A DNA stretch of 47,389 nucleotides from a bacterium. Its GTDB lineage: Bacteria > Bacteroidota > Ignavibacteria > UBA10030. Positions 1-47,389 of the stretch are shown here, one piece after another (position 1 is the first letter of the stretch; each line of letters begins with the position of its first letter). The notes below the pieces were generated by a model. It searched no databases. It was not told the origin of the DNA and saw nothing but the letters and a program-made list of their open reading frames with translations. The stretch is taken from contig JAZDJN010000073.1 of the NCBI GenBank assembly GCA_043803945.1, forward strand, positions 1 through 47,389. Direction: 5' to 3'. A program made the translations under genes and the position numbers.

Positions 1-115
1 GGATACTGGCACCTGGGTTCTGCGAAAATATTGATATTAATTTCCCATATCTCTTGTCTAATCGTTTATCTCCTATCTCTATGTGCTTGATCTCTTCAGT
101 TATCCATCGCTCCAT
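1..115 (-). CDS. IS4-family (IS50/Tn5-like) transposase, N-terminal part, runs off the window edge
   Basis: Manual translation from ATG at 115: MERWITEEIKHIEIGDKRLDKRYGKLISIFSQNPGASI. This matches the W..E...GD.RL..R......P..SIP pattern of the Tn5-type DNA-binding domain. RBS AAAGGA upstream. Not in the ORF track. Confidence 0.85.
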   Translation of the reverse strand, partial: MERWITEEIKHIEIGDKRLDKRYGKLISIFSQNPGASI

Positions 116-225
116 GACATTGTTCCTTTCAAGATGTTATCATATACTTGTCTCAATAACATATTGAAAATAAATGTCTTGTACAACTCCCTTCACCCTT
201 CTCACGAATTGTGGGTAATGAGTAG
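1..225 (-). mobile_element. End of an IS4-family element with a 19-bp terminal inverted repeat at 207-225
   Basis: Minus-strand 225->207 reads CTACTCATTACCCACAATT, resembling the IS50 outside end CTGACTCTTATACACAAGT. It lies about 90 bp upstream of the transposase start. Confidence 0.75.
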
Positions 226-390
226 TTTGGCAAAGGGGAGGAAGAAAAGAAAGCACTCATTGGATTATTGAACATGCTGAGTAAATACTAATTTTCTTTT
301 TACAAATTTCAAACTATTCCTCGCGCCTATTGCGTCCTTTGTGGTGAGACACTTCGTCCAAGTTTCTTGTAGAGTAATTTTTATTCTCAT

Positions 391-2517
391 TCAATGGATT
401 GCTCGCTCTTTTAAAATCTGCATCCAGCGAAGATAGCCGTCGGGCAGCAAATGAATACCGTCTTTGGCAACATAGTGAGTGTTCAGACTTCCATTGGTAT
501 CAATGAACTCTTTGGACAGTGAAAGGTACTGCACCTGTCGATCCCAGATCATCGCGCTTAGTTTGGCATGGATGGTTTCATATTTTTTCCGCCAGGGATC
601 ATCTGCAGTGATTCCGACCGGGAATGGACCAACGAGAATAACCTGTGCCTTAGGAATTTTAAGCCGGATAGCCTTCACGCACTCTACGATACCGGCAGTT
701 ATTTCCTCGGCATCATCATACGGGAAATTGTTGACACCAATGGTCAACACCACATAGCGTGGGTTTGCAACATCATAGTTGCCGTGAGAGACTCTCCAGA
801 GGATATGCTGAGTACGATCACCCGAGATCCCAGCCGATTCACACTTCATCCCCGGAAATACTTCATCAAGTGTTATCTTTCCTAGTTTGTGCGTCACGGT
901 TTTTCGATTGCCTCCCAATCCCTGAGTGATTGAGTTTCCGATGAAGAGGATATCCAGGCCGCCCGACTCGGCACAGCAATTCTCGATATCCTGTGTGTTC
1001 GCCCACCAGTCGGCACCTTCGGTCCAGCCCGCGGCGGGTCGAAACTCAGATCCCGGCGCCGGAATGCTTGCAAAGTTTATTTTAAGATTCGTTGCTCTCA
1101 GGATGAAATCGACGATTGGCGTTGGATCTTCAAGGCTGTGCGGATGGTGGTCCACACCTTTCTTGCGGATGACAGTGATTGAGCCTCCGTGCTGCAATAT
1201 CGCTTTCTCAAACGGATCAGTATTTTCTTCAATAGGAACAACTACATCGGCATCGCCGCAGATATGAAGCATGGGAAAACAGCCACGTGCGATGATTGCA
1301 GCTTTATCGATCGGACTTCCTTTGAACTTCATCATTTCTTCATCAGAGCTGATACCGAAAACCTTCTTGAATGCGATATAATTCTCTGTGCTTGGTTTTC
1401 CATTGAAAACTCCGGCAGGCCAGCTCTTCGCATCCAGCACCGGAGCATCGGCGTAAATACAGGCAACCTTCTCAGGATTCGCTGCAGCCCAATTGTAAAT
1501 CATCAGTCCGCCCCTGCTAAGTCCTTCCAAGGCAACTTTGGGTGCAAGCCCTCCCTGTTGCATCAGATTGTAAAATGTGTTCCAGCGGGCAATGGCTTCT
1601 GGATTGCCAAAGAGCTCGACAATATCACAATAGACAAGATGGAAACCCCGTTCGAGCAAAGCGATTTCGGTTTGTGGCTCATGATTCCAGAATCGTGCAC
1701 GCCAGATCCATGGCTTTCCCGGTGCCACAACATACGGTTGAACAATCCGGCATAACCACCCGTTATACTTAAATTCCGTGCCTTTAAATCCATGGAAATT
1801 TATTGTGTCACCCAAAATCCCAAGTTTCCGAACGAGGTCAAAATTCTGCTCTGACTTTTGGAGAACCGCTTCATACAACCGGTTAGCAACAACGGTTGCA
1901 CCAAGCGAAGACGGATGGACACTATCAGGCATCAGATGAGCTTTGAAGGGAAGAAACAGGTTATAGAGGTTGATCACCTCACATCCGGATTGATACGCGG
2001 CTTCGCGAACGAGCGGAACAATTTCCTCACGGATCACTCCTGGAGTAATACCGACGGTATCATTCTCCCGATATGCAGGAATGGGCGTGAGCAGTATGAC
2101 TCTTGGTTTTGCGGAGAGCGACTTGAATGATGCAACGAGATCGAGATAATCCCGAACGAACTCCTTAAGGTGAACTCTGTTTTGGAGTTTACTATCGTTT
2201 GTCCCCAACTTGATGAATACGATGTGGGGATTGAACTCGAGCGCCCGTTTGTATTCGGGTGTGTTCCAATAAGGGCTGTTGCTTTTCTTCAGCAGTGTCG
2301 ACCCGCTCACGCCAAAATTCTGGACATTGAACGAATCACTTAACATCATCTGGAGTTGGGCAGGGTAGGAATTCTTCTCCCGGTTCACTATTCGCGACCC
2401 AAAGGTGATGCTGTTCCCCACACATGCGATGCGTATACGATCGCCTGCAGTACTTCTTTCCTGAAAAATCCAAAGAGAGAACAGTATAAGGATGGTAGCA
2501 CTTTTCTTCATTCTCAT
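391..2517 (-). CDS. Secreted three-domain esterase: SGNH/GDSL + alpha/beta hydrolase + SGNH/GDSL (likely carbohydrate O-acetylesterase)
   Basis: Signal peptide; GNSIT...GTND...DSVHP (SGNH 1); GLSRGG nucleophile elbow and HHPH (alpha/beta hydrolase); GNSIT...GVNN...DGIHL (SGNH 2). Confidence 0.85.
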   Translation of the reverse strand: MRMKKSATILILFSLWIFQERSTAGDRIRIACVGNSITFGSRIVNREKNSYPAQLQMMLSDSFNVQNFGVSGSTLLKKSNSPYWNTPEYKRALEFNPHIVFIKLGTNDSKLQNRVHLKEFVRDYLDLVASFKSLSAKPRVILLTPIPAYRENDTVGITPGVIREEIVPLVREAAYQSGCEVINLYNLFLPFKAHLMPDSVHPSSLGATVVANRLYEAVLQKSEQNFDLVRKLGILGDTINFHGFKGTEFKYNGWLCRIVQPYVVAPGKPWIWRARFWNHEPQTEIALLERGFHLVYCDIVELFGNPEAIARWNTFYNLMQQGGLAPKVALEGLSRGGLMIYNWAAANPEKVACIYADAPVLDAKSWPAGVFNGKPSTENYIAFKKVFGISSDEEMMKFKGSPIDKAAIIARGCFPMLHICGDADVVVPIEENTDPFEKAILQHGGSITVIRKKGVDHHPHSLEDPTPIVDFILRATNLKINFASIPAPGSEFRPAAGWTEGADWWANTQDIENCCAESGGLDILFIGNSITQGLGGNRKTVTHKLGKITLDEVFPGMKCESAGISGDRTQHILWRVSHGNYDVANPRYVVLTIGVNNFPYDDAEEITAGIVECVKAIRLKIPKAQVILVGPFPVGITADDPWRKKYETIHAKLSAMIWDRQVQYLSLSKEFIDTNGSLNTHYVAKDGIHLLPDGYLRWMQILKERAIH

Positions 2518-2566
2518 GGCCAGAACTCCGGATTATATTTCAGCATTACTCATTCTAACATTAGCC

Positions 2567-2624
2567 CGAAGGCGTCTCGCCGAGGGATTCAGAGAAATAT
2601 TTATGCTCGGCGGGGACGCCTTCG
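2567..2624. repeat. Intergenic REP-like inverted repeat
   Basis: CGAAGGCGTCTCGCCGAG (2567-2584) pairs with CTCGGCGGGGACGCCTTCG (2606-2624), with one bulge and one G-T pair. Confidence 0.7.
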
Positions 2625-2702
2625 CACTAGTTTATACGAACCCGGCGTCCGCTACGATGACTCAACCGTTTTAACAGTTTCATAAATACTTCGATCCAGG
2701 CA

Positions 2703-5462
2703 TCATCGTACTATCAGTGTTCCGCTGAGGCGGATATCTTTAGACGAGGCTCCGATCATTACCCGAAACTCACCCGGCTCCACAACCTTGTGCAACTGTT
2801 CATCGAGCATCGAGAGCATCTCGGGTGTCAGATCAAATACAATCTCCATCGACTCACCGGGGTGAAGATGAATTCTCTGAAAGCCTTTCAACTCCAGCAC
2901 CGGCCTTGCTACCGAGGCGAGCAAATCTTTGATATAGAGTTGAACAACTTCATCTCCTTCACAAGTACCAGAATTCTTAAGCGTGAAAGATACTTCCGAT
3001 GTTCCATTGACCGGGATATTTTGCGGATCGAAACTCAATCCGCTGTACTCGAATGTTGTATAACTCAATCCATAACCAAAAGGAAATAGCGGTTGGCCTG
3101 TGAGGTTCTCGTAATCATCGCCGCGGCCGGTTGGTTTGTGGTTATAGACCAGCGGTAATTGTCCTTCAAACACAGGAAAAGTAATCGGCAGCCGTCCCGC
3201 AGGATTCTCATCTCCGAAGAGTATCTCGGCAACTGCTGTGCCTCCTTCTTCACCCGGATACCATACATCCAGCACACCATCCACTTTATTCAGCCAACTG
3301 TCCATCGTGATTGCACTTCCGCCAACCAGTACCACGACAACAGGTTTGCCAGTTGCCGCCAGCCGCGTAATCAACTCTTCCTGGTGACCGGGAAGGTTAA
3401 GCTTCGCTCTATCTCTGAATTCACCCTCTTCGATTCCCGCAACAACGATAACGATATCGCTTTCTGAGGCAAGAGCTGATGCTTTGTCGATTTCTTTTCG
3501 CCAGGATTGAGTAACGCCAACATTCCAAACCAATCTGAACCAGGCATTGCCTGTAGGTTCAAAATACTCGATCCGGAGTTTGTACTCCTTTCCTTTCTCG
3601 AACTGGACATCTGCCACAATTGTCTGCCGGCTCACTTTCTTCCAGTTGTCAATCAGGAGTTTATCATCGAGATAAAGACGGTAACCATCATTTCCATCAA
3701 TCCCGATTTTAAAATTCCCTGTCACCGGTGCTTTCAACTTTCCCTGCCATCGAACTGAATAGAAATCATAATTCAGTTTTTCAGGATCGGGAGAAAAGAG
3801 AGTCCACTGAAACTGTATTTGCGCGTCAAACCGTGTAAAAGTCGGTTTCCCATTGAACGAAATGTTATCAAAATATTCACCCAAGACACCATGCCGGATT
3901 GTATCATTGATGGAACAGAGCAGATACTCGGATGATATTGTAACATAGTCAGATGTAGAACGACCAGGACCCCTGGCATATCGGATGCGGGCAGCAGCCC
4001 CGGCCTTGTTCTTGATACCGTCGAGGATGCTAATCTTGTTAATTCCCGGACCGCTGTATCCGCCCAAACGGGCTTCAGCAGCATCCTCCCCAATGACGGC
4101 AATGGATCGAATATTTTTTTTCAGCGGGAGGATTTGGTTTTCGTTCCTGAGCAACACAATTGATTTCCGGGCTGCTTCGAGTGCAAGCTGCCGGTGTTCT
4201 TTTCGACCGTTCCAACGAGCCGCATCCTGAGCATTGACATAAGGATTTTCAAATAAGCCCAGCGTAAACTTTGCACGAAGAACACGTTCAACGGCGGCAT
4301 CGATCACTTTCGTGTCAATTTTTCCTTCCCGGAATGCTTTGATGAATAGGGGATAATGATCGTACGATGTCTGGAAAATGACATCCAATCCGCTGCTGAT
4401 AGATCGTGCTGTTGCTTCGGTATAATCCTTCGCCGTGAAATGAAGAACATTCGCGCCACCCACAGCACAGGCATCGGAGATGACAAATCCGGCGAACTTC
4501 CATTCATCCTTGAGAAGCTTGTTGTTCAGCCAGTCGTTCGCAGTAGCGGGAGATCCATCAAGCGAGTTGTACGAAGTCATGATCGATCGTGATCCGCCCC
4601 ACTGGAGACAGGCCAGGAATGGAGGAAGATACACTTCGCGCAGGAGGCGTTCGTTGAAATGAATCGGGTAACTGTCGCGGCCCCCATCACCCACATTGGC
4701 AAGAAAATGTTTTGGTGTTGTGATAACTCCAAGTTTTTCAAATTCGGAGACAAAGGCCACTCCCATCTCTGATGATAAGAAGGGATCTTCACCATACGTC
4801 TCTTCCACTCTCCCCCATCGGACATCACTGACGATGTTGACGACCGGCGAGAGAATTTGCCGAATGCCGCGACTCTTGCACTCCCAGGCAATGGCTTGCG
4901 CAATCCGGTGCATCAGCGATGTGTCGAACGATGCCGCAAGCCCTAGCGATTGCGGGAAGGCAGTGGCTCCCTGCCGCACCAAGCCATGCAAGGCTTCATC
5001 AAAAGGGATAATCGGTATTCCAAGACGTGTTTCCTCAAGAAAGAATCGCTGGATTGCGTTAATCTTTTCGGCTGTCTCTACGGCGGTAGTGCCGGCAGCA
5101 TATGTCAGTATCTGGCCGGTTGCATCTACGGTTTGGCCTGACGTACTGATCTGAAAACCGAAGATGCCATTCTTATACTTATCTTTTCCTCCGCTGAGGT
5201 CACCTGGGATCATAAACAACTGCCAGAATTTTTCTTCCAGCGTCATCCGTGAGAGCAAATCCCTTACACGTGATTCCAAAGAGGCCGTAGGATCTTTGTA
5301 GATCTTCTTGTCCTGGATTACTCCATCACCTATCGGACCTGCATGTGTCTGCGAGGATGTTGAATATGCAAGGATGGAACTTGATTGAGCGAGGAGTTCC
5401 ATCGCTGGATTCAAATCAACCAACAACACAATCAAAAAGATAATGACTGGAGATCGTCTCAT
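2703..5462 (-). CDS. GH3 beta-glucosidase/beta-xylosidase with PA14 insertion and C-terminal Fn3-like domain
   Basis: MTLEEK, RLGIP..DEALHG, RWGRVEETYGEDP, KHF, FVISD nucleophile, PA14 segment (YSVRWQG...DGYRLYLD), PFGYGLSYT, EVVQLY..ELKGF. Confidence 0.93.
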   Translation of the reverse strand: MRRSPVIIFLIVLLVDLNPAMELLAQSSSILAYSTSSQTHAGPIGDGVIQDKKIYKDPTASLESRVRDLLSRMTLEEKFWQLFMIPGDLSGGKDKYKNGIFGFQISTSGQTVDATGQILTYAAGTTAVETAEKINAIQRFFLEETRLGIPIIPFDEALHGLVRQGATAFPQSLGLAASFDTSLMHRIAQAIAWECKSRGIRQILSPVVNIVSDVRWGRVEETYGEDPFLSSEMGVAFVSEFEKLGVITTPKHFLANVGDGGRDSYPIHFNERLLREVYLPPFLACLQWGGSRSIMTSYNSLDGSPATANDWLNNKLLKDEWKFAGFVISDACAVGGANVLHFTAKDYTEATARSISSGLDVIFQTSYDHYPLFIKAFREGKIDTKVIDAAVERVLRAKFTLGLFENPYVNAQDAARWNGRKEHRQLALEAARKSIVLLRNENQILPLKKNIRSIAVIGEDAAEARLGGYSGPGINKISILDGIKNKAGAAARIRYARGPGRSTSDYVTISSEYLLCSINDTIRHGVLGEYFDNISFNGKPTFTRFDAQIQFQWTLFSPDPEKLNYDFYSVRWQGKLKAPVTGNFKIGIDGNDGYRLYLDDKLLIDNWKKVSRQTIVADVQFEKGKEYKLRIEYFEPTGNAWFRLVWNVGVTQSWRKEIDKASALASESDIVIVVAGIEEGEFRDRAKLNLPGHQEELITRLAATGKPVVVVLVGGSAITMDSWLNKVDGVLDVWYPGEEGGTAVAEILFGDENPAGRLPITFPVFEGQLPLVYNHKPTGRGDDYENLTGQPLFPFGYGLSYTTFEYSGLSFDPQNIPVNGTSEVSFTLKNSGTCEGDEVVQLYIKDLLASVARPVLELKGFQRIHLHPGESMEIVFDLTPEMLSMLDEQLHKVVEPGEFRVMIGASSKDIRLSGTLIVR

Positions 5463-5463
5463 T

Positions 5464-5555
5464 TTTTACTTACCACTCCATACTTTTTACTTATAACTTC
5501 TCTCTTCTTTCCGGCCTCTTTTTCTGCCATCTGTCATCTGCATTCTGTCCGCTGC
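5464..5555. repeat. Two tandem 7-nt-period arrays filling the intergenic gap
   Basis: ttttact/taccact/ccatact/ttttact/tataact (5464-5498) and tttctgc/catctgt/catctgc/attctgt/ccgctgc (5521-5555). Confidence 0.7.
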
Positions 5556-7382
5556 TTACTCAATCACAACCTCATCCACAAACACCCAACACTTTCCACC
5601 GGCCGCGTAATGCCAGGAGGGACAAGCGCCGACATTCACTGCTTTCACTTTGACATATCGGGTCTGGACATTTTGAAGTGCCAGTTCAAAATCTTTCTTT
5701 TTCACCTCGTCATCGTTTGAGGGTTCACCGATCGCCACTAGTTTTGCAACTTTGTAGGTTGTGCCCTCCTCTGAAGTAGAGATTTCAATAGATTTCGGGA
5801 AGAATATCCACGACTCTTGAGTCTGCAGACACCCGACCACAACTTTTTTCAGAGTCTTAGTCATTCCAAGATCGAACACAGCCTCAAAATCATTTTCCTC
5901 GAAGCCGAGCCATTTACCATCCTTGTAATCTGACGACGCATGAACGTTATCCACAAGTGAATGCACTCCCTGAGCGGCATAGGTTGGACTTGCCTGGTTC
6001 GTGAGCCGGATTGCATCCGAGCTGCGATCAACAAGTCGCATCTCCGGGACGTCAAGCGGGGTGATCGCTTCAGCCGCACCATCAAGCTCAAGTACGACAA
6101 CGGTATCGTTCTCATCCGTTGGTTTTGCTGGTAATTCGATCGTTAGAGAAGTGTTGTTGGAAGAAACATTAAGAGATTTTCCACCTAAAAGGCTCGCACG
6201 CAAGACTTTCCTTCCGGCTAATGCGGGCACATGGAGTCCATCCTTCGGCCAAAGAAAGAGATGGAGATAGATGCGATTCTCTTTATGCGTTGATGCGAGC
6301 CAGGAGACAGGTTTGTACGGACCGCCTCGTGTTCCATAAATACTCTCTCCAAAGTTCTTCAGCCACGTACCGACCTCGAGGAGGCGTTGCTGCTGCCGTT
6401 CTTCGATGCGGCCATCGAGCATCGGGCCTACATTGAGCAGCAAGTTTCCGCCGCCCCCTGCAGTTTGTACCAGCATCTGCAAGCACGTTTGCAGCGATTT
6501 CAGTTTATCGTTGGGTTTCCATGCCCATTGATTACAGATAGTGATGCAGGATTCCCACGGTTGGAAATTATTGAAGAGGCCAATTTCCTGCTCGGGTGTT
6601 CCAAAGTCCCCTGCATACTTATCGGAAGTAGTCATCCCCTTCCTTCCAGCCCGGCCTTTATCGACGCGATTATTGATAAGAAGAGCATCGTTCAGCTCTC
6701 GTGCATAGGCATAGAGATCCATGCCATCGGCATGCGTCCATGATTTTTCCCACTCGCCATCGAACCAGAGCATCTTTATTTTGTACTTCTTCACCAATTC
6801 TTGAATCTGATTCTTCAGGTATGTTTTATAGGTGTTCATGTTCGATTGTTCAACAGGACGCGTGTCGCCCCCATAGCGTGTTGTGTAATCCGGGTGGTGC
6901 CAGTCGAGAATGGAGTAATAGGTACAAAAGAGTATCCCTTGCCGTTCGCATTCTTCGGACAACTCTTTCAGGACATCCCGATGGAATGGAGTTGCCATGA
7001 TATCATACTCGGTATATTTCGAATCCCAGAGGCAAAATCCATCATGGTGTTTCGATGTAATGACGATGTATTTCATCCCCGCTTTTTTTGCAAGTCCTAC
7101 CCACTCTTTAGCGTTGAAGAGTACAGGATTGAATTCTTTATAGAGATTATCATATTCTTGAATCGGTACCTGAAGTCCGCGGGACCAGCCGATCTCCGTG
7201 CCACACAGCGATACCGGGCCCCAATGGATGAACATTCCAAACCGCATCTCCTGCCACTGCTTCAGGGAGAGTGGATTGGTTTTCAGTGTTGGATTGGCCT
7301 CACCGCCGCCCAGACTCTGAGCAGGACAAGAGACGCTTAACGCAATTATAAGAACCATGGCTACTACACTTGTATAAATCAT
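5556..7382 (-). CDS. GH29 alpha-L-fucosidase with C-terminal F5/8-type-C-like domain
   Basis: RFGMFIHWG, TSKHHDGF, LWFDGEW, WESCIT, GGNLLLNVGP. Start moved to ATG 7382 (RBS AGGAG, followed by a signal peptide); the ORF-track start at 7550 lies inside a repeat element. Confidence 0.93.
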   Translation of the reverse strand: MIYTSVVAMVLIIALSVSCPAQSLGGGEANPTLKTNPLSLKQWQEMRFGMFIHWGPVSLCGTEIGWSRGLQVPIQEYDNLYKEFNPVLFNAKEWVGLAKKAGMKYIVITSKHHDGFCLWDSKYTEYDIMATPFHRDVLKELSEECERQGILFCTYYSILDWHHPDYTTRYGGDTRPVEQSNMNTYKTYLKNQIQELVKKYKIKMLWFDGEWEKSWTHADGMDLYAYARELNDALLINNRVDKGRAGRKGMTTSDKYAGDFGTPEQEIGLFNNFQPWESCITICNQWAWKPNDKLKSLQTCLQMLVQTAGGGGNLLLNVGPMLDGRIEERQQQRLLEVGTWLKNFGESIYGTRGGPYKPVSWLASTHKENRIYLHLFLWPKDGLHVPALAGRKVLRASLLGGKSLNVSSNNTSLTIELPAKPTDENDTVVVLELDGAAEAITPLDVPEMRLVDRSSDAIRLTNQASPTYAAQGVHSLVDNVHASSDYKDGKWLGFEENDFEAVFDLGMTKTLKKVVVGCLQTQESWIFFPKSIEISTSEEGTTYKVAKLVAIGEPSNDDEVKKKDFELALQNVQTRYVKVKAVNVGACPSWHYAAGGKCWVFVDEVVIE

Positions 7383-7430
7383 GGTGAACTCCTGGTTGAA
7401 TTTTGTTAACCAATTGCCTGACTCCATATC

Positions 7431-7595
7431 GGGGCTGACTAAAAGGTACGCCAAGGGTGTCACAGTCCCTGCCCGACATATTTGATCTAAAGGGGCAGGC
7501 GGGCACACCGTGACACATGAAATCTGACTGTCTTCCGCATTTTGCGTCACGAAGTGGTTCGTGACGCCCTGGTTTTTTTCTTTTTGGAGAACCCC
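7431..7595. mobile_element. MITE-like element with imperfect terminal inverted repeats and internal hairpins
   Basis: Left end GGGGCTGACTAAAA; right end reverse complement GGGGTTCTCCAAAA. Internal GTGTCAC...GTGACAC and GCGTCACGAA-gtgg-TTCGTGACGC stems. Confidence 0.55.
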
Positions 7596-7613
7596 CTCAA
7601 GAACTAAATGGCA

Positions 7614-8618
7614 TTACTTCATGATCGACTCCAACCTAATTGCTTCGCCTCCCGAGGGAAGCGACGTTGCCGTAGGAATTGATGATGCATCAACCTGCTT
7701 TCGATCAATTCGTACCTTTGTCCGTGTTGGAACAGCTCGATCGTCACTATAGATACTGGCCTGATAATGCTTTCCTTTTGGTAAAAAAGAAAGAGGAATT
7801 TCAAGCGTCCGTTGTTCCACATTCGTAATTGCACCGATGAACCAACGATCGCCACTGCGGCGAGCAATCGTGATGTATTTTCCAATCTCACCGTGAATCA
7901 CCTTCGTCTCATCCCATACCGTTGGCACTTGCTCAAAGAATTCGACATACTGAATATTATGCTGTGCCGCAAAATTAATGGAAGCCTTCGCTCCTGTTGT
8001 CGAGAGTGTGATCTCGCGAATGACCTTACCGGGTTTAATCCATCCAGGCCGGTCGATAGCACAGGGGGGATTCAAATTCAAAATTAGATCGTTATGCTCG
8101 AGTAAATCGCCGGCTTTCTCTGCCACCATAATCACCCGCCACGGTGTCGCAAAAGGCGCAGTCTCCTCAACGGCATCGTACTGTGAACACTGGATGGTGT
8201 TCGGCTTCTCAGTGCTTAGCTTGAATTTCGTTATCGAGTAATTGACCATCTCTGCTTCAGCGAGGCAAGCATAGAGGCCACTCTTCAGAACCAGCGTCAG
8301 TGGCCGCTCGGCCTCTGTGGACCACGAGGTAAGCGGTACAGCGCGATAATCAGCCTGGGCAAACGGTGCGACATAGGCAATTGTTTCATCCGGCAAGGTG
8401 AACTCTGTCTTCTCCAACGTGATCCGGACGTAGGCTCCTCCTTCCGGTTGCTCGGGGAAAAAATATCTCATTGCAATGCCTTCATTATACGCCCGGATGA
8501 CAAGATGCAGTTCCTGCTTGGGTAAGTCTGCCTTTCCTAAATGAACAACAACTTCATGATAATAATCTCTCACACTGCTTCGCTCACCATAGACTGGGTG
8601 CCAGAGTGTATCTCTCTC
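7614..8618 (-). pseudogene. GH97 glycoside hydrolase remnant (N-terminus and most of the catalytic barrel deleted)
   Basis: DTLWHPVYGERSSVRDYY, RAYNEGIAMRY, TPWRVIM, WIKPGKVIR...NFAAQHNIQYVE joined directly to the C-terminal FFEQVPTVWDETKV..GEIGKYITIARR. No signal peptide; begins right after the GH38 stop. Confidence 0.85.
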
Positions 8619-8622
8619 CGGG

Positions 8623-11600
8623 TTACTCCACAATTATTTCATCGACAAAGATCCATGCCTTTTCTCCTGTGCCGGGATGCCATGGCGGACACAGCCCCAT
8701 ATTCTTCGCTTTCACACGCAGGTACCGGACTTGTGTTTGCTTCAAGGAAGGAGCCAGAAGTTTGATGAACACTCCCTCATTGGAACTCGGAGAATCGTAA
8801 TGCTCCGAGCCAATGATCGAGAAGTTCTTATTTTCCCCTGCAGCAGCTATCTCCACTGCAACCGGCCGAAAAATCCAACTTCCATTGGTGCTCAGACAGC
8901 TCACAGAGACTTTATGAATCGGTTTCACTATTCCTAAATCAAGGATCACTTCCAGATCATTGCCTTCAAATCCCTGCCATGCCTTGTTGGAGTAAGAGGT
9001 CGGTCCGCGTTTCGAATCGATGAGAGCCATATCACCTGCCGCAGCGTAGCGGGGAGAGTATTGGGTAAGGTATTCTGCTTTCTCCACTTTATAAGCCCGA
9101 TAGTAAGACTCCTCCTTCACCGCACTTGGCGCCTTTCCTTCTTTTACGGTCATCGCTTTTATTATCGTCGTCCGATCGATGATAAAGGGCCGCTTGAAAA
9201 TGGACGATGCCGTCGTCGGGATGCTTCCATTTGTTGTATAATAGATTGATGCATCTTTTTCGTTCGCCGACATCGTAATCTCAACTTTCTGTCCCTCTTC
9301 CATGATTCGGTACTCCGGCAGAATTCGCGGCTGCGAGCAAACCATATAGCGCTCGTACTCTCCAGCTTCAACATTGAGAGTATCATAGAGACTTTGTGCT
9401 GGGTGAGTGTTGTCGTTTTCATTGTATGCCGCAGTCAAAGCGAAAAGGCGAATCCGCTCATCATCGGGCAGTGTCAACACTTTGGCTCCTGTTGGAATGT
9501 CGAGGGCATACTTAAAGAGATAGGTATAGATGTACGGCTCATTCTCGCCATTGGCGAGGTGTCGATGGGTCGTGAAGTATGCGATGTTATCCTGTTTTAC
9601 ATATCCCGGTATCAATCCGGTGTAGATAATATTCTCCCAGGTATAGTTCGACTCACGCCATTCATAGTTATCCCACGTCCGGTTGTCGGCTTGTCCAAAG
9701 TATCCGGACCAGCTTTGAACCATGACAGGAAATGATTTGCCATCAATTTTAAACTCGCCTCGTGTGTGATCCTCTGTCGACGCTGCAAGCAGGTAGAGGC
9801 GGTTAACCATGCCGGATGGCAAAGTAATCGATTGACCTTTGCAGGCGACAGCATTCTTCTCGCCATCTTTTGTTGAACCAAATGTGAAAGAAACACCTTC
9901 ACTCGTGATCAGGGCAGGGAGCATTTCCGCAGGCAGAGAGGCACCTGATTTGTCGAACGCGCCATCCTGTTTCTTCTTCTCGCTGCTTATCACATCAACG
10001 TTAAACGGTAATGCCACTGATTGTGACTTCGGCAATGAGAGTGAGGTAGCAGGCTTTTCAAGCGTCAGAGCAAACGTCCGAAGCTGATAGGAAGTCATAT
10101 CAATCGTCAGCTTACCATCGACCGGTTGAAGTGAAGCGAGATGCTGCTCCTGACCGTTCACCTCCTCGGCTGCGACAATCGTACCGGCAAACTTCAATTG
10201 AACATTTTTTGATTCCTTTCCTTTCAGTTCCACGAGGCGAAGAATCAGGGCATCACTGTTCTCTGCTTTTTTGCAGGCCATCACGGCAACATCATCACTC
10301 GACAGGCTGAGGAAGGAAAATGATTTACCGAGAGCTCCCGGATGGCGGAGCGTTTGAAATGCTACGAGCGGCTGATTTAAGCGGGCAGCGTGCCACTGGG
10401 AGTTTGCCGTTCGCCAATCACCTTGATGCCCGTAGAGAGCGTACAACATCCGGTGCTTCCCAAAATCCTGCGTCGCTTGATCCATATAACCGCCCCGAAC
10501 TCCCGGCGTATAGAGCAATGTCAGACGGAGTGTGTTATCAGAGGGCTTATCCGAGCCATATTTTGAATCTTCCAGAATCGAAACCCCATAACTGCCGTCT
10601 TTCGCAGTCAGATCGAACCATTGCTGCGATGGTACTTCAAATTTCTTCGGATTATTATTGCCGCGCTGGATCGTGCCGACGCCGGTATTGTAGGTAGCCA
10701 AAGGATTCGATACAGTGAACGGAAAACTGGCTTTGAGAGAGGATTCTTTTGTATACCAATCGATATAAGTATCAAATTCGACCCTCTCGCCTTTCAACGT
10801 CAATTGAATGTGTTGCACAAACCTCGAGCCGCGAGATTCACGATCAACTTCCAGTGCCACTCGCACCGGACCCGACTCAACTATACGAACCCTTGGATGA
10901 CCATCGACATAACCGACAGGTGGATTCTTACGATCGGCCCAATCCATATTCCATGCGGGGTAATCTTCAGGCCGTTCATACAGAAATGCCAACCGTGCCG
11001 GTTCCGCAAGCAGCTCACGTGCCGCTGCTTTATCATACACACTGGCGATATCGCCGGCGGAGTTGATCGTTACCTTGTAGTGTTCATTCTCCACTATTTG
11101 TTTGGAGATCTGCAACAATTTCGATTGTTCAGTTTCTTTTTCTGCAGGGCGAACATCATAGACAGCAAATCCGACAGAAGGCACCGTTGCAAGGAAGAGA
11201 ATCGTTAACCTGCTTCCCTCTCTTCGCAATACTTGAGAAGGTACAGCATTGCCGTCACCGTTGAAGACCTGAATTGCTTTGGGAGCAGAGGAAGAAAAGT
11301 CTACCGTGGCTTCAGTTACATCTTCCCTACGGATGGAAAGTGGGTTATAAACAACGATTGGAATTCCTTTGGCCTCTGTATCGAGTGAGCGGCTTACGGC
11401 ACCGACGGCATCGGAGAGGGCATTAGCAAACTGGTTCAATGCAATGGTTTCATCATTCCATGCGAACTCATTTCCCCGCGGAATACAAGTGCCTGCCATG
11501 ATGTCATGGAATTGCGCACCGAGAACAAGTCGCCATGCTTCATTCAGTTTTTCCCGCGGATACGCGATACCGCCAAGCCACTCTGCCATTAGCGACGCTG

Positions 11601-12624
11601 CTTCGGCTGAAGAGGCGAGTAGTTCATTCTTTCGGTTCCACCGCTTCAGAAATGCCTGCGATGTGAGCGACCCTGCCGAATGGTTTGTGAGAAGAAGTTC
11701 GCCCCGATACTTTGGCAATGCCGCTTTCTGTTCGGTGGAGATTGAGGTGAAGAAAAGATCGGCAGGAGCGGAGAGAACTCTGATCGGCCCTTTGCTGGTA
11801 AGACTCTTTTCAATCCACTGCACCGATTCCTCCGTCGGTGATCCGCCGATATCGCCGGTGCCATAATAGATGTACTCAGCAGAGATGCCTGATCGGGAGA
11901 AGTTATCATCGATTCGTTTTAACCATGCAGAACTTTTACTGAGATCTTCCCGAATCTTTGAGACATAATCTCCCGGATTGAAACTTACAATCACGCCGTT
12001 ACCATCCGGGCCAATCCATGAGCCGACATTGAATGGAATGCCAATTGCTGAACCCCATGTAAGTTTTTGTGTCGAGAATCCTTTCAAACCGACGTGTGCC
12101 AGAATCGAGGGTAGCGAAGCAGGAAATCCGAAGCAATCGGGAAGCATGTATTCATAGCTTGCTTTCCCAAGCTCTTTGTGGAAATAATTATTGCCGTAGA
12201 GAACCTGGCGGAGAATGGATTCCGAAGATGGTATTAGCGCATCATTCTCTTCCATGGAGGATCCGGCAGGAAACCAGCGGTTGTCTGCGACGTATTGCTT
12301 CATACGTTCGTACTCAGCCGGATAATACTCCTTCATCATCCTGTACCGGTTCGCACCACTGAAGTTGAAAACGTAGTTTGGATATTTCTCGAAGAGCCGG
12401 AAGTTATCGAGCAGTGTGTTTTTAATGTACTTGCTGATCGTCATCTGATAATCCCAGCGCCATTCGGTATCGAGGTGGGCGTAGCCGAGAGTAAACAAGG
12501 TTTTCTCTTTTGAGATGTTCACGGTCGGAAGCTGGAGTGGTATTGACTGATTCTGTGCAGAAGCGAGGGAAAGCAAGAGAGTAACGATGGTAATTGACAC
12601 CAGGAGTGCTTTTACTTGAGGCAT
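8623..12624 (-). CDS. GH38 alpha-mannosidase with C-terminal Fn3-associated (CHB_HEX_C-like) and F5/8-like domains
   Basis: AHLDTEWRW, LPDCFGF nucleophile motif, GD.GG, QFHDIMAGT, IYYTTNGSIP, WIFVDEI; signal peptide. Confidence 0.93.
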   Translation of the reverse strand: MPQVKALLVSITIVTLLLSLASAQNQSIPLQLPTVNISKEKTLFTLGYAHLDTEWRWDYQMTISKYIKNTLLDNFRLFEKYPNYVFNFSGANRYRMMKEYYPAEYERMKQYVADNRWFPAGSSMEENDALIPSSESILRQVLYGNNYFHKELGKASYEYMLPDCFGFPASLPSILAHVGLKGFSTQKLTWGSAIGIPFNVGSWIGPDGNGVIVSFNPGDYVSKIREDLSKSSAWLKRIDDNFSRSGISAEYIYYGTGDIGGSPTEESVQWIEKSLTSKGPIRVLSAPADLFFTSISTEQKAALPKYRGELLLTNHSAGSLTSQAFLKRWNRKNELLASSAEAASLMAEWLGGIAYPREKLNEAWRLVLGAQFHDIMAGTCIPRGNEFAWNDETIALNQFANALSDAVGAVSRSLDTEAKGIPIVVYNPLSIRREDVTEATVDFSSSAPKAIQVFNGDGNAVPSQVLRREGSRLTILFLATVPSVGFAVYDVRPAEKETEQSKLLQISKQIVENEHYKVTINSAGDIASVYDKAAARELLAEPARLAFLYERPEDYPAWNMDWADRKNPPVGYVDGHPRVRIVESGPVRVALEVDRESRGSRFVQHIQLTLKGERVEFDTYIDWYTKESSLKASFPFTVSNPLATYNTGVGTIQRGNNNPKKFEVPSQQWFDLTAKDGSYGVSILEDSKYGSDKPSDNTLRLTLLYTPGVRGGYMDQATQDFGKHRMLYALYGHQGDWRTANSQWHAARLNQPLVAFQTLRHPGALGKSFSFLSLSSDDVAVMACKKAENSDALILRLVELKGKESKNVQLKFAGTIVAAEEVNGQEQHLASLQPVDGKLTIDMTSYQLRTFALTLEKPATSLSLPKSQSVALPFNVDVISSEKKKQDGAFDKSGASLPAEMLPALITSEGVSFTFGSTKDGEKNAVACKGQSITLPSGMVNRLYLLAASTEDHTRGEFKIDGKSFPVMVQSWSGYFGQADNRTWDNYEWRESNYTWENIIYTGLIPGYVKQDNIAYFTTHRHLANGENEPYIYTYLFKYALDIPTGAKVLTLPDDERIRLFALTAAYNENDNTHPAQSLYDTLNVEAGEYERYMVCSQPRILPEYRIMEEGQKVEITMSANEKDASIYYTTNGSIPTTASSIFKRPFIIDRTTIIKAMTVKEGKAPSAVKEESYYRAYKVEKAEYLTQYSPRYAAAGDMALIDSKRGPTSYSNKAWQGFEGNDLEVILDLGIVKPIHKVSVSCLSTNGSWIFRPVAVEIAAAGENKNFSIIGSEHYDSPSSNEGVFIKLLAPSLKQTQVRYLRVKAKNMGLCPPWHPGTGEKAWIFVDEIIVE

Positions 12625-12760
12625 ACCAGGTTCTCCAAAAATAGAATTCGTAGAAATCTGATTTGATGTGACAGGAAGGTAGAATTATTTGGGGGGAGAT
12701 GCAAAACGAGAATATTACTGTCCGTGGATGTTCTTAAGGAAAGTTGAAGAGAATCTCGTT

Positions 12761-13114
12761 CTAAAGTACTAGCGTCGCCGCTGATGCAAGTTGTCGACGA
12801 ATGGAGGTAGTAAAATTACCTTGTATGAGTGAATGAGCGGGATTATCACATCGAGGGGCATGCAAACACGCCAGACCCAATGAGAGAGGTACTGAAGCTT
12901 CAAAACGGGCCAGACGATATTTTGTCCGATCTATAATGGCAACGTCAGGTGTTGTAAGCCTTTCAAGGTCGACAGACAAACCATCAACATCTCTTTTACC
13001 TGGTTTGAATGCAAACGAAGATATGGTATTATCAGGTTTAATATAGGATGGATCAAGGATAATTCTTCTTAGAAGCCCATCATTCTCAGCAATGACCTCT
13101 ATTTTAAAATCCAT
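12761..13114 (-). CDS. Small hypothetical protein with ADP-ribosyltransferase-like (R-S-H) motifs; putative toxin
   Basis: 117 aa with LLRR near the N-terminus, AF, GLSV and NPAHSLI. Last gene of a tightly coupled three-gene cassette. The fold is an inference. Confidence 0.55.
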   Translation of the reverse strand: MDFKIEVIAENDGLLRRIILDPSYIKPDNTISSFAFKPGKRDVDGLSVDLERLTTPDVAIIDRTKYRLARFEASVPLSLGLACLHAPRCDNPAHSLIQGNFTTSIRRQLASAATLVL

Positions 13115-13116
13115 AG

Positions 13117-13584
13117 TTATCTAAGCCATTGAAGAATTTTTCTTTCATCCACACTGTTGCTCTCTTCGAGGCATTTATTTCCTTCGAACATTGCCGAGGT
13201 AGATCGTCCTTCATTGTCAAAGGTTATCTCAACCGTTCTGTTTCCATTCATCAACTCTACAAGGATTTCCCCGTCGGGACCAGGAGCAGTAAAAAAAACC
13301 TCAAAGCCTTTTCGATCAAGAGAAGCCACGAGTGACGTTGCGCAATCAACAACACCCTTATGGGGTGGTATGCCCCCATAGCTGTTCCAATTCTCTTCAA
13401 GTTTTAAAAATGATTTCAGCTTGCTGATCGTCTCGATTGCTTTATCTGACAATTCATATTCCTTTAAGAGTGTTGTTGAAGCACGAGTGTGAAATGTAAG
13501 ATCAACAAAAATAAAAGGGGGAAAGAGAGTGCTCGTACCCTCAAATGTTCTATGATCAAGAACTGCACTATCTAAGGCTGTCAT
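13117..13584 (-). CDS. Hypothetical protein, putative antitoxin partner
   Basis: 155 aa with L..L..NWNSYGG.PP and P.PDGEI.VE....VEI.F motifs. Overlaps the upstream gene by 17 bp and ends 2 bp before the downstream gene. Confidence 0.6.
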   Translation of the reverse strand: MTALDSAVLDHRTFEGTSTLFPPFIFVDLTFHTRASTTLLKEYELSDKAIETISKLKSFLKLEENWNSYGGIPPHKGVVDCATSLVASLDRKGFEVFFTAPGPDGEILVELMNGNRTVEITFDNEGRSTSAMFEGNKCLEESNSVDERKILQWLR

Positions 13585-14329
13585 AATATTCTTTCCTTAA
13601 CATACGCTTAAATAAAGCAGAGATTGATGAATGAGCATACTGGATCCATTGCTTAATATCATCCGGAGTGAATTTCGTCTCTTTAAGGATTGCTGTCTGC
13701 CAAACAATAACCGGATTATTATTCTTCATTCCATTTGATATTACAATTTGTAATTGCGAGTTATCATCCAAAGAGTACACCTGGCTAATTGATTGACCCT
13801 TGATTCTGCCAGAAATATCAAACTCCTTTACAACTTTGATTTGTAAGTGTGATTCAATGAACTGTAAAAAACTATCTTCTGCTTCAGTGTTTAATTCTAC
13901 CGCGTCAATATATCGCAGAGATACTTTCTTAAACTGTGGAGGTTCCTTATAGCTCCTCAGCAAGGCGTCAAGAGCTTGGAGGATGACAGGTTGAAACTTT
14001 GTTTCCCAAACATATGTTTTTTCCGTGATATTCGCAGCGAGAATTCCAGGGCCCAATTGAATAACAGGCCACTCATTTGGTGCAGTCCAAAATTGATGTA
14101 CCGGTTTATGATTTAATAATTGTAATGGTGCTAATGGTGGAGCAATTTTTCTGTGATGAGGATAATCCTTTGACAAATAGCTTGAGAAAACACCTTGAGC
14201 CAGTTCAAAGCCTGGATCGTACTCTGAGCGACTTTTGTCATCAACGTCAAGTTCCCAAAAAGCCTCAAATATCACTTCCTGCAAAGGGGCTTTTGTTAGT
14301 TTTATGATATGACTATTCTGAGAGTTCAT
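13568..14329 (-). CDS. TIGR04255-family protein
   Basis: 253 aa; N-terminal L.KAPLQEVIFE, IQLGP, Y.WE.F and SLRYID are motifs I recognise from this family. Confidence 0.75.
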   Translation of the reverse strand: MNSQNSHIIKLTKAPLQEVIFEAFWELDVDDKSRSEYDPGFELAQGVFSSYLSKDYPHHRKIAPPLAPLQLLNHKPVHQFWTAPNEWPVIQLGPGILAANITEKTYVWETKFQPVILQALDALLRSYKEPPQFKKVSLRYIDAVELNTEAEDSFLQFIESHLQIKVVKEFDISGRIKGQSISQVYSLDDNSQLQIVISNGMKNNNPVIVWQTAILKETKFTPDDIKQWIQYAHSSISALFKRMLRKEYYDSLR

Positions 14330-14448
14330 TGTATGTAAAAAATACGTAAATAATATATAGATTTATTTTCACTTACGCTTAGGGTAAATCTTTCTTCATA
14401 CTGTTTTGACTGAAGGATTGTGCAAATTGTTCCATTTAAATGGCATTT

Positions 14449-15567
14449 TCACAATTCACCCTTTATTGCCTTATCCAATATCAATGGCCGCAGCGCGTCC
14501 AACTCCTTCGAGGTTTCTTCCTGCAATCGCTGAAGTTTGTCCACCTCAGCTTGTAATGCGTACAACTCAGCGACGATGCGGCGCTGCTCGGGGAGCGGAG
14601 GAATGGGAATTCGCATTGGGTTGATTTTCTTTTGCGAGACCACTGGTTGAGCTGCCTGATTTGCTTGTCGTCGTAAATCCAAGTTCGTCAATGCTTGGAC
14701 GAGATATGGGGAGTCGAGGTTGTTTGAAAACTCTGTGATATAGAGCGCGTTGTCAGTTATCCAAGACTTCGGTTCAGACACGAACACACAACCACACCGT
14801 GCACCGACACGCCCGATAACAATCTTCGGTTCTTCAAACAGGTAGCGAGAATAATGACCGTTCAGACCGCCACCACCATAAACTGGAAACAGTGCAGATT
14901 CATCCATTTGACTTGAAGTAAGTCCTTCACCACTTGCCATCGAAATCAATTCGCAGAGAGGATGATTCGGGAACCGAGTTGAGAGCTTGGTAAACCGAAC
15001 TGCTCGCGAGTAAGAAACTATCACTTCGTTTTCTTCGATGGCTTGTTGGCGGATGGCGCGCGCCTCTTCTATTTGTGCTGCCAGTTCCTCTATCCGCGCC
15101 ACGATGCGGCACTGCTCTTCCAACGGCGGGAGAGGGATTTGAATGGATAGAAAAAGATCAGGTTTGATTCGGTTCTTGCCGCTTGTCCCTCCTGATTTTT
15201 CATCACAGGCTTCCCAAAACCATTTGGTCTTTGTAATCCAGTGAAACCATTTTGGATTGAGCACACTTCTAATTGGAGAAAAAATAGGAAACTCACTCGA
15301 TCCGAAGCTACCAGCAAGATCATTATCTACAACCGCAACACTTCCATTTCTTGCCCATATCTTATTGACAAGAATATCACCTGGTTCCACTCTAAACAAT
15401 AACGCATACTTGGTTTCGACTCCATCGATTGATTCTCGCTCATAAGCACCTTGCCCCCAAAGTCTCACGCCAATCTGCCTATACGTTTTACCAGCAATAG
15501 GTATCTCTGCTCTTTGTACTGGAACTGCAACATTGCGAATTTCAGCAAGTGGAAACTGTTTGCTCAT
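14449..15567 (-). CDS. hsdS: Type I restriction-modification specificity subunit (two TRDs)
   Basis: Two conserved-region repeats, IPLPPLEEQCRIVARIE and IPIPPLPEQRRIVAEL; C-terminal ILDKAIKGEL. Confidence 0.92.
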   Translation of the reverse strand: MSKQFPLAEIRNVAVPVQRAEIPIAGKTYRQIGVRLWGQGAYERESIDGVETKYALLFRVEPGDILVNKIWARNGSVAVVDNDLAGSFGSSEFPIFSPIRSVLNPKWFHWITKTKWFWEACDEKSGGTSGKNRIKPDLFLSIQIPLPPLEEQCRIVARIEELAAQIEEARAIRQQAIEENEVIVSYSRAVRFTKLSTRFPNHPLCELISMASGEGLTSSQMDESALFPVYGGGGLNGHYSRYLFEEPKIVIGRVGARCGCVFVSEPKSWITDNALYITEFSNNLDSPYLVQALTNLDLRRQANQAAQPVVSQKKINPMRIPIPPLPEQRRIVAELYALQAEVDKLQRLQEETSKELDALRPLILDKAIKGEL

Positions 15568-15587
15568 CTACTGTTTACCTGTTTTTC

Positions 15588-15906
15588 TTATTGCGTGCCT
15601 CGTTTTGAGTTGACCTTGTACCCAACACTGATAATGGCATCCAGATTAAGGTATTCTACCTTGTATGTTTTGCCATCCGAGGCAGTTTCCTGCAAAATAT
15701 GCAACAACTGAGTCCCTCCGTAATTCCTTTGTTTTGAAGATGTTATTCAAATGACGAGAAACCACTGACTTGTCTCTCCGAAAGAGATCGGCCATTTGAT
15801 TTAGGCTCAACCACACCGTCTGTTCTTCGAGAGTCACCTCAAGAGCCGCCTCCCCATCCTCAGTGCGGTAGACAGCGATCTCGCCCCTGCCTGGTTGTTG
15901 TTTCAT
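15588..15906 (-). pseudogene. rhuM: RhuM/virulence-protein-family fragment, frameshifted and truncated
   Basis: MKQQPGRGEIAVY...TVWLSLNQMADLF.RDKSVVSRHLNNIF...VVAYFA, then a +1 shift to ETASDGKTYKVEYLNLDAIISVGYKVNSKRGTQ-stop. Confidence 0.85.
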
Positions 15907-17065
15907 TGTTGGGCAAACGCACAATGGTATGCAGGTTGAACTCCTTGAGCAATTCTTCTTTAATGCGCGCACAGACTCCGTCGCCAAAAAGTGTTCCGTT
16001 TGGAACAACAACGCCTGCACGTCCAGGCTTTGGCAGACGCCTAAGCTTCCGCATAATCAATTGAAGAAAAAGTAATGTAGTCTCTGCCGCCTGTTTATCT
16101 TCAGGAAAGTTGTTCAGAATGCCGCGTTCTTCTTCTCCACCGAATGGCGGATTTGTTAGAATCACATCCACGCGATCCTTGTCGCCAAGCTCCGCTAACC
16201 GGAACCGCAAACTGTTGCCTGGATCTATTCTGGGAGACTCAAGTCCGTGTAAGAGTAAATTCATCTGCGCAAGGAGATAGGGAAGCGACTTCGCTTCTCC
16301 GCCAAGAATCGATTGCGATTGGAAAATCTTGCGGTCCTCTACTTTCTTGCATTGCTTCTCAAGATGAATAAAGCTTTCAACAAGAAATCCGCCCGTACCG
16401 CAGGCAGGATCAAGAACAATCTCACCGAGTTTTGGATCGAGCACTTCTACCATAAAGCGTACAACTGCACGCGGTGTGTAGAATTCTCCGGAATCTCCTG
16501 CTGAATCCCGCATCTCTTTTAATAGCGATTCATAGAGATGGCTCAGCGTATGGGTTTCATCTGAAGAGTTGAAATGAATCGAGTTGAGTTTATTGATGAC
16601 ATCCCGAAGGAGATACCCATTGATCATCCGGTTGATTGTTCCCTTGAACACCGTTGCGATCACATCACGTCGGTCTCCGCCATTTGCGCCTTGCAAGCTG
16701 TGAAGATAGGCAAACAGTCCGGGACCCTTTATACCGTCAGGGCGCAATGCTTCTTCATTATTGATGAAGGCAATAAGCTCATCGCCGGTGATTCCATCTT
16801 CTTTTGCCGCCCAGTCGCGCCAACGGTATGGTTTCCCAATTGCCGGTTTGAATCGTTTCCCTTCAAGCTTCGATTCTTCTTCCCGGAGTTGTTCAAGGTC
16901 ATCGAGAAATTTCAGGAACATAATCCAGGTGAGCATGGGGAGGCGATCGAGGTCACCATTCAAACCCTTATCTTTCCTCATGATATCCCGTGCGGATTTT
17001 ATTATCGAACTGAGAGATTGGGCTGTTGTTAAAGGTACCGCTGTTTTCTTTATGGTTTTCTTCAT
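15860..17065 (-). pseudogene. hsdM: Type I R-M N6-adenine methyltransferase, C-terminally truncated
   Basis: GEFYTPR, DPACGTGGFL, NPPFGG, VVPNGTLF. Homology stops at LHTIVRLPN (about 15908), where the frame runs into the rhuM start. Confidence 0.88.
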
Positions 17066-17083
17066 ATATCGTATCTATCACTT

Positions 17084-17167
17084 TTTGTCATTTCGACCGA
17101 AGGGAGAAATCTTCTCCCCACTCTTGTAAGATTTCTCGTCGCTGCGCTCCTCGAAATGACAGAAGGA
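17084..17167. repeat. 84-bp palindromic REP-like unit, copy 1
   Basis: Outer stem TGTCATTTCGA/TCGAAATGACA, inner stem GAGAAATCT/AGATTTCTC; 79/84 identical to 17582-17665 by manual alignment. Confidence 0.92.
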
Positions 17168-17233
17168 TTGTCATTGCCGTGTATTCCTAGAACTGCTGCC
17201 ACTTATACCATAGGGAAAGATCCAAAGGAAACA

Positions 17234-17533
17234 TTAGATCTCCCACTCAGAACTTAAGTCTTTCCATTCGGGATTCATCGATTCAACCAGGTGGTTCTTT
17301 TTCTCCCGCCGCCACTTTTTAATTTGCTTTTCACGCATGATAGCTGAATACAAATCGGTTGTGTGTTCGTAGTACACGAGCTTATTCACATTGTATTTAC
17401 TCGTGAAACCCTGGACCAATTTGTTTTTGTGCTCAGTTAATCTTCGTATCAAATCATTTGTCATACCAACGTACATGACCTTATTGTTCCAGTTTGTCTG
17501 CAGGTAGACGTAGTAATTGCGATACCGTCCCAT
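17234..17533 (-). CDS. Stand-alone GIY-YIG nuclease (UPF0213/YhbQ-like)
   Basis: YYVY...MYVGMTNDLIRR..EHK...FTSKYNVNKLVYYE...AIMREKQIKKWRR.KK..L....NPEWKDL; RBS AGGGAGG. Confidence 0.93.
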   Translation of the reverse strand: MGRYRNYYVYLQTNWNNKVMYVGMTNDLIRRLTEHKNKLVQGFTSKYNVNKLVYYEHTTDLYSAIMREKQIKKWRREKKNHLVESMNPEWKDLSSEWEI

Positions 17534-17581
17534 AGAATCCTCCCTGCACCGATCATCAAGAATAACTTTTTACAACATCAA

Positions 17582-17665
17582 TTTGTCATTTCGACCGAAG
17601 GGAGAAATCTTCTCCACACTCTTGAGAGATTTCTCGTCGCTTTGCTCCTCGAAATGACAGAAGGA
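17582..17665. repeat. 84-bp palindromic REP-like unit, copy 2
   Basis: Direct repeat of 17084-17167; directly abuts the hsdR stop codon at 17666. Confidence 0.92.
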
Positions 17666-20032
17666 CTATGCCGCATAGAGCAGTGATTGCAATTCATTTA
17701 CTGCTTCCCGTAATTTTTCGGCACCACCAAACTTCTTTGCTATTTCTAAGACATTGCCATACTTGTCCGCTATCGAAGGCATTTTCAATACATCGGGAAT
17801 AATGAACTGTGCCGTCCCATGTTCAGCATACTTCTCGAGCAGATCTTCAAGAATTGTTTTCGCATCCGTTCCGTACTTTTCAAAGAAGTCTTTCTTTTCT
17901 TTCCGCACCCGTTCGGCGTGTTCGCGCCTGGTTCTCAGCGGGGCATTGAACGCAACGTGACAAAGCAAATCAAATGGATCAGCGTCTTCTTGATGCGTGG
18001 AAGCAGCTTATTCATCGAAGTTGATTCCGCGTCTAACTTTTCTATTATCTCCGAACGCCCCTCTGGCGTTACCCATTGTTTTCGCATATCTGCCGATGAA
18101 GGGAAGAGGGTTCGAACTTTCTCTGCTGTATAATCTGTATACTTTACAACGCGGAGTTGTTTGCCATCCGGATCGAGTTCATACACCAGATGTGCTGCGA
18201 TCTCAACATGGCCGCCATCGAAGTAGTATTTTCGCTTGTTGCCCTCTGAGTCATCTGAAATCTTCGCGACATAGGTTGCATCTGAATCTGAGGCCGTTGG
18301 AGCATTCTCTTCCACAACGGTATATGTTGTCGGAATTGTGTTCCCGTCATCATCAATGGATTCCTCGGTAATGATTGCCGGATCTCCGTCGAAATCTTTG
18401 TCGGCAAATAACCGGGTTGCAGATCCTGTATAATTCAGAATATTGAAAAAGTATTTTCCGTAATCATCCCGAACCCGTGTGCCGCGGCCAATGATCTGTT
18501 TAAACTCCGTCATCGAATTGATCACCCGTGCAAGAACGATATTCTTGCAGGTCGGAGCATCCACTCCGGTCGTCAGAAGCTGGGAGGTGGTGAGAATAAC
18601 AGGAGAGGGAGTTTCCAGTTCCTGGAACCTCGACAGGTGCCCTCGCCCAATATCTCCTTCATTCGACGTTACCCGGCATACATAGTCCGGAAATTGCTGA
18701 ACAAGATCTGAATTCAGATTGTTTAACGCCCTCCGCATCTCATCGGCATGTTCCTGGTCCACACAGAAGACCATCGTCTTGGCATAGCGGTCAGATTTCT
18801 TCAGGAACTCCGTGAAATGTTTCGCGATGGCGGTTGTTCGTGCACGTAGAGCCACAACACGCTCAAAATCTTTTGTCTGGTATTCTTCATCCGGGATTTC
18901 CCGGCCATACCGGTCAAGGTCATCTTTGCTTGGTCTCCAACCGGCCGCATCATAGCTTGCTACCACCCTACGGACACGATAGGGCGCCAGAAAACCGTCA
19001 TCGATTCCCTGTCGCAGACTGTAGGTATAAATGGGATTGCCGAAATATTTGTAGGTGTCGCGGTTATCCTCACGCAGCGGCGTCGCTGTCATACCCAGTT
19101 GAAAGACCGGATGGAAGTATTCGAGAATCTCCCGCCAATTACTTTCGTCCGATGCGCTTCCCCGATAGCATTCATCGACAATAATAAGATCGAAGAAATC
19201 CCTGGCATATTCCCGATAGAACCCCGGGGCGCCGTTCATCTTTAGCTATTGCCTGATAAATGGCAAAGTAAATTTCACGGCTTTTTATAGCGTTGCCGTT
19301 TTCAATTTTCCATCGAGCAGCGCCAAAGGGAGCAAATATTTTATCTTTTGGGTCATCAACAAGAAACTTCCTGTCGGAAAGATACAGAATGCGTGGCTTA
19401 CGGTGATCACCGGTTCTATTCCATCGCGCATTCCAGAGCTTCCAACAGATCTGAAACGCCACGTCGGTTTTGCCTGTACCGGTTGCCATTGTTAAAAGAA
19501 TTCGTTTCTTCCCTTGAAGTATCGACTGAACAGATTTGTGAATGGCGATATCTTGATAATAGCGTGGTATCTTTCCGCTTTGAATATTGTAAGGGGTAAA
19601 TAATTTCTTTGAAACCTCTTCGTCTATTGATTGAGAATGACTGAGTCTATTCCACAAATCATTCGGTGACGGGAACTCAGGGATTTCTTTTTCTTTTCCC
19701 GTTAGAAAATCGAACTCGATGATGGAATGACCATTTGTTGAATAGGCAAATTTGAGCCCGAGTATAGATGCGTACTCTTGGGCTTGCTGTAATCCTTCAC
19801 CGGCCGACTTGAAGGCAGCTTTTGCCTCAACAACAGCAATCACATAATCGCGTGTGTACCTGATGAGATAATCGGCCCGCTTCTGTGGACGTCGAATGGG
19901 GCCTTTATTGGTTATAATGATACGACCATCCGTGAAGCTTCGTTGCTCGGTAAACGAATGGGGATCATTATCCCAACCCGCGCTGATAAGTTTTGGAAGG
20001 ACAAATTTTCTACACGTGTCGGCTTCGGTAAG
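17666..20032 (-). pseudogene. hsdR: Type I restriction endonuclease R subunit (EcoEI-like), multiply disrupted
   Basis: TEADTCRKFVLPKL, VVEAK, MATGTGKT, IVDECYRGSA, GMTATP, QIIGRGTR and an EcoEI-type C-terminus. Frameshifts near 19225 and 18030, an in-frame TAA at 18008-18010, and no in-frame ATG at the N-terminus. Confidence 0.9.
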
Positions 20033-20054
20033 AAAATTTCAACCTTATACTATT

Positions 20055-20095
20055 AAACCCGTTTGACGTTTGCTGATTTCAAGCCCGACGGGTTT
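20055..20095. repeat. Degenerate REP-like inverted repeat at the island boundary
   Basis: AAACCCGT (20055-20062) ... ACGGGTTT (20088-20095). Confidence 0.45.
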
Positions 20096-20173
20096 TTAAA
20101 ATCACTACCATGCCTCACTAGTCAGCACTGTGTCGTAAATCCACTTCTATGAGAAATGAAAAGCAATCGCTTG

Positions 20174-22495
20174 TCAACGATCAGACGTAACAACATCAAT
20201 CTCATCGACAAACAGCCATGCCTTCGAACCGGCACCTTTATGCCATGAAGGACATACACCAATATTCTTTGCCACCACCTTGATGTATCGACCTGACGTG
20301 CGACTCGGAGTGAGATCGAAACGTTTTTGGAATGCCCCTTGTATAGTCTCCGGGATATTGTTCTTTGCGGCATCGAACTTTCTGAAATCGACACCGCCAT
20401 GGGAGCCGTAAAACTCAACGGTTTTCGGCAAGAAAATAGAGTTCGCGATATCCTGAAGAAATGAAATGGATATTTTTTTAATGACGGTACTTACACCGAA
20501 ATCCAGCACGACATCGAGATCGACTCCTTCATAGCCCTGCCATCTGCCGTCACTGAAATCGGTGGAACCACTGAGGCCATCAATGATTCCCATTACACCA
20601 CCGGCAGTATACCGGGAAGAGAAAGAATTCTTTATGGTGATTCCATACTTCGCCCGGATATAGCTTGCAGTCTTCAGGAGACTGCTGTTTCCCTCTTTTG
20701 TTACCGCAATCGCATTCAATATTGCCGACTCCCTGAGAATGATCGGTCGTGAATATCTCTGTGACTTGACATTCGGCTCTGATCCATCCAGTGTATAATA
20801 GATGGCAGCCTCTTCGTTCGATGACAGCGTGACGTGAATGGTATCGACATAGGTTGCCCTTTCCGGGCTGATTGTGAGATCCGGTGGTGCCTTGAACAAT
20901 CCAAAAGAGGAGAGTGTCGGATTCGTTCTGGATTCTTCAATTACAAGGCGCACTTTATGCGTTGTAATCAGGGGGAAGCGCAGCAACCGCTTATAGCCGA
21001 TTGTTGTTCCCCTTGCAAATTCGATCCAACCATCCTCACCAAATGCTTCAAGCCGGAATTTCTCAACCCGCTGGCCAACCTGGATTTGCTCCTGAAGCAT
21101 GGCCCGATCAAACGATTGTTCCTTCGGCAATTCGAATTCCACCATCGCCGTCGTAACTGTGTCAACCGTTGTCCAGTAGGTACGCTTATTATTGTCGAGG
21201 AGAAACGAAGCGCTATTCCCCTTTTTCTCATTCGAGGCAATCACCCTCGATCCAGTGAGCAGATTATTCTTAAAGGTCTGAGCGAGGATTTTTTTCATCC
21301 CTAGAAGATTTTTTATATCATTCCCGTGAATCAATCCACGCTTATCCGGAGGAACATTCAAGAGCAACACACCATTGCGACCTACAGAACTGTAATAGAT
21401 GTCGACAAGTTTTTCAGGTGTCTTGACCTGATCATCCTGCTGGGGATGATAAAACCAACCCGGTCGAATGGAGACATCAGTCTCTGCCGGATACCAAACC
21501 AGTGACTTCGCGTTCATGATTTTCTCGCGGCTTCCCAGATCGCTACCAGTAAGATCGCCGGGAATAAAAGCTCCATCAACAGGATCCTGCTGCGAAGAGG
21601 CTGCAATGGAATCGAGATTCTGCACGATATTAGGAACGATGCTCCATTCCGTTTCACGTCCATACCCCGATTCTGTTCCCACCCAACGGATATCTGGGCC
21701 CATCCCAAAAATCACCGCATTGGGCTGAAGTTCACGAATGACTTTATAGTACGATGGCCAGTCGTAAACCTGCCGCTTACCATTCGGTCCTTCGCCACAT
21801 GCCCCGTCGAACCAGACCTCCGACACTTCGCCATATCCGGTGAGCAATTCACGAAGTTGATTTCGAAAATACTCGTTGTATCGCGGCGAATCCCCATAGC
21901 TCGGCTCGTGGCGATCCCAGGGTGAGAGATAGATACCGAATTTCAACCCATGTTCCTTACACGCCTTTGCAACATCGCCAACAACATCGCCGTTGCCATC
22001 CTGCCAGGATGAACTCTTCACAGAGTGGTCTGTGTATTTGCTTGGCCACAGACAGAATCCATCATGGTGTTTCGCGGTGACGATAATCATCCTCATCCCT
22101 GCGTCTCTCATCACGCGTGCCCATTGCGAGGCATCGAATTGTACAGGATTAAAAAGTATTGGATCCTCTGTTCCTTCACCCCATTCACGGTCGGTAAAGG
22201 TGTTCATGCCGAAATGCACAAAGGCGGTGAGCTCTCGTTCCTGCCATGCAACCTGCCGCAGCGATGGCACAACATTCGCAGCCTTGCTGATAATCTCATC
22301 GGATGAATCGCCCGGTTTGATCAATACATAATTTCGTATTTCTGCTGTTGGAGTGCGCACCTCTTGTTTCTTGATTACCTGATCTTGTGGTGCGGGTGAA
22401 CAGAAGATCTGCGAGCTCCAGAGTATCAGAAGCATCATTCCCGTCGACCATGCCCAGAGTGAATTCCTGGCGCATCTCATTCTCGTTTCCTCCAT
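20174..22495 (-). CDS. GH29 (subfamily B-like) alpha-L-fucosidase with F5/8, Fn3-associated and second F5/8-like domains
   Basis: FVHFGMNTF, TAKHHDGFCLWPS, YLSPWDRH, VWFDGA, DVSIRPGWFYH, SVGRN..LLLNVPP, TTIGYKR, IYYTLDGSEP. Confidence 0.94.
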   Translation of the reverse strand: MEETRMRCARNSLWAWSTGMMLLILWSSQIFCSPAPQDQVIKKQEVRTPTAEIRNYVLIKPGDSSDEIISKAANVVPSLRQVAWQERELTAFVHFGMNTFTDREWGEGTEDPILFNPVQFDASQWARVMRDAGMRMIIVTAKHHDGFCLWPSKYTDHSVKSSSWQDGNGDVVGDVAKACKEHGLKFGIYLSPWDRHEPSYGDSPRYNEYFRNQLRELLTGYGEVSEVWFDGACGEGPNGKRQVYDWPSYYKVIRELQPNAVIFGMGPDIRWVGTESGYGRETEWSIVPNIVQNLDSIAASSQQDPVDGAFIPGDLTGSDLGSREKIMNAKSLVWYPAETDVSIRPGWFYHPQQDDQVKTPEKLVDIYYSSVGRNGVLLLNVPPDKRGLIHGNDIKNLLGMKKILAQTFKNNLLTGSRVIASNEKKGNSASFLLDNNKRTYWTTVDTVTTAMVEFELPKEQSFDRAMLQEQIQVGQRVEKFRLEAFGEDGWIEFARGTTIGYKRLLRFPLITTHKVRLVIEESRTNPTLSSFGLFKAPPDLTISPERATYVDTIHVTLSSNEEAAIYYTLDGSEPNVKSQRYSRPIILRESAILNAIAVTKEGNSSLLKTASYIRAKYGITIKNSFSSRYTAGGVMGIIDGLSGSTDFSDGRWQGYEGVDLDVVLDFGVSTVIKKISISFLQDIANSIFLPKTVEFYGSHGGVDFRKFDAAKNNIPETIQGAFQKRFDLTPSRTSGRYIKVVAKNIGVCPSWHKGAGSKAWLFVDEIDVVTSDR

Positions 22496-22727
22496 AAGTT
22501 CACATCACTATCGCTCGTAAAGATAATCAATGTTTCCTCTTCCATGCCATGCATTTTCTCAGCACCCATAGGAAAAATTAAAGGAACCTATTAACTCATC
22601 GAAGAAGGAGGGGCGAGCCTTTTTTCGGTTCGACGGGTATCTTCTCATAGAACCGGAGCTCGCAATATTTCTGATAATCCTCGATGTCGGGAGCAACGAG
22701 TATTCCACCCTGAGGTACGAATCCTGA

Positions 22728-24740
22728 TTAGCGAGCTGGCCACAGGCGAACGAGAACCACGCCATGCCGCGGCACCATTGAAGAATATTGTCCGGAAAAT
22801 ACCCCGAGCGTTTTCTGCCTCCAAAGATCGCGGACGCTCTGTTTTCCTGATACTCCGAGAACTGCCCAATATGCGGTTATCTTCACATTAAATTCACTGC
22901 GATTGAAAAGTCCAACCGCCTTCGATCCATCCTCCATCTCTTTTACCCAGACCTCCTGGTCTTCTTCCTTTGCCACACGCTTGCCCGGTTTTCCCAATGG
23001 ATCCTGATCGACTTCAATCACTTCGTCGTTCGTGAGCAGGCTCAGGGTGAATTCATCCAGGCGCGTCATATCGCCGCTGAAGATGAGCGGAGCCGACAGG
23101 ATGCACCAGAGAGAGACGTGCGTATACTGCTCATTCGGCGAGAGCGGTGTGGGAACGGTCTCCCCGTTCCAATTGCTCAAGTACCCGAGCAGAAGATAGT
23201 CGGGATCATTCCATCCTCCGGGTCCGCCATACTTGTGGAGTTCATGCTTCGAATAATGATCGAAGCCATCGCGGAAGAGTGCATCGGGAATCCCTTCAAA
23301 CGAGCCGCCAAGATCTCCCGCTGTCCGCCAACTCTGCCCGCCCATCGCTTTCCCCCACTCCCATACGTTGCCCATGCCATACTGGCAGAGATTGAGAACG
23401 ATATCCCGTTTCTGTTCCATCAGGATATCGCCGATCAGTCGGTACGGTTTCTGAAAGGCACCGGTCGTTCACTCCTTCTCAATCGCTCCGTAGGAACACC
23501 AATCGTATTTCAGAAAATCGTACCCCCATTCAACGTACCGCTGCACATCCTGCTCTTCATGTTGATACGCACTGATATGTCCGGCGCAAGTGGTTGGACC
23601 TGGTGATGTATAAATACCAGCCTTGAGTCCTTTCGAGTGAATATAGTCCGTTAAGGCTTTCATATCGGGGAAGCGTTTATTAGCGTTGATCTTTCCCTGA
23701 GCATCACGCTGATCACCGAGGAGTGTTGAATCCTTTGAAACAGGTTTTACTGACCAGCAGTCGTCAATGTTGATATACTGGTATCCATGGTTGATCATTC
23801 CGGTGTTCACCATCGCATCGGCAGCATCCCTCATAATTTTGTCTGTCACATGGTTTTCCCAAACATACCAGCTATTCCATCCCATATGCGGTGTGAGGGC
23901 GAGTTCATCGCCGCAGACGATAGTGAATTTCCGTTCTGCTTTTCCAAGCTTATTGCCGGCAGCGAATGTGACATGGTAAGTACCTCGTTGTGCGATAGCG
24001 CCGGTGATTTGTCCCGATCGTTCATCAACCCGTAAACCTGCAGGCAGCCCCTTTACCGCGAATGTCATTGGCCGATCTCCCGTAGAAGCGATGGTGAAGA
24101 GAAATGGAGAGCTCGGCCGGACACCAAAGATTTTCGCTCCGTTGATTTTCGGTTTTGGGCCGGACTTACGAGTGAGGGTCACCTTCGGTTCAAGCGGTGG
24201 ATGTGTTATGATCGGCGCCTTGCCATGATACGTAAACTTAGCATCGACCCAATCGGCGTGGTCGAAACTAATACCATCCCCCGCGTCGCCTGCCATCAAG
24301 ATCAGCGTTTTGATTCCACCGAGTTTTACTCTCACATCACTTGCCGGCTGGCCCGGTTTCATAGTACCGGAAGCCCAGAGCTGCTTGCCATCGCCAAGGA
24401 TTCTGAACAAGACTGAACCCGGTTTTTCCTTCGCTCCATCATCGACTCCAACCTTTGCGATGAAGAGGTCTGTCTTTCCATCCAGTTGTATCCAGATTGC
24501 GCTGCTTGCATGAGTTCCTACACCCTCGGCAAAATTTTGACCGGCTATGGAGAGCTGTTTTTCTGTGACAGATTTGTTTGCCTGTGCTTTTCCCCATCCC
24601 TGTCTCACTTTCGTGAGGTCCAACGAAGAGAGCGGGAGTATTGATTCTTTTGACTGAGGGATGCAGATCGAACTGAGGATCATCAGTGACGCAAGAACTC
24701 TTGAACATCGAGCGAGAACGCTACTGAGTTGCTGAGCCAT
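22728..24740 (-). pseudogene. GH27 alpha-galactosidase with NPCBM and Ig-like domains, split by an in-frame TGA at 23469-23471
   Basis: GVGTHA...DHADW (NPCBM), LTPHMGWNSW, NIDDCW, LKYDWC, then SWRTAGD and WNDPDYL after the stop. Both ORFs share one frame: ...IEKE*TTGAFQKPYRLIGDILMEQ. Confidence 0.88.
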
Positions 24741-24751
24741 GAGATTCTCCT

Positions 24752-25135
24752 TTAATGACCATGATTTGAATGCTTACCGCGTGAGGAGGATTCTTCTTCC
24801 ATATCAAGATGAAACTTATGGAGAAACCGATGAAAGAGAGGTGCGATAATCAATCCGAGAGCTATCAGAAGGACAAGTCCACAATACAACGCATAACATC
24901 CTGCAAAGATCTTTCCAGCATCGGTGTGAAGCTCGGTTACCGGACCCATCCCCCCCATAAGCATCGCAGCATTAACGAATGCATCGACCCATGAGAGGTT
25001 TTCAAACAATCGATAGCCAAACATTCCGACAAGCAGGGAGAAAAGAATCAACATTAATGAAGTGAGAGCGAATTGTGCCACCCGTCGAATAAACGCGGAA
25101 TGGGTGAGTAAGGGTTTTGTCCGATGTTCAAACAT
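24752..25135 (-). CDS. Small membrane protein with two TM helices and a K-channel-like pore loop
   Basis: MFEHR start with RBS GGAGG; GMFGY..FENLSWVDAFVNAAMLMGGMGP...GKIFAGCYALY. Follows phoU. Confidence 0.7.
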   Translation of the reverse strand: MFEHRTKPLLTHSAFIRRVAQFALTSLMLILFSLLVGMFGYRLFENLSWVDAFVNAAMLMGGMGPVTELHTDAGKIFAGCYALYCGLVLLIALGLIIAPLFHRFLHKFHLDMEEESSSRGKHSNHGH

Positions 25136-25287
25136 TGCTTCCTCCAGAAACGTTAGACACTCCTTCATCAGGAGTAGATATGGTATCCAACCTATCAACT
25201 ATGATAAGCAAGGAAGGCGATCGATCATTTTCAGAAAGAGATCATTTCGTTCATCCCAATCGTCGAGCCGATGATGGTTTGATCGGA

Positions 25288-25965
25288 TTATCGATGGGTA
25301 TCCCGTTTCTCATCGGCATGGTGTTTCACGATACGCGCTTGAGCCAGGAAAATTACTTCTTCGGCAATATTTGTCGTCAGGTCGGCGACACGTTCAAGAT
25401 TTCTGCTGACACGAACAAGCTCAAGGCCGCATTCGAGCATCTTCTTATCCTTGTTGACCATCTCAATAACTTTGCGGCTCATTGCCCGGTTGAGCTCATC
25501 GACATAATCGTCACGGTCGAGAACACCCTGTGCCTTTTTTGGATTCATGTGAATGAAGCTGTCGATGGCATCGTGCAACATGGTTTTTGCTGCTTCCGCC
25601 ATGTCTGGGATATGGAGCAGGGATTGCCTCGATGGAAGCTTCATCAATGTCCGTGTCGATTGAGCGATATTTACTGCATGATCGCCAATGCGTTCCAGGT
25701 CGTTATTGATTTTTTGTGCCGCTATGATAAACCGCAAATCGATAGCGACAGGTTGCTGAAGTGCGAGCAGATCGAGAATGCTGTTATCATTCTCCGTTTC
25801 AAGATCATTCACCCGCTCATCGGATTGGATCACCTTCTCAGCAATATCCGCTTGTTTTTCCTGCACGGCGCGGATCGCATTCACAATTGAATCCTCGACG
25901 ATGCTCGCCATTTTGACCAGAGTCGTTTTGAGACTCTCTAATTCCCGTTGGAAGTGCCGTTGCAT
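25288..25965 (-). CDS. phoU: Phosphate signalling complex protein PhoU
   Basis: QQPVAIDLR, DLERIGDHAVNIA, RNLERVADLTTNIAEEV; ends the pst operon. Confidence 0.96.
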   Translation of the reverse strand: MQRHFQRELESLKTTLVKMASIVEDSIVNAIRAVQEKQADIAEKVIQSDERVNDLETENDNSILDLLALQQPVAIDLRFIIAAQKINNDLERIGDHAVNIAQSTRTLMKLPSRQSLLHIPDMAEAAKTMLHDAIDSFIHMNPKKAQGVLDRDDYVDELNRAMSRKVIEMVNKDKKMLECGLELVRVSRNLERVADLTTNIAEEVIFLAQARIVKHHADEKRDTHR

Positions 25966-25987
25966 AATCTTCTCTCCTTACCTCGCC

Positions 25988-26746
25988 TTATCCAAATCTG
26001 CCCGTAATGTACTCTTCTGTTTTTTGCCTCGCAGGTGCAGTGAAAATCTGGTGGGTTTCTCCGAATTCAATCAATTCACCCAAATAGAGAAAAGCCGTAT
26101 AGTCGCTTGCCCGGGCGGCCTGCTGCATATTATGAGTTACGATAACAATTGTATATTCTTTTTTCAACTCCTGCATTAGTTCCTCAATCCGGAATGTTGC
26201 CAGTGGATCGAGCGCTGAACATGGTTCGTCCATCAGGATGATTTTCGGTTTCATCGCCAGTACTCGTGCGATACAAAGCCGCTGTTGCTGTTCTAAAGAA
26301 AGTGAGAGCGCGGATTTCTGGAGCCGGTCTTTCAAATCGTCCCACAGCAACACGTTCCGTAACGCATGTTCTACGAGTTCCGGAAATTCAATCCTGGTTT
26401 TTGTGCGATGAATTTCCATACCGAAAGTGATGTTGTTAAACACCGTCAGGGGGAACGGGTTGGGACGCTGAAACACCATTCCTACTTTTCTCCGGAGAGC
26501 AATGAGATCAACGTCTGGCGAAAATATATTTTCATCCTGAATCATCACGCGCCCGGTGACCCGCACACCTTCGATCAAGTCGTTCATATGGTTGAAGACA
26601 CGGACAAGGGTGGATTTCCCGCATCCCGACGGTCCGATTAATGCCGTGATTTTCTTATCCTGGATATTCAGATCGATATCGATCAGCGCCTGGAAATTGC
26701 CGTAGAAAAGATTCAAATGTCGCGTTTCGATAATGGGTTTATCCAT
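25988..26746 (-). CDS. pstB: Phosphate ABC transporter ATPase (degenerate signature LSLEQ)
   Basis: [49 protein letters not shown]. Confidence 0.95.
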
Positions 26747-26748
26747 TG

Positions 26749-27510
26749 CTATCCGAACTTTCCCGTGATGTAATCTTCCGTTCGCTTATCAGATGGTGCT
26801 GTGAAGATCAACCGTGTTTCGTTCAGTTCAACCAGTTCACCCAGAAGGAAAAATGCTGTCCGCATTCCGATGCGGGCAGCCTGTGCGATGTTGTTTGTCA
26901 CGAGAATCAGTGTATAGCGCTCCTTTAAAATCCGCATGGTCTCTTCCACGCGAGCTGTTGAAATCGGATCGAGTCCCGAAGTCGGTTCATCGAAGAGGAT
27001 CACCTCCGGGTCCACCGCAAGGATGCGCGCCATGCAGAGCCGCTGCTGCTGGCCGCCGGAAAGATTCATGGCCGGTGTTCTCAATCGGTCTTTGACTTCA
27101 TCCCAGAGATAGGCTTCCTTCAAGCTTTTTTCTACAATCTCATTCAATCGTTCCTTCCTGGTGATGCCATGCATCCTCGGCCCGTAAGTGATATTGTCAA
27201 AGATCGAAAGCGGCAACGGGAATGGCAACGCGAATACAATTCCAATTCGCTTTCGGAGCTCTTCGACATCAATGGACTCCATCTCTTTCCCGTCAAAAAG
27301 TATTGTGCCCGTCTTTCGGTATGTCGGCTGTAAATCATTCAGGCGATTCAATGCCTGGAGAAAGGTTGACTTACCGGAATTGGCTGGTCCGATAATAGTC
27401 AGAATCTCGTTCCGCTCGACATCCAGATTAAGGCCTTTGATCGCAGGTGTCTTCCCAAAGGATAAGGAGAGATTCAGTATGGAGAAAATATGTTTCGGTG
27501 TCTCTACCAT
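26749..27510 (-). CDS. pstB: Phosphate ABC transporter ATPase (degenerate Q-loop and H-loop)
   Basis: [42 protein letters not shown]. Confidence 0.93.
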
Positions 27511-28361
27511 TTCTTTTTCTTCCTGATCCGGTACCGGATGATGATCGCTGCGAGATTGAGCAAAAGCACAAGCAGAAGCAGTACCAGTGCTGTTCCAAAC
27601 CGGACATTCTCAGGTACTCCGGGTACTTGTGTCGATATGACATACAGATGGTAGGGAAGCGCCATGGTTTGGTCGAAGACAGAGCCAGGCAGTTTGGGGA
27701 GATAGAACGCTGCAACCGTGAATAAGATCGGTGCCGTCTCTCCTGCCGCCCTGCCAAGGCCGAGAATAGTACCGGTGAGAATACCAGGAATCGCATGCGG
27801 CAGCACCGAATACCGGATGGTTTGCCATTTGCTTGCACCCAGCGAGAGGCTGACAATACGGAATGATTTGGGAACACTCTCAAGCGCTTCGCGTGAGGCG
27901 GTAATTATCACGGGAAGAATCATAATCCCGAGCGTCAGGGATCCTGACAGGATTGAAGCGCCGAAGCCGAGAAACATCACGAAGATCCCGAGACCGAATA
28001 ATCCGTACACCACAGAGGGTACACCCGCGAGATTGACAATCGCCAGTTTGATCAGACGGCTGGTTCTGTTTTCACTTGAATATTCGACAAGATAGATCGC
28101 TGAGAGAACACCAAGAGGCACGGCAAAACAAATGGCACCCAGGACAAGATAGATCGTACCAAGGATGGCCGGAAAAATTCCACCGGCGTTCATACCGTTT
28201 TTCGGCATCTCAAAAAGAAATTCAAGACTGAGTGCGCTTGCCCCTTTCATGAAAATGATGGTAAGAATAATAAGAACCGGCAGCACCACAAGCAATGTGC
28301 AGAAGAAGAGGACACCGAAGGCTATTTTTTCCTGCGTCTTAACGTTCATCGCATTCATCAT
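27504..28361 (-). CDS. pstA: Phosphate ABC transporter permease PstA
   Basis: LAGVPSVVYGLFG, GRAAGETAPIL. Confidence 0.95.
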   Translation of the reverse strand: MMNAMNVKTQEKIAFGVLFFCTLLVVLPVLIILTIIFMKGASALSLEFLFEMPKNGMNAGGIFPAILGTIYLVLGAICFAVPLGVLSAIYLVEYSSENRTSRLIKLAIVNLAGVPSVVYGLFGLGIFVMFLGFGASILSGSLTLGIMILPVIITASREALESVPKSFRIVSLSLGASKWQTIRYSVLPHAIPGILTGTILGLGRAAGETAPILFTVAAFYLPKLPGSVFDQTMALPYHLYVISTQVPGVPENVRFGTALVLLLLVLLLNLAAIIIRYRIRKKKKW

Positions 28362-29272
28362 CGCTTTTGAGAACGATGCAGGTACAGATCAGCAATCCAG
28401 TTAATAAAGAAGGTAATAACGAAAAGAACGATTCCGATGGCAAAGAGCGCCGCGTAGTGATCGCCACCCTGAACGGTCTCTCCCATCTCCGCAGCAATTG
28501 TGGCTGTCAGGGTCCTGACAGGCTGGAGCATACCATGGGGGATCAATGCGGCATTTCCGGTCACCATCATTACTGCCATCGTTTCTCCGACTACTCGCCC
28601 GATGCCAAGCATGACGGCAGCGACCATACCGGGGCGAGCAGCGAATGCGACAATCCGCCGGGTAGTTTGCCATTTCGTTGCCCCCATCGCGATAGCCGCC
28701 TCGCGATATTGCCTGGGGACTGCCGTAATTGCATCTTCGGCAATTGACACTATTGTAGGCATGGCCATGAAGGCAAGCGTCACCGAACCGGTTAACGCCG
28801 TGAGTCCTGTCGGAAGGTCGAAGATTTGCTTTATCAGAGGACTGAGCGTCACCATGCCGATGAATCCAATGACGACAGAGGGAATCGCTGCGAGCAATTC
28901 AATGCCCGCTTTCAATACTTCTTTTGTTCGTCGCGGGGCAATCTCGGCGATGTACAACGCACTACCGAGGCCGATAGGAACAGAAATCATTGCCGCTCCA
29001 AGGGTGACAAAGAGAGAACCGATGATCAGCGGAAGTATACCGAACCGGGCGGGATCGGAAATGGGGTACCAGTTTTTTCCGAGTAGAAAATCAAACAGGG
29101 AGACAAAAGAAAAAAGGTTTAATCCCTCTTTCAGCAGAAATGCAAAAATCAACACGACCATAACGATCGATGCAATCCCGCTGGTAAAGATTGCCTTCTC
29201 AATCAGGTATTCTTTTATACGTCTGAGCTTCACCGATGGAGTTCCCTTATCCTTTGACAAGGAAGTTATCAA
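28358..29272 (-). CDS. pstC: Phosphate ABC transporter permease PstC
   Basis: ELLAAIPSVVIG, EAA-loop REAAIAMGATKWQT, GRVVGETMAV. Confidence 0.95.
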   Translation of the reverse strand: MITSLSKDKGTPSVKLRRIKEYLIEKAIFTSGIASIVMVVLIFAFLLKEGLNLFSFVSLFDFLLGKNWYPISDPARFGILPLIIGSLFVTLGAAMISVPIGLGSALYIAEIAPRRTKEVLKAGIELLAAIPSVVIGFIGMVTLSPLIKQIFDLPTGLTALTGSVTLAFMAMPTIVSIAEDAITAVPRQYREAAIAMGATKWQTTRRIVAFAARPGMVAAVMLGIGRVVGETMAVMMVTGNAALIPHGMLQPVRTLTATIAAEMGETVQGGDHYAALFAIGIVLFVITFFINWIADLYLHRSQKR

Positions 29273-29278
29273 TCGTGG

Positions 29279-30160
29279 TTATTTAATGGAGACTGGAACA
29301 AAATCGAGTTTCTTCACCAGATCCTGTCCTGCAGGCGAGAGAATATAATCGATGAACGATTTCACCAATCCCACCGGCTCACCCTTGGTATACATCAGCA
29401 GCGGGCGGGAAATGGGATAGGCGTTACTGACAACGTTCTCGATTGTAGGGGGAACAAAGGGAGACGATTTATCTTTTGCCACTTTAACAGCTTTTTCCTT
29501 TGGAGAAAGATACCCCATTCCAAAGTATCCGATGGCATTGACGTTCGTAGCAACTTCATCGGAAATCGCCTGTGAGCTTGGGAGGAGCAGTGCCTCAGGT
29601 GAAAACTCCTCTTTTCCTTTTGCATCACCCTTCCGTACAATGTGCTCTTTGAAATAGACATGCGTTCCGGAATTGACCTCTCGTGAGAGCAGCACAATTT
29701 TGCCATCCTTGCCTCCGACCTCATTCCAATTCTTGATCTTTCCGGTAAAGATATCGTCAAGCTGATCGATTGTTAATCCTGCAACCGGATTCTGTAAATT
29801 GACCACAACAGCTAATCCATCGAGGGCGACTTTAATCTCCTTCGGTTCTATGCCTTTCGATTCTGCCATTTTGATTTCATTTTCTTTCATCTCACGTGAG
29901 ACCTCTGCGATATCACAGGTATTATTTATCAGAGAGGAGATGCCTGTTCCCGATCCGCCGCCTGTAACGGCTATTGAAGATCCAGGATTCAATTTCATGT
30001 ATTCCTCAGCCCAGGCCTGGCCGAGGTTTACCATGGTATCGGAACCCTTTATTTGAATAGAATTCTTCTTTTCATCAGTTTTTCCCTTACACCCAATCAA
30101 CAAAAGAATTAATGGTACCAATCCCGAGAGAATACATCGAGTGAAGTACTCTTGTTTCAT
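29279..30160 (-). CDS. pstS: Phosphate-binding lipoprotein PstS
   Basis: Lipobox LIGC, KGSDTM, GGGSGTG, SREVNSGT, YPISRPL. Start placed at ATG 30160 (RBS AAGGGG). Confidence 0.95.
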   Translation of the reverse strand: MKQEYFTRCILSGLVPLILLLIGCKGKTDEKKNSIQIKGSDTMVNLGQAWAEEYMKLNPGSSIAVTGGGSGTGISSLINNTCDIAEVSREMKENEIKMAESKGIEPKEIKVALDGLAVVVNLQNPVAGLTIDQLDDIFTGKIKNWNEVGGKDGKIVLLSREVNSGTHVYFKEHIVRKGDAKGKEEFSPEALLLPSSQAISDEVATNVNAIGYFGMGYLSPKEKAVKVAKDKSSPFVPPTIENVVSNAYPISRPLLMYTKGEPVGLVKSFIDYILSPAGQDLVKKLDFVPVSIK

Positions 30161-30350
30161 AATCGTTCCCCTTCTAGTTTCACCGCTCAACAACACAATT
30201 ACACTATGTTAAGATTGCAGAATTTTATTGAGGAATCAAGCTGCAATTGGTACCGAGAGTGAAATTTAGTACTGATGAAGAGTTGAAGAATAACGTACTC
30301 TTTGTTCGATATGGATTTATCGAAATAATGCAAATGAGTCATAAGATAAC

Positions 30351-31442
30351 TTAATCTACTCTTGCTCGAAACTTTGCTATTCTTCCGCCTCTTCCTGCTG
30401 CCCAACCGAACAGTTTATTTTTGGAAAATCCCAAAACATGGAATCCTAGTGAGTCGTAAGGGGCCCAGCTTTTTCCACCATTGACAGAATAATCTGTTCC
30501 GGCAGGTCCGGTGGCTATAAGATATTTTCCATTGCTGCCGGGGAGATACGCGACACAGGATCGGAATCCACCGAGGCTCGAATCGGCCAAGAGCATCCAT
30601 GTGTTGCCGCCGTCATTCGTGAGGGCGATATTTTCTTTTGCCTCTCGCTCTTTCTGATAATTTCCTCCTACAATAATACCATTCTGCGCATCAAAGAAAG
30701 CAATGGAAAATATGCCGCTCGCCGGCGAGTCTTTCATAAGGGGAGTTTCAGCGACACTCCAGGAATCCCCCCGGTCGGTTGAACGATACACGCGCGAACC
30801 GCCGCTTGCACCGATCCAGACATTCCTCGTTCCCTCAATCACGATGCAAGTACCACTCGCAGCAAAACCGCCTTCCCCAGGGAGGGCCGGCGGAAGTTGA
30901 CTTTGCGGAATCTCGTTCCAATGTTCACCCCCATCGCTTGTTCTGATGAGCAGCAGCTTTCCATCAACAACGTCGCTCATCGCGATACCGTTCTGCTCAT
31001 CCCAAAATGCTAGAGCATCGAAGAATGCACCGGCTCGTCGATTCATGAACTGAAGTTTCCAGTTCTTACCGCCGTCAACCGTTTTAAAAATTCTCGACTT
31101 TGTCTCTTCACCGATACTTAGCAAATAGGTAATATCCGCGCTGAATGCTTCGACGTCGCGAAAATCCAACCGCGCTGTGTCGGCAAGTGTGTGAACTTCC
31201 CACGTCTCTCCGCCATTTATTGTGCGGGCGTACATGTTTCTGCTGCCGCTAACCCAGGCAACGTTTTCGTTAACTGCACTGAGGCCGCGTAACTCCGATA
31301 GTATTCCCGATTTCTGAATCACCCACTGACTCGAAGCCAACTGAAGAACACTCAAGAGCAGGAGACTCATTGACCAAGTTCTCTTTATTGCACAACTTCC
31401 AAAACTCAAATCCCAAGCTCCAAGCAATTTTGTGTTTTTCAT
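30351..31442 (-). CDS. BNR/Asp-box repeat beta-propeller protein (Ycf48-like); true start probably near 31370-31388
   Basis: Repeated T.(D/N)GG..W boxes, LDFRDVEAF, FAASGTCI. The first ~18 codons of the ORF overlap a heptamer array. Confidence 0.85.
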   Translation of the reverse strand: MKNTKLLGAWDLSFGSCAIKRTWSMSLLLLSVLQLASSQWVIQKSGILSELRGLSAVNENVAWVSGSRNMYARTINGGETWEVHTLADTARLDFRDVEAFSADITYLLSIGEETKSRIFKTVDGGKNWKLQFMNRRAGAFFDALAFWDEQNGIAMSDVVDGKLLLIRTSDGGEHWNEIPQSQLPPALPGEGGFAASGTCIVIEGTRNVWIGASGGSRVYRSTDRGDSWSVAETPLMKDSPASGIFSIAFFDAQNGIIVGGNYQKEREAKENIALTNDGGNTWMLLADSSLGGFRSCVAYLPGSNGKYLIATGPAGTDYSVNGGKSWAPYDSLGFHVLGFSKNKLFGWAAGRGGRIAKFRARVD

Positions 31443-31519
31443 TTTGCCATTCTCAAGTTGAATTATGAACTGCTTCTTTCCCTTTTTTAATTTTTCATTT
31501 AAAATTTTTCATTGAACAT
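31391..31519. repeat. 7-nt-period arrays
   Basis: cacaact/tccaaaa/ctcaaat/cccaagc/tccaagc (31391-31425) and ttttaat/ttttcat/ttaaaat/ttttcat/tgaacat (31485-31519). Confidence 0.55.
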
Positions 31520-31865
31520 GAAATACTTCTTCCATCGCTGCCCACCACTGCCCCTCCTGACGGTTTTGCAGCGGCTGCTGCATGGGATCTGTCAGCTTCC
31601 ACCATCGCTGTGTCTCCGGATCCGCAGCCATCTTTGCCATATCGACTTTGAAGTCGTGTCCATCATACTCAAAGTAGCTGAAGAGGTAATAGCTGCCATC
31701 GGCGAATTTATGGAGATAGATGGAGTAGTTGTTGATGTGGCACTCCTTAATCATTTTTAGTACCGAGGGCCAGACCGCAAGGTGAATCTCCTTGTATTCA
31801 GCAAGAGCTTCTTCTCGCAGTCCAATGACACTACCGAAACGTTGAACGGTTCGTTGATACGACAT
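31509..31865 (-). CDS. rhaM: L-rhamnose/L-fucose mutarotase family protein
   Basis: EYKEIH.AVWP.V, NYSIY, LFSYFEY, QRWW, W..MEEVFH; ATG 31865 with RBS AGGAG. Confidence 0.85.
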   Translation of the reverse strand: MSYQRTVQRFGSVIGLREEALAEYKEIHLAVWPSVLKMIKECHINNYSIYLHKFADGSYYLFSYFEYDGHDFKVDMAKMAADPETQRWWKLTDPMQQPLQNRQEGQWWAAMEEVFHVQ

Positions 31866-31887
31866 GTTTGTTCTCCTCATATTATCC

Positions 31888-32025
31888 ATAAAAGATAGAA
31901 CACTGAATACACAGAAAAACCACTGATTCACACCGATCAGTGAACATCTGTGTTATCAGTGTACCAATTATAAAAGACAGAACATAGAACACACAGAAAA
32001 AACATGGATCATCACAGATCAGTGA
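31888..32025. repeat. Two 56-bp imperfect direct repeats; the first is part of a hairpin
   Basis: 31888-31943 versus 31970-32025 (about 45/56 by hand); ACACTGAATACACAGA pairs with TCTGTGTTATCAGTGT. Confidence 0.7.
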
Positions 32026-33697
32026 GTATTGTATCGAGTTTTTCTAGAAGTTCCTGTTTCACTTTTCGATAGAACATGATGTCTTTGCTATACTCATCGA
32101 ATGCCTGAAAGAGCTTTGCGATAATAGTTTGCATTTTCGTTAGATCGTTCCTCTTCAACTGCCGTAGTAGCTCATAATCTTCCATTCCGATGCGGTGTGC
32201 TTCGAAGCGTTGGCTTGAGAGCGGTCCGTCTTTTCCCGGATAAATAATATGTGAATCCCCGGCAGGCAGAAAATTCGTCGGTCCTCCATGTTCCCGCACA
32301 AGCTCATCGAACGGCTTCGTCGTATTGAAATTCAAGCCCCAATGGAGAAATCCATACAGATCGTACTTCGCGCATGCCCAACCGACATACACCTGCCGGA
32401 GGCGCTCCTGATCGACGAGCCGGTTGATCCAGGGACCGCCGGGAACGAGACAGGTATAGACCCACACATTGTCGCCTGCTTGTTTACGCGCATCGAAGAA
32501 TTCCTGATGCGCCTGATACTCCTGCACCTGAGGGCACCAATGATCGACAACTCCGACAAGCTGCTGGGTCATTGTTGCTTCCATAATCTTCACATCCGGT
32601 TTCCATTCTCTCAATAGGGTTATGAGTTCCTTATACCGATCGACATACTCATCGGTTGGTTCATCGAAGACCCCTTGCAGCCACCGATCCTCCCATCGGT
32701 GTTCCTGCATCATCTCAATAATACTTCTGAACATTTGCGCGATTATCTTTTTCCCTTTATCTGAGACGGCAGCAATTTCATAGGGAAGGTCACCACAGAC
32801 AAGCATGGCGTTCGACGACCAATCCCGACGCCGAGTGAAGGGTGCACCTTGAATCGTCTGCAATCCCTCATTAAGGAATGTTTCGATGTACCTCTCAAGG
32901 TGATCCCGCGAGAACTCTGTCACATTGCCCTCGTCATCGAACGAAAAGAAATCATACCAAAGAAATCTGAACGTATTCTGCCTTCCTCTCGCCATCAATT
33001 GAGCAAAGCGACGGAGGATATCCCAAAACGATTCGCTCCACTTCTCCACGCCATAATCACGACAGATGTTATCGAGAGTATGCCAATTGACATAACCAAT
33101 TGTAGCGTGCGATGTCGGTGGAACGATTGCATTATGTACGGCGATTGAAAACATTAACCGTTCGGTTCGTTTCCCTAGAGAGACGGTTAGTGCGAAATCT
33201 TTCTTGCCTGGAGTAACCGAAGAATCCATTGGGATTTCAAGACGCAGCGCAACAGCGGATGATTGAAGGATCATTGGAGAAGTAACCGGCTCGAACGCTT
33301 CGTAAATTCTGAACGGAGCACGTCGAATCACGTAGAGATTTTTCTGCCCGCTGAATTTTTCCGTGCGGCTGTCGAGGCCGGTGTTCTCTGTAACCTCTAC
33401 ATCGATCATACGGTACCAATGATCAGTGCTCATTAGTGTTTTGTCACCACCGGTAACCGTGAAACTGAGTGTGTTACCCGGATCGATGTCTGTAATTAAA
33501 AGATGAACCGCGGCAACCGTACCTCGGGCAACGTGCACCGAGTATTGTTTGACAGGTTTATCGATGCGGCTGTCGGGGTAGAGCGGAGCGAGTTCATCAT
33601 AAAGAGAGATAACAGCTTGTGCTGCCAGACTAGAGGGCAAGAGGAATAGAAGAAAAAACGGGATTATCTTTATATCATGGTAGGGATTGACTTTCAT
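32012..33697 (-). CDS. DUF4091-domain putative glycoside hydrolase (GH123-like)
   Basis: Signal peptide; FDEP, VWVYTC..P, GFLHWG.N, GDSHIIYPG, S.RFEAHRIGMEDYELL. Confidence 0.78.
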   Translation of the reverse strand: MKVNPYHDIKIIPFFLLFLLPSSLAAQAVISLYDELAPLYPDSRIDKPVKQYSVHVARGTVAAVHLLITDIDPGNTLSFTVTGGDKTLMSTDHWYRMIDVEVTENTGLDSRTEKFSGQKNLYVIRRAPFRIYEAFEPVTSPMILQSSAVALRLEIPMDSSVTPGKKDFALTVSLGKRTERLMFSIAVHNAIVPPTSHATIGYVNWHTLDNICRDYGVEKWSESFWDILRRFAQLMARGRQNTFRFLWYDFFSFDDEGNVTEFSRDHLERYIETFLNEGLQTIQGAPFTRRRDWSSNAMLVCGDLPYEIAAVSDKGKKIIAQMFRSIIEMMQEHRWEDRWLQGVFDEPTDEYVDRYKELITLLREWKPDVKIMEATMTQQLVGVVDHWCPQVQEYQAHQEFFDARKQAGDNVWVYTCLVPGGPWINRLVDQERLRQVYVGWACAKYDLYGFLHWGLNFNTTKPFDELVREHGGPTNFLPAGDSHIIYPGKDGPLSSQRFEAHRIGMEDYELLRQLKRNDLTKMQTIIAKLFQAFDEYSKDIMFYRKVKQELLEKLDTILTDL

Positions 33698-33806
33698 ATT
33701 CTATCTTGACCCTTCTTATCAGTCACCTTGCCAACCTGAATAGGTAATGAAAGATCCTTAACAGAGAGTAACCGAGATAAGGTGACGGTCATTTTAGCCG
33801 CACATG

Positions 33807-34922
33807 TCAATAGACACATTCTTTCGCTGCATCTCCAAAGACCTTTAGGTTTTCAACGGACGTATCGAAAAAGTGGTCCGATGCCGAACAGATATACCCT
33901 CCTTCAACTCCAACCTTTTCGAACAGTTCAAAAATATTCTTCCGGATATCCTCACGAGAACCTGTTGTCAATGTGTTATGCTGATCAACTCCGCCAATGA
34001 GCGCGATGCGGTTTCCAACCTTCCTCTTGAGCTCCCATGGTTCCTGGTTTCCACCAACACTTGGCGGAGCGACCGTTTCCGAGGCGTCAGCACCATTTTG
34101 CACAATATACTCTTCTATTCCATGCGTTCCGCCACAGGTGTGGTAGGTCACTAAAAAATCCAAACTCTGAAGCGCGTCATGCATTTTTTTATCATACGGC
34201 AGGCAAAATTCTTTATGCAAATCAGGTGAAATGACAGTTGAAGAGGCAGAGCCGCCGCCGGTTTCAATGAGATCGAATTTTGCCCCCTTCATTGATTCGA
34301 TGAACTGCAGTTTCTTTTCTAAGAGGATATGAAGCAGTTCGTGCACCCAGTCCGGCTTTTCCATCGCAGAGAGGATGAGATCGCTGATATCCATCAGGCA
34401 CGCTGCGTGCTGCCAGCAGCCAGCTTGGTCGCCCCACACAAATCCGCGCAAGATTCCATGATCAACTACTTCATCATATTTTTTTCTGATCGGCTCCAGG
34501 TTCAGTTTCGGAACCGGCATATACTTTTTTATGAGTTGAATGTCGTTATCATGCTTGAGAAGATATTCTGTAATCCAGGTGGTTTTTCGATCGCCTCTGG
34601 TTTTATACGTTAGAACTCCCTCCGGCGTTTCGATAACGTGATGGACGATGCGGTTATCTGGATTATTGTTGATGATCGTAGGAATATCTTTCCATGTCGA
34701 TGTGTTCAGCTTGGTAAAGTCGGCATCGACCAACCAGAATTGTGCCATCTCTTCAAAATATTGAATCTGCGCATCGAGACCAACATGTTGGAACGCTTCA
34801 AGATCGCTGATACCGCCCATATACTCTTCCAGATGATATCCCTGCCATTGATGAACAGTCGCCGGCATGCGATCCGGTTTCTCCCGGTTGATTGCTGTCA
34901 TCAGACGTTCTTTCGAAGTCAT
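33807..34922 (-). CDS. Uroporphyrinogen decarboxylase / MtaA-CmuA-family protein
   Basis: MTSKERL..AI..EKPDRMP, ISPDLHKEFCLPY, YHTCG, LIGGVDQ, GGYICSASDH. Confidence 0.85.
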   Translation of the reverse strand: MTSKERLMTAINREKPDRMPATVHQWQGYHLEEYMGGISDLEAFQHVGLDAQIQYFEEMAQFWLVDADFTKLNTSTWKDIPTIINNNPDNRIVHHVIETPEGVLTYKTRGDRKTTWITEYLLKHDNDIQLIKKYMPVPKLNLEPIRKKYDEVVDHGILRGFVWGDQAGCWQHAACLMDISDLILSAMEKPDWVHELLHILLEKKLQFIESMKGAKFDLIETGGGSASSTVISPDLHKEFCLPYDKKMHDALQSLDFLVTYHTCGGTHGIEEYIVQNGADASETVAPPSVGGNQEPWELKRKVGNRIALIGGVDQHNTLTTGSREDIRKNIFELFEKVGVEGGYICSASDHFFDTSVENLKVFGDAAKECVY

Positions 34923-35015
34923 ACTATTCTCCTATGAGCAAAATTGACAAATCACTTTAGTCTCTTTTCTTTTTGTTCTTCGTGTCCTTCGTGGTTGAAA
35001 AATTTGGCCAGATTC

Positions 35016-38000
35016 CTACTGCAATTTCAACTTCATCGTTTCGATGGCATGATGGCCGACGGTTAATTGCACGGCTCGTTTGTCGGCCGGGATCGATCTT
35101 CCATCTTCCTCTATAATATTTGTCAACTCCGCAGAACGAATTGGTGACATGAATTGCAGCGTCACTTCTCTATCAACTCCACGAGTGTCGTAGAGGCGGA
35201 GTAACACCCTTTGATCATCCTCACTCTTTTTCATAGTACTGAGGACTATGTTTTGCTGGTCAATCGAAAGAAAGCTCTGCTGCTCTGGGAGCATAGCATT
35301 GAGATCCTGAATCGGATTAATCAGTGTAATCAACGGTGTGTTTGCTTCAACACCGAATCGTTCGCCATGTTCCCATCCAGGTATATGCGAGGTGAGCGAG
35401 AACCGATAATGGTGATCACCTGCTTGTAGATACCAATTGCCTGCGCCGTGACAGCTTCTTCGCGAAGCAAGAAGAATCGGCTGTAGAAGCTGACGCTGTG
35501 CCGCTGGTTCTGTTGGATCGAGATAATCCCACACCGCCACACTCGAACTGAACGTCACACCGAACTCCTGGCCTGAAACACCGATCCAGTTCTGAATTCC
35601 TCTCGGATGAATCTTCGAGGCTTCAATCGTGTATCGTTCGCCTGCCGCTCCCTTCATTTCGCTCTTGCCAACCTCTACAACACCAAACGGCACCTCATAA
35701 CTCACCTGCCCATCTTGAACATTGATGGGAAAGGCAAGGCGGAATTCACGATACTTCGTGCCATCCCAATCCAGCAATGAGGTTTCAAAATCGATCTGCT
35801 TTACGGCTTTATAGAGCAGTATACGCTGAACAACCGTGGCATGCTCAATCTGCTGCTTCATCTCCGCAATGACCCGAACCGGGCCATCCTCGATCACTGA
35901 CCATGTCGGTTTATGATTACTCAATTTATCGAACCCTTCCATTGTTGGATGCTGCGGCTCAGCCCACTCACCGGCATCCTCCCCAATCGATTGCATTGTG
36001 AAGAGTTCGCCTCCCAAAAATTTATCGGACTTCAAAATCTCTCTGCCAAGTTCTTTATCATAGATTTGTTTCACTCCACCATGGCCGAGAGAAACCGAAT
36101 AGAATTTACTTTCAAGAATATTCGCGGTTGCTCCCTTCAGTTTGGCTGTTCGTACCAATTCGCCCGACGGTTGAACATAATACGTTGAATAACCCACAGA
36201 GGGAAGGTTTACCGCAATAAAGACGACCTCACACTTCCTGATGCTTCCATCGGGGTATCGTTCTGCATTCACAATCTGATTATCAACACGTGTTCCGGCT
36301 GCATCGAACATCTCTATTCCTTTGCTGATCTCTCCTTTCTTGAACTGTGCTTGAAATTGAACCGGTGAGGAACGTTTCCAGGAAAGTGAGTTGAAGAGAA
36401 GAACGTGGATTCCTTTGCTTCTGTTCGTCTTCACAGAGGAAGCGATTGAGTTTAATGCCTGCGAAAGAATTTCCTTCCCAGCATTTCGTGCAAACTCATA
36501 TTTTGCCTTAAATGTGCTGTCGGTGATTTCACCATTCTTACCCCCCCAGCCATGATCCGGATAGATCTGTGCTTCCCAGGCTTTTGTTATTGCTTTGGTG
36601 GGATATTCTTGAAACGACCTCTTGAGCATTGCATCGACCGTTGAGAAGATCTCTGCTGCAGGCAGCAGCATATCCGCTTCACGTTTTGCAGAAATCGCCC
36701 AGTGATGCGTGGGCCCATGGATATAGAGCCAGATATTCGGCCGTTCGCCTTCGATTATAGTCAAGTTCGGTTTCTTAGCTAGAATCGAGGAAAAGAATTT
36801 TTCAGCACTGGAGTACATTAAGGGCGGAAGACTTGGTTGAAGCTTTACTCCATTCGACTGTTTGATCGACTTCAGATTGCTCCACTCTTGGATCAGTTCA
36901 TCGAATCGATCGGGACCCGACATATCGACTGACGAGAGAAGTGGAAAGTGATTGACGCCGCCGGGAGTTTTCTTATTCCATTCGATGGCGTTCGATGCAA
37001 TATATCCTTCCATCTGCTGCAGGTTCATGCCATACGTCTTCAACCGGAAATCTCCATAGTGCCCCGGTGTGTAGGTGAGAACTTCCGAGCCATCGGGACT
37101 GCGCCAGTTGTAGAGCCCCATTTCATGCCTGCTCACCAGGAGGAAAGGCACTCCAGCCTTTTGCATGATCTGTGGCATTTGCAGGGTACGTCCGGGGACA
37201 TCGGGATTCCAGTAAACCCAACCGTCGACATCCGGGAAATTATTCTTCAACCACTTTCGACCGAAATAGAATTGGCGCACAAGCATTTCGCCCGAGCAGA
37301 GTTCTTCGTATGGTTGGGTGTATGACGCACCAATACCGAGTCTTCCTTCCTTCATGAATTGATGCAACTCGTTCTTCCGATCGGGATGACGCTCAACATA
37401 TTCGCGTAAACAGAGAACATCTTCCAGGTCGAAATGGTACGTTGTATCATTTTTCAGAATTTCGAGCAGCGGTGAAATAATTTTTTCATCACGATCGATT
37501 TCACATTGCTGCGGTGAGTCCATCCAGGCAATGTCCTGATGTGTCGAGATCATGAGATGCTGTTGTCCAGATGAGGAACGCAGAGCAGAAAGTGCCGAGA
37601 GCGAAGTGCCAAGTTCAGGAGTGTAATGCGACTCTCCCTCCAGTATCCACCGTTGTAACGAATCGCGTCTGGATTTGAGTGTGATAAGCTTCTTTGGATA
37701 GATTTCACTTTTTGAGAAGAACCCAAAGAGCGTATCGATAGCAGCTATTTCTTCGCTCTCAATGGAGAGAGCAAATGCTTTTCTCAAATCGAGAGGCAGA
37801 GAGAAAGTGGCAGTTGATTGTCCATTAACGGAGGAAAGAAGTACGCTATCGAGTTTTCTCCCGACGAATGAGTAGGCCAAATACTTGTTGTTCCAGAAAG
37901 AACACCCAGAGAATGTTGCTTGGCATGTTAATCCGTTGGGGGTGATTGTCAGAGTGAAGTACGAATCGTTTCCATTTTTTCCACGAAGATAGCTCAGAAC

Positions 38001-38594
38001 ATCGGGCGCGGGGTAGACCATGACCCATGCGGCGTGGTTGGCTTTTTCTCCCACAATCTTGATCATTGCCGGCTTCGCTGCCTGAAGCCAGGCCGTTGGC
38101 AGCCTCATCTCCATGATACCGAAGTGGTCTCCATACTGATCACGCATCAAACCATGAAAAAGGAGATGGCCTCCCTGCAGGCCATTCACGGCCCAGGAGT
38201 TCTGGATTGTAGAAGGGAAGATAAATCGTTCGACATTATTGACTGAGAGTGTAAACCTGAATCCGGTTGGTTCCTGTCCATACATACCTGCTAATACAAC
38301 CACTCGAATTTCTTTTGAAGAAACAGAGTGAGGCAAGGGTGGAGTTTTCCATTCGATCGCTAACAATCCATTTGTTGCACGCGTCAAAAGCGCGGTGCTA
38401 TACTCGTTGCGGAGACGTGCGTAAGTGATTGTCCTTCCCCCGATCGTCTCGCTATATCCTTCAATACAGTCCTTGAGTGATTTGCATACTTGCATGTTCA
38501 GCTCGACTTGTTGCTGGAATGATGTTTGAGAAAAGAGTGATGAGAAGGAGATAATTACAAGGATGACAAGCGGAATATTTCTAGGCGATTTCAT
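35016..38594 (-). CDS. GH38-family alpha-mannosidase with an extended N-terminal region
   Basis: THQDIAW, E.LVRQFYFG, WNPDVPG, WRSPDGSEVL, PDHGWG, YEVPFG, KKSEDD..LLRLY. Confidence 0.87.
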   Translation of the reverse strand: MKSPRNIPLVILVIISFSSLFSQTSFQQQVELNMQVCKSLKDCIEGYSETIGGRTITYARLRNEYSTALLTRATNGLLAIEWKTPPLPHSVSSKEIRVVVLAGMYGQEPTGFRFTLSVNNVERFIFPSTIQNSWAVNGLQGGHLLFHGLMRDQYGDHFGIMEMRLPTAWLQAAKPAMIKIVGEKANHAAWVMVYPAPDVLSYLRGKNGNDSYFTLTITPNGLTCQATFSGCSFWNNKYLAYSFVGRKLDSVLLSSVNGQSTATFSLPLDLRKAFALSIESEEIAAIDTLFGFFSKSEIYPKKLITLKSRRDSLQRWILEGESHYTPELGTSLSALSALRSSSGQQHLMISTHQDIAWMDSPQQCEIDRDEKIISPLLEILKNDTTYHFDLEDVLCLREYVERHPDRKNELHQFMKEGRLGIGASYTQPYEELCSGEMLVRQFYFGRKWLKNNFPDVDGWVYWNPDVPGRTLQMPQIMQKAGVPFLLVSRHEMGLYNWRSPDGSEVLTYTPGHYGDFRLKTYGMNLQQMEGYIASNAIEWNKKTPGGVNHFPLLSSVDMSGPDRFDELIQEWSNLKSIKQSNGVKLQPSLPPLMYSSAEKFFSSILAKKPNLTIIEGERPNIWLYIHGPTHHWAISAKREADMLLPAAEIFSTVDAMLKRSFQEYPTKAITKAWEAQIYPDHGWGGKNGEITDSTFKAKYEFARNAGKEILSQALNSIASSVKTNRSKGIHVLLFNSLSWKRSSPVQFQAQFKKGEISKGIEMFDAAGTRVDNQIVNAERYPDGSIRKCEVVFIAVNLPSVGYSTYYVQPSGELVRTAKLKGATANILESKFYSVSLGHGGVKQIYDKELGREILKSDKFLGGELFTMQSIGEDAGEWAEPQHPTMEGFDKLSNHKPTWSVIEDGPVRVIAEMKQQIEHATVVQRILLYKAVKQIDFETSLLDWDGTKYREFRLAFPINVQDGQVSYEVPFGVVEVGKSEMKGAAGERYTIEASKIHPRGIQNWIGVSGQEFGVTFSSSVAVWDYLDPTEPAAQRQLLQPILLASRRSCHGAGNWYLQAGDHHYRFSLTSHIPGWEHGERFGVEANTPLITLINPIQDLNAMLPEQQSFLSIDQQNIVLSTMKKSEDDQRVLLRLYDTRGVDREVTLQFMSPIRSAELTNIIEEDGRSIPADKRAVQLTVGHHAIETMKLKLQ

Positions 38595-38617
38595 TGGAAT
38601 TTGAGATTTGCGATTGG

Positions 38618-39832
38618 TTATTTATTAATGGTTACTACATCAAGGATGGATCCATCTTTTTTCTTCAGTGCTGCGCGTAACTCAGAACCGGCAATATCGA
38701 CTTTGATATAGGTTGCCTTTCCGCGTGCAGAGGAGGTTCCTCCATCGACAATCACATATCGATCGGGTCCTTGCCCCAGTCGTATCAGTCGTGCCTCATG
38801 AGTATGGCCGCAGAGATGAAGATCTACCTTTGCGCTGTTCAATATTGGTGCAAACTTTTTCGAACACTCCGTCATTCCATGCCATCCATCCCCCTTTTTC
38901 AGTGAGATCGGTATGTGGGAACAGACGATGCGGAATTTCGCATTCCGATACTCTTTGGAATTCACCACGTTTTTCAGCCACCGGGCCTGCTCATTACGGT
39001 ACCGGTCAAAGGCGGCAAGTCCGAAATAGTACTGATTGGTATCGGGTTTATCTTCTCCGGTATCGAGGACGATGAAGAACGCCTGGCCAACGACAGCGGT
39101 GTAATAAAATTTTCCGGAGGGAGTTTCAAGATACTTATTCAATGTGCGGGAAGCGGGACCTCGTGTTTCATGATTTCCGCGGGTGTAGAAAAATGGTTTT
39201 GACGATGCAAACGAATTGCTGCTGACGGAAAGGAATTTTGTAATCTGTTGCTCTGAATAAATATCAGTGACAATATCACCGTTGAAGAACGCGAAGTCGT
39301 AATCCTTCTCGATGATGCTTAAGGTATCGAGCAGTTGCGGCCGGTCATGGATATCGTTGAACACGAGGAAAGAAAATTTACCGATCGTAGGCGAGGGAAC
39401 TGTGAATGAATATATCGGGCTGTAGATGGTGTCGCCATAAATAACCTTATAGGCTTCATACGTTTTGATGCGTTTCGATGCCGCTCGATAGAAATAGCTT
39501 TTTCCGGGAGTGAGTTTCTCCAATCGAACTCGCTGCACATCGACATTGGCATCGATTAGGCCGTCGCGGGAGTTCAACGCCGTTTTGCTGAGCGCTTGCG
39601 TTTCGCCATATTCCAGCCAGCTTGTGCAGATCGCGTTGGTCAGCCAAAATATTGTGACACCATTTCCAGTCATGTTCTGGAGATATGGTTGTGTGCGAAA
39701 GGCAAACGCTGTTGTGTCTTCAGTTTGGGCAGAGACACCGGTAATCGTACAGAAGAAAAGAAGGACCTGGAACGATTGTCGAAGCAGTTGTTCCTTATGA
39801 GTTTTACGAAGGCAAGAATTCCAAGTCTTCAT
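38618..39832 (-). CDS. Purple acid phosphatase-like metallophosphoesterase with N-terminal FN3 domain (start uncertain: ATG 39832 or CTG 39787)
   Basis: PYLQN, NDIH, FNGD, RGNHE, LDTGEDKPD, HIP, GHTH. Confidence 0.85.
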   Translation of the reverse strand: MKTWNSCLRKTHKEQLLRQSFQVLLFFCTITGVSAQTEDTTAFAFRTQPYLQNMTGNGVTIFWLTNAICTSWLEYGETQALSKTALNSRDGLIDANVDVQRVRLEKLTPGKSYFYRAASKRIKTYEAYKVIYGDTIYSPIYSFTVPSPTIGKFSFLVFNDIHDRPQLLDTLSIIEKDYDFAFFNGDIVTDIYSEQQITKFLSVSSNSFASSKPFFYTRGNHETRGPASRTLNKYLETPSGKFYYTAVVGQAFFIVLDTGEDKPDTNQYYFGLAAFDRYRNEQARWLKNVVNSKEYRNAKFRIVCSHIPISLKKGDGWHGMTECSKKFAPILNSAKVDLHLCGHTHEARLIRLGQGPDRYVIVDGGTSSARGKATYIKVDIAGSELRAALKKKDGSILDVVTINK

Positions 39833-40406
39833 TGTCTGTGATCCGCTGTTTGAAATATTCTTCATGAGTATACTTGAACTTCTCAACGCCATCGAAAAAG
39901 TGCAGACATGAAGTTAGTAGACCCGGAGTACCCAAGTCATACACTATGCCCTGAAACGATGAATAGGGATATGAAGAATATTCATCTGTCAATCTGTGAT
40001 GGACTGGATTTGTATGAATATAACAAATTACTCTAACTAACGATTCAAGCGAATCAATTTCATTCCTTCTGAATCGGTGTTTAAAGAGAGCGCCGGATCT
40101 GCCGAAGGCCTTATTAATTGCCTTTGCATAAGCGTTGAACATATTTGAAAAATGATGAGATACGAGTTGCGGAGATTGCCTTAGGCCCTCCGGAATTTCT
40201 TTGGACTCCTTTATTCTTACTGCCACATGGAAATGGTTGGGCAGCAAACAATACGCATACGTATCGGCTACCGGACAGATATGTTGTTTATACAACCGAA
40301 GGAAGTATTCATAGTTCCGTTTCTCTTTGAAGATATTTTCTCTGTTGTTCCCTCGATTAAAGATATGATAGAGCTTCCCCGGCTCAAGCTTCGGTAGCGC
40401 TTCCAT
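39804..40406 (-). CDS. REP-associated tyrosine transposase (RAYT; HUH/Y1, IS200/IS605 superfamily)
   Basis: YHIFNRGNNRENIF, AYCLLPNHFH (HUH), YIHTNPV, YPYSS; adjacent perfect palindrome; RBS GGAGG. Confidence 0.9.
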   Translation of the reverse strand: MEALPKLEPGKLYHIFNRGNNRENIFKEKRNYEYFLRLYKQHICPVADTYAYCLLPNHFHVAVRIKESKEIPEGLRQSPQLVSHHFSNMFNAYAKAINKAFGRSGALFKHRFRRNEIDSLESLVRVICYIHTNPVHHRLTDEYSSYPYSSFQGIVYDLGTPGLLTSCLHFFDGVEKFKYTHEEYFKQRITDNEDLEFLPS

Positions 40407-40429
40407 AACTTCCTCCTTTCCCCTTAGAG

Positions 40430-40462
40430 AGACCTCCGAGATCTTTTAGATCTCGGAGGTCT
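40430..40462. repeat. Perfect 15-bp-stem palindrome (REP of the RAYT; may also terminate the GH29 transcript)
   Basis: AGACCTCCGAGATCT-ttt-AGATCTCGGAGGTCT. Confidence 0.88.
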
Positions 40463-40470
40463 AATCTATC

Positions 40471-41898
40471 TTAAAACACGAAAACCCACGCGTCCTTACA
40501 TGGCGGACGTTGCTGTACTACCGCCGGAATTTTCACAATCGCCCTACCGCTCTTGATCTCCCATTCCAACGGCTGCTGCACGCCGAGCATTTGTACCGTT
40601 GCTCCCTTTTTCGGAAGAATTCCTCCAAAGACAATCGAAGCCGGCGGAGTGTTTTCCTCCTTCTGTGCCAGATAGAGTGCATAAACCATTCCCGTTTTTG
40701 AATGCGTATAACAAATATTCTTTTCCTTGTACGGCGCAATTGGCCGTGTGCCGTAGATGGCTTTACCGTTGACAGTCATCCACTCACCAATCTCTTTCAT
40801 TCGCTGGTAGGCAGTATCGGGCAATGTTCCTTCCGGTGTCGGACCGACATCCAGGAGCAGGTTGCCCCCCTTGGCAATGATGTCAACCAAGAGATGAATC
40901 AACTGGCGCGTCGGTTTGAACCGGTCGTTCTTCACATAGCCCCAGCTTGTCGCCATTGTCATGCACGACTCCCAGGGAACATCCAGCGCTTTCTCCGGAA
41001 TTTTTTGCTCGGGTGTGAGGTAGTTCTCATACAGCCCGCTGACCCAGCGATCTACAACAATCAATCCGGGCTGATGTTTGCGTGCCATCGATACGATCCG
41101 GGTAATATCGACATCCTGATTATAATCGAGTTTCTTTGCCCACGATTCATACTCCTTCGGCATGTTGGCAAGCGGGCGAACCCAGGCGCCATCGAGCCAG
41201 AGAATATCTACGGAACCATAACCGGTCATCAACTCTTCAATCTGTGTGTAGGTCCAGTCTTTGAATTTCTGCCACCGCTCAGGATATTTCACCGGATTGT
41301 AATTTACATGCCGATCAGGTGTTGGGAAATACGGCCACCAGTAGTAAGGTGAGTTCCAATCGGGTTTTGAAAAATATGCACCGATCATCAATCCCTGATT
41401 ACGAAACGCATTGAACGTTTCCTTAACAATGTTGGCCTTTGGATTGGAGCTGAAGGGAGATTCTGGTGAAGTAATTTTGAAGTCCGTCGTCTTGGTATCA
41501 AACATGCAAAAACCGTCATGATGTTTGGTGGTGTTGATCAGATATCTCATTCCGGCTTTCTTCGCTGCCTCCGCCCAGAGGTCGGGATTGAATTTTACCG
41601 GATTGAATTCCTTCTTAATATTCCGGTATGCCTGTTTATACGTTTCATAATCGCCGGCATACACACCGGTCCGCTGGCACCAACCTTCGTCTTCACCACA
41701 GAGAGACCATGATTCGACAATGCCCCACTGGCTGTATAATCCCCAGTGCATCATGAATCCAAATTTCATATCCTGCCACTGTTCAAGTTTTTTCGCTGCA
41801 AGCGGGTCGGTCTCTTTCACATAATGCTTCGACTCTTGTGAATTTGCCAGGAACGCCATGGACAAAGCTGCTGAGAGGATGAGTAAAAGATGTTTCAT
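40471..41898 (-). CDS. GH29 alpha-L-fucosidase
   Basis: KFGFMMHWG, TTKHHDGF, LWLDGAW, WESCMT, GGNLLLDVGP. Confidence 0.94.
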   Translation of the reverse strand: MKHLLLILSAALSMAFLANSQESKHYVKETDPLAAKKLEQWQDMKFGFMMHWGLYSQWGIVESWSLCGEDEGWCQRTGVYAGDYETYKQAYRNIKKEFNPVKFNPDLWAEAAKKAGMRYLINTTKHHDGFCMFDTKTTDFKITSPESPFSSNPKANIVKETFNAFRNQGLMIGAYFSKPDWNSPYYWWPYFPTPDRHVNYNPVKYPERWQKFKDWTYTQIEELMTGYGSVDILWLDGAWVRPLANMPKEYESWAKKLDYNQDVDITRIVSMARKHQPGLIVVDRWVSGLYENYLTPEQKIPEKALDVPWESCMTMATSWGYVKNDRFKPTRQLIHLLVDIIAKGGNLLLDVGPTPEGTLPDTAYQRMKEIGEWMTVNGKAIYGTRPIAPYKEKNICYTHSKTGMVYALYLAQKEENTPPASIVFGGILPKKGATVQMLGVQQPLEWEIKSGRAIVKIPAVVQQRPPCKDAWVFVF

Positions 41899-41948
41899 TG
41901 AGTCTTGCCTTCCACGTTTGGTTTATACTCATACATGTCAATCGACCA

Positions 41949-42032
41949 TCACTGCATTACTATTTCATCGACGAAGAGCCATGCTTTTCCACCTGCACCC
42001 GAATGACCCGCAGGACATGTACCGATGTTTTT
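41949..42032 (-). pseudogene. 28-codon relic: C-terminus of a deleted F5/8-like-domain glycosidase gene
   Basis: Translates KNIGTCPAGHSGAGGKAWLFVDEIVMQ-stop, matching the C-termini of the genes ending at 5556, 8623 and 20174. Confidence 0.85.
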
Positions 42033-42103
42033 TATTAGCAGTATAATAGCATGGATAGACCGCTCCCTGTCCAGAGAATGATCAGGTTCAATCGTGTTCA
42101 AAA

Positions 42104-43078
42104 TTACCGATACCGCTCCTCAACAAGTTGGATCACCTTATCCACATTATTCTTATCGATAATGCCGGCACCAGCATCGATGTTCGATGGGACAATCCCG
42201 TACCGGCAATAGTGAGTCAGTTGTACCACAGGATAGAATCCCTGCACATAAGGCTGTTGATCGATGGAAAACCGGATGTGTCCGGCTTTGATGAGACGGA
42301 GCGTACCCGGACTGACATCAAATCCTGCGGCCAGGTATCCTGGGAAATATTTTTCTATCGCCGTGCCAGCTCCCTCCGTATCTGACTGGCCGGTGCAGAG
42401 GACTATCTTGATATCAGGATTTTCTTTCAACTCCCGGGAGATCACATCGACAGCCTTTTCTACCGTGTTCCCCGAAATTATTACTTTCCACTTAATGTTC
42501 TTCGTTTTGAGTACTTCCTGTGCTCCGCGCAAACGATCCTCCAACGCCGATACCCCTTTGTCGTGCATGGTCATCAGCACACGGCTGCCCGCCGGCACGA
42601 AGTCCAGTGCTTTTGTGCCGAGTGTTTTTCCTGCCTCATACAGTTTCTGGCACACCGCACTGAGCCGAGCATTCGGTGTTGCATGATCATCCACATTGAA
42701 CGCCACAACCGGTACTCCTCTCTCTTTCGCCTCCAGAACAACCCCGTCGAAAGCAACTGGATCGATGATGTTCAGCGCAATCCCATCGTAACCCTCCTTT
42801 AGCGCTTGCCGAATCATTTCCACCTGAGCCGGAATATTCACGCCCTCTGTTCCAGTAAATGTGCATGCGACTCCCAGCATCGCCGCAGCATCCGCCATAC
42901 CTTTCTGCACTGGTTGAAAGAATTTCGCTTCCACACACGTTGTGATAAATATGAATCGAAGATTCTGCTTTGGTAAAAAAATACTCTTCTGATCAGATTG
43001 TGCCTTGACCTGCTCCAGAGAGAAGGAGACAAAAAGCAGAAGGGAGAACATCCGTGCATTGAATGGTAACCTTTTCAT
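42104..43078 (-). CDS. Periplasmic sugar-binding protein (RbsB/LacI-type fold)
   Basis: Signal peptide; FFQPVQKGMADAA, GYDGIA, GVPVVAFNVD, AGFD.S, IDQQPYVQGF. Confidence 0.88.
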   Translation of the reverse strand: MKRLPFNARMFSLLLFVSFSLEQVKAQSDQKSIFLPKQNLRFIFITTCVEAKFFQPVQKGMADAAAMLGVACTFTGTEGVNIPAQVEMIRQALKEGYDGIALNIIDPVAFDGVVLEAKERGVPVVAFNVDDHATPNARLSAVCQKLYEAGKTLGTKALDFVPAGSRVLMTMHDKGVSALEDRLRGAQEVLKTKNIKWKVIISGNTVEKAVDVISRELKENPDIKIVLCTGQSDTEGAGTAIEKYFPGYLAAGFDVSPGTLRLIKAGHIRFSIDQQPYVQGFYPVVQLTHYCRYGIVPSNIDAGAGIIDKNNVDKVIQLVEERYR

Positions 43079-43091
43079 AGTTATGTCCTGC

Positions 43092-44696
43092 TTATTGAAA
43101 GATGAAATAGAGAATAATCATCACCGTAAAGAGAAGAGCAGAAAGGAATCTGTAGTTCCCCATTCCTTTCCATGCCTGACTGCGAAACGCATCGAATGGA
43201 TTGTTCCAAACCAATGCTTCCTTCTCAGCGGTGAGCGGTTCCGGTTTCAGATACGAAGCCGCAATGAGAATAACAGCACAGAGGCATGCCAGATAGAAGC
43301 TCGCCATCATAAATGGAACATTCCACCCGGTGCTCTCTTTGAACCAATCGAGCAGAAAGACGGTGAATCCCAATGCCGTTCCCGACATCATCGTTGTGAG
43401 CGATCCAAACGAGCTTGCTCTCCGCCAAAATATTCCTGCAAGAAACACCACTGTGATGGAAGGAGCAAGATATCCGATAACGGCATTAATTCCCTGAAAG
43501 ACAGAGGGGTAGCGTGCCACAAACGGTGACCAGAGAATCGCGGCGATCATCGCAATGACCGTGACAATGCGTCCTATCGTCACAAGCCTATGCTCCGATG
43601 TATGGGGTTTCCATTGTTTGTAGAGATCGTACACGAATAATGTTGCGGCTGAATTCAATGCTCCTGACACCGTGCTCATCAATGCAGCGAGAAGGGCAGC
43701 AGCAACAATGCCCTTCAATCCTACAGGTAACAGGTGCATAATCATGAAACCATACGTATCAGCCGGATTCGTAATTTCATTCGGCAATTTGCCTTGATGA
43801 ATCAATGCCAAACAAATGACGCCGGGCAGGACAAAGATGAAGACAGGAAGAATTTTAATAAATCCTGCAAAGAGCACGCCGACTTTCGCATGGTTCTCAT
43901 CTCGTGCACCAAGCACACGCTGCACAATAGTTTGATCCGTACACCAGTACCAGATTCCGATGATCGGATAACCGAGAAGCACGGAGTACCATGGAAGCCC
44001 TGAGGAATCTCCCTCAGGACGGAGCACAGTAAGTTTAACCGGTTCGACGGATGATGCCAAGCCATCCCAGCCTCCTACCTGGATCAGGCCCACGACTGTT
44101 AAACACACTGCTCCAAAAATCAGAATAATCGTTTGGATTGATTCAGTCCATACGACGGCAAGCAGCCCGCCAACAGCGGTATAGAGGCCTGTAAGAATTG
44201 CTACAGCGATAATGCTAAAATAGATGTCGAATCCAAACATCCCCCGCAGCACCACGGCACCCGCATACAGTGAAAAACCGATGTGAATGAAAATGGCGGA
44301 GATGATGGAGAGAAAAGCAAGCCAATTGCGACTCCCTTTACTGTATCGTTTCTCGAGAAAATCCGGGAGCGTTGCGATTTTTGATCGGATATAAAACGGT
44401 ACAAAAAATAACGCAAGGATAATGAGAGTGAATGGAGCCATCCATTCAAAATTACCGTACGCCAGACCGTTCTTATAACCTTCTTCAGCGAGGCTCACCA
44501 GATGCACTGTGGAAATGTTCGTTGAAAAAAGTGCCATTCCAATAATGGGCCATGACAATGTTGATCCGGCGAGGAAATATTCTCGGCTTTCACTTCCCTT
44601 CCTTCGTCTGAGTCCCGCCCAACAACCAAATCCAACAATACCAACGAGGTAAGCTACAATGATGATGGAATCGAGAGTAGAGATGGCAAATGTCAT
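43092..44696 (-). CDS. Sodium:solute symporter (SGLT-like)
   Basis: YFLAG, LFSTNIS, GGLLAVVWTESIQ, WYWCTDQTIVQRVL, LAALMST. Confidence 0.93.
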   Translation of the reverse strand: MTFAISTLDSIIIVAYLVGIVGFGCWAGLRRRKGSESREYFLAGSTLSWPIIGMALFSTNISTVHLVSLAEEGYKNGLAYGNFEWMAPFTLIILALFFVPFYIRSKIATLPDFLEKRYSKGSRNWLAFLSIISAIFIHIGFSLYAGAVVLRGMFGFDIYFSIIAVAILTGLYTAVGGLLAVVWTESIQTIILIFGAVCLTVVGLIQVGGWDGLASSVEPVKLTVLRPEGDSSGLPWYSVLLGYPIIGIWYWCTDQTIVQRVLGARDENHAKVGVLFAGFIKILPVFIFVLPGVICLALIHQGKLPNEITNPADTYGFMIMHLLPVGLKGIVAAALLAALMSTVSGALNSAATLFVYDLYKQWKPHTSEHRLVTIGRIVTVIAMIAAILWSPFVARYPSVFQGINAVIGYLAPSITVVFLAGIFWRRASSFGSLTTMMSGTALGFTVFLLDWFKESTGWNVPFMMASFYLACLCAVILIAASYLKPEPLTAEKEALVWNNPFDAFRSQAWKGMGNYRFLSALLFTVMIILYFIFQ

Positions 44697-44699
44697 GAT

Positions 44700-46493
44700 T
44701 TACTCCAACGTTTTCCAGCCGCGAATCACATTCGCTTCGTTCTGGTGCTGATCGAAGATAAGGATTTCGTTCTTTCCTTTTTTCAACCAGGGTGCAGGAC
44801 AGTAGAGGCGCTTCTGCGGGCCAATCTCCCAGTAGCGGCCAAGATTCTTTCCATTGACCCAGACAATCCCTTTTTTGTAATTCGACATGTCGATAAAGGT
44901 ATCAGCGATCTCATTCAGGTTGAATGACCCCTTGAAAAATGTACCGCGCCTCGCAGTATCAAGTGGAGCCGGTTTCAAAACACCAATATGTTTTGCATCA
45001 AACGAAAGATTGTAGACTTCCCAGTTCATAAGAGTCATTCCATTGAGTGTTACGCGATCGGTGATTCCTTTCCGATCAATGAGATATTGTGCAAAGTTAA
45101 TGCGCCCCATTCCTTCAACGAGAATTTCGAGCACAGGGTCTTTCACATCGCTCTTGGGAAGGTCGATGGTTTTTTCTCCTTCGCGCCGATCAAGCTTACC
45201 CACATACTTGCCATTGAGGAACACGGTTGCATAATCATGCAAATCGGTGATGGTCAATTTGCCGCTCTTATGGCCGATGAGCTTCGTCATGTAGAGGATG
45301 AATCCATAATCCTGATTATAGGCCTCGAATGGTTTCGGTTGAACCGAGTGAATTGGTTTCGGCAAATTGCTCCACACCGAGGTAAACACTTCCATCTTCA
45401 CCTCCGGAATTTCCATTGCCGGGATTGCCTCTGGTATCTACGGCAGCGGCCCTGTATATTTGGCAATCAAATCTCTCAACGCATGGTATTTATAGGTAGG
45501 CCGTCCCTGCTCATTGATCGGTGCATCGTAATCATAGCTTGTGATATCGGGTTCATATCCCTTACCCCCGGAATTCGCACCGGCTGTAAAGCCGAAATTC
45601 GTACCGCCATGAATAACGTAGAAGTTAAGTCCACGTTTTGTCTCAAGCAGGAATCGGACTTCTTTCATTAATCCTACAGTATCAGGCCTAGCCCATTTTT
45701 CACCCCAGTGTGTCAACCATCCGGGATATGTTTCGCTGCTGAATACCGGCACGTTGGGATTTCGTTTCTTTGCATGATCAAAGTCCCCCTCATCAGAACC
45801 GGAGTCCAAGCCGATTGCTGTGCCATCAATGTTCCCTGCCTCAAGCATATAGGGCGTAGGTCCATCGGCAGTATAGAATGGAACATCGATGCCGTTCTTC
45901 TTCCAGATGGATCGCAATGCTTCGAGATAATTCTTATCGTTGCCGAAGCTACCATATTCATTCTCTATTTGCACCATCAGAATCGGTCCGCCCTTTGTAA
46001 CGAGCAATGGTTTGATCTCTGCGGCTATGGCTTTCAGGTATCGTTCGACTGCTTTCATGTAGCGCGGATCCATGCAGCGAAGCTTGATATCAGGGATACG
46101 CAGGAGGTAGGGTGGAATGCCTCCGAGTTCCCATTCAGCGCAGACATAGGGGCCGGGGCGAAAGAGAACCCACATGCCTTCCTGCTGTGCAATGCGGACA
46201 AACTCTGCGATATCGCGGTTCTCCGTTTTGAAATCGAACTTTCCTTCCTGGCTCTCGTGGTAATTCCAGAAGATGTATGCTGCAATTGTATTGCATCCCA
46301 TCGCTTTTGCCATCTGGATGCGGTGATTCCAGTACACCCGGGGAATTCGTGCCGGGTGCATCTCGCCGCTGATAATCTGGAATGACTTACCGTCGAGGAG
46401 AAAATCTTTTTCACCGAGAGTGAAGGTATGGCGTTGTGTTTGTGATGGAAGAATTTGAGCAATGAAAATGAGCAGTGAAAGAAGGTATTTCAT
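44700..46493 (-). pseudogene. GH35 beta-galactosidase split by an in-frame TAG at 45438-45440
   Basis: SGEMHPARIP, RPGPYVCAEW, QIENEYG, SETYPGW, GGTNFG, TSYDYDAP; then GRINF, KGIVWVNG.NLGRYW, GPQ in the same frame (...PLP*IPEAIPAMEIP). Confidence 0.88.
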
Positions 46494-46741
46494 TCATTCC
46501 TCCAGAAACAGGATGGTGTTGGAATGGTATCGTGTAAAGATTTGTGAACAAAATTAATGTAGCGTTTTCGATTCAGAGGCTCAAGAAATTATATCAATAT
46601 TCCTACATTTCGTTATCTTTGCAGCGAATCCAACCAATCAAGTCAGTATCATTTATCGGAAAGAAGAATTAGAACCATGATCTCCCTTCTCTACTAGATG
46701 GGAGTGATCATATATTGAATTGTAATGGGGATTATTTTTCG

Positions 46742-47104
46742 ATGGGGCAAATTTTTAATAACGCTTCCGAAAAGAACCGGCGTCGAGCATTGAGACAACA
46801 CATGCCAGAAACCGAGATCATCCTCTGGTCTAAGCTCAAAGGAAGACAATGCGCCGGATATAAATTTCGACGCCAGTATAGCATAGGACCATATATCGTG
46901 GATTTTTATTGTGCGGAAAAGAAACTTGCTGTCGAGGTTGATGGGGTAAGCCATTGCTTGATGGAAGATGAGAAAACAGATGCAGCACGACAAGAATGGA
47001 TAGAACAATTTGGCATCAGATTTCTTCGAGTAACGAATGACGACGTTCGAAATAATCTCAGCAGTGTATTAACTGCAATCGAAGAGTCCCTGTATGGAGA
47101 ATGA
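46742..47104 (+). CDS. DUF559 / Vsr-like endonuclease-domain protein
   Basis: RR.LR..M...E.ILW..LK, KFRRQYSIGPYIVDFYC, VEVDG.SH, D..R..W....GIRFLRVTN. Confidence 0.9.
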   Translation: MGQIFNNASEKNRRRALRQHMPETEIILWSKLKGRQCAGYKFRRQYSIGPYIVDFYCAEKKLAVEVDGVSHCLMEDEKTDAARQEWIEQFGIRFLRVTNDDVRNNLSSVLTAIEESLYGE

Positions 47105-47179
47105 TAATACACTCGCGATTCTTCTATCCTACGAGTAGATCGCTTCGCAGTAGCGTAGAAAAATTAAATGAAGCTCTTT

Positions 47180-47318
47180 GAGGTTGTCTAAAAACAAAAA
47201 AAAGACACTGTCATTCCCGCATGTGCCGTTTTTCGGCATCCCGTACAACGCATTGGCGTCAACTTAGGAAACATTTTCAAAGGAAAATATTAGATAAATT
47301 GGTTTAACCTACAGCCTC
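47180..47318. mobile_element. MITE-like element
   Basis: Left end GAGGTTGTCTAAAA; right end reverse complement GAGGCTGTAGGTTAA; internal TGTCATTCCCGC REP-like half-site. Confidence 0.5.
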
Positions 47319-47342
47319 AACAAAAATCAACGAGGTTAAGCC

Positions 47343-47389
47343 ATGACAAAACTCATTAAAATTGAGCCAATAATCCAAAAATTTATGAC
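47343..47389 (+). CDS. Possible start of an unknown CDS running off the window
   Basis: GAGG RBS then ATG; MTKLIKIEPIIQKFM is open to the edge. Confidence 0.4.
   Translation, partial: MTKLIKIEPIIQKFM

Follow-up and report, generated by a model that had tools for sequence, protein, structure and literature searches.

Three intact genes on the minus strand, named here A, B and C, probably constitute a three-part toxin or phage-defence module. They form a conserved operon in which A encodes a protein of the TIGR04255 family, B an acidic, antitoxin-like protein and C a small protein with a predicted ADP-ribosyltransferase (ART) fold. What is new is that TIGR04255 recurrently leads differing two-gene, toxin–antitoxin-like pairs, both in this phylum and on viral contigs. 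On balance, and at somewhat better than even chances, we favour the view that the cassette is a horizontally acquired three-part toxin–antitoxin-like (probably anti-phage) module, in which C would be the toxin, B its neutraliser and A a third partner.

An intact operon beside a decayed restriction–modification locus

The window analyzed here is a contig of 47,389 nucleotides (JAZDJN010000073.1) from an environmental bacterium. An earlier, sequence-only reading of this DNA had described three co-oriented genes, coupled by an overlap and a 2-bp gap and lying directly after hsdS. The listing of open reading frames (ORFs) and the sequence of both junctions confirm this description: the trio spans 1.57 kb, the sizes and the overlap are as described (Table 1), B and C are separated by 2 bp and hsdS (Methylase_S match, E 2e-20) lies immediately upstream. 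The overlap likely brings about translational coupling of A and B.

Table 1. Coordinates of the A-B-C cassette and its upstream region within the window
Feature	Position	Strand	Source
Gene A, TIGR04255 family protein, 253 aa	13568..14329	-	ORF listing
Gene B, antitoxin-like, 155 aa	13117..13584	-	ORF listing
Gene C, minimal ART-fold protein, putative toxin/effector, 117 aa	12761..13114	-	ORF listing
A/B overlap, 17 bp; start ATG of B inside the last codons of A	13568..13584	-	sequence read
AT-rich intergenic region upstream of A, 119 bp, presumed promoter region	14330..14448	-	composition

The greater AT content remarked on in the same reading is also borne out. The GC content of the trio is 0.398, compared with 0.471 for the whole window, 0.47 for hsdS and 0.488 for the GH38 gene downstream; in the 119 bp upstream of A it falls to 0.269. 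Pattern scans of positions 12500-14700 returned nine promoter-like sites where 5.4 are expected, using a sigma-70 consensus that may not fit the phylum, and one terminator-like site where 1.8 are expected; neither count is informative. A look-up of sequencing runs for positions 12700-14450 listed no RNA run and one DNA run, the latter with a 0.07 share of the sequence words.

The type I restriction–modification (R-M) locus adjoining the cassette is decayed, while A, B and C are intact. The gene hsdM is broken, ending after position 216 of the 311 in the N6_Mtase profile, and the remains of hsdR fall in three ORFs, at 19172..19843, 17935..19239 and 17666..17968, that differ in frame. These lesions had been pointed out before and they stand; the third broken gene then reported is a fragment of 124 aa (15646..16020) that has no Pfam match and that we can only presume to be rhuM.

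The A-B-C arrangement is conserved

The trio is conserved together, a property that the sequence-only reading had put forward as a check. Among 32 related loci A is present in 30, B in 31 and C in all, and the order is always A-B-C. Recurrence in 30 of 32 loci rules out a chance pattern of ORFs. All 28 complete related loci keep the A/B overlap, of 17-29 bp, and in 25 of them the spacing between B and C ranges from -26 to +13 bp.

In a few loci A is missing or damaged. In one of them (L004/L059) A carries two in-frame stops and B and C are intact; another (L017) has a B-C pair, and a third (L041) a B-C-like pair, without A. If C is still active in L004/L059 and L017, then A is not always required for surviving it. 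This calls into question the strict addiction that had been invoked to explain why the cassette outlasted its surroundings.

Related cassettes are scattered among unrelated neighbourhoods, and many of the neighbours are housekeeping genes. The 97 adjoining ORFs include eight R-M methylases (five of the Eco57I type and three N6_Mtase), and other neighbours match mad2, ZorD, DpdE/F and PglX models. Such scatter, together with a toxin–antitoxin-like layout and an AT-rich cassette standing intact beside decayed R-M genes, is what might be seen if the cassette were a selfish addiction module only, stabilizing its island or element and playing no part in phage defence. Against this speak its recurrence on viral contigs and next to defence genes, those of R-M systems among them, its kinship to PDC-M32, which is listed among the phage defence candidates of PADLOC, and the broken copies of A with intact B-C, which argue against strong addiction through A. 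We consider a purely selfish role unlikely and continue to favour a three-part module with a probable function against phage.

Gene C encodes a predicted minimal ART-fold protein

By sequence C has no Pfam or NCBIfam match at E<=1, and neither the single sequence nor a profile matches any solved structure. The AlphaFold2 model is of high confidence (pLDDT 94.6). Its best VIA-align match is KptA (Z 8.3 over 93 aa, rmsd 3.6), followed by AvrPphF (Z 7.9) and Tse2 (Z 6.0); RES toxins (Z 5.2 and 3.8), DarT (4.6) and ParT (3.3) appear as well, as do diphtheria-, cholera- and pertussis-type toxins and PARPs. By title, the large majority of the 50 best matches are ART proteins or NAD toxins. A Z of about 8 falls within the range that the tool calls common. 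In Foldseek the top 11 rows are all Tpt1/KptA (best probability 0.96, E 0.14-0.73) and there is no match at E<=0.001. The scores being moderate, assignment to the ART class rests on the consistency of the match list: C is predicted to have the split beta-sheet, NAD-binding ART fold, as the sequence-only reading had supposed and as structure prediction and both fold searches now agree.

That reading had also picked out the motifs LLRR, GLSV and NPAH as carrying an Arg-Ser-His triad. All three are present, and the triad is strongly conserved among 137 family representatives: R16 in 131, S47 in 137 and H94 in 134. In the model these residues lie on strands 1, 2 and 5, as judged by secondary structure rather than by superposition. 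In the R-S-E clade of ARTs the Arg is on strand 1, the Ser (of an STS motif) on strand 2 and the catalytic Glu on strand 5. C falls outside that clade, the strand-5 position being occupied by His94 rather than Glu; its chemistry is therefore uncertain, since His replaces the catalytic Glu of the canonical R-S-E transferases.

The family, made up of minimal ART-fold proteins that carry the R-S-H triad, is large. At E<=0.001 it comprises 1444 representative clusters, nearly all of them stand-alone proteins of 110-150 aa. A protein of 4120 aa matched over 19 stretches (P0039) in the same search was set aside as a repeat-protein artefact. Searches for relatives of C on viral contigs found none, and a search of PHROGs with the cassette proteins gave nothing below E 0.06.

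The best structural match raises the possibility that C is not a toxin at all but a KptA/Tpt1-like enzyme that modifies or repairs nucleic acid ends, with A and B as its cofactors. It is to the NAD-binding, C-terminal lobe of KptA/Tpt1 that C is most similar, and the catalytic Glu found in toxin-type R-S-E transferases is missing from C. In KptA/Tpt1, however, it is the N-terminal, RNA-binding lobe that carries most of the catalytic Arg-His-Arg-Arg tetrad, and this lobe has no counterpart in C, which at 117 aa lacks the two-lobe organization and aligns only to residues 74-180 of 9ld3_A. The two differ also in identity (11-16%, with no sequence-level match) and in the R-S-H triad of C. Moreover, PemK/MazF toxins take the same TIGR04255-linked position elsewhere, and the distribution is sporadic: TIGR04255 occurs in 25 of 401 genomes of the phylum and in none of 14 control genomes. 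An end-modifying or repair function is thus very improbable, and a toxin remains our preferred reading of C.

Gene B combines a variable tail with a conserved domain

B is acidic (pI 4.9). The median pI of its family is 4.6, as against 7.9 for that of C, a charge pattern that fits a toxin–antitoxin pair. The protein consists of a Ser/Thr-rich N-terminal tail (residues 1 to about 45), variable in both length and sequence, and a conserved domain, 'NWDSYG...APGPxGEILVE', that extends to the C-terminus. Of the two features of B singled out by the sequence-only reading, the NW.SYG block is conserved in the alignment, with W66 and Y69 invariant; the hydrophobic patch in the tail (PPFIFVDLTF) is not conserved in the family.

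The tails of 39 second-gene proteins were searched for a common motif by expectation maximization. The log-likelihood reached was 114.7, compared with a mean of 95.6 (maximum 104.8) for shuffled sequences; the picked sites did not cohere and owed their selection to nearly duplicate rows and to the NWDS block, and for this reason no motif is claimed. The sole feature that the tails have in common is their Ser/Thr content (0.21 versus 0.13, higher in 31 of 39).

Pfam and NCBIfam reveal no recognizable DNA-binding domain in B, and by sequence it is not of the Tsi2, Xre, ParS or macrodomain type. The single sequence matches no solved structure, and the one match of the profile, to 51 residues of mevalonate diphosphate decarboxylase (E 0.0026), was taken as chance. 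Its structure neighbours in the Atlas include clusters with PhdYeFM (16%) or AF2212-like (37%) antitoxin domains in part of their members, which we treat as a lead only.

Distant kinship of B and C to a candidate defence pair

Among all PADLOC models C has a sequence match to one alone, PDC-M32B (PDLC04579; E 2.8e-5, partial coverage). A profile comparison (hhalign) of C with M32B, the latter represented by a set of proteins drawn from five genuine PDC-M32 loci plus L042 and L043, which are related B-C loci, gives a probability of 98.4 and E 6.9e-15 over 88 columns, and the R...S...H layout is common to both. B matches PDC-M32A weakly (E 0.0037) and only at C-terminal profile positions 259-337; by hhalign its NWDxYG domain is similar to the M32A C-terminal domain with probability 81 and E 1.2e-5. 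In both systems, moreover, the two genes overlap or are tightly coupled. B and C are, on these comparisons, distant relatives of PDC-M32, a two-gene 'phage defence candidate' of PADLOC, and a candidate only.

The cassette nevertheless differs from PDC-M32. M32A is a single protein of 383 aa, the first ∼250 residues of which form another domain that is absent from B and that by hhalign matches neither B nor A (probability 0.3). The cassette contains an M32B-type protein but no full-length M32A (a profile of 375 positions); at the position of the M32A N-domain it has a separate TIGR04255 gene and the unstructured tail of B. True PDC-M32 pairs do occur in the same phylum. The prospect, allowed for from the outset, that the trio might be an already named system is thus partly borne out, by the distant kinship of B and C. 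On the favoured reading these relationships would tie PDC-M32 to a wider combinatorial network, in which a B-C core is accompanied by a fused N-domain, by TIGR04255 or by other upstream genes. In the main article texts searched, PDC-M32 appears only as PADLOC matches in Sinorhizobium prophages.

Several known pairs resemble B-C in general design: Tse2-Tsi2, RES-Xre, ParT-ParS and DarT-DarG each set a small NAD-fold toxin beside a neutralizing protein. They differ in that no sequence relationship to C is detected (no Pfam match at E<=1) and in having no counterpart of TIGR04255; C does not belong by sequence to the RES, DarT or ParT families, to which its likeness is one of fold (Z 3.3-5.2).

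TIGR04255 protein A

The assignment of the first gene made from the sequence alone was correct: A matches the NCBIfam model TIGR04255 over its full length (E 1.7e-28; 100.1 bits, curated cut-off 30), residues 10-252 aligning to positions 1-251 of 252. It is the only copy in its genome. A has no Pfam match and no HTH or RHH, and is acidic, as is the wider family (median pI 5.7 and 5.5, respectively). Its profile matches solved structures only at E>=0.82 and the single sequence not at all. Five TIGR04255 proteins gave no match to PADLOC models at E <= 0.01; a hit of A to PDC-M05B (E 0.038) is at chance level. A search of main article texts found no paper on TIGR04255, and PMC13069673 is not about a cassette of this type. 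Among 8000 candidates of 491-2000 aa there were no A-B fusions or other long forms at E<=1e-5, which is weak evidence.

The AlphaFold2 model of A (pLDDT 88.8) suggests a two-lobed, sheet-plus-helix fold, for which the matches reach middling scores only (Z<=8.0, TM<=0.49) and point to no function. The best whole-chain VIA-align matches are guanidino kinases, namely taurocyamine kinase (Z 8.0, with 191 aa aligned), arginine kinase (Z 7.8) and McsB (Z 7.3); other enzymes of the glutamine-synthetase fold (GCL, GS and PafA/Dop) stand lower among the matches listed. A might accordingly be imagined as an enzyme, guanidino kinase- or glutamine synthetase-like, that switches the toxin by modifying the Ser/Thr-rich tail of B or some phage or host protein. 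Six polar residues (E18, Q91, N100, R139, Y140 and H233) are indeed kept in 24-28 of 31 diverse TIGR04255 members, and Ser/Thr-rich tails are general among second genes; yet Z<=8 lies within the range flagged as common, A has no sequence match to any such enzyme and no nucleotide-binding motif was identified. We find an enzymatic role improbable, and return to A as a binding partner.

Complex prediction bears on that role. When A was scored against B plus C the ipSAE values were 0.42, 0.03 and 0.50 (median 0.42), to which the tool attaches the verdict 'weak support'; for the controls, including one with B replaced, the best of three was 0.00. Run-to-run agreement of contacts was at least 0% and partner pLDDT at least 80. 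Solved complexes attain the pass mark in 58 of 80 cases and mismatched pairs in 2 of 110; scores of 0.60 or less comprise only seven of the 80 solved complexes, but both of the mismatched pairs that pass.

These runs also touch on another reading, in which A is the transcriptional autoregulator of a three-gene operon and B and C alone form the toxin–antitoxin pair. The parallels are omega in omega-epsilon-zeta and PaaR in paaR-paaA-parE. The order A-B-C would correspond to regulator-antitoxin-toxin, B is without a recognizable DNA-binding domain, B-C-like pairs exist without A (L017 and L041), and Foldseek pairs A with, among others, TATA-binding proteins and rolling-circle Rep proteins, both of which use a curved sheet to bind DNA. 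The TM-scores to TATA-binding proteins are however low (0.24-0.32), and an acidic protein lacking HTH and RHH is a poor fit to such a role; the overlap of A and B, kept in every complete locus, fits matched amounts of protein, and the weak predicted contact of A vanished once B was replaced. An autoregulator is accordingly quite unlikely, if less so than an enzyme, and we retain A as a partner of B.

A proposed three-part logic and its relation to TAC systems

If the favoured reading holds, C would be a minimal ART-fold enzyme that uses NAD+ through its R-S-H active-site triad and arrests growth, either by ADP-ribosylating a cellular macromolecule (the structure most like it is the NAD lobe of KptA/Tpt1, which modifies nucleic acids) or by consuming NAD+. 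B would be the acidic neutralizer, its conserved C-terminal NWDxYG domain binding and blocking C. A, produced in step with B by way of the overlapping reading frames, would bind B, most likely at the variable Ser/Thr-rich N-terminal tail, and control the stability of B or the release of C, for example upon phage infection. That C is toxic, that B neutralizes it, that A contacts B and that the cassette acts in defence are all inferred.

The sequence-only reading had likened the cassette to toxin–antitoxin–chaperone (TAC) systems such as CmdTAC. CmdT of CmdTAC is reported to be an ADP-ribosyltransferase (PMC11618068; 10.1101/2024.02.24.581848) and the ChAD of TAC systems to be a C-terminal extension of the antitoxin (PMC6377645). 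The three-part logic survives as the best reading: in both cases a toxin is joined by an antitoxin that bears an extension and by a third protein common to different toxin–antitoxin families. The detail of the analogy is less well supported. The extension of B is N-terminal, has no conserved motif and does not correspond to the C-terminal ChAD. The third protein of TAC is SecB-like (CmdC), whereas that of the cassette is TIGR04255, for which SecB is absent from the 50 best matches listed by Foldseek or VIA-align (families not listed are not thereby excluded) and which has no match to SecB by sequence. The gene order, helper-antitoxin-toxin, is a further difference. Were the favoured reading true, a role would be assigned to a sporadic family of hitherto no assigned function, and a second class of three-part toxin–antitoxin systems, again with interchangeable toxins, would stand beside SecB-based TAC.

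TIGR04255 precedes many different gene pairs

Of the 27 other TIGR04255 loci in the phylum, 21 continue with two co-oriented, tightly spaced small genes, a layout that is seen also in six of seven loci on viral contigs. The third gene varies: in three loci it is PemK/MazF (L048, E 4e-13; L045, E 8.5e-15; L073, E 1.1e-5), in another DUF7689 (L049, E 4e-36), and elsewhere an R-S-H mini-ART variant or a member of other families. One such class, the 'ART2' third genes, matches M32B by hhalign with probability 68 and the C family with probability only 18. Another, marked by 'QGD...SxxCD', is a tentative grouping made by eye, within which phmmer joins pairs only and hhalign links two subgroups (probability 57). 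Among the second genes one shows a weak Xre-type HTH. In the TIGR04255 tree the type of third gene switches within well-supported clades.

Placed as it is before such varied pairs, TIGR04255 looks like a promiscuous third partner of toxin–antitoxin pairs, and since it precedes PemK/MazF pairs too, the three-part logic of toxin, antitoxin and helper gains weight. The TIGR04255 family would then fill the role of A for many unrelated pairs. A bolder version, which we hold tentatively and think rather doubtful, is that TIGR04255 may be a new universal third component of toxin–antitoxin and defence modules that docks onto the variable N-terminal tails of antitoxins not otherwise related and sets their stability or senses phage infection; the antitoxins so served would include the partners of R-S-H mini-ARTs, PemK/MazF, DUF7689, the 'QGD...SxxCD' family and others. 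If true, the whole TIGR04255 family would mark hundreds of unrecognized immune or addiction systems of three genes each; the R-S-H mini-ARTs, with some 1400 representative clusters, would amount to a new family of toxins with non-canonical NAD chemistry.

A precedent for such promiscuity is Panacea (DUF4065), reported as a hyperpromiscuous antitoxin domain found with many unrelated toxins (10.1101/2021.05.07.442387). TIGR04255 is likewise a single conserved domain that accompanies many unrelated putative toxins; the difference is that Panacea lies within the antitoxin itself, while TIGR04255 is a separate first gene before a distinct second gene. In one further locus (L051), on a contig of 2.3 kb, TIGR04255 forms the end of a 649-aa open frame that has no Pfam match.

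The cassette and its surroundings

The best-supported picture of the cassette is that of a mobile three-gene toxin-antitoxin-like module. It consists of A (a TIGR04255 protein), B (antitoxin-like) and C (ART-like), and the ORF listing returned the three-gene arrangement claimed by the sequence-only reading, with the same coordinates and sizes. The reading frames of A and B share 17 bp, the ATG of B falling within the final codons of A, and a gap of 2 bp separates B from C. GC content is 0.398 for the trio and 0.269 for the 119-bp stretch upstream of A, compared with 0.47 for hsdS, 0.488 for the downstream GH38 gene and 0.471 for the whole window.

A type I restriction-modification (R-M) locus lies upstream of the trio in the direction of transcription. 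Its hsdS is an open ORF of 372 aa (Methylase_S, E 2e-20). The methylase domain of hsdM breaks off at two thirds of its length (N6_Mtase profile position 216 of 311), and the gene overlaps an ORF in another frame, a putative rhuM according to the sequence-only reading; the remains of hsdR are divided among three ORFs in different frames. A GIY-YIG ORF (E 1.4e-14) separates the truncated hsdM from these hsdR pieces and may encode a homing-type endonuclease that inserted as the R-M locus decayed. The entire island (about 12.7–19.9 kb) is flanked on both sides by glycoside-hydrolase genes.

Coordinates of the cassette, its neighbours and features of loci from other contigs (L handles)
Feature	Location	Strand	Description
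A	13568–14329	-	253 aa, TIGR04255
B	13117–13584	-	155 aa
C	12761–13114	-	117 aa
124-aa ORF	15646–16020	-	no Pfam match
hsdM	15860–17065	-	401 aa, truncated
GIY-YIG ORF	17234–17533	-	99 aa
L017	3553–4161	-	202-aa ORF
L039	1357–2253	-	298-aa protein
L039	926–1351	-	141-aa ORF
L039	3–815	-	271-aa ORF
L040	2076–2729	-	217-aa family
L042	2161–2814	-	217-aa family
L047	552–1157		QGD group
L050	2976–3792		QGD group
L061	588–1220		QGD group
L068	2568–3215		QGD group
L069	532–1080		QGD group
L072	5106–5699		QGD group
L074	1880–2503		QGD group
L075	5213–5740		QGD group
L077	5092–5649		QGD group
L076	5887–7800	+	637-aa ORF

The trio is a conserved operon

In a collection of 5.8 billion proteins C has 29 relatives besides itself, all without a Pfam domain, and B has four. 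When one genome per species was scanned, C relatives turned up at 32 loci, all in MAGs of Ignavibacteriales, Bacteroidota, Kryptoniota and Chlorobiota. By phmmer on the locus ORFs, 31 of the 32 have B immediately upstream of C, and 30 have A in front of B; the contig of L025, the one locus without B, is too short upstream of C to include it. Wherever all three genes are whole (28 loci) A and B overlap by 17–29 bp, and in 25 of these B and C are spaced by -26 to +13 bp, with L002 (start uncertain), L005 and L030 outside this range. A is present with in-frame stops in L004 and likewise in L059 (one TGA, one TAA), while in L017 tblastn found no trace of it and the start of B falls after the tail region. 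Upstream of this A-less pair, on the opposite strand, is an ORF of unknown family.

Among 97 ORFs around the 32 cassettes (up to two per side), Pfam identified Eco57I-type methylases (5), N6_Mtase (3), ResIII (3), Helicase_C (3) and SNF2 (2); PADLOC identified mad2 (4), ZorD (2), DpdE/F (2) and PglX (2), plus type I and type IIG enzymes. Many of the neighbours are housekeeping genes, for example DNA polymerase III alpha, transglycosylases and fucosidases. The association of the cassette with defence genes is real but partial. A pure addiction module is a rival to the anti-phage role proposed from the sequence.

Gene C: fold and triad

The analysis adds fold evidence for C, together with the statistics of its triad. 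From an alignment of 23 of the 30 C-family proteins (the seven omitted being close duplicates or fragments), AlphaFold2 returned a model with pLDDT 94.6 and pTM 0.86. Foldseek against the PDB gave no match at E ≤ 0.001; Tpt1/KptA took all of its top eleven places (best E 0.14, prob 0.96, TM 0.56), and cholera toxin A came next. VIA-align, a search independent of Foldseek, had KptA as the best of the matches listed (Z 8.3, 93 aa, rmsd 3.6), with AvrPphF ORF2 at Z 7.9, mouse Tpt1 at Z 6.7 and Tse2 at Z 6.0 (101 aa, rmsd 3.2); further down came a long series of RES toxins, DarT, diphtheria-, pertussis- and cholera-type toxins, Tre toxins, ParT, Arr and PARPs. Because the list is nearly uniform, though every single score is modest, we accept a predicted ART-type fold for C. 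A rival reading makes C a repair enzyme.

The model places R16 and R17 on strand 1, S47 on strand 2 and H94 where strand 5 begins: the layout is that of the canonical R-S-E triad, except that His takes the position of Glu. Among 1.84 billion representatives, a profile search defined a family of 1444 clusters at E ≤ 0.001, of which 307 also pass E ≤ 1e-10; almost all are stand-alone proteins of 110–150 aa, and one match of 4120 aa was discarded as a repeat artefact. Among the best 150 of the 1444 clusters, less that artefact and 12 shorter than 100 aa (n = 137), 131 retain R16, 128 R17, all 137 S47 and 134 H94. C itself has no sequence match in Pfam, NCBIfam, PHROG or PDB.

Gene B and kinship to PDC-M32

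In the family alignment the first ∼45 residues of B vary, and a conserved domain comes after them (L..NWDSYGA..PS...A..F...(F/Y)F.APGP.GEILVE), with L62, W66, Y69, P101 and E119 invariant. The N-terminal hydrophobic patch to which significance had been attached is not conserved in this alignment. B is acidic (median pI 4.6, versus 7.9 for C). Its ESM Atlas model (pLDDT 0.77) has as structural neighbours unnamed proteins of 157–189 aa (TM 0.59–0.67 over residues 43–155), and two neighbour clusters include a minority of antitoxin domains, either AF2212-like (37%) or PhdYeFM (16%). These hint at antitoxin kinship, a lead rather than proof.

C matches M32B (E 2.8e-5), and B matches positions 259–337 of the 375 of M32A (E 0.0037), in the PADLOC models of the two-gene phage defence candidate PDC-M32. 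Profile-profile comparison linked the C family to M32B (prob 98.4, E 6.9e-15) and the B family to the M32A C-domain (prob 81, E 1.2e-5); TIGR04255 versus M32A was not significant (prob 0.3). On these matches we read B–C as a distantly related form of the core of PDC-M32. Within the same phylum five genomes, all from a single genus, encode full-length M32A (E about 1e-133 to 1e-136); in one of their loci, L034, a 383-aa M32A overlaps a 122-aa M32B. M32A carries an N-domain, whereas here a separate TIGR04255 gene and the tail of B stand in its place. The cassette is strictly a member neither of PDC-M32 nor of the toxin-antitoxin-chaperone (TAC) systems, yet both are among the systems it most resembles in working. 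In those parts of the literature that the search returned, PDC-M32 figures only as PADLOC matches listed for prophages.

B-like/C-like pairs also follow other genes: a 217-aa family (L040, L042) and a DUF3467 protein (L043); L041 has a pair without any such upstream gene. The 217-aa family, for which a scan of the L042 copy gave no Pfam match, precedes B-like proteins with long N-terminal parts (205–228 aa), followed in L042 by a C-like protein. This is a further three-gene variant of the B–C core without TIGR04255.

Elsewhere in the genome of the window (L039, contig C12) a 298-aa protein matches only the N-terminal 250 positions of M32A (E 7.3e-47). Beside it are two ORFs, the 141-aa one PIN-like in appearance; this may be a separate candidate module using the M32A N-domain alone.

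Gene A and its predicted contact with B–C

A is a full-length TIGR04255 protein and the sole copy in this 5.5-Mb genome; a full-text literature search found no paper mentioning the name. The ESM Atlas entry begins only at residue 19, read as M, and therefore some gene callers start A at an internal GTG; conservation of the N-terminal block L11, P15, L16 and E18 shows the ATG at 14329 to be the true start. The family is acidic, and E18, Q91, N100, R139, Y140 and H233 are the polar residues conserved over 31 diverse members.

The model (pLDDT 88.8) matched AdoMetDC/prozyme (E 1.5e-4), TBP, rolling-circle Rep and PR-10 in the PDB by Foldseek, all at TM ≤ 0.32, and 19 BFVD entries at E ≤ 0.001, including giant-virus TFIID/VETF-like proteins (best TM 0.49). 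VIA-align listed guanidino kinases (Z 8.0 over 191 aa, and 7.8), McsB (7.3) and RepDE (6.7), with GCL, GS, PafA/Dop and TBP further down. SecB was not among the matches listed by either method. We read A as a probable two-lobed antiparallel sheet with helices behind; that A is a regulator, or an enzyme, are rivals to its being a partner of B–C.

With A scored as partner against B plus C, and alignments in matched locus order, complex prediction gave ipSAE values of 0.42, 0.03 and 0.50 (median 0.42); the best of three controls, one with B replaced, gave 0.00. Run-to-run contact agreement was at least 0% and partner pLDDT at least 80. Of 80 solved complexes 58 pass the tool's mark, as do 2 of 110 mismatched pairs, but scores of 0.60 or less belong to only 7 of the 80 and to both of the mismatched pairs past the mark. 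The prediction lends weak support to contact of A with B–C, raising its odds only slightly.

In the proposed mechanism C would be an NAD-using effector, B its putative neutraliser and A a family-wide third partner that may act on B. L004 and L059, where A is broken, and L017, which lacks it, speak against strict dependence on A.

TIGR04255 precedes many different gene pairs

Also new is the finding of TIGR04255 in front of interchangeable toxin pairs, MazF included. Of 401 genomes of the phylum, 25 encode it, in 18 of 180 genera; all 14 control genomes lack it. Two small genes on the same strand come next, overlapping or a few bases apart, at 21 of the 27 other loci. Of the remaining six, L045 has PemK/MazF (E 8.5e-15) beyond a 207-bp gap; L051 is at a contig end, L062 is fragmentary, L064 and L065 have a single gene and L070 none.

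The third gene is of C type in L059, L060 and L063, and of a second R-S-H type (hhalign prob 68 to M32B, only 18 to the C family) in L046, L054, L056, L057 and perhaps L067. PemK/MazF recurs in L048 (E 4.1e-13), and the third genes of L052 and L053 group by phmmer with those of L048 and L045; L049 has DUF7689 (E 4e-36) and L044 a weak, below cut-off HEPN match (E 0.0043). Several further third-gene families are without any Pfam or PADLOC match. Among the second genes, one shows a weak Xre-type HTH. The commonest third genes outside the ART clade encode proteins of 175–272 aa sharing the pattern QGD ... [ST]xxC[DE] ... PY, a grouping made by eye with partial hhalign support. Seven (all but L075 and L077) gave no Pfam match at E ≤ 0.03, and three members scanned no PADLOC match; the group may be an undescribed toxin family.

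In a maximum-likelihood tree of 37 TIGR04255 proteins, with third-gene labels partly by eye and some placements unsure owing to long branches, those linked to C-type genes form one clade (support 95/98). Third-gene type changes inside supported clades: for instance, MazF appears in an SxxCD clade (99/95) and DUF7689 in that of the second ART type (96/87).

The same layout recurs at seven loci on viral contigs, six of them distinct, with PemK/MazF in L073 (E 1.1e-5) and an R-S-H-like protein in L076. Directly after the L076 cassette, on an IMG/VR contig, is an ORF that by eye resembles a terminase large subunit; some cassettes are therefore probably phage-borne.
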